From Octopus sinensis (lineage: Eukaryota), in NCBI RefSeq assembly GCF_006345805.1, contig NC_042997.1, positions 92,876,001-92,940,000 on the forward strand: DNA of 64,000 nt, written 5' to 3'. The translations under genes were made by a program, and so were the position numbers. Of the stretch, positions 1-64,000 are shown piece after piece (the stretch's first letter is position 1; every line of letters starts with the position of its first letter). The notes under the pieces were generated by a model. The model did no database searches. It saw only the letters and a program-made list of their open reading frames with translations, and was not told the DNA's origin.

Positions 1-585
1 GACAAGAGAGTCCACACTAGATATAAGTAATTTTAGAGCAACCAGAATCCACATTAGATAAACAAATAGCTAGCTTAGTAGCCTTTTTCCTTGATTTAAG
101 CTTGTGAATGGATTCTGGCGATTTTATTGTAAACTTTGGTATAGCTGTCTCATTATTTTAGAAAATATGACTAAGGTGCATTTAACAGTAGGCTCTTCAA
201 TTACAGACAATAAATAGCATGCCAAAATTGTACTGTATAAAAAAAAAGCTCTGTAATTTCTATATAATCTTTTTCAGCCAATGAAAATTAGTGTCTTTTT
301 TTTAATATTTTATTTTAACAGGCAGTTGATTTGCCACATGACTCCATGCTGCATTCTTGAATGAGAGGGAGATGATTCAGGTATAAAGTGGTTCTGTGTG
401 TAATGAAGATGTGATAAGTAGATGTTGTTATTTTAAGCATTCTGAAGCTGGCAGAATCATTAGAGTATTGGAAAAAATGCCTTTCAGTATTTTTTCTAGT
501 CAAGTTCTTGGGTTGATGGTATCTACTAACCTCTCCCTTCAATTCTGCTAGCCTTGTACCTAAATCAGAAACACATTACAAGCAC

Positions 586-955
586 AGGTGCGTGGTATGA
601 AGCTTGCTTCCCAACCACATGGTTCTGGGTTCAATCCCACCGCATGGTACCTTGGGTGTCTTCTACTATAGCCTCGGGTCGATCAAAGCCTTGTGAGTGG
701 ATTTGGTAGACAGAAATTGAAAGAAGACTGTCATATAATATATATATATATATGTAAGTATGTATATTTTGCGTGTGTGTATTTATCTCCCCACCATCAC
801 TTGATAACAGATGGTGGTGAGTTTATGTTCCTGTAATTTATTGGTTTGACAAAAGAGACCAATAGAATAAGTACTAGTACCTACAAAGAATACTTTAGGG
901 TGGTGCTCCAGTATGGCTACAGTCAAATGAATGAAACATGTAAAAGAATAAAAGA
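586..955 (+). mobile_element. tRNA-derived SINE, family A (CpG-decayed copy)
   Basis: tRNA-like head (ggttctgggttcaatccc), body cttctactatagcctcggg...gatttggtagacagaaattgaaagaag, internal (TA)n, tail cagtcaaatgaatgaaacatgtaaaagaataaaagaat. Same family as 27431-27830 but with many CG>TG/CA changes. Confidence 0.85.
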
Positions 956-1540
956 ATATTACCTATTCAAGGAAAGGAGGCCTTATAAGCTTATGGCAAC
1001 TTTTATTTACCGGATATCATAAAAGAGTGCTTGAAAGAATATGGAAACAAAACCTGTATTTTTTTCTTGAGTCATAAAAGATGTCAAAATTCAGTTAATT
1101 CATTTGAAGAGAAAATTCTTATCAATACAAAGGATATTCAACTACAAAAGTATTAATAGATTCACTTTAATATTCTCATCATATCTATATACACCCAGCT
1201 GAGTTTTGAATAATCTTAATGTTTGCTTCTTCAATACCAAATGAGATGTTAAATGGAGATTCATTAGCCTAGAAGCTATGACAAAAGCAAAATCTTCAGA
1301 TCTTAAGAAAGCATCATTAGACCACTACCAGAATTGCAGAAACAAACTTGATTAGAAAGATTAAATAAAATCTGAACAAAAGCAGAAGTAGATTCTCCAA
1401 GGCATCTTTTTCATCTCAACAGGTAGCCAAAAGTAAACTATGTGCTCTATATTTCTATGTTCATCAAAATCAAGAGCTTTTATGGTACATCTGAAGAAGG
1501 GATCTCCTTGAAAATGTTGACATTCTTTACTAACCATTAA

Positions 1541-1991
1541 CCCTTTTGTTACCAGATTTCTGTTGAAATACACTACTTTTGCTTCAATTAATGTTTAATC
1601 TTTTAGCATTTAAACTGGCCATATCTGGCCCAAATATGCCTCTTGTTTTTAAGTTCACACTGGCCAGGTCTTAGCCTCTCACACCTACCCTACAATATCA
1701 TCCTAAAAATAGACAATAATATCATTGAAATCTCAAAGTTATGAAACAATACATAACTAAATCAAAACAATATGAATAAATAAGTTTTACACTCGGCAGA
1801 GTAATTTAAACACTAAAGGGTTAAAATAATGAAGAATTTAGTAAAATAATTTAATAATTATTAAGCTGATGTTTGGGACATAAACTGAAATTTTCTTTTG
1901 TTTTGGAGGTGAATGGGTTAGAAACCTCTTTAAAATATAAGTTTGCATTATAGAACTAAGGGCAGAATCAAGGGAGTTGGTATCAAAAGGG
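1541..1991. mobile_element. TTAA-flanked piggyBac-type MITE containing a nested second MITE (1599-1820)
   Basis: Outer: TTAA|cccttttgttacc ... ggtatcaaaaggg|TTAA (12/13 TIR match). Inner: TTAA|tcttttagcattta ... taaacactaaaggg|TTAA. Confidence 0.75.
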
Positions 1992-2149
1992 TTAAATAGT
2001 TAACACTTAAACTACAAACGGTGTTAATTTTCAATATCATATACATATTTTACTTTTGTTTGGTTAGATAAAGGTGATAAAGAAATAAAAGTTTCAGAAA
2101 GTTTTGTGGGCAATATACTGCTATAAGCTGAATTTTGCTTCAATGGTGG

Positions 2150-2600
2150 ATTGGGTGAAATTGTAGAGATGCTGGGACAAAGTCAAGTAATGTTGTGTTA
2201 CAGGTAATCATAGGCAAGGAATAAAGATATAATTTCTTTTAATGGATAACAGAAACATGATAGGTGGAGTAGGCATACTGCTAGCAGATATATAGATAAT
2301 CAAGGTAATTGAGGCAGATTGATTTACGCAATGGGAAAATTAAGCTTAGGCTAGTTTTAGACACGGCAGTGACATTCATCTCTGCTTATGCGCAACAGGA
2401 TTATGAACGATTACGAGATCTTTCAACAGCCTACCTCTAATATGAATGGTAGTGACCTCACCACCATGGCTGGTGACTTTAATGAATAAGTTAGGCAATA
2501 TTTTGTGGTATACATGGGTTATATAGCTATGGTGCCAAAGAATAAGGAGGAAACATGGCTCCTGGAATACTATGATGCAAATGGCTAAACAGTACTTTTT
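2150..2600 (+). pseudogene. Heavily decayed RTE-type LINE fragment (AP-endonuclease region)
   Basis: Frameshifted motifs resembling GVGILLA, KLRLVL, FISAYA, AGDFN and a RLLEY-like segment, typical of RTE endonuclease domains. Confidence 0.55.
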
Positions 2601-5600
2601 GGTTATCTCCACACGTTTTATGAGAAATATTGGTACTTTTGGTTATTTCCCTCAACTAAAAAAATTGTTTAACCCTCAATAAAAAAAAAAAGTGTAAAGA
2701 TGAAACATCTTATTGAATCTGATAATATTTTTATAACAAATCATACAAAACTGAAAAGATTAATAAACATGAAAACAGAAAAAATTAAACATCTTACTGA
2801 ATCTGATAGCATTTTTATAACAAATCATACGTTGCCTATTGAGGAGGCCAAATGTCAATAATGTGCTGAAGTACTGAATCAAAAGAATTTAACTCTTTTA
2901 ATCCAATCTCTTGTTTCCACAGAAACCCAATTTTTTAGAGGGGAGATAATCCAGTTTTTTTAATGGGGGTGAGGTAACTCATCAGCAGGTGGGCTGCCCT
3001 AATAAAAAAATTCAACGTAATTTTTTCCTTAGGTATACAATTCAGAAAGTCCCAAGTTGAAACAATTGACCCCAGTACTTATTTTAAAATCTGATACTTA
3101 TTCTGTTCCTTTTGGTGAACAGCTCAGTTGTTGAGTGGTGACGGGCAGCAAACACACACGACTGGTTTATACTTTTGTTTATATGCATAAACATGCAAAT
3201 ATATAGCCTCTCATCCCTTTAATATGCCTCTCACAAATCTCTCCAATCATTCACAGGTCTGTTACCTATGTCACTATTGCCTCTGTCTCTATAATTTGTA
3301 CTCTTATTGCTCAACTCTTGATCACTATCTCCTCACCTCACTGTGCTATGCAGCCAATGTAACTAAGGATAGTTGTGGATCTCTTTGATTCACCATAGTT
3401 TCCAGTGTACCTAGGGATACCATAAGAACTATCTGACCCTCTCTTCAACATTCCACATCTCTCTCTCTCTCTCATCCTTATCACCCAAGCTCTCTATCTT
3501 GAGATATATACTTAAAAGACCTCATCAGATCTGTATGTAACTCATACTCTACCTATAATCCTCACTGGCTATTTGGTATTGACATTTATAACTCACTCTC
3601 TCACCTCTATTGTTACAAGTGTTGGTGCTACATAAAATATACTAAGTTCACTTAGTTAAGTGTAGGGTTGTGAGGACCCTTTAGTCTTGTTAAAGATATA
3701 ACAAGCTCTCTGGCACCAGTGCACTCTGTAAAGTGAATGACTTAGTAAAGGTACCAAGCCAAAGAAACCTAAGCAAAAATGCACACTCCACTCTGACCCA
3801 GTTAGGAAGCAGAAATGAAACCTTTGCATGGAAAATGGATATATGATAACAAAAATAATAATGTTGAATATTTAATAGAGATGTAATTACAGAAGTCAAC
3901 TTTCAAATCATGCATAATCTAAACACATTGATAACACTGTATAACAATTTTCTTTTTGTTTTTCTTTGGTCAGTAAGTGTTATATTCTTCTATCTAGAAA
4001 TCAATGGAAATGACTACTATTCCCTTCAAACTTTGCTCTTGTGAAAATCAGTCTTCCACACGTACACGCTTGTCCTTTCAGGCACTTAAAAAACACCCAC
4101 ACTGGTGCTGCATACATGCACCCATGCCAGTGGCATATAAAAAGCACTCAGCATACTCTGAAAAATGTCACATAGTTGAGTCAAGTCATCCTTTAACTAA
4201 ATAAAAACTACAAGAGCTTCACACACACCAAAACCTGGAGTCAAAATCCCCAAAACTTACACATTTCTTTTTCATCATAATTATTATAGTACAGATATTT
4301 TAATTTGATGAATATTATATGATAATTAGTGAGCAAAAACAGAAAGGATAAAGAACATCTAATAAGAACTATATTTTGAGACAGATGCACTGCCTACAAG
4401 AAAAAGCATATATTGAAATACTGCAATTCTGGATACATTATGTCAAAGAAACTCAAAATATAAACCTGTATTAAAAAACATTTCAAAAATCAACGACACT
4501 TTCAACCACTTAAAATGGCCGCCACATGGAAATACAGGACTTAAGCTTTAGTAATCAAACCATTTTGTAAAGACAGTACATAGACATAGTACAACAACAG
4601 GGATGGTGATAATACTGTGATAGGGTGAAGATCAACTTCATTAATTTCTGTTGCCTTCAGAAGTGCAAGAAAATAACCCTTTAAGTCAGCAAAATCAATA
4701 CAGTCAGTATATAGGTATATATTTTGCTTAGCAGCTTATATTACCGACTTTTACAAGGCAGGGTTTATGATTACAATTTTAGTTTCAATAATTAGAGTTG
4801 TGCCTCTATTGAGATTGAGTTTATCAACTTAATTCTATTTTAGAATAACAGATAAACTGCACTCAGAGATCACAATTCCTATTACTGTTATAATTAGGAG
4901 TAAAAGAATAGTACTAGAAATCAACTTGATATTCGTATTTGATCAAAATGACTTTAACAGTAAATTAACAAAAATTCATTTTCGAGGTTGCTGTTATTGG
5001 TGGTGATATGGGGAAATCAACTTTCAAGTGTATTTAACAGCCTAATAACAGTTCTTGATAGCAAGTCGTTGAGGCAGAAGGTTTTCTCTTCAGCTGAAAC
5101 ACGTATAGTGGTTTCACAATTAATTAATCAGCAAAATGCCAAACTAATGATACTGCATGTTTTTATTTTTTAATACACAAATAAACTGTATACATTATTA
5201 TTATTTGCTCGAGTTCTTGAAATATTTATTACAGCAAGTTTAGCGGTCAAGTACAAACCACTCACTTGATTCGTATTTCTTCAACAAGTGGAAACAAAAA
5301 CAAATATTCAGTGACGTATGGGCAAGATGAATGATTTACAAAAGCATTACAAATGGAGTTTCTTTTTGTTTGTAATTAAAAAAAATTTTTAAGGCTTTCG
5401 TTTTAGTTTCAATTAAAAACTAATTGTTAAAGTGTTAGTAGTACTAAGCACATAAAGAGTCCATATATTTTATAAATCAGTTTTAGACACTGAAACTAGG
5501 CTCAAGTCTGCCTCTTAATATTGGACATGGGATTATGTCAATACATATATTTGTAAACTTCTGGTTTCCCAAACGCAACGTAACTCTCTTCTTTCAAACA

Positions 5601-5637
5601 AGTGATATCAAAATGTAACAAAAAAGTCAACACTTAC

Positions 5638-5995
5638 TGATTTGGTAAATAACAGCCAAAATGATGAACAGTGATACAATGTGTTGGAACACAAGTGAAG
5701 GTAACTTGGAGTCATCGAAATTTTGTTGGTGTTTCTCTGTTGGATGAGAAAGATCCGGTACTTTGCTGGACTTGTGTTGAACGTTATGCTTTAAATGAAG
5801 GTCATTGGAAGATGACAACTCCGGATCGAGATATAATCCATTTGAGACAGCAATGAATGGCATTTGAGGAGCAGTCTGACCAGCTGAGGACTGAGAGATT
5901 CCAGCTATTACACCAATCAATAATATTAAAAGCATAGACATGGTGATAAGATCAGATCGTCTAAGAAAGGGTAAAAATGACACTAACGAAGTCAT
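5638..5995 (-). CDS. Putative first coding exon of an unidentified host gene (hydrophobic leader plus a second hydrophobic segment; secreted or membrane protein)
   Basis: Non-repetitive ORF MTSLVSFLPFLRRSDLITMSMLLILLIGVIAGISQSSAG...SLVFQHIVSLFIILAVIYQI. Consensus donor CA|GTAAGT at 5638/5637. Upstream acceptor ctaac...atttttgcttAG at 6079-6078. No homolog recognised. If unspliced, the ORF stops at 5627. Confidence 0.55.
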
Positions 5996-7030
5996 TGTAA
6001 GAAAAACAAGTTTTGACACCTGAAGTGTCTTTCTACTTGGTGAACGTAAATATAAAATTAACTCGCCCTACATATAACTAAGCAAAAATATGTTAGGAAG
6101 AAAGTTAAACTAGACTATGTGTAAGGAAAGCTAAGATATTTGACAATCTAACGAGATATCCAAATAAACTAATCACGTGTATCAAGATACAAAAGCCATA
6201 TAACACGATTCCGACAACACGTGGATCCCCTGGGAACAATCAATGTGCTTCACCCATTCACTAATAACCACAATACTTTTATTTACAACCTTTGTAGGCC
6301 ATGTGGCTAACAATTGTACGCAACTTTTTAAACATCACAAAATGACTAAATAGAAATAGGTTTATTAGACTTAAAACAAATGAAATCAAATCACATCGGT
6401 CTCTCTTTCTTTATATATTTATATAATATAGTGAACAATTAAGCAAAAACACATTTATAACTAGTTTACTAAATCGATTTATAAATATAAATGAAATGTT
6501 ATTAATAAATGCTTTGTTTGGTTTTACAGAAAGGTTGAACGAATCTTCAACACAAATAAATATACAATACGGAGCTAGAAAAAAATCTAGCCTCTAATAC
6601 ATATAAACAGTAGTTGGTATTGATTTATTTCGATTTAGTAAAACACTGTGTTTATCAAGAACAGGAAAATATGCAGTATAAAATAACAAAAAAAACATGA
6701 AACCTTATACGCATGAAATATATAAATAAATATAGCAGAGTGCGGTTAAATATTAAGGATGCAAACTGAATTTGAAAGTTTGGAAAGGAGAAAAAAAAGG
6801 AGGGGAGGGAAGGGGGAAGAAAAAAAAACTGAAGCAAAAAGACGGCAAAGGAAGGTATCGATATGCTATGGTACAGAAGAATAACAAAGAGACAAGTTAA
6901 AAAGAAATATCTATAAAAGAGGGCAAGTTATATGAGGGACTATGTGATGTGTGTGTATCCTAAAAATAATATCCCTAGATACACACACGTATCACACAGA
7001 CACTTTCTGGAAACATCACCATAACCTTAC

Positions 7031-7370
7031 TGGTCAGACTGCTCCTACAGTAACACATACAGCTATCGTCGGTGGTCATAGTAGAGTATTCACTTGATGG
7101 TTGGTGATAGTACTGTCTGTTGGCAACTTGAAGAAAGTACACGTGCGGATCTCCCTTAACAGGGGGTGACATACTGTGACGATTACGGCAAAACTTGAAT
7201 AAAATAAAAACAACCGACAAATATGGTGTGGTATAAAGTATTCGATATGACAAGGAGGCTTCCGACTACTGGACAGTATTATGCAGCTAGTTGTTAATGT
7301 CTAAACATTAAGTATAGAACCTTAATTACACCAGCTGTACAACACTGCACAGTAGGAGCTCCTCTCGCCT
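7031..7370 (-). other. Putative exon 1 (5' UTR with upstream ORF) of the minus-strand gene
   Basis: Unique, relatively CpG-rich sequence just downstream of the promoter motif; donor CA|GTAAGG at 7031/7030. The TSS position is a guess. Confidence 0.4.
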
Positions 7371-7410
7371 CCGCGGACACTCAGTGGAGAGAGCGCATGC
7401 GCAAAAAATT
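7360..7410. promoter_or_regulatory. Putative housekeeping-type promoter with NRF1/Ewg-like palindrome
   Basis: GCGCATGCGCA at about 7392-7402 in a local CpG-rich patch (ctctcgcctccgcgg), upstream of the inferred minus-strand exons. Confidence 0.55.
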
Positions 7411-8294
7411 GCTTCCCTCCAAGATTCCGGTTAGATATGTGTATGGAAGCACATACGCATTATAATCGAAATATTGTTTTGAAAACGTTTTAAAGTAACC
7501 GGTTAAAAGTATTAAGCAGCTTCAACTAAATCTCCAGGCAAAAAGCACTGCATTCTACATGTCTCTCAATAATATCACTGTTAATGACATGATCCCCGAA
7601 CAGTCTGACGCTGAAGAAATGACTGAATATTGATTGTACAATAAATGGTAATTTACATCGAGCTAATTGACATCGAGTTCAAATCCAACGGGATACTGGT
7701 GCAGGTAAATTCAATAATTCCGGATTCACTGATCTTAAATTTAATTTCAAGTGCCACCGAGGTCTGTTTTACCTTTCATCCACGCGGGATCGATAGAAAA
7801 GTACCAATTCATGGTGCAGGTGGGTAGATGGGTGGGGCTAGTAGAAAATCTTACCAAAAACCTTGCAGTGTTCGCTCTGGCTCTTGGTGTTCTGAGTTCC
7901 AATTTCTCCATTGTTTACTTGGGTAATAGACTCAATCCGCTGCCCGTTTTATCACGACCGTGTCACATATAAGGGGCTTCTAGCGAAGGCATACCTACAC
8001 AAGTATACCCCACCGATTTTATTTCCTCATAATTTTCAGAAAAATTGATATATTTTAATAAGATAGGAAAGGGACCCAAGCCCTTGCTCATTGTGCTTGG
8101 TCTGCGAGATCCCCAGCCTCACCGTATGTGATTTTTCCTAGTGGGGATATGTAAAGGATCGCGTTTATATTCCATCGCTACCCACTAATCTCGTTGGCCT
8201 TAAACGAGTCTCTGAAAATTTGACGATGATATTAGATTGAAAGTTTTCCTTGAAACGGACGTAAGATTATGTGATGTAACAGAATGTTATATAA

Positions 8295-8890
8295 GCGAGC
8301 TGGCAGAATCATTAGCACGCCGGGCGAAATGCTTAGCGGTATTTCGTCTGCTGTTACGTTCTGAGTTCAAATTCCGCCGAGGTCGACTTTGCCTTTCATC
8401 CTTTCGAGGTCGATAAATTAAGTACCTGTTACTCACAGGGGTCGATGTAATCGAATTAATCCGTTTGTCTGTCCTTGTTTGTCCTCTCTGTGTTTAGCCC
8501 CTTTTGCGTAGTAAAGAAATAGGTATTTCGTCTGCCGCTACGTTCTGAGTTTAAATTCCGCCGAGGTCGACTTTACTTTTCATCATTTCGGGGTCGATAA
8601 ATTAAGTACCAGTTACGCACTGGGGTCGATGTAATCGACTTAATCCGTTTGTCTGTCCATGTTTGTCCCCTCTGTGTTTAGCCCCTTGTGGGCAGTAAAG
8701 AAATAGGTATTTCGTCTGCCGCTACGTTCTTTGTTCAAATTCCGCCGAGGTCGACTTTACCTTTTATCCTTTCGGGGTCGATTAAATAAGTACCAGTTAC
8801 GCACTGGGGTCGATATAATCGACTTAATCCGTTTGTCTGTCCTTGTTTGTCCCTTCTGTGTGTAGTCCCTTATGGGCAGTAAAGAAATAA
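8295..8890 (+). mobile_element. SINE family B, one head plus three tandem 184-bp bodies
   Basis: Head gcgagctggcagaatcattagcacgccgggcg; units ggtatttcgtctg...agtaaagaaata at 8338, 8522 and 8706; flanking duplication atgttatataagc at 8284-8296 and 8893-8905. Confidence 0.9.
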
Positions 8891-8944
8891 ACATGTTATA
8901 TAAGCAAACTCTCCTGCTTTGTGTTACTATGTGTGTGTGTGTAT

Positions 8945-8998
<54 letters not shown>

Positions 8999-9415
8999 GC
9001 GAGCGTGCGTGTTTGTTTGTTATGCATTTATGTATCCATGTATGTGTGTGCACGCGCATTTGTACATTGGAAGCTGAGTCAATGAGTCGCTACTCGAAAT
9101 TTTCCTTTTCCTCTTTCTCTACTCTTCTAAAGATCGGGATTGAGAAAATTCAAGTAGTGACTGACACAAATTTAGCTTTGAATACTGTATCACGCCACTC
9201 AGCTTAACAGTATTGAATACTTTCTCTCGCTTAATTGCATTTCACACAATTTATGATCAGTGAATCCAGAATTATTGAATTTACCTGCACCAGTATCCCG
9301 TTGGATACTATCATATGTGGTGCGTGTATAATTTATGTGCTCTTACCAGATCTATTACCGATTATGTGGACCAAAAGGTTTACTGTTGTATCCTCTGCAT
9401 TACACAATAGTAATG

Positions 9416-9709
9416 TTTGTTCCTTCTCGAGCCATCCCTGGCTCATAAGGGCCGGTTTCCCGGCGTATAGGTTCCCCACCTGGACGGAATGCCGGTCTGT
9501 CGCAGGTGAGCTGCAAGATGCAGGAGGAAAGAATGAGAGAAAGTTGTGGCGTAAGAGTCAGCAGAAGTTTTGCCATTACCTTCTGCCGGAGCTGCGTGGA
9601 GCTTAGGTGTTTCGCTCATAAGCACACACATTGCCCGGTCTGAGATTCGAACCCACGATCCCTCGACCGTGAGTCTGCCTCTCTAACCACTAGGCCATGT
9701 GCCTCCACT
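9416..9709 (-). mobile_element. tRNA-derived SINE, family C head with V-domain-like tail
   Basis: Head ggaggcacatggcctagtggttagag...ggttcgaatctc; 13-bp TSD cacaatagtaatg at 9403-9415 and 9710-9722. Confidence 0.85.
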
Positions 9710-10183
9710 CACAATAGTAATGACAGGAAACGAACTGGATTCACTAAAAAGATTAAAATGTAATAAATATCTCTCTACCCTGAAGACGAAGGCCGGATCT
9801 ACTTAATGTTCATATGCTTCCACTACAAGTTGCTTATCCTTGACGTTTTTGCAAACTACATCTACCAAACATTATGAAGTAATTTCGTGAACTATGAAGT
9901 AATTCCGGAACCATGTGGCTGGGAAGCAAACTTCTTACCACATAGCCATGCCTGCGCCTATGTATGTATATTTTGTATATTTTGCCTAAGTACTTTTATT
10001 TGTTTATTTGCATCATTATCTCTAAATCTGCTTACCTAGATTCCTCTTATTGCCATTCTTTACCCCATGGACTTGGTCCTCGGAAAAGGTTTCGGAGTGT
10101 AAGTTTAAATCATTTGAGCGCTACTAAGTGTTTTCTATATACAGCATCGCTGGACCTCATCTGTTGACTTTCTCTCTCTCTCG

Positions 10184-10263
<80 letters not shown>

Positions 10264-11202
10264 ATGTGTAGTTTGGGTTCTAATGGGAAAGACAACCAAT
10301 TGAAAACCATTGTTATGTTTACGTGTTTATTATCCTTACATGTTACACGGACGACGACATTCAGCGTAGTAATACATTATATACTTTACACACAGTTTGT
10401 ACTGTTCACTAACAAATAGTGCCAAGAGTGGGGATGTAGTTTGGCATACGCAAACACATACATATGAATGTGTAACATATATATATATATATGTAGTATC
10501 TTCAAGCAGGCATAGCGTGGATTCGATCCTAGATCACCAAATTTTACTTAGCAGTTCAACAGCACATTTCTCATGGTAAAACAATAGTTTTTCTGTGAAC
10601 GACAGCAGTTATTAAGCCAGATGCCTTCGCTAAGCAAAATAATGTCTTTGCCACTTGACCCTTCTAACCTCTTCTAGGTCACCAAAACCTATAATAGGGA
10701 TAACAGACCGCCAACGAAATTCATTGTTCTCAACAATATGTCTCTCCTTCTAACTAGTTTGGATAATTATAAATACTAAAACACCGTAGGAAAAAGTTAG
10801 TAGGCTAAAAGGAGATGATGTAGAGGCGACCACTGGCAGAATTCAGTTAGTGAGATAATTCAACTGAGAGAAGGTGTAGCGTACACTCGAGTGAAATTCC
10901 TCTCTCCCCTTTATTATATACATGTACATGCGAACGTAGCAGATAACAGCTACCCTTTAGCCCCTATTTGAACCCCGTTGTGTCCGCTACTCTGATTGGT
11001 TGGTAATGGCGCAATTTGTGTCTTACTCTATAGCGCCAGTATGCAACCTAACCAATTGAAGTCCCTAAATAAGATCAGGTGAGATGGCCTGTTCCCAACC
11101 TAGTTTGAGCCTACTCTAACTTATAAAAACCTAGCTACTCCTCGTCTCGAAGTCTTTAGTTCCAGAACTTTTAAAGTATAGCCACTGACCACTCGACACA
11201 AC

Positions 11203-11241
<39 letters not shown>

Positions 11242-11837
11242 CTTATGATAATATATATATAAAGATCGAAACAGAACCAAAACTAATTCATCTCAAATTG
11301 CTAGTGCCTTTAGGAGAGGCATGAATATCACCAGCCTACATTTTCTCTCTTATAAAAAATTATAATAATTACTAAGTGCCTAATCAAAAGAAAGCAATAC
11401 TTGCTGGTGTAGGCAAGTCTTGGTTTCAAAGTCATTTCAATTACAATATATCGGTTAATGTTGATGAGAAAAGTATAAGCATCCTTCACTTTCATTTCCC
11501 TATTTCCTTCAAACAGGCAGTATTATGTCTATTATAAGAAATAAAATCAATACGCAAGAACAGGAAGGAAAAAAAATCATGTCTGGAAGATTTCAGCTTG
11601 TTCTATTCACTCTACGCATGGAGTAACCTTGACCAGAGAAAAAGCAATTGCAGGATGGTAGATTCAATAAACTATGTCAATGAAAGATAGAGGCCGAAAG
11701 AGAGAGAGTGAGAGAAAAAATTTGCGAAAAAAAGTTCAGTTGACGCTCGCGAGAATGGTTAGTCAATCATTTGATATGCACTAATTATTTACCAACACAA
11801 ATAGATTTTCTTTCAAACAATACTAAGCTCAGCGTTA

Positions 11838-12083
11838 ATTCTAATTAGTGGGAACATTCCTGTGGAAAAAATAAGTTGGATTTCTGTTGCTACAGTATAA
11901 CGTTCTGCTGGACGCAGACGATCGACTTCGACTGAAATATTCGCAGTAATCTAAACAATGTATTCTAATTAGTGGGAACATTCCTGTAGACAAATGAATC
12001 GGCTTACTGTTACTACAGTCTCAACGATCAGTTGAAAGCAGACGATCGACTTCAACGGAAATATTTGCAGCAATCTAAACGAT
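11838..12083. repeat. Diverged tandem dimer of about 124 bp
   Basis: attctaattagtgggaacattcctgt...gcagacgatcgacttc...aatctaaac occurs twice in direct orientation. Confidence 0.8.
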
Positions 12084-12956
12084 ACAATATTGTCGATAAC
12101 TCTTCAAACATGATATTAACTGTGCTCGGTTGTAACGATCCAAATGAAATCAATATGGCAGCGTTTAGATTTTGGCTTGTAAATTACATTAAATTGGATA
12201 CTGGGAGTAAGGTTTCTAAATTTCCATCGTCTAATTTCTTATGATTTGTCTGTTCGTGTTTCTTTGTATGCATGCGCAATGTTAGGTTTATATTTCCCAG
12301 TGAAGCAAGAACTAATCTGAAGAGCTTAGCTTTTCGAGATTATTAAACATTTAGACATTAAGCCAAGTACACCAATAGTTATAGGTACAAATGTGAATTT
12401 ATAATCTGGGTAAAGAAGCCATAGGTTTCAAACAGTTATCCGTAAATATTCTTTCTCACTAATTTTCGGGGCTGTTGTTCTCAAGGACTACGCATTTTTT
12501 CTTTTGTGTCCCTTTATGTTTGTACGTGCTAGAAATTTTGATGATAATGTTTCTCCAATTTTCCGTGTGTTGGTATGTATGTATTCAATAATCCATATAT
12601 TTTCTATTTATATTTCCCAGTGTAGTTTTCAATAGAGGTGACGTTGAACACTATTTAGCAAAAGCATCATATCACATTGAGATGACGTTTTTAGACAGTT
12701 ACTAATCATATGTGTTATATCTTTCACAGAACTGTCACATAATAGACATTTTCGGTCACACCCTGAGGGTTAAGAGCTACACTCTCTCGTTTGCTCATTA
12801 GATATTCTGAAGCTATTTCCTAATCTCATGTTGCTAAAACATAACCTTCAAAGTCTCTTCTATTTGTTTTAATTATTATAAATTTTACACTGAAGAAGGA
12901 GCTGGTTTCCGACAAAGATATAAGGCTCCATCTTTGGAATGTTGTGAACACGAACA

Positions 12957-13761
12957 AATTCACATTTGGAACTTGAGAAAAGTCTTGCATATTTTTACTG
13001 TCCCACTCACAGATTGCACTTGTAATATACGAATTAGCCGGTCGATTTCTCTTTCTGAAAATTTCTGTTTATCCAGATTCTCTCTTAAGCATTTACTAAC
13101 AAAACCTAGTGCTCCAATTATTATTGGTATGAATATGAATTCATAGTCTGGATATAGAAGCTGGAGGTTTCGAAGCAGTTGTCCATAGATATCCTCTTTT
13201 TCTTTGATTTTCAAAGAGATATTTATATCTGCAGGGCAGCTGACCTCTATGACAGGACACCCCACCCCCTGTCCCAAACAATAATATCCTGCCTGTTTAC
13301 ATTTGACAGAAGTTTTGATGGTAATATTCCACCAGTATTCCTTGAGTTGGTGTTTATGAATGTATTCCATAATAGATGGATTTTCCAAGTTTATTTCAGG
13401 ACAGTCTTTTTGCGGATGGCATTGTAAATTGCTTTACCGACAACATCGTGCTGCATAGGGAGGTAGTGCCATGACGACATTTTAGGACAGCTGCTAATCA
13501 CAGAAACATGACATAGCCTACACATGCGGTTGCACCTTGGGATTACAAGCGCGCCACTGTCTCTCTTGTTCACCAGGTATTTTGTGGCAATCTCCTGTTC
13601 CTGGATTGCAAACGCATAGTCTTCAAAGTGTGATGTGATGTAGTGGTCTTTGTGTAAATTCTACTGTCTTCTTCAAGCTTCCGGGCAACATATCCATAAT
13701 CTTTTTTTTTTATCTCTGCTGAATGCTTTCTATCCAGGTCTTCTCTGAGGTAAGAAAGCCC

Positions 13762-13792
<31 letters not shown>

Positions 13793-14069
13793 TGTATGTA
13801 TGTATGTATGTATGTATGTATGTATGTATGTATGTATGCATGCATGCATGTATGTATGTATGTATGTATGTATGTATGTATGTATGTATGTATGTATACA
13901 TGTATGTATGTATGTATGTATGTATGTATGTAGGTATGTATGTATGTATGTATTATGTATGTATGTATGCATGCATGCATGCATGTATGTATTATGTATG
14001 TATGTATGTATGTATGTATGTATGTATGTATGAGCGCATACTTGCATGCACACACACACACACACACAC

Positions 14070-14111
<42 letters not shown>

Positions 14112-14900
14112 GGGTAGGTATTGCATGCGCATGTGTGTGTTTCTTTACACTGCTTTTTTTTTACATGCATGTCTATATGTATACTTGAATAGTTATGTAT
14201 TTGTAAGCGTGCAAGTGTATATGTATGAATATTGCATCGATTAAAATTAAACGTATCAAAAAATCTGAGTGGCTGACATCTTTGTTGCCTTGTTGGTCTA
14301 GAAGACGGAGAATACCCGTAACCTGTGTAGGCCCACCTGGATGAATGAGACTGATGTCAAACATCTCATACGTACTGAGCTCCAATGTACTGCGTGTGAT
14401 TTTACACGCTTTTGTTTCATTTGCAGTCAGAAACAGATATGAATGGATCTTCTGGAAGTGTGTGTGATGTGTCCTTACGGAGAGATATATTTCCTATTTG
14501 CTTTAGTCCGTAAATCTAAGCACCTAGCCTGACAAATCTCCTTCTGTCTCTGGCATATTGATTTCTTGCATAAACACAAATCATCATTTTCATACGGATA
14601 AATAATATGAGATTTTGTGAGGATCATGTTGTTGCTTACGGTTATAGCATTGTAAGTGAAGCAACGCTGATCCAACAGTGTAGAGAAACCAGGTTGTGAA
14701 TACAGCTGGTCGAAAGCTTCTATATTACGCTCCATAATCTTTACATTTTGAAAAGATTATCGAGGTTAAATCCAGTTTATGCGGGCATCACTGAACACTT
14801 GGTGTTCATTTCGTCTAGCGATTAGCAGGAAAAATATACTGATATATTGAAGTAGTTTCCACGATGCTTTCTACAGGCCTACAAAAAGACTTTAAATCGA
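12957..14900 (-). pseudogene. Decayed R4/Dong-like (restriction-like endonuclease) non-LTR retrotransposon, split by a microsatellite
   Basis: CRLC...CPKMSSWHYLPMQHDVVGKAIY (CCHC region), IEVSCPAD...KEKEDIYGQL...IPIIIGALG (RLE domain); RT-side remnants right of 14250; stops and frameshifts throughout. Confidence 0.8.
13764..14105. repeat. Compound (TATG)n/(CA)n/(TA)n microsatellite
   Basis: Direct reading. Confidence 0.97.
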
Positions 14901-15124
14901 CACTGTAAGCTGCCTATCAACTCCTAAATTTTATCTGCTATGGTGTATTATGATATAATATAGTAAATTCTTTTAGAATTAAATTGTTCAATATGCTTCC
15001 ATTTACAGAAACAAAAAGCAAAGCGACGCACAAACAGACTAAGCTTACACAAAACCCACCACATTTGACCATTATAACAGAATAGGAACAATTATGTCTA
15101 AACAATATATCGATCGCAATGTTC

Positions 15125-15265
15125 AACTAATAGTTATTTTTTCGACCTCGAAAGGATGAAAGGCAAAGTTGACCTCGACAGAAATTTTGAACACAGAACG
15201 TAAAGACGGACGAAATGCTGCTAAGCATTTTGCCCAGCGTGCTAATGATTCAGACAGTTCACTGC
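15125..15265 (-). mobile_element. SINE family B partial copy
   Basis: cgacctcgaaaggatgaaaggcaaagttgacctcg...gacggacgaaatgctgctaagcattt. Confidence 0.8.
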
Positions 15266-15476
15266 ATTAGTATATCATTAGATATACTAGCATACTCTTG
15301 TTATCAAAGACGCCTACAATTATTTTATTAATGATACAAAATGGCGCATCAACACAACGGGAGAAACCATTGATAAATGTCAGCAACCTAGTAAGTGTAT
15401 GTATAAACACAGAATTGATACACTTGAAGAATCAGATACGATTCTAAGGTTTCGTCCAAATGATACACCTGCGTGT

Positions 15477-15541
<65 letters not shown>

Positions 15542-15934
15542 GATAGACAAATAAATAGATAGACAGACAGACAGATAAATAGATAGATACATTTAAATGT
15601 ATATAGCATATGTGCATGCACACACACATACACACTCATTCATGCACACATATACGTTTATATGTATATAAATTACTTGGTAAAATTATTAATTAATTAA
15701 TTGATTAATTAATAAATTTTATCCTTTTAATATTACTGAAATTATAATTTACTCCCTGATCGAAAACTGCAGTTTCGGCGGGATTGCTCGTAACACACTC
15801 GTGGGTATTGAGGATAAATATTTGTTCACATTCGGCTGTATATTTTTGGAAGTGTTAGTTGAATATCGGTTATGTAATGCCACTTGATCGCGTACATATT
15901 TAATCCCAACGCTTTCATATTTATATTTCGAAAT

Positions 15935-16002
15935 GCTGCACTGATGATGAGAAATAAGTAAGTAAATATAACTTTACTTTAATCTCGAGACGCGTATGTA
16001 GC
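15935..16002 (+). ncRNA. Type I hammerhead ribozyme fold (core variant GAGA, probably impaired)
   Basis: gctgca-CTGATGA-tgaga...tctc-GAGAC-gc-GTA-tgtagc: stem I gctgca/tgtagc, stem II gaga/tctc, palindromic stem III. Confidence 0.6.
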
Positions 16003-16182
16003 CAATCTGAGTCGTGTGGATTCGTTATTTTTTCTTTTTGCCTACATAAAAAGTGCGTTACTGTCTGGGAGATCTGGTGGTAGAAAAGGCATTAGACTCC
16101 TATTTCTAAATTCTGTGCGTGGCGAATCAATTAACTGAGCCCTGATTATAATTATGTTTATAATTATAGAATATTTGTATAA

Positions 16183-16577
16183 TCTTTATATATAAAAGTG
16201 AGGTTGTGTGCTGTCTGTCTCCTACGATTTAGATTCCTAACTACTCCCACATTTTGCGGTGCAGTTTAACCAAAACCGGGTATCTTATAGTCGTGATTCA
16301 TATCAAGCCCTTCTGGGTATTAGCGCGCGTCTACGATGAGTCTACGATTTAAAAAAAATTACCATCAATTTTTCCCATTTTTAATGCATTTTTGGCATAT
16401 ATAAGGGAAGTAACTCTCTAAAAATTTATTATTAAATCTCAGAACGTAAAAAGCTACAGTAACACCTCCCCCTTTGTGGTTAGCCATATTGAGATGGCTA
16501 TTATACTTTACATCTCTAAAAATGCTTTTATAGTTATTTCCCTTACAAACCCGAGCAACGCCGGGCGATACTGCTAG
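16183..16577 (+). mobile_element. Non-autonomous Helitron
   Basis: 5' TC(tttatatataaaag), subterminal hairpin cccgagcaacgccggg, 3' CTAG, inserted between A and T without TSD; close copy at 51275-51672. Confidence 0.88.
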
Positions 16578-16890
16578 TTTTATCTAAAAAGGTTATTTTA
16601 ACGTACCGAACTACTTGGTAGAATTATTAATTACTAATTAATTAATTAATGTTACCCTTTTATTATTACTGAAATATATATTGTGTTGTATGTCTTGTAT
16701 TCTGTTTTTTTTTTCGTTGTTTGAAAAAAAGTTCGTTTCTATGTTTTTGTATTTAGGTTTTCGTTTCTCATTGTGTTCCACGCTTTTTGATGTCTTTTAC
16801 CCATATATGCATGTATATATACATATATATGTAGTTATGTACATATATGTATGTATATATGCATATATTTATATATTATTTATATTATAT

Positions 16891-16970
<80 letters not shown>

Positions 16971-17224
16971 TGTATGTATTATGTATATGCCTCATTAAGG
17001 GATAATAATAGCCAATGAATTTACTGGTTTCTTACCTATTATTTATTTTGAATATTAGATTTAATATTAAAAAATAGGTAATTTAATGATTTAATTATTT
17101 TAATTAATTTTTGAAGTTTGAATCGAAACAGCTATTAGAGATTGTCTACTTTTGTAATTAATAAATATAATTATTAATTGATTTATCTCTATTTTCTTAT
17201 TTTTCATATATATATATATACATG

Positions 17225-17410
17225 TGTATATGTTTGCACCACTACCATCGCTTGACAACCGATGTTGGTGTGCTTATATCCCCGTAAGCGGTTCAGCAAA
17301 AGAGACCAATGGAATAAGTACTAGACTTACAAAGAATAAGTCCTGGGAGTCGATTTGTTCGACTAAAGGCGGCACTCCAGCATGGCCGCAGTCAAATTAC
17401 TGAAACAAAT
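17225..17410 (+). mobile_element. SINE family A, 3' half
   Basis: catcgcttgacaaccgatgttggtg...gactaaaggcggcactccagcatggccgcagtcaaattactgaaac. Confidence 0.85.
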
Positions 17411-17660
17411 ACTTACGCATACATACTTATATGTATACCTTTGCATGTGCATACATATACGTATGTGTGTAAGTGTGTGTAAATGTGTATAAGCGCGTGT
17501 GAATGTGTGTGCGCGTATGTATGTTTGTTACCATTTTTTTAGATCGATGAAATCAGTAAAATATATTATCTTTTACTTGGAAATGGATCTAAGGGCTTGT
17601 ATCAGAAACGATAACAATGAGAAAATGGACTAAAACGAAAGAAAAAATATATAAATGAAA

Positions 17661-17721
<61 letters not shown>

Positions 17722-17749
17722 AAAAAGGAGATGTGGAACATGGGTTGTG

Positions 17750-18079
17750 ATATATAAAAAAGGAAATGAAGAAAATGCTGACAAAATAATTTAAGTAAGG
17801 GAGAGTGTATTTAATTAGGTGAAAGTTCTTTACCGGTTGCGCATTTGTTATGCTTATCAAAAGATATTTTGAGTGAGATAGAGTTCCTTTATGATTGATT
17901 TTTTTCTCTTATCAGATAAGAGAAAAAAATCAATCAGAAAGGAACTCTATCTCACTCAAAATATCTTTTGATAAGCATAACAAATGCGCAACCGGTAAAG
18001 AACTTTCACCTAATTAAATACACTCTCCCTTACTTAAATTATTTTGTCAGCATTTTCTTGATTTCCTTTTTTTATATAT
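17750..18079. repeat. Near-perfect palindrome of about 330 bp
   Basis: Arms 17750-17913 and 17915-18079 are reverse complements around a single A at 17914, with about 2 substitutions and a homopolymer indel. Confidence 0.95.
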
Positions 18080-18289
18080 AAATATATATATATATATTCT
18101 TTTATTCTTTTACTTGTTCCAGCCATTTGATTGCGGCTATGCTGGAGCACCACCGTGCTTTTGCGCCATTACTTGTGATTATCCTTCGACTGATTTCCTC
18201 AAGCTGGGGGCATTCACATCGCCGCTCCTGTATGTTTCTTTGTCTCAGCAGTTAGGCCCATTTTGTGTGTGAGGAAGTTTGATTCCGCT

Positions 18290-19630
18290 GCTCCCGTCTT
18301 TACCTCATGCTGCTCCGTCGATTCATCTGTATTGTGGCGTGGAGGATGTCTAGTTCCTTTTGAAGACATCTACGTTCACATTATATAGGTTTCTTAATTT
18401 TTGTGGCAAGCCATTGAAGAGCTGTGAGCCTTGAACCCTTAACCTATTGCAGTTCCTGGTCTTGAATTTAGAAGAAGAGGATGGTACCTTTTGTACAATA
18501 CAATGGCGTCCCGTTCTGGCATTTATATAACATCCAATACCGAAATTAGGTATTAATCCTTCCAGAGTATTCCATATGTAGATTATTACATATCTGTTCG
18601 CCTTCGCTCCAAGGAATGACGTCATAGTTTTTTTCAGCTACTTCCTGTAGCTCATCTGCTACACTATTTCAATCTTTTTAGTTTAGTGGCGTTGGACTGC
18701 TTCAAGTTCCGCTGTTAGCTTGGTACTATGTAGTGACCATAGGTGATAGCAGTAGTCCAGGTAGCTGAGAACAAAGCCCTCCACAGGGTCAATATAACCT
18801 CTTGGTCTCTTGTCTTGGAGAACCTTAGTATCCATCCTGCCAGTTGTCTGCACTTCGCTGCCATCTTGGTAATGTGTATATGAAATGATGCATCATTGCG
18901 CATACTGATCCCCAAGTTTTTCCTCTGCTTGTATCTCTGGGATTGCAATGCCTTCGGGTCCTATATATGCAGGCTACGATGCATTTGTGAGTTGATAGCG
19001 CAACGCTTGAAATTTTCCAACATTAAACTGCATGTTGTTTACTCCAGCCTACTTGTATATTGCACTCAGGTCCCGCTGTTAATTTACAATGTCATCTAGA
19101 TTTTTTATTGCCTGTGATAATTTTGTATCATCAGCATAGCTAGTGATTGTGGCTGCCTGAGTGGTCATGGGCATGTCTAAGATGGCTATTATAAACAATA
19201 ATGGCCCCAAGACAGTTCCCTGGGGGATGCCACTTAGAATTTGAGTTTCCTCAGAAAGGGATCTGTCTGACTTCTGTTTTTAAGGAAGTCATGCAGCTAC
19301 TCTCCCAGTTTACCAACAATGCTAAGGTCTCGGAGACTAATATACCTTATCAAAGGTTTTTGCCAAGTCAAGATATATCACAATGACATCTGAATGGTCA
19401 AGCAGCTGCTTCAAAACCTAGTCATAGTGCTGTAAGAGTTGAGCGAAGCAGCTTCGTCCTGGACAGGAGCCATGCTGTGTATTGTTCAGTGAACCATTTT
19501 CTTCCAGGAACATTATCAATTTCTTTCTGGTGGTCCGTTCCATGTCTGTACTGATATGTGAAGTCAGAGAGATTGGCCTGTCAGAGAGACTAGAGAGTGA
19601 AGGAAATGCAATATAGTCAGACCTCAAGAA
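18290..19630 (-). pseudogene. Decayed CR1/L2-type LINE, RT and 3' region
   Basis: RPISLTSHI...QHG..PGRSC..QLLQHYD, GTVLGPLLFII, YADDTKL, LEGLIPNFGI...RTGRHC; many stops and frameshifts. Confidence 0.85.
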
Positions 19631-20841
19631 ACCACTAGATATCAGAATGTGCCTTAAACCATACAGATGCGTGGAGTTTACTCCAACGGTAGATTACTCC
19701 CAGTCACTTGTTCAAGTACCTATGTCTGCATGATCTGAGCAGAACGAGGCGATTCAGCACTTTGCAGTACTTACATCGAACAAAATGCTTGGTCAATTAG
19801 CAGCGGAGTTAGGATTCGAAATTACGATTCTTGGTTAATTGTTCACTACCTATTCAACTCAGCCACCTACTAATAACAGCAAACCAAAGATTTTCTTTGC
19901 GGGATGGGGGTTTAATCCACAAACGATTGCATTTTATTTGCCCAACCTGATGATGATGTTTATTTGGTACAAGTACGTGTACTAAAAAAACGAAACATAC
20001 TAGATGCTTGAATAAGCAGAAAAGTAATACCTATGGTTTTGTTGTGTCTAGAGAGTGTCATTATGCAAATATCGATAACACACGCACTGGTTCAATTCCA
20101 TTCCATTATTATTTGTCAATCGGTTAAATTAAACGATCGTTTAACTTGTTTGTTAAATAGTCAGTCGTTTGTTTTGTTTTTGTTTCTGGCTCTTTCATGT
20201 GGTGTAGTGGTATTCCCTAGTTCATGTAGCAGGATCCTCTTTCGTTTCTGGTGCCAGCTGGTTTCTGGGTGTATTTTCTTTTTGATGTTCAGTAACGTCG
20301 AGCATTTCAGTTTTTCTTCCTGGTGTTCCGTGAGTCTGAGATGCTTGACAGACGAATTCACGGATTTCGTATTTCATATTTATTAAAATATTTTTTAAGA
20401 GGAAAACTTCGAATGAAGATTTGTTCTATCCATTGAAGCTCGAACAGATGACATTATGAATTAGTATTATATTATATTAGGAGTATCACAACCAACATGT
20501 CGGATTTGTTTGTACCACAATAAAGTCAGTTAATTCACATCACCGTCTTTTGTAACCGTAATTAGGGCCACGTAAGCTAACCTAAGCTAGAAGCCATTTT
20601 ATTAATGTCACAATACGAAGACATCGCGACAAATAAAAATGAAAGTGGTCATAAGTCCTCCAGTTTACATTGTTTGCGAGTGACAGTCAGTATTGGATAA
20701 AGCAAAATATGAACTTTCTGCTGACGTCATAAAGGTTTTGTTATAAAGCAGCAGCCATTATCTTACAGGAAAATTAATTTTTGATTTCCTGGTTTTAGTG
20801 TACTCTTGTTTTTGACACATCCTGTAATTTGAAAAGAATTC

Positions 20842-20842
<1 letters not shown>

Positions 20843-20872
<30 letters not shown>

Positions 20873-21011
20873 CTTCTTCTTCTTCTTCTTCTTCTTCTTC
20901 TTCTTCTTCTTCTTCTTCTTCTTCTTCTTCTTCTTCTTCTTCTTCTTCTTCTTCTTCTTCTTCTTCTTCTTCTTCTTCTTCTTCTTCTTCTTCTTCTTCT
21001 TCTTCTTCTTC
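20843..21011. repeat. Pure (TTC)n microsatellite, about 56 units
   Basis: Direct reading; source of the poly-E and poly-F ORFs. Confidence 0.98.
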
Positions 21012-21069
21012 AGACAGCAGCGTCATGAAAAAAGATAGGCACAGACACAGCAAAAGTGGTTAATATCAG

Positions 21070-21105
<36 letters not shown>

Positions 21106-21214
21106 AACGCGCACAAACAAGCATATATGTACATAGACATACGGAAACAAACATAAATGTACATATATATGCATGTGCACACATACACATACATATATTC
21201 ATATGAAGAATTTT

Positions 21215-21543
21215 AATGGAACAAATCAACCCGAGGACATGTTTTTTAAGCCTGGTACTTATTCTATTGGTCTCTTTACCGAACCGCTAAGTTACGGGGA
21301 CGTAAAGACACCAACACCGGTTGTCAAGCAGTGGAGGGGAACAAAAACAAACATAAAGACACACACACATATGACAGACTTCTTCCAGTTTCTGTCTACC
21401 AAAACCACTCACAAGGCTTTGGTCGGCTTGAAGCTATAGTAGAAGATACTTAGATACTTGTGTAAGGTGCCAAACAATAGGGTAGAACCCGGAACCATGT
21501 GGTTAGGAAGCAAGCTTCTTACCACACAGCCACGCTTGCGCCT
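21215..21543 (-). mobile_element. SINE family A
   Basis: Reverse complement of the A consensus (ccgaaccgctaagttacggggacgtaaa...cttcttaccacacagccacgcttgcgcc). Confidence 0.85.
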
Positions 21544-22892
21544 ATATATATATATATATATATTCTACATGAGACCACCATATAAGCAAACATCTTTTTG
21601 GGGTATAGTACATTTGTTTTCCTCTTTTTTCTACCTCTCAATTCAACTGGTTTTTGTATTCCTTTTCCTTCTCTTTGATAAAAGGTGCCATCCGAAACAT
21701 CAGATTCTCTTCTGTTCTTCATTTGGCGTATTAAGGTACATCTCGCTTGTTGCCTTTTTTTAGTATCTATATTTCCCTGCAGGTGTTTTCATCTTTATTG
21801 ATTGAAAACGATCAATAAAGAAACATGAGAAACATCCCAAGTTAAATAGACTAAATCTTTATTTTATTATTTTTAAAGAAAGAAACAAAAAAGTTGTTTA
21901 CAGAACAACAGTCACTTTGAAGGTTAAATCAATCAACGTAAAGCTCTCCATTCGGCACACGGAGTCCAGATTAAACTGTACACTTATCGCAGTAGAGCTC
22001 CTGGTTAACATCTGTTCCCCTTGGAATACACTTAGGGCAAACATTATCATCACAAAGGTCACCCAGCAATCAAACTTCGCTCTTCCTGCCTTTGTATTTG
22101 CTGCAGAATCTCTTGCAGATGGAACACTTAGCTCTCTTCCACCGAATCATCTGCACTATCATGGTCACCATCACTCTTGTCACAGTCTACACTGTCTGTC
22201 ATTTTGAATCAAATGACTATTCTTCCTTTCCATTGTTAGACTTTTGTTGCTTCTTTGGTGCATTTTTTGCTGTATGCTCTCCCGTCTCAATCACAATTCA
22301 GTGTAAATATCAATACTTACATGAAACAATGCTGCGAAAACATTTTCACATACTGGCATATATTTCCTACTTGTAGAAGCCTATGAGCTGTATCTTAAGT
22401 GACCCATTATGCCCCACTTTTGAATTTCCTTGAAGTTTAGAATTTCAAAGAATATTTCTTTAAGTCAATATAATATAGGCAAAGAAGATACTCTGAAAAT
22501 ACCTCTAGTGCAAAAACTCCAAATCTGCGGTACTTCGTCTTGCTTCACTGCTAAGTTTTTTGTTTGACGATTAAAAATTTGTTGAAGGACTTGAAAAGAA
22601 GTCATCAGGAAGAATATAGCATTTATATGACCAGGAGGAATGATGCAATTTATAATGGCTGCTATATCATACTTCCTGATTTGGAGTTAGGAGAAGATGA
22701 AAATTTGGCAAATGACCCATTATGCCCCACTGATCCATTATACCACACTCACCACTATCACTTGCCCATAATTAGCTGATATAACCTTTAGAGTCATCGC
22801 TACTACTCTCTTTCGTAACCATTCTGGAAAATGGACAGAATGGGTACGGCTAGCACACTTCTGCTCATTTATTTGTTCTCTATAAATTCACC

Positions 22893-23195
22893 TGGGAAGG
22901 CGCATGGCTTAGTGACTAGAGAATTTGGCTCACGATTGCAAGGTCGTGAGTTCGATTCCCGGTGACACGTTGTGTCCTTGAGCAAGACACTTTATTTCAC
23001 TTTGCTTCAGTCCACTTAACTGGCAAAAATGAGTAGTACTTGTATTACTGTGTCACACTGAATCTCCCCGAGAACTACGTTAAAGGTTCACGTGTCTGTG
23101 GGATGCTAAACCACACGCACGTTAATTTCACGAGCAGGCTGTTCCGTTGATCGGACCAACTGGAACCCTCATCGCCGTAACCGATGGTGTGCCAT
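22893..23195 (+). mobile_element. tRNA-derived SINE, family D head with tail shared with 40200-40380
   Basis: ggcgcatggcttagtgactagag...gagttcgattccc...gtgtccttgagcaagacactttatttc, then gagaactacgttaa...ttaatttcacgagcaggctgttccgttgatcgga. Confidence 0.85.
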
Positions 23196-23499
23196 CTCTT
23201 GATGAATTCATCAAGAGTTAAACAACAGCATGTAGTTGCCTGGACTCACCAAGTGAGTGACGTTACTTAGGGTTTTATAATATGTTTCTGTAAGAGAAGG
23301 AGCATTCTCAAAGGATGCTGTAAATGTCTCATTATTGCAATACAGTATTTTGAACTACTCGGAGGGAGGACTACGATGAATAAATTAAATACTGGAGAGA
23401 AATGTTGAATGTAAATCTCAAAGTACTTTAATTCATAGACAAAATTCAAGGATGCGAGAAATTATGATGCTTTATAAGTTTTCAGAAATATATATATGC

Positions 23500-23506
23500 A
23501 TCTATC

Positions 23507-23592
<86 letters not shown>

Positions 23593-23616
23593 ATCTATAT
23601 CTATATCTATATTCTA

Positions 23617-23684
<68 letters not shown>

Positions 23685-23775
23685 GTGTATATGTGTGTGT
23701 GTGTGTATGTATATATTATATATATATATATATTATATATATAATATATATATATATAATATATATATATATGTG
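23500..23775. repeat. Compound (TCTA)n/(TC)n/(TA)n/(TG)n microsatellite
   Basis: Direct reading. Confidence 0.95.
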
Positions 23776-24088
23776 TGCAAGCATGCATGCATTTATGTAT
23801 GAAACGAAAAATAACAAAACGAACACATAAAAGCGAGGTGAAAAAAATAAATACAAATGTTAGTATTAGTTTTGACACTCAGGAAATTGAGTGGAGGGGT
23901 AAAGGAGATATCTTTAATGTTTCGAGTGTTCATTCTTCTTCTGAAAAACAAATGAGACAAGGGGAGGATAGACAGAAAAAAATTCAAGAATAGAAAACTT
24001 GCGTGTATGATAATCTGTGTATGTGTGTGTGTGTGTGTGTGGTGTGTGTGTGTGTGTACATACGTATAGAGAAATAGTGAGAAAGAGT

Positions 24089-24166
<78 letters not shown>

Positions 24167-24849
24167 ATTTTCATCAATTCGATCGAAGGAAATACATGGA
24201 AAATAAGTGGATTTTGATTTTCGGAGCTCATATCATTACAAAACTAACTACGTTGATAACATTTTTATTAGATTTTTGTCTTCATCAAAAGATATCTCAA
24301 TCTTGACAGAAAATAGTGTACGGTTTATTTTCGTTTTGGTGACTATCGCTTATAGCAAAATACTTATAAAATATATTTTCTATTTTCTCTCTGGTTTTCA
24401 ATGACAAAGTTTCTAAAGAGAAACTGTCCTTTTTATAATGGAGAGGAAACCGGAGATATTTTCCTGTTTTCTTTGCTAAGATCAATGATCTAGTGCAAAA
24501 AGATAAAAAAAAATGATATTCGAGTTTTCAAGTTAATTATATCACAACGATTTTATCCTTATTCTTCGTGCTCTCTCTCTCCTTCCATTTCTCTCTCTCT
24601 CTCTCTAACATGCACTCACACATATACATGCATACACACATACTTTCATATGTATGTGTATGTGTGTATGCATGTATGTATGTAAAAACACATGGAAAAA
24701 TAAGGATAAATACAAGTTTATATCAAAGTTCCTACGCGCAGTTCACCATTATGGTTCTTTGGAACCCTACAATAGATGTTCCAAAGATATATAGACATTG
24801 AACCAGAACTGGACTCAGGGACCACTGTATGCCATCAATTTACAGATAG

Positions 24850-24850
<1 letters not shown>

Positions 24851-24920
<70 letters not shown>

Positions 24921-25437
24921 ATGATATGATGATGACTGTCCACTCTGGTATAGCAGTATAGTTAGACAAGTAAAGACACGACTATCTATGACCGACTTCG
25001 CCGACTTCTCGACCACTCGACTTCCTACGTCACAATATTTGTAACGATTATCACATACAATTCGTCACGTGGGAAGGATATTCCACAATTATTATCCCCA
25101 TAACAAAAATGCTTAACGGTATTTTGTCTGTCATTACGTTCTGAGTTGAAGTTCCACCGAGGTCGACTTTTCCTTTCATCCTTTCGAAGCCGATAAAATG
25201 AGTAGCATTTGAGCACTGGGGTCGATATAGTCGGCTAGCTTTCACCCGCGAAACTGCTAACCTTGTGCCAAAAATTGGAAACCAATATTTACTATATCTA
25301 CTTTACCTCCTCTTCTTATCTTTACCTGACTGTTGTCAACATTAAGGATGGTGAATTCACCACAACGTAGCTTTATTTTTATGATCATACTAAGCTAAAT
25401 TTATTTAGTCTCGCTCTTCCAACATTGTATATATATA

Positions 25438-25483
<46 letters not shown>

Positions 25484-26043
25484 ATGCACACACACACACA
25501 CCACACACACACACACACACACATGATGATATGATGATGACTGTCCACTCTGGTATAGCAGTATAGTTAGACAAGTAAAGACACGACTATCTATGACCGA
25601 CTTCGCCGACTTCTCGACCACTCGACTTCCTACGTCACAATATTTGTAACGATTATCACATACAATTCGTCACGTGGGAAGGATATTCCACAATTATTAT
25701 CCCCATAACAAAAATGCTTAACGGTATTTTGTCTGTCATTACGTTCTGAGTTGAAGTTCCACCGAGGTCGACTTTTCCTTTCATCCTTTCGAAGCCGATA
25801 AAATGAGTAGCATTTGAGCACTGGGGTCGATATAGTCGGCTAGCTTTCACCCGCGAAACTGCTAACCTTGTGCCAAAAATTGGAAACCAATATTTACTAT
25901 ATCTACTTTACCTCCTCTTCTTATCTTTACCTGACTGTTGTCAACATTAAGGATGGTGAATTCACCACAACGTAGCTTTATTTTTACTGATCATACTAAG
26001 CTAAATTTATTTAGTCTCGCTCTTCCAACATTGTATATATATA

Positions 26044-26087
<44 letters not shown>
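24851..26087. repeat. Near-identical tandem duplication, period about 605 bp, with microsatellite junctions and a SINE B in each unit
   Basis: Identical ORF pairs 25025/25630 and 25051/25656; unique blocks about 24917-25443 and 25522-26050. Confidence 0.95.
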
Positions 26088-26088
<1 letters not shown>

Positions 26089-26961
26089 TAGCATTAAAGA
26101 CCCGTCGTTGCCGGCTCATAGTGCTAGTGCATGTATATATGTGTATATATATGTGTACATATTACATGTACATCTATATATATATACATCTACACATAAA
26201 ATGCAAAATACAAAGTTATATCTTGATATCGCTAGTGATAACAATACTCAAAATATATAACAGATTGGAATTGTTAGCTCTTCTTTTTTTCTCTACATTG
26301 TATACTTTATAGACAATAGTCTTTTCTTTAATTTAATTTTTTTATTATCCATCTGGACTATTCCATTTCTGCACTCTAATTTTATTTTTAATTTATTCCC
26401 ATTCATGTGAAACTACTTATTCAAGTTCAAATCATTGATGCAATTTTATACCAATTGCTATTTTTATTTTTGTTATGTTACGATTATATTATACTTTAGT
26501 TTGATTTTAATTATTACTTACTACATATAATTCAATTGTTATTATTATTTTTATTGTTAAAGTGAAAGCATCTGACATAAAACAGAGAAATATTTTTGTT
26601 TCACTTTTAACACGTAATACTGAAATAGTGGAGAAGATATGATATTGCTATGGGCTCGCTCTAGGCAAGAAGTTGAACATTTTTTTCCCATGAAACTACA
26701 TGGACCCTAAGTAAGGCATGTGTAAAATTTGAATGAAATTGGTTGTGTAGTTCTCAAGTTTTAGGGAATCGTAGTGGAGAAGATATGATATTGCTGTGGG
26801 CTCGCCCTAGACAAAAAGTAACAATTTTTTTGCCGATGACATTCCCCGAACACTAAGTAAGGCATGTGTAAAATTTGAATGAAATTGGTTGTGTAGTTCT
26901 CAAGTTTTAGGGAAACACACAGACAGACAGACACACATTCTCAGTTTTATATATATAAAGA
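26088..26961 (-). mobile_element. Non-autonomous Helitron (second family) with internal tandem repeat of about 145 bp
   Basis: Minus strand begins TCtttatatatataaaactgagaatgtgtgtctgtctg and ends gagccggcaacgacgggtctttaatgCTAG; internal repeat tagtggagaagatatgatattgct...ttctcaagttttaggga occurs twice. Confidence 0.8.
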
Positions 26962-27131
26962 TGAAGAGAAAATTTAGTACGTAAATTTCGAGTTGTATCA
27001 TTGGTGTAACCATGATGTTCTGGTGATCTGATGAGCTAGAATTCTTTATCTCCATTGATTTGTGAATATACAGTCGTATTGTATAATGCGTAGCGTGCAT
27101 ATTTATGCGAACATGTAAGCATAATTTATTA

Positions 27132-27239
27132 TACATTGAAATTATTATTACATGAAGAAACCTGCAAAATGGTCATAATCCTAAGGATGTCAAGTGTTTA
27201 AATAAATATATTCACCTCTCATACCTTCTAACTTTTTAT

Positions 27240-27328
<89 letters not shown>

Positions 27329-27896
27329 CATACATACATACATACATGCATATATATGTATATATATATATATATCAATCATAAAATTTAGAAGGTATGT
27401 CAGGTGAATATATTCAATTTGAATGACCTAAGGTGTAGGAGTCGCTGTGTGGTAAGTAGCTTGCTTACGAACCACATGGTTCCGGGTTCAGTCCCATTGC
27501 GTGGCACCTTGGGCAAGTGTCTTCTTCTATAGCCTCGGGCCGATTAAAGCCTTGTGATTGGATTTGGTTGACGGAAACTGAAAGAAGCCCGTCGTATATA
27601 TGTATATATATAGTTTTATGTATGTGTGTATATGTTTTTGTGTCTGTCTGTGTTTGCCCCACCCCCAACATCGCTTGAGAACCGATGCTAGTGTGTTTAC
27701 GTCCCCGTAACTTAGCGGTTCGACAAAAGACACTGATAGAATAAGTACTAGGCTTTGGTTCGATTTGCTCGACTAAAGGCGGTGCTCCAGCATGGCCACA
27801 GTCACATGACTGAAACATGTAAAAGAGTAACCACTTGACATCCTTAGGGTTATGGCCGTTTCACAGCTTTCTTCATTTAATAAAAATTTCAATGTA
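27132..27896. mobile_element. Foldback/MITE-like inverted repeat with (TA)n centre; right arm split by SINE A
   Basis: 27132-27196 pairs with 27832-27896 (cctaaggatgtcaagtg vs cacttgacatccttagg); 27197-27242 pairs with 27377-27425. Confidence 0.7.
27431..27830 (+). mobile_element. SINE family A, full length
   Basis: Head ggtgtaggagtcgctgtgtggtaagtagcttgc...ggttccgggttcagtccc, internal microsatellite, tail gactgaaacatgtaaaagag. Confidence 0.9.
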
Positions 27897-28394
27897 CAAT
27901 ATGCTTCTTCGATTCAACATCCGTAATTTTAGGAAAATCTTTTTAATTTCAGAATTTTTCACAAATCTTTTTAAAATTTTGATGTTATTATAGAAACCTT
28001 TTATATTTCGAAAGCATATAATATTTTGAACTCTTTTGAATTTTTAATGTACCTCGGATGAGAGAAATGTGGTCAATTGTTATGGATGGAAAACTCGCCC
28101 ATTTCAAACCACAATTTTTCGAAACGATCGTAAGAATATGTACTCAGTTAAGATTTATCATAATTCATCGTATACCACTGCTTCTTGGATTCCTACCTTC
28201 TAACCTCGTCATTAATTCGTAAAATTTGAATGATTAACACTAAATGTTTTAATGCAGTTACATTTATGTATTATACTCTTTCATGATTTGTATATTTGTA
28301 CTTGAATTGATACTGTATATGTACATGCCTTTGATGCGAAGTGATTTAATTTGATAACGAGACCTGACCATTGAAATTTGTTCTCTTTTCTTGC

Positions 28395-28436
<42 letters not shown>

Positions 28437-28718
28437 CGGGCGTGCACACGAGCGCTCTACCTAAAGTAATGCATGCAAATAGGGTATAGTTTTCTTATTA
28501 ATTGACAGGTCATTCAAATTGCATATGTTGGTAGAAATACGATGCATTTATGCAATCATTAAAATCAGCCCTCGATTCCTCTTCATAAAAATGAAGGTGT
28601 GCATTATCGTTTTCACTTTTTCACAACCACTTGAACGTGGAGTGTCATCAATTTCTCGACTGCCTGATTTATTGTTATAGTTGTATAAGGTCACACGATC
28701 TGCCAGATCGCCGTTTTA

Positions 28719-28806
<88 letters not shown>
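28719..28806. repeat. (TAC)n microsatellite grading into an AAT-rich tract
   Basis: Direct reading. Confidence 0.97.
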
Positions 28807-28944
28807 TAATATGATAAATAATATAATAAATATAATAATTAATAAATAACTTTAAAATACTATAATAAATAACTTAATATAATAATATTAAGTTAATTAT
28901 TATACTATAATAAATAATATAATATAATATAATAAATAACTTTA

Positions 28945-30612
28945 AAAAGGCTAACGTCATGTTGCCGCACTTGTTGATTCGGGAAACACTCAACATGTGT
29001 ATAAGAACGGCATGCCTAGTTGGAAAAAATGTATTTTCTGTAGCAACCAGCACTTAGCCGAGGTAACAATCAAAAGAGGTATCTTCCAGGGGGACTCTTG
29101 TTCACCTTTATTATTTGTTATAGCGTTGATCTCACTTTTTATAGTCCTACGCAAAGTCAACGCACACTATGAGCTGTGAAAGAATGGACCTCGTCTCAAC
29201 CACCTTCTCTTCATGGATGATTTAAAACTGTTCGCAAAACAGAGCCTAAAATGGAGCAGCAAGGCTATAGGAATGGAACTCGATACCTTGACGTGTGCAG
29301 TGCTCACTTTGAAACTGGAGAAAAGAGCAGATTGTAGGGGCATTGAATTGCCAGACGGAAAGAGAATGGAATACCGGAATGATGATGGATACAAGTACCT
29401 TGAGATCCTGGAGCTGGACAATATCTTGCACAGAGTAATGAAAGACAAGCTCATCACTGCATATTTGAAGTGCCTCAAACTTCTCAAAACTCAACTCAGG
29501 GAACCTTGTGACTGCCACCAACATATAGGTTGTTGTTGAAGTCCGCTATTGTGAACCCATCGTGAAATGGACACAAGCGGAGAGTAACCAACTCGGTCGT
29601 ACTACTCGAAAAACAATGACAATGCATGGCGCCCTCCACCCTAAGGCGAACGTACACAGGCTTTACATGAAGAGGTGTAAAGGTGGACGTGGGCTGATTA
29701 GCGTACAGGAGTGCATCAACAGTGAAAAAAAAATCATGGCAGAATATTTGGTAAACAGCAAACAAGACCTGCTACAGTATGCTGCTAATGTAGAAGGCCT
29801 TATCAAAAGTGGATTTGAGAGCGCTCATGAATTCCGATCATATATAGCCAACGAGAGAGAAGAAACCTTGCTCCTCATGAAATTACATGGTCCGTTCCAC
29901 TGTGAAACTAACAATTTAAAAGACGAGCTAGCATCGTGGAGGTGGCTCAGCAAAGGTTACCTAAAAAAGTAGACTGAAAGCTTAATCATCGCTGCCCAGG
30001 AACAGGCATTAAATACTAACTCAGTGAAACGGGATAAATACCATACAAGTGCAACCAACCTCGGCAGAATGTGTGAGAAGAGAGTCGAAAGCGTGACTCA
30101 CAATGTTAAGTCTTGTGAAAGTCTCGCACAGAAAGAGTACAAGCGCAGACACGTCATGGTAGCTCGAAACCTTCACTGGCTACTATACTGGAAGTATGGA
30201 TATGAGGTAACGGGTGCTTGGTACCAACATACACCGGAAAAGGTAATGGACGAAAAGGGGAAGGCGAAAATCTTCTGGACATTGACTTCCAGACAAACAA
30301 GGTATTAGAGCACCGAAGGCCAGATACAGTAACCTTTAGGAGAGAGTGCCTAATGATCGACTTAGCAGTAGCAGGAAATCAACATATGAGAAAAGAGAAA
30401 AGATTGATAAATATGAAGACCTGAGAATTGAAATCGCTAAGATGTGGTAGTTACGAGAGTCAAGCATAAAGGTTGTCCCTATTGTCATTGGAACATTGGG
30501 TTCAATACCACCCAAGAAACATCTAGAAACTTTAGAAATACCCTACAATCTAGGTGTATTGCAAAAATCGGCATTACTTGGAATTGCACGCACATTGCGT
30601 AAAGAACTGTCT
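28945..30612 (+). pseudogene. 5'-truncated, decayed R4/Dong-like non-LTR retrotransposon
   Basis: GIFQGDSCSPLLFVIAL, NHLLFMDDLKLFA, YKYLEILE, LYMKRCKGGRGLISV, LIIAAQEQALNTN, YKRRH..VARNLHW, HRRPD, VPIVIGTLG. Confidence 0.9.
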
Positions 30613-30665
30613 ATCGATATTAGATATTAGATATTGTGCCACGTCTTAAAATCATAATAATAATA

Positions 30666-30761
<96 letters not shown>

Positions 30762-33276
30762 GGAACTGAAACAGTGCCTCGTTGCAAAGAAAGCGAAGAT
30801 GGTAAGATACGACCAAAGAATGAAGGATTACCACCAGAATAGGTTATTCAGAGTAGATCAGAAGAGATTCTATAAAGAAATGAATGGAGAGTGTATAGAT
30901 GAAAAGTTGATACCAGATAACAATGAAAGTAAAAGGTTTTGGAGTAACATCTGGAGCAAAGACAAGGAGCACAAGAAGGATGCTGAATAGTTGCAAGAAC
31001 TGAAACAAACGGTAGGCTGTCCAAAACAGATAGAACTAGTCATTTCAGTTAGGGAAGTGAAGGAAATTAGCAAAAAAAAAAAAAAAAAAATGAGCAACTG
31101 GAAGGCCCCGGGACCAAATGGAGTTCAAGGCTACTGGATCAAGAGATTTGGTGAATGTCATGCACGAATAGCTGCGCAACTCAACACCTTGTTAAATACC
31201 GACCAAGTAACATCAGAGTGGTTGACATTGGGTAGGACAGTTCTGTGCTTGAAAAACATCGAAAAAGGCAATACGGTAGACAATTACAGGCCAATATCCT
31301 GTTTGCCACTTATGTAGAATTAGTGACTGGAATACTCGCAGAGTCAATGTACAAACATCTGGAAAAATGGAGTCCTGCCATATGAGCAGAAGGGTTGCAA
31401 GCGTAAGTGCAGAGGTACCAAGGATCAACTCCTGATCGACAAAACTGTACTTAGAGACTACAAGAGGAGGAAAACTAACTTAGCCATGTCATCGATCGAC
31501 TATCGTAAGTCGTACGATATGATCCCACGTTTTTGGATTATGGAATGTATGAACCTATTTGGTATTGCATCGAATGTTGAGCGATTGCTTGGAAAAAGTA
31601 TGGCGAATTGAAGGACGGACCTGACAGCATACGGAAGAAGTTTAGGGACAGTAGAAATTAGGAGGGACATCTTCCAAGGGGACTACTTGTCCCCACTGAT
31701 CTTTGTACTGTGCTTGATACCACTAACACTGATTCTGAGGGAAGCAAAAGCTGGGTATGTATTCAAAAGCCGGCAACAAAAAGTCAACTATTTGTTATTT
31801 ATAGATGTCCTCAAACTTTATGATAAAGATGAAACCCAAGTCAGTTCCCTCGTTGATACGATGTATACCTTCAGTGCTGATATCAGAATGAAGTTCGAAC
31901 TGAGAAAGTGTGGTGTGTTAGCCTTCAAGAGAGGCAAAATCAAATGTATGAACGGGCTAACGATACCGTCGGGGAAGGTTATGAAGCAAATAGAAGAGAC
32001 AGGCTATAGGTACTCGGGGGTTTTGGAAATGGATAAATTGATAGAGAAAGAAATGACAGAAAAATTTAAGGTGGATTACTTGCGGAGACTGAGACTAATC
32101 CTTAAGTCGAAATTAAACGGACGGAATAAGGTTGAAGCTATCTACACCTGAGCAGTTTCACCCCTTAGATATGGAGCAGGGGTGATCGCATGGACAGTAG
32201 ACGAACTAAACAGCTTAGACAGAAAGACAAGGAAGTGACACAGACAAACTGTATGTACCAAGAAAGAGAGGGGTAAGAGGATGCGAACACAGTATTAGAG
32301 CAAAAGAAAACAACATAGCATGTTATGTAAAAAATGTCACAGAACCGCTATTTTTAGAAGAAAGAAGGTCAGGCTTCTGTAGGATGAAAGATTGTTTTCA
32401 CTGTACAAGAAATTGAAAACGAATGAAACTGAAAATAGGTGGGTAAAGAAAAGAATGCATGGTTAATTTCATAGAGATGTTGAAAATAAGACAGACAGAG
32501 AAAAAAGATGGCTGTGGATGACCAAAAGTGACTTAAAACCGGAAACGGAGGCTCTAATCTATGCTGCCCAAGAGCAAGCACTAAGAACAAACTACATAAA
32601 ATGCAGAATAGAAAACACATCAGAAAGTGATAAGTACAGAATCTGTTAACGAAATGGTGAAGCCGTATGGCATATTACCAGTCAATGTACGCCACTAGCC
32701 CAGACGAAATATGAGACGCCACGACAATATAGCCAGGCTTGTCCATTGGACACTTTGCAACAAGTGTAGACTTGATAGAGGAAAAAATTGGCACGACCAC
32801 AAACCTGAAGGCATCGTCGAAAATAAAAATGCAAAGATCCTATGGGACTTTATGATTCAGTGCAACAATGAGATAGAGAATAGGAAGCCAGATATAGTCT
32901 TAATTGAGAAAGAAAACAAACTGCTGGATCATAGATATAGCATGCCCAGCTGACAAGGTATGCGATAAGGAAAAAAAAAATTCGAGAGATATGACAGGTT
33001 AGCTTGGGAAGTTAAGCGGTTGTGGTCGATGAAAAAGGTAGCAGTAGTATCAATAATTGTCGGAGCCCTGGAAACAGTGAGCAAATATCTCGAGAAGTAC
33101 ATGGAACAAATAAGGGCTGCAATAAGGGTGGCGTACTTGCAGAAAACAACACTGCTTGGAACCGCCCGAATATTTCGGAAGGTGCTCGAAAAATAGGAGG
33201 TGTTCCCTTAGTTCACTGGTAGTGAACAGCTGTCACCGCAGTACATCTCCAGCGTTAGAAGCTGTGCAAAGGATGC
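30762..33276 (+). pseudogene. Second 5'-truncated R4/Dong-like element (different subfamily) with 3' UTR, embedded in (AAT)n
   Basis: [95 protein letters not shown]; flanked by (AAT)n at about 30654-30760 and 33277-33375. Confidence 0.92.
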
Positions 33277-33382
<106 letters not shown>

Positions 33383-33872
33383 AATAGAAAAAAATATGGA
33401 AATCCTTTGAAATTTGGTAAAAATTGTGATGGGCTTGAGAAGTTCATAAACAAGCATTTGAATGTTTCAGTTTACCATTCTTAATGAGACAATCAACGCA
33501 ACTACAGATCCTTTTACTAGAGAAATTTGAACAAGTTACAAGTTTTAATAACACAGGGAGATTTTGGGATAAGATGAGAATTGTGGGATAAAAATAAACG
33601 GAGATTAGCATGCCAGGGATTGGAGAGAGAACATTAGATAAGGTACAAAAAAAAAAAAATAGTGATATTAATGGATGTGATCATTTGAAAAACTTAGATA
33701 TTGCAAAACAAGGATTCCTTGGAGACTTAAAGCTTTCGATAGAAACCGTTGGATTTATCAACAGTAATGTTAGAGAGGCCATTCCAAACCTGAAATACCT
33801 ATGACTGTGACCTCGGAAGAGAGAAGCTTTAGGGACCTTATAGAATATGAAAACAACAATGTCATCAGTAGG

Positions 33873-34345
33873 GCAGCGAGCTAGCAGAATCGTTAGCACG
33901 CCGGGCAAAATGCTTAGCGGTATTTTGCTTGTCTTTAAAGGCGGCGAGCTGGCAGAAACGTTAGCGCGCCGGGCGAAATGCTTAGCGGTATTTCGTCTGT
34001 CGCTACGTTCTGAATTCAAATTCCGCCGAGGTCGACTTTGCCTTTCATCCTCTCGGGATCGATTAAATAAGTACCAGCAACACACTGGGGTCGATATAAT
34101 CGACTTAATCCGTTTGTCTGTCCTTGTTTGTCCCTTCTGTGTTTAGCTCCTTGTGGATAATAAAGAAATAGGTATTTCGTCTGTCTTTACGTTCTTGAGT
34201 TCAAATTCCGCCGAGGTCGACTTTACTTTTCATTCTTTCGGGCTCGATAAAATAAGTACCAATTGAACACCACATTGGGTTCGATGTAATCGACTTCACT
34301 GTCCCACAAACTTGCTGGCCTTGTGCCAAAATTCGAAACCAATAT
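33873..34345 (+). mobile_element. Composite SINE family B (duplicated head plus two bodies)
   Basis: Heads at about 33875 and 33940, bodies joined by aaagaaataggtatttcgtctg. Confidence 0.88.
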
Positions 34346-34651
34346 TTACATCGTCAGTGACACATGACAAGTTAGATTCTTTTGTGTATCTGTAGATATT
34401 TCTGTGTCTTTCTCGCATATATTTTCTTTGTATGTAAGTGAGTTACTTTTGTAAAATTTGTTATTAGGTGAAATACCAACGATATTTTTCTATGGGTATT
34501 TTAGCTGAATATACCGACGTTAAGGAATTTTCGTTTCAGCTTGATAAGTGCTGTCGCACGAAATTCTAGGCCCTTGAGTTACTTGTGAAGCTTCTCATCT
34601 AGTAAATAATAAATTATATTACACACACGACAACATAAGCATGCGCGCGCA

Positions 34652-34732
<81 letters not shown>

Positions 34733-35849
34733 ACACACACACACAATTTATCCTTCATAACCAAATACAAAATACGTATTCTCCGCCACTCAGCACTCTC
34801 AAAGCAATTTTTCGAGATAAAAGAATAATTTCAGACGTTCGAAAAGCACATATCGCTGACCGAAGATAAGTAGATACTATTTTGATGTCTTCAATAAAAG
34901 AATCTGTTCCAGTTATCAATCCTTTACATGTTGCGGCTTATTCAATACATAATTGGACATCATTTTATTGATTCATAAAATGCCGAGTTTCAAAATTCGA
35001 TCTTGTTGTCAACTACTTCTAGTTCTCTTTTCCAGCCCTGAAATAACATTTAAAGATTTGTGTACTAACTTTATAAAAAAAGACATTTTAAAAAATAAGT
35101 GAAATTTGAAACTAAAAAAAAAACCAACAAACATCCACGCGGATGCAGAGTGATTGTCTCTTGTCAAAATGACTGTTTTAATACCAGTATTCCAGCATTT
35201 AAGAGATTTGTTTTAAGGCAAACTACGTCACAATATGATTTGGTCTCATCCCATTTTACGACACAAGTGAAATGGATTTAAATAACAAACTACCGAGCGA
35301 TTAGCATTGCTTTCCATTTCTTGGTGTTCTCATCCAGACTAGCTTGTTTCTTTCTTTCTTTTTGTAGACAGTCTTCAAATGGAAAGCACTTAAATGGATC
35401 GTCACAAAGTGTTGTGTGTGTGTGTGCAAACAAATGCTTGCATATGCACTCTTTATGAATGTTCGCAGAAGCAAGCCAAGCAAATGCAGGTTGAGATGGT
35501 GTAGAACTGTAGCGTATGTTATTAAGGCGTCCTGAATTTTTTAATAAAAAGTAAAATGGGATTACAATTATTTTTATGGATTCGACTGCATATTTAAAGG
35601 CGCGGCGTATCTAGATCAGCGAACGTGAGTGAGTGGGTGATAATTGATATTAATAGAAGGGTTATCTCATGATTTTTTTTTTTTGCTATTACTTGATACC
35701 TGCGAGTCAATGTGTTTGAAACATCTGCAAGGATAACCAAGGAAGATGCCAACTAAATACTGTAGGTTTCATGACAAATTTGAATGAATAGGCTCTTCTT
35801 TTAAAGCAATATTTTCCCAACCAAGTATGTGTCAAAATTTATTTCAGTG

Positions 35850-37299
35850 AATGAAAGAATGACCTTGGGAAAAGTTTTATTAATTCTGAAAAAATCGTAT
35901 TATCAAAAAGTCAGAATGTTACCGACAAAATATGTTACGAAAAACGTATGTTTCATACGCACGCATTGCAATTTTTTTTTTGCATGTCCGCCTTTCCCTG
36001 TTTTCCCGAGCACTAGCTCCCTTTAGACCGGCTTTTGCATTGAGTTGTTATGATTGAGGAAATTGTTGTTTTTTCTCCAAGAACATAAAAAAAAAATGCT
36101 TGAGCACCACCAATTCATTTTGTACGTTGCCTATTTGTCAGATGTATTTAACCAGTTTAATAATCTGAAACTCCCAACGCAGGGAATCACAACAAATAAG
36201 CTACAGTGCCTTGATAAGGGTGAGATATTTAAGAAGAAAGGTCTCAGTGTGGAAGCACAGAACTGAAAAACAAGATTCCTATTCATTTCCTATATTTGAG
36301 GAAAGAATCGGAGAACAGTGGCAATTCGATCCATCGTTGTAAAAAAGAGCTGATAATCATCTGCTGGAGGTTTAGAATGTCTTGTAGAAATACATGTCGA
36401 AGTTAACTGTTGTGAATTCGGCAACCATTTTAATTAAACATGAACCAAATCTTAAAGAAACTAGAAAAATTCTTTTCGGATCCCCTTCCTGAGCAAATTT
36501 CTGGTTAACACAGATAACGGCACATTCACAACTTGCAAATGTCGCACAATTTCCTATAACTCATCTCTGCGGAGCTAGAATGGAGTCTCGTTCTTCATAT
36601 GAGATTGGTATTCATAAAAACTAATCCAAAACACCAAGAAACGAACGGAAAATGAGTAACAGCAAAAGAATCACTGTTGTTAATCATGAGTAGTTAGTGA
36701 TTTTTATGAAGATGAATGCTAACTGAATGCTCAGGTTATTGTGGAATAGCTGCGAAAGAGAGGAAAGATGTTGCCAGAAAATTGTCGAAAGCTGTCGAGA
36801 AAGTAAGTCATTATATCAAGCTCCAGAGAGCGAACACGCGTTGCAGCAAGAAAGAGCATTAAGGATGGTAGAAACAGCTGGCCCAGTGTTGCAACAACTG
36901 GTTCAACGAAGTTCATGTATTGTGCAAGAGTTTTGTCACCTACATCGGTGGGTGGCCCCGGGCAGCTCTGGTGGAACAGGGGAAGGGGCCGAAAGACACA
37001 GAGAGCTGCTTCACTGTCTGATGAGACATCAAATCCTGCATTGGGGGACGAAGTACAGCAGCTACCCTCAGCATACAAATGTCTACCTTAAATGTAAATT
37101 ATTTGGTGATCGTGTTCTTCCTCTCTTCTTTTTAATACAATTCCCACATTTTACAAAAAATGTAAACCAAAAATTTCAAATTAGACTTCACCTGCCTTTG
37201 AATATCACCCCTGAAGGTTTAAGGAAGCAATACCTTAAATGGTCAAACTCAACTTGTCATTAAAAGGTTACTGGACCAACAAAACGTTGAGAAACATTG
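35850..37299 (+). mobile_element. Decayed hAT (Charlie/Buster-like) transposon relic
   Basis: GKVL, VAYLSDVFNQFNNLKLPTQG and FP.THLC-like remnants; terminal aaaacgttgagaaacattg resembles a Charlie-type right end. Confidence 0.55.
36727..37090 (+). mobile_element. Possible 3' end of a HERO/NeSL-like non-LTR element inserted in the hAT relic
   Basis: GC-richer block; one frame reads GIAAKERKDVARKLSKAVEKVSHYIKLQR, resembling the C-terminal helix of RLE-clade ORFs (resemblance from memory only). Confidence 0.35.
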
Positions 37300-37629
37300 C
37301 TAAAGAGATCCTGATTTCGTTTTAAATCAAACGTAAGAACACTAAACTTAAATGCTAGAATATTAGATGAATTCACGAACACATAGCATTGTTATTTAAG
37401 CAACAGAAGTACACAAGTTAAATATCCTCTTCTGATACGCAGCACTATCGTAATGTAAATATAGTTTTGTACTTTGAATCTGAAAATGTGACCATAAATT
37501 TAAGCATGTCATTAGTGCTATAATTTTGCTTAAAAACTTATGGATAGAAAGTGTACAAAATAGAATGTTTCTTGCCCGTTTCCAAATCGTTTTGATTTGA
37601 CGGGGATGGTTGGCATTACATGTTTTTAA

Positions 37630-37835
37630 TATATTGGTTTCAAATTTTGGTACAAGGTCAGCACGTTCGGGGGAGTGGGCAAGTCGATTGCATTGATTCC
37701 ACTGGTACTTATTTTATCGACCTCGAAAGGATGAAAGGCAAAGTCAACCTCGGCTGAATTTGAACACAGAACGGAATGAAGGACGAAATGCCGGTAAGAA
37801 ATCTTCACGGAGTGCTAACGATTCTGCCAACTAAC
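37630..37835 (-). mobile_element. SINE family B
   Basis: ctggtacttattttatcgacctcgaaaggatgaaaggcaaagtcaacctcggctgaatttgaac...gtgctaacgattctgcca. Confidence 0.85.
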
Positions 37836-38289
37836 CCTTTTACATTCCTTAATATGTTAGTAATAATTTGATTTGTTCAGCCTATCTTAGTGAAAACTAA
37901 TAATTAGACTTAATTATTTTGTGGCGAGTTAATGCATCGAGATAGAAAAATAGAATGTGAAACATTTTAATCAGCATCCGACGAAAATGAAGTAAGTCCG
38001 ACTATATCTTATTGCCTTTTACGGAGTGCCGGAAAAAATTCCGGTCCTTTATATTCTGAGTTTAAACCCCGCTGGAGTCGATAAAATAAAGTACAAGCCG
38101 ATAACTGAGATCTATGGTAGCGACTAACCTTTGCCCTCAAATTTGCTTGCTTTGCTCTTAAATCAGTAATCATTATTTAATTTAAAGTTTCCTAAATGTT
38201 GGATCAACCTCAAATACCCAGACGTTCATAGAAGTTAAAGGAAGTGCAGTACTATTATGATAAAATATTTAACATGTTTTTTTTATCAT

Positions 38290-38468
38290 GGCGTAGGAGT
38301 GGCTGTGTGGTAAGTAGCTTGCTTACGAATCACATAGTTCCGGGTTCAGTCCCACTGCGTAGCACCTTGGGCAAGTGTCTTCTACTATAGCCTCGGGCCG
38401 ACCAAAGCCTTGTGAGTGCATTTGGTAGACGGAAACTGAAAGAAGCCCGTCGTATATATGTATATATA
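38290..38468 (+). mobile_element. SINE family A, 5' half ending in its internal (TA)n
   Basis: ggcgtaggagtggctgtgtggtaagtagc...gaaagaagcccgtcgtatatatg; the hammerhead dimer starts immediately after. Confidence 0.9.
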
Positions 38469-38673
38469 TTTTAACCATATTTTATCTCAGTAGATGACCA
38501 CAGCATCTTGTTTTGGCTACACGCGGGTGGGAAGGGGCTGGTGACACAATCTTTTCATTCACACATTGAATTTGGTGATACTAGTTGCGGATTCTAGCTC
38601 GCTCTGATACTGAGTTGAGTTGGTGCCTTCTAGTATCTCAAAATTAATATATAATCATTTATGATTATAGTAT

Positions 38674-38772
38674 TCTACGCTGAAGAGAAAAGAAGTTTTG
38701 GTAAGATAGAATTATTTAATATTTATTCTTATGCTTTCCTAAAAACTTGATTTCGAAACGTACGTCCGTAGA
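38674..38772 (+). ncRNA. Type I hammerhead ribozyme
   Basis: tctacg-CTGAAGA-gaaa...tttc-GAAAC-gtac-GTC-cgtaga: 6-bp stem I, extended stem II, palindromic stem III, GUC site with predicted cut after 38766. Confidence 0.8.
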
Positions 38773-39264
38773 TAACTTAAAATTGTATGATAGATTGCCG
38801 TCAATTCATTCTCTCTTACCTGTTTGTGTCTGCCTTCCAATTGCTGTTTTTACTGAGATCTCCCTTTTTAGTAGAAGAAATAGCTATAACTCTTTGACTG
38901 CTATTTCTAAACTCGGTATGTGGTAAGGCAATTCGTTGCTAAACCCTTTATTGCTTAGTATTACTTAAATTTTCCTCGAATGAGGCTTTTACATGCCGAA
39001 GACTACTTGGTGTAATTGATAATTATTCCAAATTAATTAATTTCACCCTTCATTATTACGGATAACCATATTTTATCTCAGTAGATGACCACAGCGTCTT
39101 GTTTTGGCTACACGCGGGTGGGAAGGGGCTGGTGACACAATCTTTTCATTCACACATTGAATTGGTGATACTAGTTGCGGATTCTAGCTCGCTCTGATAC
39201 TGAGTTGAGTTGGTGCCTTCTAGTATCTCAAAATTCAATATATAATCATTTATGATTATAGTAT

Positions 39265-39364
39265 TCTACGCTGAAGAGAAAAGAAGTTTTGGTAAGATAG
39301 AATTATTTAATATTTAATTCTTATGCTTTCCTAAAAACTTGATTTCGAAACGTACGTCCGTAGA
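39265..39364 (+). ncRNA. Type I hammerhead ribozyme (second copy)
   Basis: Same fold as 38674-38772; predicted cut after 39358. Confidence 0.8.
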
Positions 39365-39676
39365 TAACTTAAAATTGTATGATAGATTGCCGTCAATTCA
39401 TTCTCTCTTACCTGTTGTGTCTGCCTTCCAATTGCTGTTTTTACTGAGATCTCCCTTTTTAGTAGAAGAAATAGCTATAACTCTTTGACTGCTATTTCTA
39501 AACTCGGTATGTGGTAAGGCAATTCGTTGCTAAACCCTTTATTGCTTAGTATTACTTAAATTTTCCTCGAATGAGGCTTTTACATGCCGAAGACTACTTG
39601 GTGTAATTGATAATTATTCCAAATTAATTAATTTCACCCTTCATTATTACTATATATATACACATATATTATATAT

Positions 39677-39786
<110 letters not shown>

Positions 39787-39872
39787 AAGAGTTTTAAAAT
39801 AATGGTCATTACATGTTTTTTCTTTATGGAGCAAATTTTGCTTACAACTGTTTCCAGTAGTCATAGGTACCT

Positions 39873-40102
39873 ATTTCTTTACTACCCACAAATGGCTAAA
39901 CACAGAGGGCACAAACAAGGACAGACAAACGTTTTAAGTCGTTTACATCGATCCCAGTGCGTAACTGGTACTTAATTTATCGACCCCGAAAGGATAAAAG
40001 GCAAAGTCGACCTCGGCGGAATTTGAACACAGACTGTAACAGCAGACGAAATACGGTTACGCATTTCGCCCGGCGTGCTAACGATTCTGCCAGCTCGCCG
40101 CC
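39873..40102 (-). mobile_element. SINE family B with TSD
   Basis: Full-length reverse copy; flanking duplication ccagtagtcataggtacct at 39854-39872 and 40101-40119. Confidence 0.92.
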
Positions 40103-40196
40103 AGTAGTCATAGGTACCTTACTGGTAGGTGTACTCAATTGGTCTGTTGATCAATTGAGAAAAATTGAATGACCTAAGAATATATATATATATATA

Positions 40197-40587
40197 TGGA
40201 ATGGAATGGAAGCACTCTCCGTCGGTTCCGACGACGAGGGTTCCGGTTGATCCGATCAACGGAACAGCCTGCTCGTGAAATTAACGTGTAAGTGGCTGAG
40301 CACTCCACAGACACGTGTACCCTTAACGTAGTTCTCGGGGATATTCAGCGTGACACAGAGAGTGACAAGGCCGGCCCTTTGAAATACAGGTACAACAGAA
40401 ACAGGAAGTAAGAGTGAGAGAAAGTTGTGGTGAAAGAGTACAGCAGGGATCACCACCATCCCTGCCGGAGCCTCGTGGAGCTTTAGGTGTTTTCGCTCAA
40501 TAAACACTCACAACGCCCGGTCTGGAATCGAAACCGCGATCCTACGACCGCGAGTCCGCTGCCCTAACCACTGGGCCATTGCGCCTC

Positions 40588-40590
<3 letters not shown>
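40197..40590 (-). mobile_element. SINE family C, full length, (TTCCA)n tail
   Basis: Head ggaggcgcaatggcccagtggttagggcagcggactcgcggtcgtaggatcgcggtttcgattcc; tail shared with 22893-23195. Confidence 0.9.
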
Positions 40591-40633
<43 letters not shown>

Positions 40634-40718
40634 GTGTGTGTGTATGTGGAGAGAGAGAGAGAGAGAAAGAGAGAGAGACACACACACACACGTACACACA
40701 CACACACACGTATACACG

Positions 40719-40763
<45 letters not shown>

Positions 40764-40970
40764 CACATACACACAAAAGGTGCGGCAAAAAATTCCCACA
40801 CATTTTACAAGTTGATAGACGTTTCAATGGCAAATGCACTGTGTGTACCTGACCGGTACACACGCTGTTAAAAAGAAATTGGGTTAAAACAAACAACCAG
40901 GGTTAAAAATATCCTAATATATTAGCTATATATAGCTAATATAAAAATATCCTAATATATTAGCTATATA

Positions 40971-41180
40971 GGCGCAGGAGTGGCTGTCTGGTGAGTAGCT
41001 TGTTTACCAACCACATGGGTCCGGGTTCAGTCCCACTGCGTGGCACCTTGGGCAAATGTCTTCTACTATAGCTTGTTTCAGGTTTACAAAGAATAAGTCC
41101 TGGCGTCGATTTGTTCGACTAAAGGTGATGCTCCAGTATGGACGCAGTCAAATGACTGAAACAAGTAAAAGAATAAAAGT
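40971..41180 (+). mobile_element. SINE family A with internal deletion
   Basis: Head joined almost directly to the tail ttacaaagaataagtcctgg...gactgaaacaagtaaaagaataaaag. Confidence 0.88.
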
Positions 41181-41194
41181 ATATATATATATAT

Positions 41195-42418
41195 ATTGAA
41201 AAATAGGATAAAATCTTTATAAGAATTTATCAAGTAGTTAGCGTGAAAAACCTTTTAAGGGAGAAATCCATCAATTATTCCTCTTAAATATATTTATTTA
41301 TATTAAGAGCATTTCTATACATAAATGCCTCACACTAGGAGGAACTCTCACAGTCAAAACTACCATAATAAATAAACACATTGTACCGAACTCGAGAAAA
41401 TGCAACTTTCGAAGCGAGCATTTTAAAAACAGAATTCAGCTGCATATCATATGATTTCATAATTAGTGCACAAAATGCACTTTTTAATCGTCAGTGCAAG
41501 CATAATTCAAGATACATAAAAATGAACAAGAATCAACATACCAGACGAACACCAAATGTATCCAGCATAGTACATAGAATTGTTCACACTTATATATTTA
41601 TGTAAAAGGTGGGCTTTTCGAATTGCATCTCGGTACATGTTTTTATTCAGAATAAAATTCAGCACTGAATATATTCCAGTTAACTTTACAATTGAAAAAT
41701 AGGATAAAACCTTTATAAGATTTTATTAAGTAGTAAGCGTGAAAAACCTCATAAGGGAAAAATCCACCAATTATTCCTCCTAAATTTTTCACGCTAACTA
41801 CTTGATAAGGTCTTATAAAGATTTTATCCTATTTTTCAATTGTAAATTTAACCGGAATGTATTCAGTGCTGAATTTTATTCTGAATAAACACGTGTACCG
41901 AGATGCAATTCGAAAAGCCTGCCTTTTACTGTACTGAAGAGGAGAATGATTAGAGTAGAAATGTGGTTTTTACATTTTTCACATCTATCTAACTCCGAAA
42001 CGCGTATACAGTTAATCAAAGCCGGGTGGATTCGTTATTTTTCCTCCTTACCTGCGTAGGTTGTTGAATATTGTTGTCTGGGAGATCTTCTTTTGGTAGA
42101 GAAATAGCTAGTTTTAACTGCTATTTCTAAATTTCAGTATGTGGTGAAGTAAATTTTTTGCTGAACCCTAATGATAATTATACTCATAATTATAAAAAAA
42201 AATTGTTTAGGTTTACCGATAATGGTTCTTTTAACACACCGAACTACTTGGTAAAATTATTTATTATTAATTAATTAATTAATTTTACACTTTATTATTA
42301 TTTGATAATATAATTCTCTCCCTGACAGTAAACTACAGTTTTTTTCTGTTGAATTTTACTCATTAGCACACGTGGGTAAGTGAGGAGAAGTACGAGATCT
42401 CATTCGTCTGTTTTGAAT

Positions 42419-42420
<2 letters not shown>
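41195..42420 (+). mobile_element. Hammerhead-bearing non-coding repeat with inverted 5' segments (Penelope-like)
   Basis: Inverted arms 41602-41746 and 41785-41929, extra partial copy at 41197-41290; downstream blocks homologous to the 15.7-16.7 kb and 38.5-39.6 kb repeats; begins at (TA)n. Confidence 0.7.
41928..42012 (+). ncRNA. Type I hammerhead ribozyme
   Basis: actgta-CTGAAGA-ggag...ctcc-GAAAC-gc-GTA-tacagt: perfect 6-bp stem I, 4-bp GC-rich stem II base, predicted cut after 42006. Confidence 0.82.
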
Positions 42421-42512
<92 letters not shown>

Positions 42513-43559
42513 CATATACGTACATATATATATACACACACACATGTATATATATACATTTATATACATATACACTCATTTCAAGAACATCTCTGAAGCC
42601 AAGTTTTCTTTTACAAAACCAAGATTTTCTCTAACTTCCTTTCACCTCATCACCCGCTCCCCCCTCTCTCTCTCTCTCTTCCTTCAATATAAATCAGAAG
42701 AAGCTTAGTGATATTTCCTTGGAGACTCAAATATGATCTCTCTTTGTATGTATGTATGTATGTATGTATGTATGTATGTATGTATGTATGTATGTATGTA
42801 TGTATGTATGTATGTATGTATGTATGTATGTGTGTATCTGTTTATGTATGTGTGCGCGTGTTTTTATGTATGTCAGTCTGTCTGGGTATTGACTAAGATA
42901 ACAGATGTCTGTTCAACGTAGAATTCCATAAATAGATCATACCGGGACAAGTATGTATATTATTAATACAAAATCAGTCTAACATTTATTTATATTTTCT
43001 AAAACAATTGGACATTGATCTGTCTCTAGACTTGTTTCAGTTTTAATTGTTTTTCTCCTTCTTTTAGTTTTCAGAGCGCAGTCTTAGTTTCACACACGCA
43101 AAAATTTATTTTAATAATATTCGCCGAACAAGCCTTTTTTTTTTTTTTACCTGTTTTTATTACTAGAATTAACAGCGCGCTGTTTACCTCGTAAGTTTTA
43201 TATTATTGACAAGTTTTTCGTAGATTTTCAAAGTCAAATTTAAGTTGTTGCTAGGAGCATGACTTGCAGATAACTAAACGCGGTGAGCCTTAAGACTCAC
43301 AATCCACAGGCACCTAAAAAAATGTCTGAAAACATACACAAATATCTTCTAATCTTTTTACTTTTTTCAGTTATTGACCAGCGGCCATGTTGGAGCACCA
43401 CCTCGAAGTGTTTTAATCGAACAGATCAACTCTCCCCTTCCCACCAGAACTAATCTTTTTAAAAGTTTTGAATTTATTCTACTGATATCTTTTGTTAAAC
43501 CGTTATATTGTTGGAATGTAAACAAACCAACATTGGTTGCGGGAAACTTGTAAAGTCAC

Positions 43560-44815
43560 GGATACTGTCTGGCCATATACTTTTCCAAATACTATTCAAA
43601 ATTGAAAGTTTCACTTCATCTCATGATTCAGCATCCATTATGTTGACTGTTTTCCAGGAACCTCTGACTGTAGGTTTATCCTTCCTGTCAATTTCCTTAA
43701 TAAGTTGTTTGAAAGTTCTCATATAATGTCTTTAAGTTGGCTATCATACCTTGATCTATTGGCTGCAACAAAGAAGTTGTATCCTGCAGGCTATATTTTA
43801 CTCTCACATTATCAGAAAGGTCTTCTAAGTTCGCATGGTGGCTCCGTGTATTGTCTAAAAGAAGGAATGCTTTGTTGAAAATATTGTGACTCTTTTCATC
43901 AGCGCAATTTTTGCAAGCTTTAAATCCTGGTGTTGATTTTTCTTCTCGAGAAATGAAAGTTTTAGAAGGCGTGCACTTCCAGAAAAGTGCAGTTTCGTCA
44001 ATATTGTATACTTGTTCTGGTGTGTAATCCCTTTCAGCAATCATTTTCTTCAAATGCTCAGGATAATTAGTAGCCGCCCTCTGTATTAGCACTCGCAGTT
44101 TTATCAATCATTTTTGTGTTGTGCAAATTCATGTGCATCTTAAACCTTTCAAACCAGACTTTACCAGCCAAAATGGGTCCTTCATATGAAGTTTCACCTT
44201 CCTTTTTCCATCATGTTTATCAACACATTACGCCGATTCCAACACTTGATCCATACACTCAAAAGCTGTTCCATTTTAAGCATTGTATTAGATCTATGGA
44301 TGGCGGCGAGCTGGCAGAAACGTTAGCACGTCGGGCGAAATGCGTAGCCGTATTTCGTCTGCCGTTACGTTCTGAGTTCAAATTCCGCCGAGGTCGACTT
44401 TGCCTTTCATCCTTTCGGGGTCGATAAATTAAGTACCAGTTACGCACTGGAGTCGATATAATCGACTTAATCCGTTTGTCTGTCCTTGTATGTCCCGTCT
44501 GTGTCTAGCCCCTTGTGGGTAGTAAAGAAATATATATTAGATCTATGGAAGTACCTTCTTGAGCACTTGATATAATTTTTTCTCTGTTTCAGATATTGTT
44601 TCCACATTACACACTGTAAGAGTTAATGTTCTGGCAATATACCTTAGTTTTACATCCGCATCGAGTATTTTTAAAACATCGAGTTCAATATCCAATGTAA
44701 TCCATTTACGGTTCCTTCTTGCACTACAGCCTTTAAGTCTACTTGATAGCTTCTTTGCTGATGTCTTAAATTGAGAGCAAATCCAGTAGTAGCGACAATT
44801 AGTTATCCTCGACAA
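43560..44815 (-). pseudogene. Decayed Tigger/pogo (TIGD1-like) transposase, interrupted by SINE B
   Basis: N-terminal HTH RKWITLDIELDVLK..IARTL, WFERFK, QVYNIDETALFWK..PSKTFISREEKSTPGFKACK, LLLDN, TTSLLQPIDQG. Confidence 0.88.
44302..44534 (+). mobile_element. Young SINE family B with 15-bp TSD
   Basis: TSD tattagatctatgga at 44286-44300 and 44535-44549; CpGs intact. Confidence 0.95.
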
Positions 44816-44984
44816 AAATGTATTTTAAAAAATTGGTCTAGTAAAGATCTGATTTCTGAGAGAGGAAGATTGTTTTATTCCTATTCATGCAATAACGAAA
44901 ATGAGATGAAAAAGTGAAGGACTGGGGATGAGAAAGTACTATATGGTTACAGTTAGCTAAATGTTTGCCATATTTTATAGGCAA

Positions 44985-45192
44985 TTCGCTGGCGGAATCG
45001 TTGGTGTGCCGAGCAAAGCGCTTAGTGGCATTTTGTCTGTCTTTACGTTCTGAGTCCAAATTCCGAGAGGTCGACTTTGCTTTTTATCCTTTCGGGGTCA
45101 ATAAAATAAATTTCAGTTGAGTACTGGGTCGATGTGATCGATTTACTCACCTGCCGAAATTGCTGGCCTTGTTCCAAAATTGGAAACCAATA
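44985..45192 (+). mobile_element. SINE family B (older copy)
   Basis: gctggcggaatcgttggtgtgccgagcaaagcgcttag...ggtcgactttgctttttatcctttcggggtc. Confidence 0.8.
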
Positions 45193-46479
45193 TATTTATT
45201 TAACCAATAAAGTTAAATAATTTAAATTTAGTGTTTAGCCTTCTTTTTAGTTTACTTGAATAATTAACCGGAAAATGTGAAGTATATATAATATTATATC
45301 ATATTTGAAGCTCAAATTTAACATTTAAGAGCTGATAGTAGAAAAGATAAAGAAGGCAACGTTTTGAAGAGCAACGTCAAAAAGTAGCAACACTTGACAG
45401 ATGTTTTATACTCCAGCAACTGATAACAATCCACAAACCCATGGCAATCAGCAAAATCCAAAACAACGGCAAGCTAAAATCTCTATTTATAAGACTGCTG
45501 TTGAAAAAAACACCGGAAATGAATAGATATGAGCAGGACAACGCCAAAGTCTTCAGCTGAAACAACAAAATTTATGGAACTCAATGATCTTGGTTAATGG
45601 GGTGTCTCAATCAAGATCGAACTCTCATGTTGGATATTTAGGGATGGCCAATTTGAAAACTAGTGTCATCAAAAATCAATGATAGATATTATTCATATTA
45701 TTCAAAAGACTTTTTTGATTCCAGAAAAATTAATGAGGAAATAAGCCATCAGGCATGGCTAGTGTTCTCTCTAACAACTGCCTGTGTTTATTGCTTTATC
45801 AAAAAAATTTCAACATCAGCTGCAACGATAGCTTCCGGTAGATTTTCAAACTAGTAAAATGTCACGCAATTCAAAGTTATGGAAAATTTGAAGAGCACAG
45901 AACGGTCTTGCGGACAAACTTGACAAGAAAGCATGGTTCAGCAGTAGATTTAAGACAAACAGAATAAATTGTCCTTGTGTGTGTTGTCGCAGTAATACGG
46001 AATCTAACAGAACATGGCCTACGTGTTAGAGGGTGGGAATGAAACTTTTGGATCATAAAATAATGGCAACAACCTTGGCTTGTCAGAATGAATGCTTCCA
46101 ACTACATAAAACAATATGGAAACACATGTGTTGGTCTCCTTCATATTTGTCTCAGTTAACCTATTTGTTCCGAGGATAACTTTATTTCTGATTTTGCTGA
46201 AACTTTGTTTAAGGGTTAGCTTAAACACCAGTTATATAGATTTGAAGCCAGCAATATAATATTCAAAATACATTCTTAAACAAACCCAGGTGCCATATGG
46301 CACCGGTAGGATAATAAGAGTACAAAAAAACTGTGGTAATTTCTTCCTTTTTATTCAGTAAATAACAAAAATAAAAAGAAAAGGCAATACGATAATTTTA
46401 TGGTAATTCTTATTGAAAAAAATGCTCTTTTATCATATATTCCATGTATTATGAGAGTTAGTCACGACAGTAACATATT

Positions 46480-48275
46480 TTTTTATGATAATCTGCAAAA
46501 CACAAGATACATAAACCCACATCGCATTTTTCACATTCAGCTCGTGTTGTGATTTACAAAATTCTCCCTGACATTTGCGTGCTTATTCCCAGCTACTGGT
46601 CGCACATAGTGTTCAGAACCATCGTATCGTATATCAGAATCACCTGGACATGACTTACACTTTTTTATCGGAACATTTTGGCTAAACCTGAAATCTTCGC
46701 AAGTATGACATGGCAACTGCTCTTCTGAAGTCCATATGCTCTAATGCAGACCCTTTTCTCGTGCTAAAATCCAAGCATTTTGAATGGAGACATCTACAGA
46801 CCAAGTCAAATGATTCCACCACCATTTTTTTCTTACGTATACCAATGCGATATAAGTTGATGTTTTGGTTCATCTGATCGGTTTCTCCCATATTCTTATT
46901 GTTATTATAAATCAGGATTTGGTACCTCTATGTGTTTTGACTTCTCCTTAGACTAGCGCTTGACTCTGTTAACAGGGTTCTTCTCATGAATGGTGGATCC
47001 CACTGTCACAATAGTATTATCCTTCCATCTGGTGATTTTTATACCATTGGATTCCAGGACTCCGGTGACAGTCTCTGAAGGGCCTTGTTCTTTTTTTATC
47101 AAAACAGCGCACAGAAGAAATAGGACACGAAGCTCATAATCTGTTTGCTCTCAATATACCAGTACCATTGTATCCCCAAGTTTTGAGTTGATTTAGAAGT
47201 AGCACAAGTTATCAAAATATACATGATAAGGAAGGTGTTTTTCTCATCACTATAACAATCCAGTAAATGAAGTACTGTTGATAAACACTTCACATAAGTC
47301 GATTCTAATTCTGCATTTCCAAATGTGGATCTTCCGTCGATAGGGATCAAAGGCTATTAGATATCCTGAAGACGAATTTTGACACCAGATTTTGTATCCA
47401 AATCTTATAGATTTATTGCGGATAGATTGCTTGCAGCTATACTTGCCAAAATATTCCACCATTGTTTCATCATGTGAAATATTCGGTGCTGGAACAAAAT
47501 GTTCCATAAATATCTTCTGTAAATGAGATATGAGCGGTTGCAGTTTTGCAAATTTATCACTTTCATTGATATCATGGAAATGAAGACAACGCATTATAGC
47601 ATCAAACCGGTCGCGTCCATTAGCATTACTGACAGCTTCATTGGATGTATCCGACGTATGTGGCCAATACATATAGCGACGAGGTAATTGATTATATCCT
47701 GAAACTATGAGAATTGCAAGGAACACTTTGAATTCATTCTAGGATATATTTATATCAGTCCAGCTCTTTTTCAAGCAGTATTTTGTTATTTCTTTCATTG
47801 AGTGCTTAACCATATCATTGTCATAGAATAGCTCGAATAATTCCACTTCACTAAAATCCTTGTATTTTGAATAGTTACACTCAGGAAAAATGGAAGGCAT
47901 CACCTATGTTTCTGCCTTTTTCCAAGTAATTTGGCATTTTTTCTTTTGTTTCCCGCCTCTGAAGCCTTCCCAGTTACAGCAGAAGTTTCTTTCTGTGTCA
48001 CTTCGTTACAGCAGAAGTTTCTTTCTGTGTCACTTCGTTGTTTTTTGTTTTCGTACTTCGTGATTGCAATTCTGCTGGGGCGCGAAGTTGGTTGCCTGAG
48101 AAATGATGAGTGTGTTCAACGGTGTCAGCTTCGACTTCTTTTCCCGAATCTTCATTTGTCTGGTCAGTTACCTCCGGGGGTGGGTTGGAGGGGGGTCAAT
48201 GAAAATATCATATGGGCCGTCATCTTCCTCTTCAAGAATACTCAAAATTTCAATCAATGTCGGTTCACGTTTCCT
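46480..48275 (-). pseudogene. piggyBac (PGBD2/3-like) transposase pseudogene
   Basis: FLAILIVSGYNQLPRRYMYW, RDRFDAIMRCLHF, SHDETMVEYFGK..CKQSIRNKSIRFGYKIW, MGETDQMNQNI..YRIGIRKKK, C-terminal CEKCDVGLC; frameshifts present. Confidence 0.9.
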
Positions 48276-48298
48276 GAAAAAATATACAATAGTGAAAA

Positions 48299-48553
48299 AC
48301 TAGAAACTTTAGCACTCGAAAAGTGCAGATCTCTGCCAAGCAGCATGTCCCTCTCCCATCCCCATAGTTTGGTTTACATTGGATCACCTCCAAAATCTAA
48401 TCATGTGTTCCTTGTCCTATTTTGAACATTTCCTGAAAATTTCATCAAAATTCATCCATAATTTTTAGAGTTATGTTGCCAACAAACACACAGACAAACA
48501 GTCAGTCAAACCAACACCGACAAAAACATAACATCCTTGGCAGTGGTAATAAC
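48299..48553. mobile_element. Helentron-associated (DINE-1/HINE-like) short element nested in the piggyBac
   Basis: Hairpin gcactcgaaaagtgc near one end, subterminal inverted repeat ctgccaag/cttggcag, (CAGA/CAAA)n-like core, end aacataacatccttggcagtggtaataa. Confidence 0.6.
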
Positions 48554-49099
48554 ACGTATAGTAAGAGAAAACTATGCTTCCATTGTTGAAAGTCCATGTT
48601 CCTAGGAAAGAAGCCAAACATATTGCATATAACAGATGTTGTACTGCGTATTTCCTAGCGGTGCCATATGGCACCTTAAAATAATTCAACAAAACAAACG
48701 TCACTGCAATAGATCTTATGGATTATTTCCATTTGTTCCTATCTCTAACGAAGTATTTAGATATTATTCTAATAAAATACAAGATATTTTGACCATATTC
48801 CTGAATGAACAAACAAATAGTAACTCATTTGTTTAGAGAAGTCATCTCCACAGAGGATGCTTTTCACATGAGCTTACAAACACACGTGCTCACTCTCCCC
48901 AGGTCGCACAGCTTCTAAACTGTTGCATCATACATGTTTCATGGAAATTACTGTTCTTATCGTTGTTATAAAGTGGTTTTTATACCCAATGTTTGCTGTG
49001 CCGTACGGCACCGATAGGATTAAATGGGTTAACATAAAATGAAATTATTCAGCCTCTGAATAGTGAGTAGTAAGCCTCTTACTCTATTATTACTCTACT

Positions 49100-49490
49100 T
49101 GAGTAAGGGAATCAATTTTAGATGATTTGAGAAAGCCGGTTACTTCAGTGTGTTTGTGAACTCTACACTTGATCTTTACTATGTGGATCAATTAACTGTT
49201 ATAGTAAGATACATAGCACCTGGTAATTATTTACGTGTTGAACGCGTTCCAACTTTTCTATAGTTGGAAGATCTCAGTGGTAAAAGTATGGAAGTTATAG
49301 TAGTTATAGTTGTAATTATAAGGAAGTTAAAGTGAAGTTTGCAATGCTGATTTCAATAATGATATCATATGATAATGCAAACAATATGGTTAATAAATAG
49401 AAGGGAATGCAATAAAATGTTTTAGAGACAAACAAGCGACCTATGTATATTCCGTGTGCAGAACATATAAGAAATCTTGTTGGCAGTAAA
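49100..49490 (+). pseudogene. hAT transposase relic (ZMYM1/THAP12-like RNase H region)
   Basis: YFSVFVNSTLD...DQLTVIVRYI, ISYDNANNM, MYIPCAEHIRNLVG. Confidence 0.7.
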
Positions 49491-51274
49491 TAAAATGCAG
49501 TAAATATGTTTTCACAGAAATATAATGTTCTGACATTGTACTTGTTTATCTTTTGTTATCAGTTTACAAGTTTAAGTTCAATAAAATTATATACCGTTTG
49601 AATAACGGCAGTATTATATACCGTTAGATAAGCCAGCCAGAAGTGTTCCTAAGATTCAGTATATATTCTAACCTCATCTACGCTTCCAGTTATCATTTTT
49701 AAAGCAAAGATAACAAGCAAGTTATCTTTAACAGCATGGTCACTGGTTTTATGGAATCTAAGAAAATTGTTCGACTACGAAACCTAAATGAAACAAAACT
49801 TTAAAAACTGGAATTTTAACAGTAAACCTTTAGTGGCTCGCGATGTTCGTTTAGATAAGGCATTGCCCTCAAACTTTATGTATCTTATCATTAGTTCGTG
49901 GGAAAACAATAAACCTTATCTATTCTACTTAGCTTAGTGGATCTTGTAACGTAATATTGTAAGGTGTGGTAGTGGTTAGATGATGGTTGCAATGGGATTA
50001 TAACTAAGGTGAAAAAATATCGTATAATACATAACATAGCGCTTTCCACCGGAGTCGATAAAATAGATATCAGTTGAGCATGAGGGTCGATGTAATCGAC
50101 TTAACCACCTCCCCACAAACTGCTAGCCTTGTGCCAAAATTTGAAATCAATATATGATATAACGCTTGGATAGTTGATGTAGGGAGCTGATAGTGGAAGT
50201 AGCAGTGCGAAAATTGTTGTAGTGGTTTTCAAGCGGTGGTAATGGTAGCGTAGTAGCAAATGAAGAGCTAACGAATGACAAAGAAGGCTGCTGATTTTAC
50301 TTGAAACAACGGCTAAATCTCCTCCAAATTACACTCTACTCTGTTAAAAGGGAAGGGGATATTGGATAAAGTGGTCCTTGATATAATAAGTTGGAAAATA
50401 AACGGGATGGTCACGGTTAGAATACTCTTGAACGTATTCAATCAGGGCTAACCTGGAACTAAATAATAATAGTCATATCCGACAACAAAATAAGTAAATA
50501 TAAAATCGAACGAAAGAATGATTTAGTGATAGAAGGCCGAACGAACCTGAAACAGATATCAGGCAATGAAGTCTATTGCTCACAGAAGAATAATGAAGAT
50601 TCATTTGATCTCACGTAAGACCAATTTTTGTGGAATAGAAGTATAGTCTATGGAATAGTTTCCTCTATCGCATATGGTTATTACTTACATTACTGACCCC
50701 AATTGATCTCGAACGGATGCAAAACAAAGTCGTTCCCGACAAGATTTGAATGCCGAACGCAGGGAGGTAGATAGATAGATAGATAGATAGAGAGTGAAAG
50801 AGAAAGAGAGACAGACAGACAGAGAGAGGGGTAGTGGGTGGGGAGAAAGAGGGGAGAGAGAGGGGTAGGTGGAGAGAGAGATAGGGGAAGTGGAGAGTGA
50901 GAGAGAGAGATGATTTAAAGCCCACGAAAAAGAGAAACAGAAACAGCAAAATCAAAATGAGTTCTCGATCCTAAAACAAATCATAGAGTTCCATAAGCAA
51001 TACCACACTCAATCCAGAGATTGTCATGTTGTGTAAAGTTTATGTTGCTGTTCCAAAGGTCGCTACAAGCTTCACCTTCTTAAAAGAGTTATAGACAAAA
51101 TGATTTGTTTCGCTCGTTGTTTTATACATTCTCGTGTAGGGCTGCTTTGTTTCACATAAGAGTGTTCCTAAATAGACCCTTTTTCGAAAAAATTGACCAA
51201 ACCCAAAGCCGCTATCAGGTTTGTCACGTGAACACAACACATTCCATTTGTAATGTTATTTTATTATTTAAACA

Positions 51275-51672
51275 CTAGCGGTATCGCTCGGCGTTGCTCG
51301 GGTTTGTAAGGGAAATAACTATATAAGCATTTTTAGAGATGTAAAGTATAATAGCCATCTCAATATGGCTAACCACAAAGGGGGGTGTTACTGTAGCTTT
51401 TTACGTTCTGAGATTTAATAATACATTTTTAGAGAGTTACTGCCCTTATATATATATGCCAAGAATGCATTAAAAATGTGAAAAAATGATGGTAAATTTT
51501 TTTTTAAATCGTAGACTCATCGTAGACGCACGCTAATACCCAGAGAGCTCGATATAAATCACGACTATAAGATACCCGCTTTTGGTTAAACTGCACCGCA
51601 AAATGTGGGAGTAGTTAGGAATCTAAATCGTAGGAGACAGACAGCACACAACCTCACTTTTATATATATAGA
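51275..51672 (-). mobile_element. Non-autonomous Helitron (same family as 16183-16577)
   Basis: Reverse complement of the 16.2 kb copy with TC start, hairpin and CTAG end. Confidence 0.88.
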
Positions 51673-52109
51673 TATGTGTACGTGTATTACAATTGACAAA
51701 AGAAATACTGCCGTTATTCAAACTAAGTGTACTTTCAATGGAATGATCATCAATATTCTTTTTCTTTTTTCACTGTTGTGCTATTGTAAATAATGTCTTT
51801 TGTTTTGTTCTTTATGCGCTGTGTGTGTGATGTGATAGTCTTGCCTCGGCAAGTTTTTCTTCGGAAGGTTGTGGTTCAGTCATTTTGTAGCCATATAAAT
51901 AACACAAAATAAAAAAAAGCTTAAAAATCAACAACAAATTAATAATTTTTCTGTCATTTTTGTATGTGTAAATTCCAAGCTTTCCAAAGATATCCCTATG
52001 CACGTTTAAAAGTAAGAGCAAAATCTCTATTTCATGTAGTAATTATCCTTTCTTCTAAGAGCGACTTCACAAAACGACATAAGGTTAGGTCAATTGTGAA
52101 TAAATAATG

Positions 52110-52705
52110 ATAATGGTTTCAAATTTGGACACAAGGCCAGCAATATTAAGGGAATAAGACGATTACATCTACCACAGTACTTGACAAATACTTTGTTTTA
52201 TCGACCCCGAAAGGGATAAAAGCAAAGTCAACCTCGATGGGATTTGAACACAGAACATAAAGAACCAAAAAAATTGCTGCTAAGCATTTTTGTCCGACGC
52301 GCTAATGATTCTGCCAGATCGCCGCCCTAATAATAATAATAAGCTTTCCACTACAGGAAAGGGGCTAGTCAGTTAAATGAACCCCAGTGTTCAGCTGGTG
52401 CTTATTTTATCGACCCCGAAAGGATGAGAGGCGAAGTCGACCTCAGAATGCAAACCCAGAAGAACGCATTTTGTCTGGCGTGCTAACGACTCTGCCAGCT
52501 TGCCGCCTTTTTATAATAATCTCTTCTACTACAGGCACACGGAGTGAAATTTGGGGGTGGGGGCTAGTTGATTACATCTATCGCAGTGCTCAAAACTGAT
52601 ATTTATTTCATCGACTCCGAAAGGATGAAAGGCAAATATGACCATGGTGGAACTTGAACTCAGAACGCAAAGTCGGAAGAAATGCCGTTAAGCAATGTGT
52701 CGGCT
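52110..52705 (-). mobile_element. Cluster of three SINE family B copies
   Basis: Repeated atcgac(c/t)ccgaaagg...aaaggcaaa...gaac(a/t)cagaac blocks at about 52200, 52410 and 52610, separated by AAT-rich spacers. Confidence 0.8.
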
Positions 52706-52784
52706 TTGATCATTTCTGATATTTTCAACAACAGAAATAACTAACAAAGCATAGGCGTGTATCCATGCTCAGTCATACTTACAT

Positions 52785-53670
52785 TTCTTTTCATCATTGT
52801 TGTTGATTATGTGCTACGTATGTCAGTTGATACCATCTCTGGCAAGGGCTTTGAAATAAAACCAAGAAGAAGTTCCAGACACCCAGCTGAGTACTTGACA
52901 GACACTGACTTTGCTGACGACATCGCTCTTATCAGTGATTCTCTCTCCAATGCCCAGTCTCTTTTACAATCTCTTGAACAAGCCTCAAATTGTGTAGGTC
53001 TTTACCTCAATGAGGCCAAAACTGAATACATAAACAAGTGCCTGTCCAACAGTGATTGCATCATCCATACTCTCAACAGTGCGCCTTTAAATATGGTTTC
53101 TGATTATAAATATCTTGGGTCATACATATCATCATCTGGAAAAGACTTTCTAACTAGAAAGGGTATGGCCTGGTCAGCCTGTAATGACATGCATAAGATC
53201 TGGTCATCAAATCTAAGTAGAGACTTCAAACTTGAAATATTCAAAGCCACAGTCGAACCAATTCTACTATATGGCTCAGAAACCTGGACGTTATCAAAGA
53301 AGCTTGAGAGGCGGTTGGATGGAACCTACACTCGCCTCCTTATGAGAGCTCAAAATCTCTCGTGGAAGCGCCATCCAACCAAAATGCAAATATATGGGAA
53401 ATTACCACCTGTGTCATCTCTTGTGAAAGGTAGGAGAGTCCAGTTTGCTGGACATTGTTGTAGAGCTGAAAAAAAAGTAATTTCTACTCTTCTCCTCTGG
53501 AAGCCATCTACTCGCAATACCAGAGGGCGCACACTCTCCTACCCTGATGTAATCTCCAGGGATACAGGCATCCAGCAACAGGACCTCCGTAATGCTATGA
53601 TGGACCGTGAAGTCTGGCGTAACATAGTAAATTCCATTGTCTCGACCACAGTCGAACAATGATGATGATG
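52785..53670 (+). mobile_element. Young 5'-truncated RTE-clade LINE with uninterrupted RT C-terminal ORF
   Basis: ORF 52757-53662: FLFIIVVDYVLR, LTDTDFADDIAL, YKYLGS, ILLYGSETWTL, QFAGHC; (TGA)n tail; TSD atacttacat at 52775-52784 and 53671-53680. The track start codon lies outside the element. Confidence 0.93.
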
Positions 53671-54559
53671 ATACTTACATAGACTAGCGTGCGCGCACAT
53701 GTGCTTGCACACACACACACACACACACCACACACACACACACACACACATACACACACACACACCATAGATGCTGCTGATGGCCACACCTGTTCAACAA
53801 ATAATAAAAGCTATTCGACAGGTCAATGATCCGAGTACACTAAGCAATTCCGTTGAAGACGATTTTATTGTACTCCCTTCCATCTCTTTGACATATCTGT
53901 AACGGCACAGTTTATCTTAAACAAGTAATATCCCCCTGGTGGCATTGCTGTAGAGAGGTCTTTTTGAAAATATCCATTAATTCTCTAAAAATGAAAGTGT
54001 TCCAAAAAAGTTTCGTCCGTAAACTTTCATCGAAATTAGCAGTATCTTTCCGGATATCAACTCTCAAACTATCCACTAACCCTGCTAACAATACAAGAGT
54101 GAGCCTTTAACTGATGGCATTCTTCAAATAGGTAGAGGGATATAATGCATCTATACTCGATCTATATTTCATGAAAAACTATAGCTCAGTCAAAGAGACG
54201 AGTTTTATGAAATGCATTTTTGGCAAACGACAATCTCTGCTGCTCATCATCCGTGAATTTTGGAAGATGTCACCTCAGAGCATGAACTCATGTTCGTATA
54301 TCATGAGCAATGGTATTCCATTTGTTCAGATATTTCTTGGAGAAAAGTACGCCAGACAAGCAGAAACATACCACCAGACGTTGTAAGCAGTCTCTCGATC
54401 TTTTTGCGCAATCTTCTAACTCATGTCAACTTCCGTTACACTGGCTTCATAGATAAAGGGTACAGAAATGAGAGCAGCGTTAACGAAGTGAAACACATAA
54501 TATCAAATGGTTTAGTAAGCAGATTTTAAATCGATTGTGTTTTATGACTGCAAGAGAAA

Positions 54560-55020
54560 GATTGTTGTTGCTATTGTTTAGGTTCAAGCCAATCTTGATC
54601 GAGACGAGTTAAGATCAAAAGCATTCTTGCCATGACCATTCTGTTTTTGTATATCACGGTCCTGTCTAGTGTATCCTTCCCTTTTTAAATACGAAATGGC
54701 ATAAGGGAGATTTGGTTACTCTGTCTTATAGGTAAAGATTTTCTGTGTTAGAAGAGAATAGATTCGAACACTAATTGTCTCATCTTCCACCGACCTTTAA
54801 TAAAAATCATTCAAACTAATGAGGGAGTCCCTCTGAGGTGGCTTGACCTGCTAGAAATAGCGGCCAAATCTTCCTCATATTATATACTAACGTCTTAAAT
54901 AAGGAAATAACACGTGAAAATATATCCCTATATATCTTTAAGAAGATAGGATCACAGCGGCTTGAGTGCCTTTGATCATATGTCTATTTGATTAGGCTTA
55001 TCTTGGGCTAAACAACAACA
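54560..55020. mobile_element. Two oppositely oriented copies of an old SINE-like repeat with (AAC)n tail
   Basis: ctagaaatagcggccaaatc...tgcctttgatcat...ggctaaacaacaac at 54835-55020 and a reverse copy at 54562-54735; related copies near 50290-50470 and 61120-61310. Confidence 0.55.
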
Positions 55021-55299
55021 GCAGCTGCAGCATCAGCAACATCAGCAGCAACAAGAACAAGAACAACAACAACAATACCAGCGAATACCATTATCCGTTG
55101 AAACCTAATCACGAAAATTCTTTCTCTTATCTCTTTATTAAATCAAGATGTGGTAGATAGCTTATCTTCAGTACTAAAATGTTCACGTATGAAATTTAGT
55201 TTTGAGCCATCACTCCAGTGTTTGACATTGCGCCAAAATTTCATTCGATGGTATTTTTCCCGAACACGTACACCATTAAGCACAGTCCTTGGTACAGTC

Positions 55300-55430
55300 G
55301 TGACCAATCAGTGCTTTTCGTTCAGAGGTGTCTGCGCGTCACTCCCGCCCCAGTCCTCTCACTTTATAAGATGTCTGGTTTTTCATCGAGTTGCAGAAAG
55401 CCGTCACAGTTCTCCCCGCCTCGGGTCAGT
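55300..55430 (+). promoter_or_regulatory. Candidate Pol II core promoter (CCAAT, GC box, TATA-like)
   Basis: gaCCAATcag 55304-55308, gcgtcac, CCCGCCCC 55344-55351, TATAAGA 55365-55371, in canonical order within a CpG-rich patch. Confidence 0.4.
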
Positions 55431-56289
55431 TGGCCTAGCGAGAAAGATAATTCTCACACAGTCGCTCGCTTATTTCTCATTCACTCACACACTCACTCAC
55501 TCACACACTCACTCGCTCGCTCACTCATTCACTCACTCACTCACTCACTCACTCACTCACTCACTCACTCACTCATTCATTCATTCTTTTATTCTTTTCT
55601 GGTATTCTCTCACAACACAGAGGGAGAGGGGGGCATAGCTTTTCTATTTCGTATCGCACTGCGTACATAATGTTTCTTACACAGTATGAGAAACGTTCTC
55701 TCAACACACACATAATGTTCCACACAAAATAAAGTTCAATTAATTCGGTATGCAACAGGCGGGCAAACCTGATTTCCGGCATTCTTTTTCCTTCTTATTT
55801 CATTTTTTTGCGCTCCACATTTTTTTCTAAACGTTAATACTGACTAGGCGTCACCCCGTAACTGTTTAGATCCATGTTGATAAGAATAGCAGCCAACGCC
55901 CAAGTCTTTGTTTTTTCTTTTTTTATATCTCCCTTTATCTACATTTACATTGTCCACCTATTAATGAAAATATCTTCAAAAGGTATTAAGAGTAACTAAT
56001 TTGAAAATGGTGTGAAAGCAGTTAATTCTCACATCACACTCGGAAATTGAGATAAAGCAGTATTTGAAATGCATTGAACTAGGAGTGTTATTATGCATGA
56101 ATATACGAGGTACGTTCACATATATAGCATAGATTTTTCAATAAAATTTATTACATGATCCAACAAAAGGACAGGCTAATGTAATATATGGTTGATTCAG
56201 AGACAACATAGGTTCAGGCGTGGCTCTGTGGTAAGAAGCTTACTTCCCTTCCACATGATTCCGGGTTCAGTCCCACGGCGTGTCACCTT

Positions 56290-58197
56290 ACTATCGACAC
56301 GTGCCGACCAGACTATGGGAAAATGTTATTAACAATAAAGGAGACGGAAACTGCAATGAGAATGGATTGCTGCTCCTTGGGCTGTGCGCTGAACACTCTC
56401 TACGTAACCAACACCCAATTTCGACTCCCAATTCGCTTCAAAGCCGCCTGGAAGCACCCCAAGTCGAAATACTGGCACCTCCTAAACTACTCCATCATCC
56501 GGCAACGAGACGAAAGAAACGTCATCATCACGCGAACGACAAACTGTGCTGACGATTGCCGGACAGACTATCCTCTCTAGTCATCATCCGCCATCGAATA
56601 ATTGTTAACAACACACCAAAGACTGGATAAACAAAACCAGTCAGGAGAAAATTTGACAAATCGAAGTTTAACAACCCAGAGATCAGCTCCCTTTATGCAT
56701 CTTCCACTCTCAAAAATCTTCAATCCATCCTATCTGACAACCAGGATATGGATAAGGAATGGAACACACTTCGAAAAACCATCACTGCAGTGGCTGAAAA
56801 CACCCTCGGGTACAGCAAGAGGGGACATCAGGACTGGTTTGATGACAATGATCAAGAAAGCACCCAGCTTGTCGATGCAAAACGGCAAACCCGCCTCTCT
56901 CATGAGCAAGATCCAAGATCGCGACACAAGGTGAGATATCAAGACCTCAAAAGACAATGCTAAACAAAATTGAGAGAGATTCAGAGCAACTGGTGGCAAC
57001 AAAAACCGTTGAACTCCAACGCCCGTGACCTCGAACGCTTCTACGCAGGAAAGAAGGAATTTTTATGACCTGTGAGATCATCAACAGGGTCTCTTCAATA
57101 AGTAGACTCCAACACCATCCTGACTGACCCACAAGATATCCTTCAACGCTGGACAGTGCACTTCTCAAGTCTTCTGAAACAAGACTTCAGCGCGGCGGAG
57201 GACTTCTTGAAGAACGTACACATCCAGAGGGACAACTGATATGATCTTTTGTGCTCGACAAATACAAGAAAAGATAGAGAACAACAAAAACCTCTCTATT
57301 TTGTTTTCTATGACCTCGAAAAGGCCTTTGATACCGTCCCAAGGCTTGCAATGTGGAAGGTCCTCCGACGCTTCAGCTACCTAGTACAGGGATTACATGA
57401 CGGTATGACTGGAACCATCTTCCATTAAAACCAACTGTCTGAAGACTTCCCCATCCCTGGAGGATTAAAACAAGGATGCGTTTTGGCCTATACGCTCTTC
57501 TCCCTGTACCTTGCAGCAATGTTTCATGAACTGCCTTCAGATAATCCAGGAGTCAACATTAGGTACCGATGTGACGGGAATGTTTCAACCCTGCCAGACT
57601 GAAGTCACCAGGAAGCAAAAGATAACAGAACTTCAGTATGCTGATGACAACGCAGCGGTCTGTCAATCCAGTGAACAGCTTCAATAATTGGTGAAAAACT
57701 TCACCAATGCTTACACTCGATTTGGCCTAAGAGTCAATATCAAAAAGACAAAAATCCTGACACAACCCGTTCTAAGTCACGAAGCTCCAGACCTCAGCAT
57801 TACCATCTCGGAGATGCCACTGGAGAAAGTCGACCACTTTTCATACTTAGGAAGTTTGCTTTCGAACAAATGTATATTGGAAAAGGACGATTAAGAGTGG
57901 CTCACACCGGGTTTGGTGGAATCGCGAAAAGGGTCTTTAAAAACAAAGATCTGAACCACCAAACAACATTGAGTGTCTACCAAGCAGTCGTGATCTCCAC
58001 TCTCCTCTACGGTTGTGAAACCTGGACTCGTTACCGAAGTGGCGTCAAAAGACTAGAGCGATTTCACCAACAGAAGCTTCTCTCTATTATGAATATCAAA
58101 TGGAATGATTATGTGACCGATGTCTCCGTTTTGGAGAGAACAAAAAGCAGCAGCATCAAGCCACCATCCTGAAACATCGTCTGAGATGGGCGGGCCG
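56290..58197 (+). pseudogene. Decayed RTE/BovB-like LINE with internal deletion
   Basis: GNCNENGLLLLGLCAEH, WKHPKSKYWHLL, HQDWFDDND, DLEKAFDTVPR, GLKQGCVLA, LQYADDN, FSYLGSLLS, ISTLLYGCETWT, LRWAG. Confidence 0.92.
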
Positions 58198-58925
58198 CAA
58201 AATTTTTTCCCCACGAGAGTTCCAGACTCCAGTTATGAATTCTTTTGCATACAGCCAATCAGAACTCAACTATCAAACTAGTGACCACCTAATCACGAAA
58301 ATACTCTGGATATTCTGGTTGAGCTCAGTGGAAAATGTGCGTTATAGCAAAATCTAGCTGTTCTAAACGGGTTAATTGGGGTGACAAATGTGAAATTTAG
58401 TGTATAAAGTGAATGGAGAGCTGCTCACGCATGATGCCATAAGTGTTGCCAATTCGCATAATTACTAGAAAGTGTAAATGAGTGTAGTTTCCTAATTTTT
58501 TGACTGATTTTGTACATTCCTAATTTGAAATGTTGGTGCTGATCTGGAAACATCGTAATCAATATGGCGTTGTGTCGTATTGCGCCCTCCTTGCATATAT
58601 CAGGGAAATGCAGTATCACTAATCTCAGTCTGAGCATAGGTACCTAATGTTAGCTCCATATAGAGATGGTGCGCAATTGCTCTATAAGGATGGGGGGGGG
58701 GGGGTATGTGGTGCTTGTGTGAGACAGGTTTTTTTTTCTCAATCATAAGTTGTACTCACAGAGTGCTGTACTCACAGAATGGCACACACCATTCTATGCC
58801 TGACTGGCTGTACTGTAATAGTACACAGTCTGTGGACTTTCAAGGTAAGCTCTGATTGGGTGTATGCAAATGAGTTCACTATTGGGGTCCGGAACTCTTG
58901 TAAGAAAAAATTTACGGGCGGGCCA
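58193..58925. mobile_element. Non-autonomous DNA element with imperfect TIRs of about 75 bp, abutting the truncated LINE end
   Basis: aaattttttccccacgagagttccagactccagttatgaattcttttgcatacagccaatcagaact pairs with agctctgattgggtgtatgcaaatgagttcactattggggtccggaactcttgtaagaaaaaattt. Confidence 0.7.
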
Positions 58926-58950
58926 CGTAGCAAGCATAAAAGAAACCAGG

Positions 58951-59097
58951 CTACTGACTTCCTTTCGCCAGACAAACTGAGTTTTACAAGTGCTATTTTA
59001 TATTTTAAAGTATCTAGACTACTCAGATGTAAGCATACAAGTCTCCACAAAATACCACTTGTAAAACTCAGTTTGTCTGGCGAAAAGAAGTCAGTAG
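58951..59097. mobile_element. 147-bp hairpin MITE-like element
   Basis: 49-bp arms 58951-58999 and 59049-59097 with 2 mismatches, 49-bp spacer. Confidence 0.85.
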
Positions 59098-59540
59098 ATA
59101 TTGTGGTTGCCGAAAAATACAGCAAAATATTTGATGATATGGTTGAAAAGAAAATTATTTTTGTTTTTTGAAGATTGTGTTCCTAACGCTGGTTTATTTG
59201 GTAATCCAGCCCTATCTTGGCCACATTTTATCGGCGCTGTACTGTACTTTATTCATAGAATCCCCTCATAGACGCATACACGATGTCACACAAAATCACT
59301 GTAAACACACTGTAAAAAGGGACTTTTTTTTCATGCAGATGCAAGTCCTTCTACATTAGCGTTTAAAAATAATTTTTGTTAGTGTAATTCCTTCATAGAC
59401 ATTTGTGAGAATAAGTGAAGTCTGAAGCTATTTGAATATTTGCATATTGAAAAGTTTTTCCAATATTTTGGGGCGATAAATTTATAAATGGATTTCATAT
59501 AATTTTCTCATTTCATTATTACATGCTATTGTATAAACGG

Positions 59541-59799
59541 GTGGAGGCGCGTAACATAGTGGCTAGGGTGTCAGCATCATGATCGTAAGATTGTGGTTTC
59601 GATTCCTGGACCGGGCGACGTGTTGTGCTCTTGAGCAAAACACTTCATTTCACGTTGCTCCAGTCCACTCAGCTGGCAAAAATGAGTAACGCTGCAATGG
59701 ACTGGCGTCCCGTCCAGCTGGGGAACACATACGCCATTGAAACCGGGAAACCGGGCCCATGAGCCTGGCTAGGCTTTAAAAGGGTGCATTTGCTTTTAC
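59541..59799 (+). mobile_element. SINE family D head with V-domain-like tail
   Basis: ggaggcgcgtaacatagtggctagggtg...ttcgattcctgg; gcaatggactggcgtcccgtccagc; TSD attgtataaacgg at 59528-59540 and 59800-59812. Confidence 0.88.
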
Positions 59800-59810
59800 A
59801 TTGTATAAAC

Positions 59811-60650
59811 GGTGAGCTGGTAGAATCGTTAGCACGCCGGGTGAAATGCTTAGCGGTATTTCGTCCGTTTACACGTTTTGAGTTCAAATTCCGCCGAGGT
59901 TGACTTTGCCTTTCGTTCTCTCGGGGTCGATAAATTAAGGACCAGTGAAACACCGGGGTAGATATAATCGACTATCCCCCTCCCCTAAAATGTCAGCTTT
60001 TGTGCCTATAGTAGAAAGGATTATTACATGCTATTGTATAAACGGTGAACCAGCAGAGTCGTTAGCACGCCGGAAAAAAGCAAAGCGACATTTCGTTCGT
60101 CTTCATGTTCTGAGTTCAAATTGCGCTCTTTGGTCGACTTTGTTTTCATCCTTTCGAGGTCGATAAAAGAAGTACCAATTTGAGTACTGAGTCGATGTAA
60201 TCAACTATTCCCTCCCCCAAATTTCAGTCAATTTTTACGTCTTGAATTGAAATTCCGCTGAGGCTGTCTTTGCCTTTCGAGGTCGATAAAAGAAGTACCA
60301 GTTCTGCGCTCTAGTGGATGTAATCAACGTGACCCCCCTCCCTCGAAATTGCTGATCTTGGTGCTTGAATTTGAAGCCAATATTTTGGGGACATTATACA
60401 CGGGTTTCATATATTTTCTCCTTTCACTGTTACTTGCTATTGCAAAGTGGCGAGCTTGTAGAATCGTTAGCGCACCGGGGAAAATGCTTAGTGGTATTTC
60501 GCAAGTCTTTGCGTTCTGAATTCAAATTCCACCGAGATCGATTTGGTCTTTTATCCTTTCGAGGTCGATAAAATAAGTACCAGTTGTGCACTGGGATCGA
60601 CTTATCCCTTCCACGAACCTGCTGGTCACGTGCCAAAATTTGAAATCAGT
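59811..60650 (+). mobile_element. Cluster of SINE family B copies
   Basis: Heads at about 59811, 60044 and 60449, plus an extra body at about 60235. Confidence 0.85.
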
Positions 60651-62415
60651 ATTACTTGCTACTGTCTTTATCATGTGTTGAATTGCTCTATTACTCAATA
60701 TTTGAGTTGCATTCATTTTCGTCTGACAGTTTGCTTTAAAAGGTGTAATGTCATTCGCTGTCTAGATCCGTCGCGGTCGACTTATTTTTATTAAAAGACT
60801 AAATGAACCATCTTGAAGTTCATCGAAACCTTCATGTGTTTATGTCCCAGATGACCCGACATATTGCTAGTCAATAATATTTCTTCATTAGCTCTTCACT
60901 AGATGTTCAAATCCATTATATTCTCCAAAGGAATAGAATAAACACACAGTTGTTGATTTTCTCCATCATCGTAGATTAAATATAAACTATCGGCAAACCG
61001 AGTTAATAACTTAGATTCGATTTCAGGTGTTATCCATTCCACTTACTTTTGAGGCAAAAGCTTGATCTTCACGATCCTTATGAACTTATGTAAACAAAGG
61101 AATTAGTAAGTGATCATTCAGTTTGCTCTATATAACAGCTAAATCTCCTTCAAATCATACCGTCTTTTTTAATTCTTTTTAAATGAAGAACTTACTTCGG
61201 ATAATGATGTCCTAAATATCCTCTGTTTGAAATTTGGACGGAATAGTCACGGTTAGAGCACATTTGATTTACTCTAGGTCTGCTCGGTCATAGATGCACG
61301 AGGCTCCAAAGAAAAATGACCGATAAATAAAAGGAAGTAATGTACGCTATTTATTGCACTGACGCAGGGGTTAAATAATATCCTTTTTTTGTTTACAAAT
61401 ATATAATTAAGTTGATAGACTGATAGAAAACAAAATGGCGAAAGTGAAAAAGCGAGAGAGAATGTAGATAAATACTTACATAATAAAGTGTATTTAGTTA
61501 AAATATTCTAAAGTTAAATGCAAATGTGCTTATGATAATTATTTAAACAGATACTTAGAAATCCTCTTAAATTTAAATCACTGGGTAGAGTAAATAATGA
61601 GCTTATTCATTCAAATTTATCAAATAGTTATTTAATCCAGGATTTAATATGAATGTACGTGGCTTCTAATCAAATGTACCAGGAATTCGTTTTCATATTC
61701 TTGCAATCTGAAATACCTGGTTCAGAATGACGATTTTAATTCGAGAGGAACACGTTGGATGGAGGATTGGCAGAATCATATAAACACCGAACAAAATACC
61801 CGAGGTATTTAACTATGGTCGTTTATGTTCTGAGTTCAAATCCTGCCAAGGTCAAATTTGTCTTTATCATTCTGGTCAAGATAGAATAAAACACCAATAA
61901 GTATTGAGTTCATTTAATGTTTTTGAAATGCATCTAACGTATATATATATTCCAAAGATAATCTGAATAAATTCTGCGATTCTGCTACAATATTCTATTT
62001 TCTAAACACCAATTATTGAAGGAGAGGATTGAAAAAAGTTCCGGCTTGTTTACATGCACCTAAAAATCTATTTTCCAAATATCATTAAAGATTCCTTAAT
62101 TATTATTATTAAACAGTAGATTAGATATGTAATCTAAGAATCATTAAATATTTCGTAAATATTATTATTAAATAGAAGACTAGATATATTGGTAAATATC
62201 TGATTTAGATATGTTCTCCAAAATTCTTTAAATATTTCTTTAATATTATTATTAATTAGAAAACTAGATATATTGGTAAATATCGGATTAGGTAAATACA
62301 TTACTGTAATATAGATATTAGGATGCACTGTATTTAATTTTTAGAAATATATCATATAAATACCTACATTTATATTAAATGGTCGTTTCTAGATATACAC
62401 ACACACACACACACA

Positions 62416-62480
<65 letters not shown>

Positions 62481-62600
62481 GCAATTAAGGACAACTACTA
62501 ATAAGGAAAACTTAACAAGAAATTGTCAGGTAGATAGCGTAAAAACCTCATAAGAGAAAAAATTTCGAAAATAATTATTTCTTATTGAACATATTAATCA

Positions 62601-62646
62601 GGCCTGCTGATGATTACGTAAGTATGAAATCACTGTGATACAGGTC
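62601..62646 (+). ncRNA. Minimal type I hammerhead ribozyme fold
   Basis: ggcctg-CTGATGA-ttacgtaagtat-GAAA-tcactgtga-TA-caggtc; U-U mismatch at the base of stem II; predicted cut after 62640. Confidence 0.7.
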
Positions 62647-63077
62647 TATATTTTTAATGTCTTACTTTGAAAAATTGCATTCGGTGGGATTAGTAATATT
62701 TTTGGTAGAAATGACTGATTGTCCCTCTTAGCGTTTGGCATGTATGTATAATGCCTTCTGGCATGTATGTATAATGCCCTCTATATATAAATTAATATGT
62801 TCAATAAGAAATAATTATTTTCGAAATTTTTTCTCTTATGAGGTTTTTACGCTATCTACCTGACAATTTCTTGTTAAGTTTTCCTTATTAAGTAGTTGTC
62901 CTTAATTGCTAAATTTTTATTCCGAAAAAACTTTTCCTCTCCCGAAATGCAATTCGTAAAAGTTTGCCATTATCCGGATGTAATATATGTAAACTCACCC
63001 ATGTGCTTCGTTCATGTTGATCAGTTAGCTGATCGGCTTAAGCGGGGCAGGGTCGTTGTTTATTTATAATACATTCA

Positions 63078-63123
63078 GGCCTGCTGATGATTACGTAAGT
63101 ATGAAATCACTGTGATACAGGTC
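63078..63123 (+). ncRNA. Minimal type I hammerhead ribozyme fold (second copy)
   Basis: Identical to 62601-62646; predicted cut after 63117. Confidence 0.7.
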
Positions 63124-63287
63124 TATATTTTTAAATGTCTTACTTTGAAAAATTGCATTCGGTGGGATTAGTAATATTTTTGGTAGAAATGACTGATTGT
63201 CCCTCTTAGCGTTTGGCATGTATGTATAATGCCTTCTGGCATGTATGTATAATGCCTTCTGGCATGTATGTATAATGCCCTCTATAT

Positions 63288-63338
<51 letters not shown>

Positions 63339-63451
63339 ATACTCGTTAATTTATTATTTCAGTTAATAGAAATAAAGTATATTCTACCTTAATACATAAA
63401 ATTCTGATATAAGCATAATATTGCATTTTAAACATTTAATATATATATTAA

Positions 63452-63745
63452 ATGGCCCAGTGGTTAGGGCAGTGGACTCGCGGTCGTAGGATCGCGGTTT
63501 CGATCCCTAGACCGGGCGTTGTGAGTGTTTATTGAGCGAAAACACCTAAAGCTCCACGAGGCTCCTGCAGGGGGGGGGGTCCCTGCTGTACTCTTTCGCC
63601 ACAGCTTTCTCTCACTCTTTCTTCTGTTGGCCTGCTCGCTTAGCCAGTGGGGTGGCGTCATTTGAAGGCTTAAACAAAGCAAAGCGCATTGTGACCAGCA
63701 ATGTGTAGCAACATCTGATAGCCTGGTCGGTCACGTGACGTGATG
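63452..63745 (+). mobile_element. SINE family C head with a third type of tail
   Basis: aatggcccagtggttagggcagtggactcgcggtcgtaggatcgcggtttcgatccc...aacacctaaagctccacgagg, then gcctgctcgcttagccag...ggtcggtcacgtgacgtga. Confidence 0.88.
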
Positions 63746-63778
<33 letters not shown>

Positions 63779-64000
63779 AAGATTAATTTATTTAATTTTA
63801 TCGAGATGTATTACAAAATAGATGGAATTTATTATAAGTAAATAGTATAACCACTAACATTTATTAATTTGATTTTAAATAAACTTATATAAACTTCTTA
63901 TAGATATTTTATCGGGCTTACAAGACTATAAAATATTTCGTTTGTTTTTTTGCTTTAAGTAAGCATTGCTCAATGACGTAATACACTTAATACATATCAG

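Follow-up and report, generated by a model that had tools for sequence, protein, structure and literature searches.

The window, the whole stretch of 64,000 nucleotides analysed here, contains at 38472-39650 two head-to-tail copies of a repeat that each carry a hammerhead ribozyme, which raises the question of what this insertion is and how it was copied. A preliminary description had read it as a dimer of a non-coding unit of about 590 bp whose copies differ chiefly by 1-bp indels, and this outline is confirmed. The unit is 591 nt long, and self-BLAST and pairwise alignment of 38472-39059 with 39063-39650 give an identity of 99.15%, with one substitution and four 1-nt indels. The longest stop-free frame in the six frames of the dimer is 68 codons, and the unit is AT-rich (35% GC). 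The copies are joined not by TA but by three extra bases, GGA (39060-39062), which are absent from both outer ends. The dimer had also been placed between (TA)n tracts. This applies on the right, where the tract is 134 nt long, but the left flank is merely the TA tail of a SINE (approximately 17 nt), and the other SINE copy at 27432 continues without a retrozyme-like element. No target-site duplication is visible at 38472-39650, and the flanking TA repeats would mask one. Read-through from the flanking SINE appears an unlikely route to transcription of the dimer, because a T4 run lies at the junction and T runs occur throughout the unit; Pol III terminates at T runs. No tRNA gene was found.

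Table 1. Coordinates of the insertion, its predicted parts and related or neighbouring elements in the window.
Feature	Coordinates	Strand	Basis or remark
Whole insertion	38472-39650	+	Non-coding repeat of 591 nt, present as two units minus 3 nt
Unit copy 1, including junction GGA (39060-39062)	38472-39062	+	Alignment; junction bridged in contigs from other runs
Unit copy 2, 3 nt short of a full unit	39063-39650	+	Alignment
Type I hammerhead 1: helix I 38674-79/38767-72; CTGAAGA 38680-86; helix II arm 38687-38754; GAAAC-GTAC-GTC 38755-66; predicted cut after 38766	38674-38772	+	Descriptor scan, folding
Helix II arm: basal stem of 4 pairs, then a 2x2 internal loop and a long hairpin (68 nt; copy 2, 69 nt)	38687-38754	+	Folding
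Type I hammerhead 2; predicted cut after 39358	39265-39364	+	Descriptor scan, folding
Predicted released monomer or circle, 592 nt, 35% GC	38767-39358	+	Prediction only
AU-rich hairpin, 12 nt from the 3' terminus of the insertion; second copy at 39009-39047; retained by F2 and F3	39600-39638	+	Candidate reverse-transcription start signal (putative role)
Host SINE; TA-rich tail forms the left flank of the insertion	38290-38469	+	93% to 27432-27611
(TA)n tract, right flank, 134 nt	39651-39784		TA repeat
F2: part of a unit and a long-arm hammerhead with its core at 41934, an arm of 56 nt, a helix III palindrome of 1 bp and H17 at 42006	41928-42420	+	68% to the unit over 228 nt
F3: about 1.1 units, interrupted later by 401 bp; hammerhead with its core at 15941, an arm of 39 nt and a mutated second core box	15670-16680	+	76% to the unit over 78 nt
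Element of ~1.2 units of ~496 nt, Hydra-style hammerhead core 41494	41197-41929	-	74% over 127 nt to the element at 62.8 kb
Retrozyme-like element, ~1.4 tandem units, two Hydra-style type I hammerheads (cores 62607, 63084; 477 nt apart), between two (TA)n tracts	62481-63292	+	Descriptor scan, alignment

Each copy contains a complete type I hammerhead with a 6-bp stem I, 592 nt apart, as had been described: all core boxes are present (CTGAAGA at 38680 and 39271; GAAACGTACGTC at 38755 and 39347) and all six possible pairs form in helix I (TCTACG/CGTAGA). H17 lies at 38766 and 39358, giving a predicted cut-to-cut piece of 592 nt (38767-39358). The helices of 6, 4 and 2 bp (I/II/III), the palindromic loop III and the G10.1-C11.1 pair directly after A9 are canonical. 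All core bases and the GUC site are likewise shared with the canonical metazoan type I hammerhead, which has a helix I of 6 bp, a helix II of 4 bp, a helix III of 1-2 bp and a palindromic loop (PMC4209133). Unlike that type, helix II extends past an internal loop into an arm of 68-69 nt, loop 2 being an internal loop capped by a long hairpin, and Rfam finds no hammerhead. The arm went unmentioned in the preliminary description, whose label 'minimal' does not fit such a motif. The min-HHR of Penelope elements has a 4-5-bp helix I and a 7-8-bp helix II with an unpaired base on its 5' side (PMC4209133), whereas here helix I is 6 bp, no unpaired base stands at 9.1 before helix II, and the 4-bp base of helix II is followed by the internal loop. 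Compared with the published table, the ribozyme is not Hydra style either, that clade having a 3-4-bp helix III, a 0-3-nt loop and usually unpaired bases flanking a short helix II (PMC8557442). From its position, the internal loop of the long arm likely takes the place of the usual loop 2, so a contact between helices I and II would still be possible.

The hammerhead motifs at 38680 and 39271 exceed chance. A descriptor tolerant of a long helix II picked up both sites, with a strict-class match in none of 60 dinucleotide-shuffled windows, and a looser descriptor gave an equal-score match in 1 of 200 shuffled windows. The hammerhead search that had been proposed for this locus succeeds with the long-helix-II descriptor but not with the Rfam covariance models, which find neither site: no hammerhead reached the gathering score across the 64-kb window, and 26 matches at E values of up to 5 over 38400-42500 included none. 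The remaining Rfam matches were set aside as microsatellite or AT-rich noise. Pattern scans of viral contigs and of prokaryote genomes returned no matches. Eight viral matches to a gapped pattern were rejected because helix I had 0-2 pairs in every one, and 13 metagenome pattern matches were judged to be chance, given that the first core box was never upstream and the likeness was limited to 18-23 nt. Type III hammerheads in which helix I has an internal loop and an extra hairpin have been described (PMC7936874). No comparable helix II extension in type I was found in the available portions of PMC3088659, PMC6765202 and PMC7936874; the supplements of PMC7229834 and of Li et al. 2026 could contain similar long-arm motifs. 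The search of Craig et al. 2021 would also miss the long-arm motif because it sought cores 7-17 nt apart (PMC8557442). Retrozymes are already known as a class; what is new is the long-armed helix II variant, a natural hammerhead layout missed by standard searches, which implies undercounting in animal genomes.

The preliminary description had treated the locus as singular, but it is one of many family copies, and of seven hammerhead motifs in five elements of the window, five lie outside 38472-39650. Two diverged relatives, F2 and F3, share the long arm. Across the long-arm hammerheads the arm varies from 39 to 69 nt, and the four basal helix II pairs and the internal loop are kept. Helix I is 100% paired in all four, with four of its six pairs changed on both sides. 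None of 500 shuffles reaches the covariation score, which is based on three independent sequences and a structure drawn from one of them. By these alignments, F2 and F3 keep the long-arm layout with compensatory changes. A 401-bp repeat (16182-16582; 94% like 51271-51673) sits inside F3, and F3 is thus older than this repeat.

The elements at 41197-41929 and 62481-63292 are partial tandems with an inverted 5' piece in (TA)n, an arrangement described for Penelope-like elements (PMC8557442). In the second the inverted piece is perfect (62499-62598 versus 62791-62890), and in the first (41785-41929) it abuts the long-arm hammerhead of F2. Their ribozymes (41494; 62607/63084) resemble the Hydra-clade table (PMC8557442). 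Because both combine a Penelope-like end layout with Hydra-like ribozymes, they point to Penelope machinery in this genome. The Penelope-type features of 38472-39650 and F3 are the tandem arrangement and (TA)n; inverted pieces are found only in the two other hammerhead elements of the window.

At least half of the sampled unit words are present in 20 of the 24 sequencing runs listed (10 studies, 4 organism labels), and alignment of four runs to one permuted unit covered 30 of 30 bins in each. In X1 alone, 5863 contigs aligned to the unit, 4398 of them at least 95% alike, although summed contig depth does not equal copy number. The GGA junction is bridged with at least 31 letters on either side by three listed contigs from two runs (X5 records 17 and 22; X11 record 14), and X1 has no dip in depth at it. 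The junction therefore belongs to the normal interior of family members, and the unit lacks fixed ends. Judged from these comparisons, 38472-39650 is one copy of an abundant repeat family, and a young one of two units. A 'back 590' joint from 39209 to 38620, seen in all four runs, was rejected as proof of tandem repetition, being mere continuity inside the unit at the chosen cut point. For ten of the runs containing the family, RNA is a guess at the sample type, none being recorded as RNA, and contigs cannot show ends or circles. In one of them, X5, the dominant contig carries A>G at 38691, which accounts for 0.2% of depth in X1 (same organism label); in this one contig it could represent one expressed source locus, an individual's allele or A-to-I editing. 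The dominant contig of X11 has an 8-nt insertion at 38724, the tip of the helix II arm, which is rare in X1 and X9, so the arm tip tolerates a change in length.

The predicted RNA is strongly folded. The linear cut-to-cut monomer has a z score of -6.0, with none of 100 shuffles as stable, and as a circle it reaches -6.3 versus -2.7 for the opposite strand. After one window-private letter had been dropped from 30, there were 29 common read variants, of which 17 are unpaired, 8 keep a pair and 4 break one; 8.9 pair-breaking variants would be expected (p 0.013). The hammerhead core contains none of the 29, which is not significant (p 0.5). A38762G in loop III (41% of depth in X1) gives GUGC, in which the palindrome still pairs (duplex -8.8 versus -9.8 kcal/mol), and T38676C (13% in X1) breaks one helix I pair. 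For a lone ribozyme or the circle, the predicted probability is about 0.95 for helices I and II and 0.04 for helix III. In the dimer a double hammerhead, with both trans helices I, both helices II and an 8-bp joint helix III, is predicted with a probability of about 0.95 in three of four folded spans, falling to 0.11 in the span 38600-39450; in these models the fold is sensitive to context. When the body between the ribozymes was shuffled, the joint helix III was retained in 29 of 30 cases, so the palindrome by itself accounts for the prediction. Cleavage may not depend on dimers, as invertebrate motifs with a 2-bp helix III are reported to cleave as monomers too (PMC7229834).

These features are those of animal non-LTR retrozymes: non-coding units of a few hundred bp in head-to-tail order, a type I hammerhead in each, a self-paired monomer, a multi-copy family and no LTR layout or ORF (PMC7229834; bioRxiv 10.64898/2026.07.22.740005). 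The GC content, 35%, is under the 45-50% given for non-LTR retrozymes, among which dimers are a normal copy class, and the 591-nt unit is within the 51-972 bp range of the Li et al. 2026 survey (bioRxiv 10.64898/2026.07.22.740005). With two consecutive units and complete type I hammerheads, 38472-39650 falls under the sequence definition of an 'active' non-LTR retrozyme in Li et al. 2026, which asks for at least two such units. It differs from the animal examples in being longer than the 170-400-nt circles shown experimentally, the circle here being predicted from sequence, in the helix II arm of 68-69 nt, and in its insertion in (TA)n without a visible target-site duplication. We regard membership in a retrozyme-type mobile RNA family as highly probable. 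The first reading as a retrozyme-like tandem dimer fits, except for the 'minimal' type I label, given that the repeat is non-coding, AT-rich, tandem and high-copy, with a strand-specific fold (z -6.3) and a predicted double hammerhead. The self-cleavage, circle and retrotransposition in trans that it proposed are predictions.

Taken as a whole, the locus is probably best explained as a long-armed non-LTR retrozyme, the dimer of which would cleave, yield a circle and be copied by Penelope-type machinery into TA. A transcript across the tandem units would form the double hammerhead and be cut after 38766 and 39358, and ligation would close the 592-nt piece into a base-paired circle. Because the palindromes would pair between the ribozymes of a dimer, multimers would be cut and the circle would be relatively stable. 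Cleavage of the dimer in vitro is a reasonable expectation, and the formation of an RNA circle in vivo is slightly favoured. The copying of unit RNA into TA microsatellites would fall to a Penelope-type reverse transcriptase/endonuclease, and a helper element of this kind is likely. Reverse transcription would begin immediately 3' of the AU-rich hairpin, about 290 nt beyond the cut site, which it would here have passed twice. A Penelope protein has been reported to initiate internally at a stem-loop and to cleave at AT-rich sequence (PMC11167929).

The insertion ends bear on whether circles are the template, and on which enzyme copies, given that they lie far from the cut site and the length is almost exactly two units. 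The distance from the cut site to the 3' end is 292 nt in 38472-39650, 278 nt in F3 and 414 nt in F2, so that two of the three relatives, not F2, end at nearly the same phase. Among the 24 loose-end rows listed of 199, none ends at the 3' phase of the insertion. The near-exact two-unit length has a chance of about 1 in 100 if 5' ends are random (7 of 591 phases). Priming at this 3' end on a linear, cleaved monomer would produce less than 300 nt, but the copy spans the cut site two times; we infer a circular template or an uncleaved multimer.

No helper element for the unit was found among the window frames scanned and the published sequences compared. As in Penelope-like elements, the target is (TA)n, the copies are partial tandems and the 3' ends lie downstream of the ribozyme (PMC8557442); the unit differs in having no ORF. 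Octopus Hydra and Naiad families with a (TA)n preference are on record (PMC8557442), and a 2026 octopus repeat annotation assigns 6.83% of the genome to Penelope-like elements, with ribozymes or hammerheads unmentioned in its available text and supplement (PMC13282606). A comparison by short motifs and by eye with one published consensus set gave no sequence link to a named Penelope-like element (PMC8557442): after a 'half-core' lead, the octopus Naiad consensus 3' ends in the available part of that source showed no likeness by eye to the unit, and there was none by eye or short motifs to the Hydra-1_Obim hammerhead row and the 5' part of its consensus given there. A Pfam scan of 145 of 184 filtered window frames found no Penelope domain, GIY-YIG or host exon; the four matches are two RVT_1 and two DDE. 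Decayed fragments of LINE reverse transcriptase and DDE transposase (RVT_1, DDE_1, DDE_Tnp_1_7) lie at 29180-32148, 43700-44107, 47253-47738 and 52745-53659.

The strongest competitor, which we nevertheless consider unlikely, is a non-autonomous Penelope derivative that is copied from uncut tandem transcripts, with the hammerhead as a rarely cutting pLTR passenger and no circle. The insertion ends, 278-414 nt from the cut site, agree with it, and all intact genomic hammerheads have been copied across that site. So does anole Poseidon, for which insertion used mainly unprocessed RNA and persisted in ribozyme mutants, making hammerhead cleavage dispensable in vitro (PMC11167929), and only one of nine Xenopus retrozyme dimers cleaved in vitro, the other eight remaining uncut (Li et al. 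2026, bioRxiv 10.64898/2026.07.22.740005). Against it, helices I and II are kept by compensatory changes in relatives about 68% alike, and the cut-to-cut unit closes on helix I and is strongly folded and circle-like.

It is rather improbable that, within a genuine family, the tandem at 38472-39650 arose during assembly, either by duplication or by the merging of two family members. Four of the five differences between the copies are 1-nt indels, the sole substitution, G39096, is in none of the four runs aligned, and the window has a second near-perfect, ribozyme-free tandem duplication of ~600 bp between microsatellites (24851-26087; 0 mismatches, 5 gaps), itself possibly an assembly artefact or the product of microsatellite-mediated exchange. 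Given this indel-only duplication and G39096, some of the differences between the unit copies are probably errors. However, the duplication at 24851-26087 joins via a microsatellite, whereas the dimer junction contains no flank sequence, and both states of two of the four indels are common in X1 (31% and 23%). GGA, moreover, stands at neither outer end yet is continuous in other runs, so a duplicated monomer cannot yield the junction.

A satellite-like repeat that spreads at the DNA level, by unequal exchange or extrachromosomal circles, with a relic ribozyme, is very improbable: the absence of a depth dip at the junction, most copies apparently being read through, would fit long arrays, and array growth by local unequal crossover has been described (Li et al. 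2026, bioRxiv 10.64898/2026.07.22.740005), but three diverged members are dispersed in 64 kb as 1-2 units each beside microsatellites, the fold signal is strand-specific and the variants of the family avoid pair breaks.

For the long-armed retrozyme preferred here, the setting is a young, high-copy family in a lineage without a retrozyme report in the literature searched; the searches for octopus and cephalopod ribozymes returned no report of a cephalopod hammerhead or retrozyme family. More speculatively, and we think this rather doubtful, a host that is octopus-like by its repeat types, notably the look of its SINEs, could harbour a very large uncatalogued population of hammerhead retroelements, including a superfamily with arms of 39-69 nt missed by Rfam and short-spacer descriptors, with abundant circles of ~590 nt, whose monomers are quiet, whose dimers are cleaved and whose copying proceeds in laps from a fixed hairpin. 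If this were true, the rolling-circle model of Penelope-driven retrozyme mobility would be directly testable from the phases of insertion ends. Elsewhere in the window, 17756-18072 forms a near-perfect 158-bp palindrome with a 1-nt spacer.
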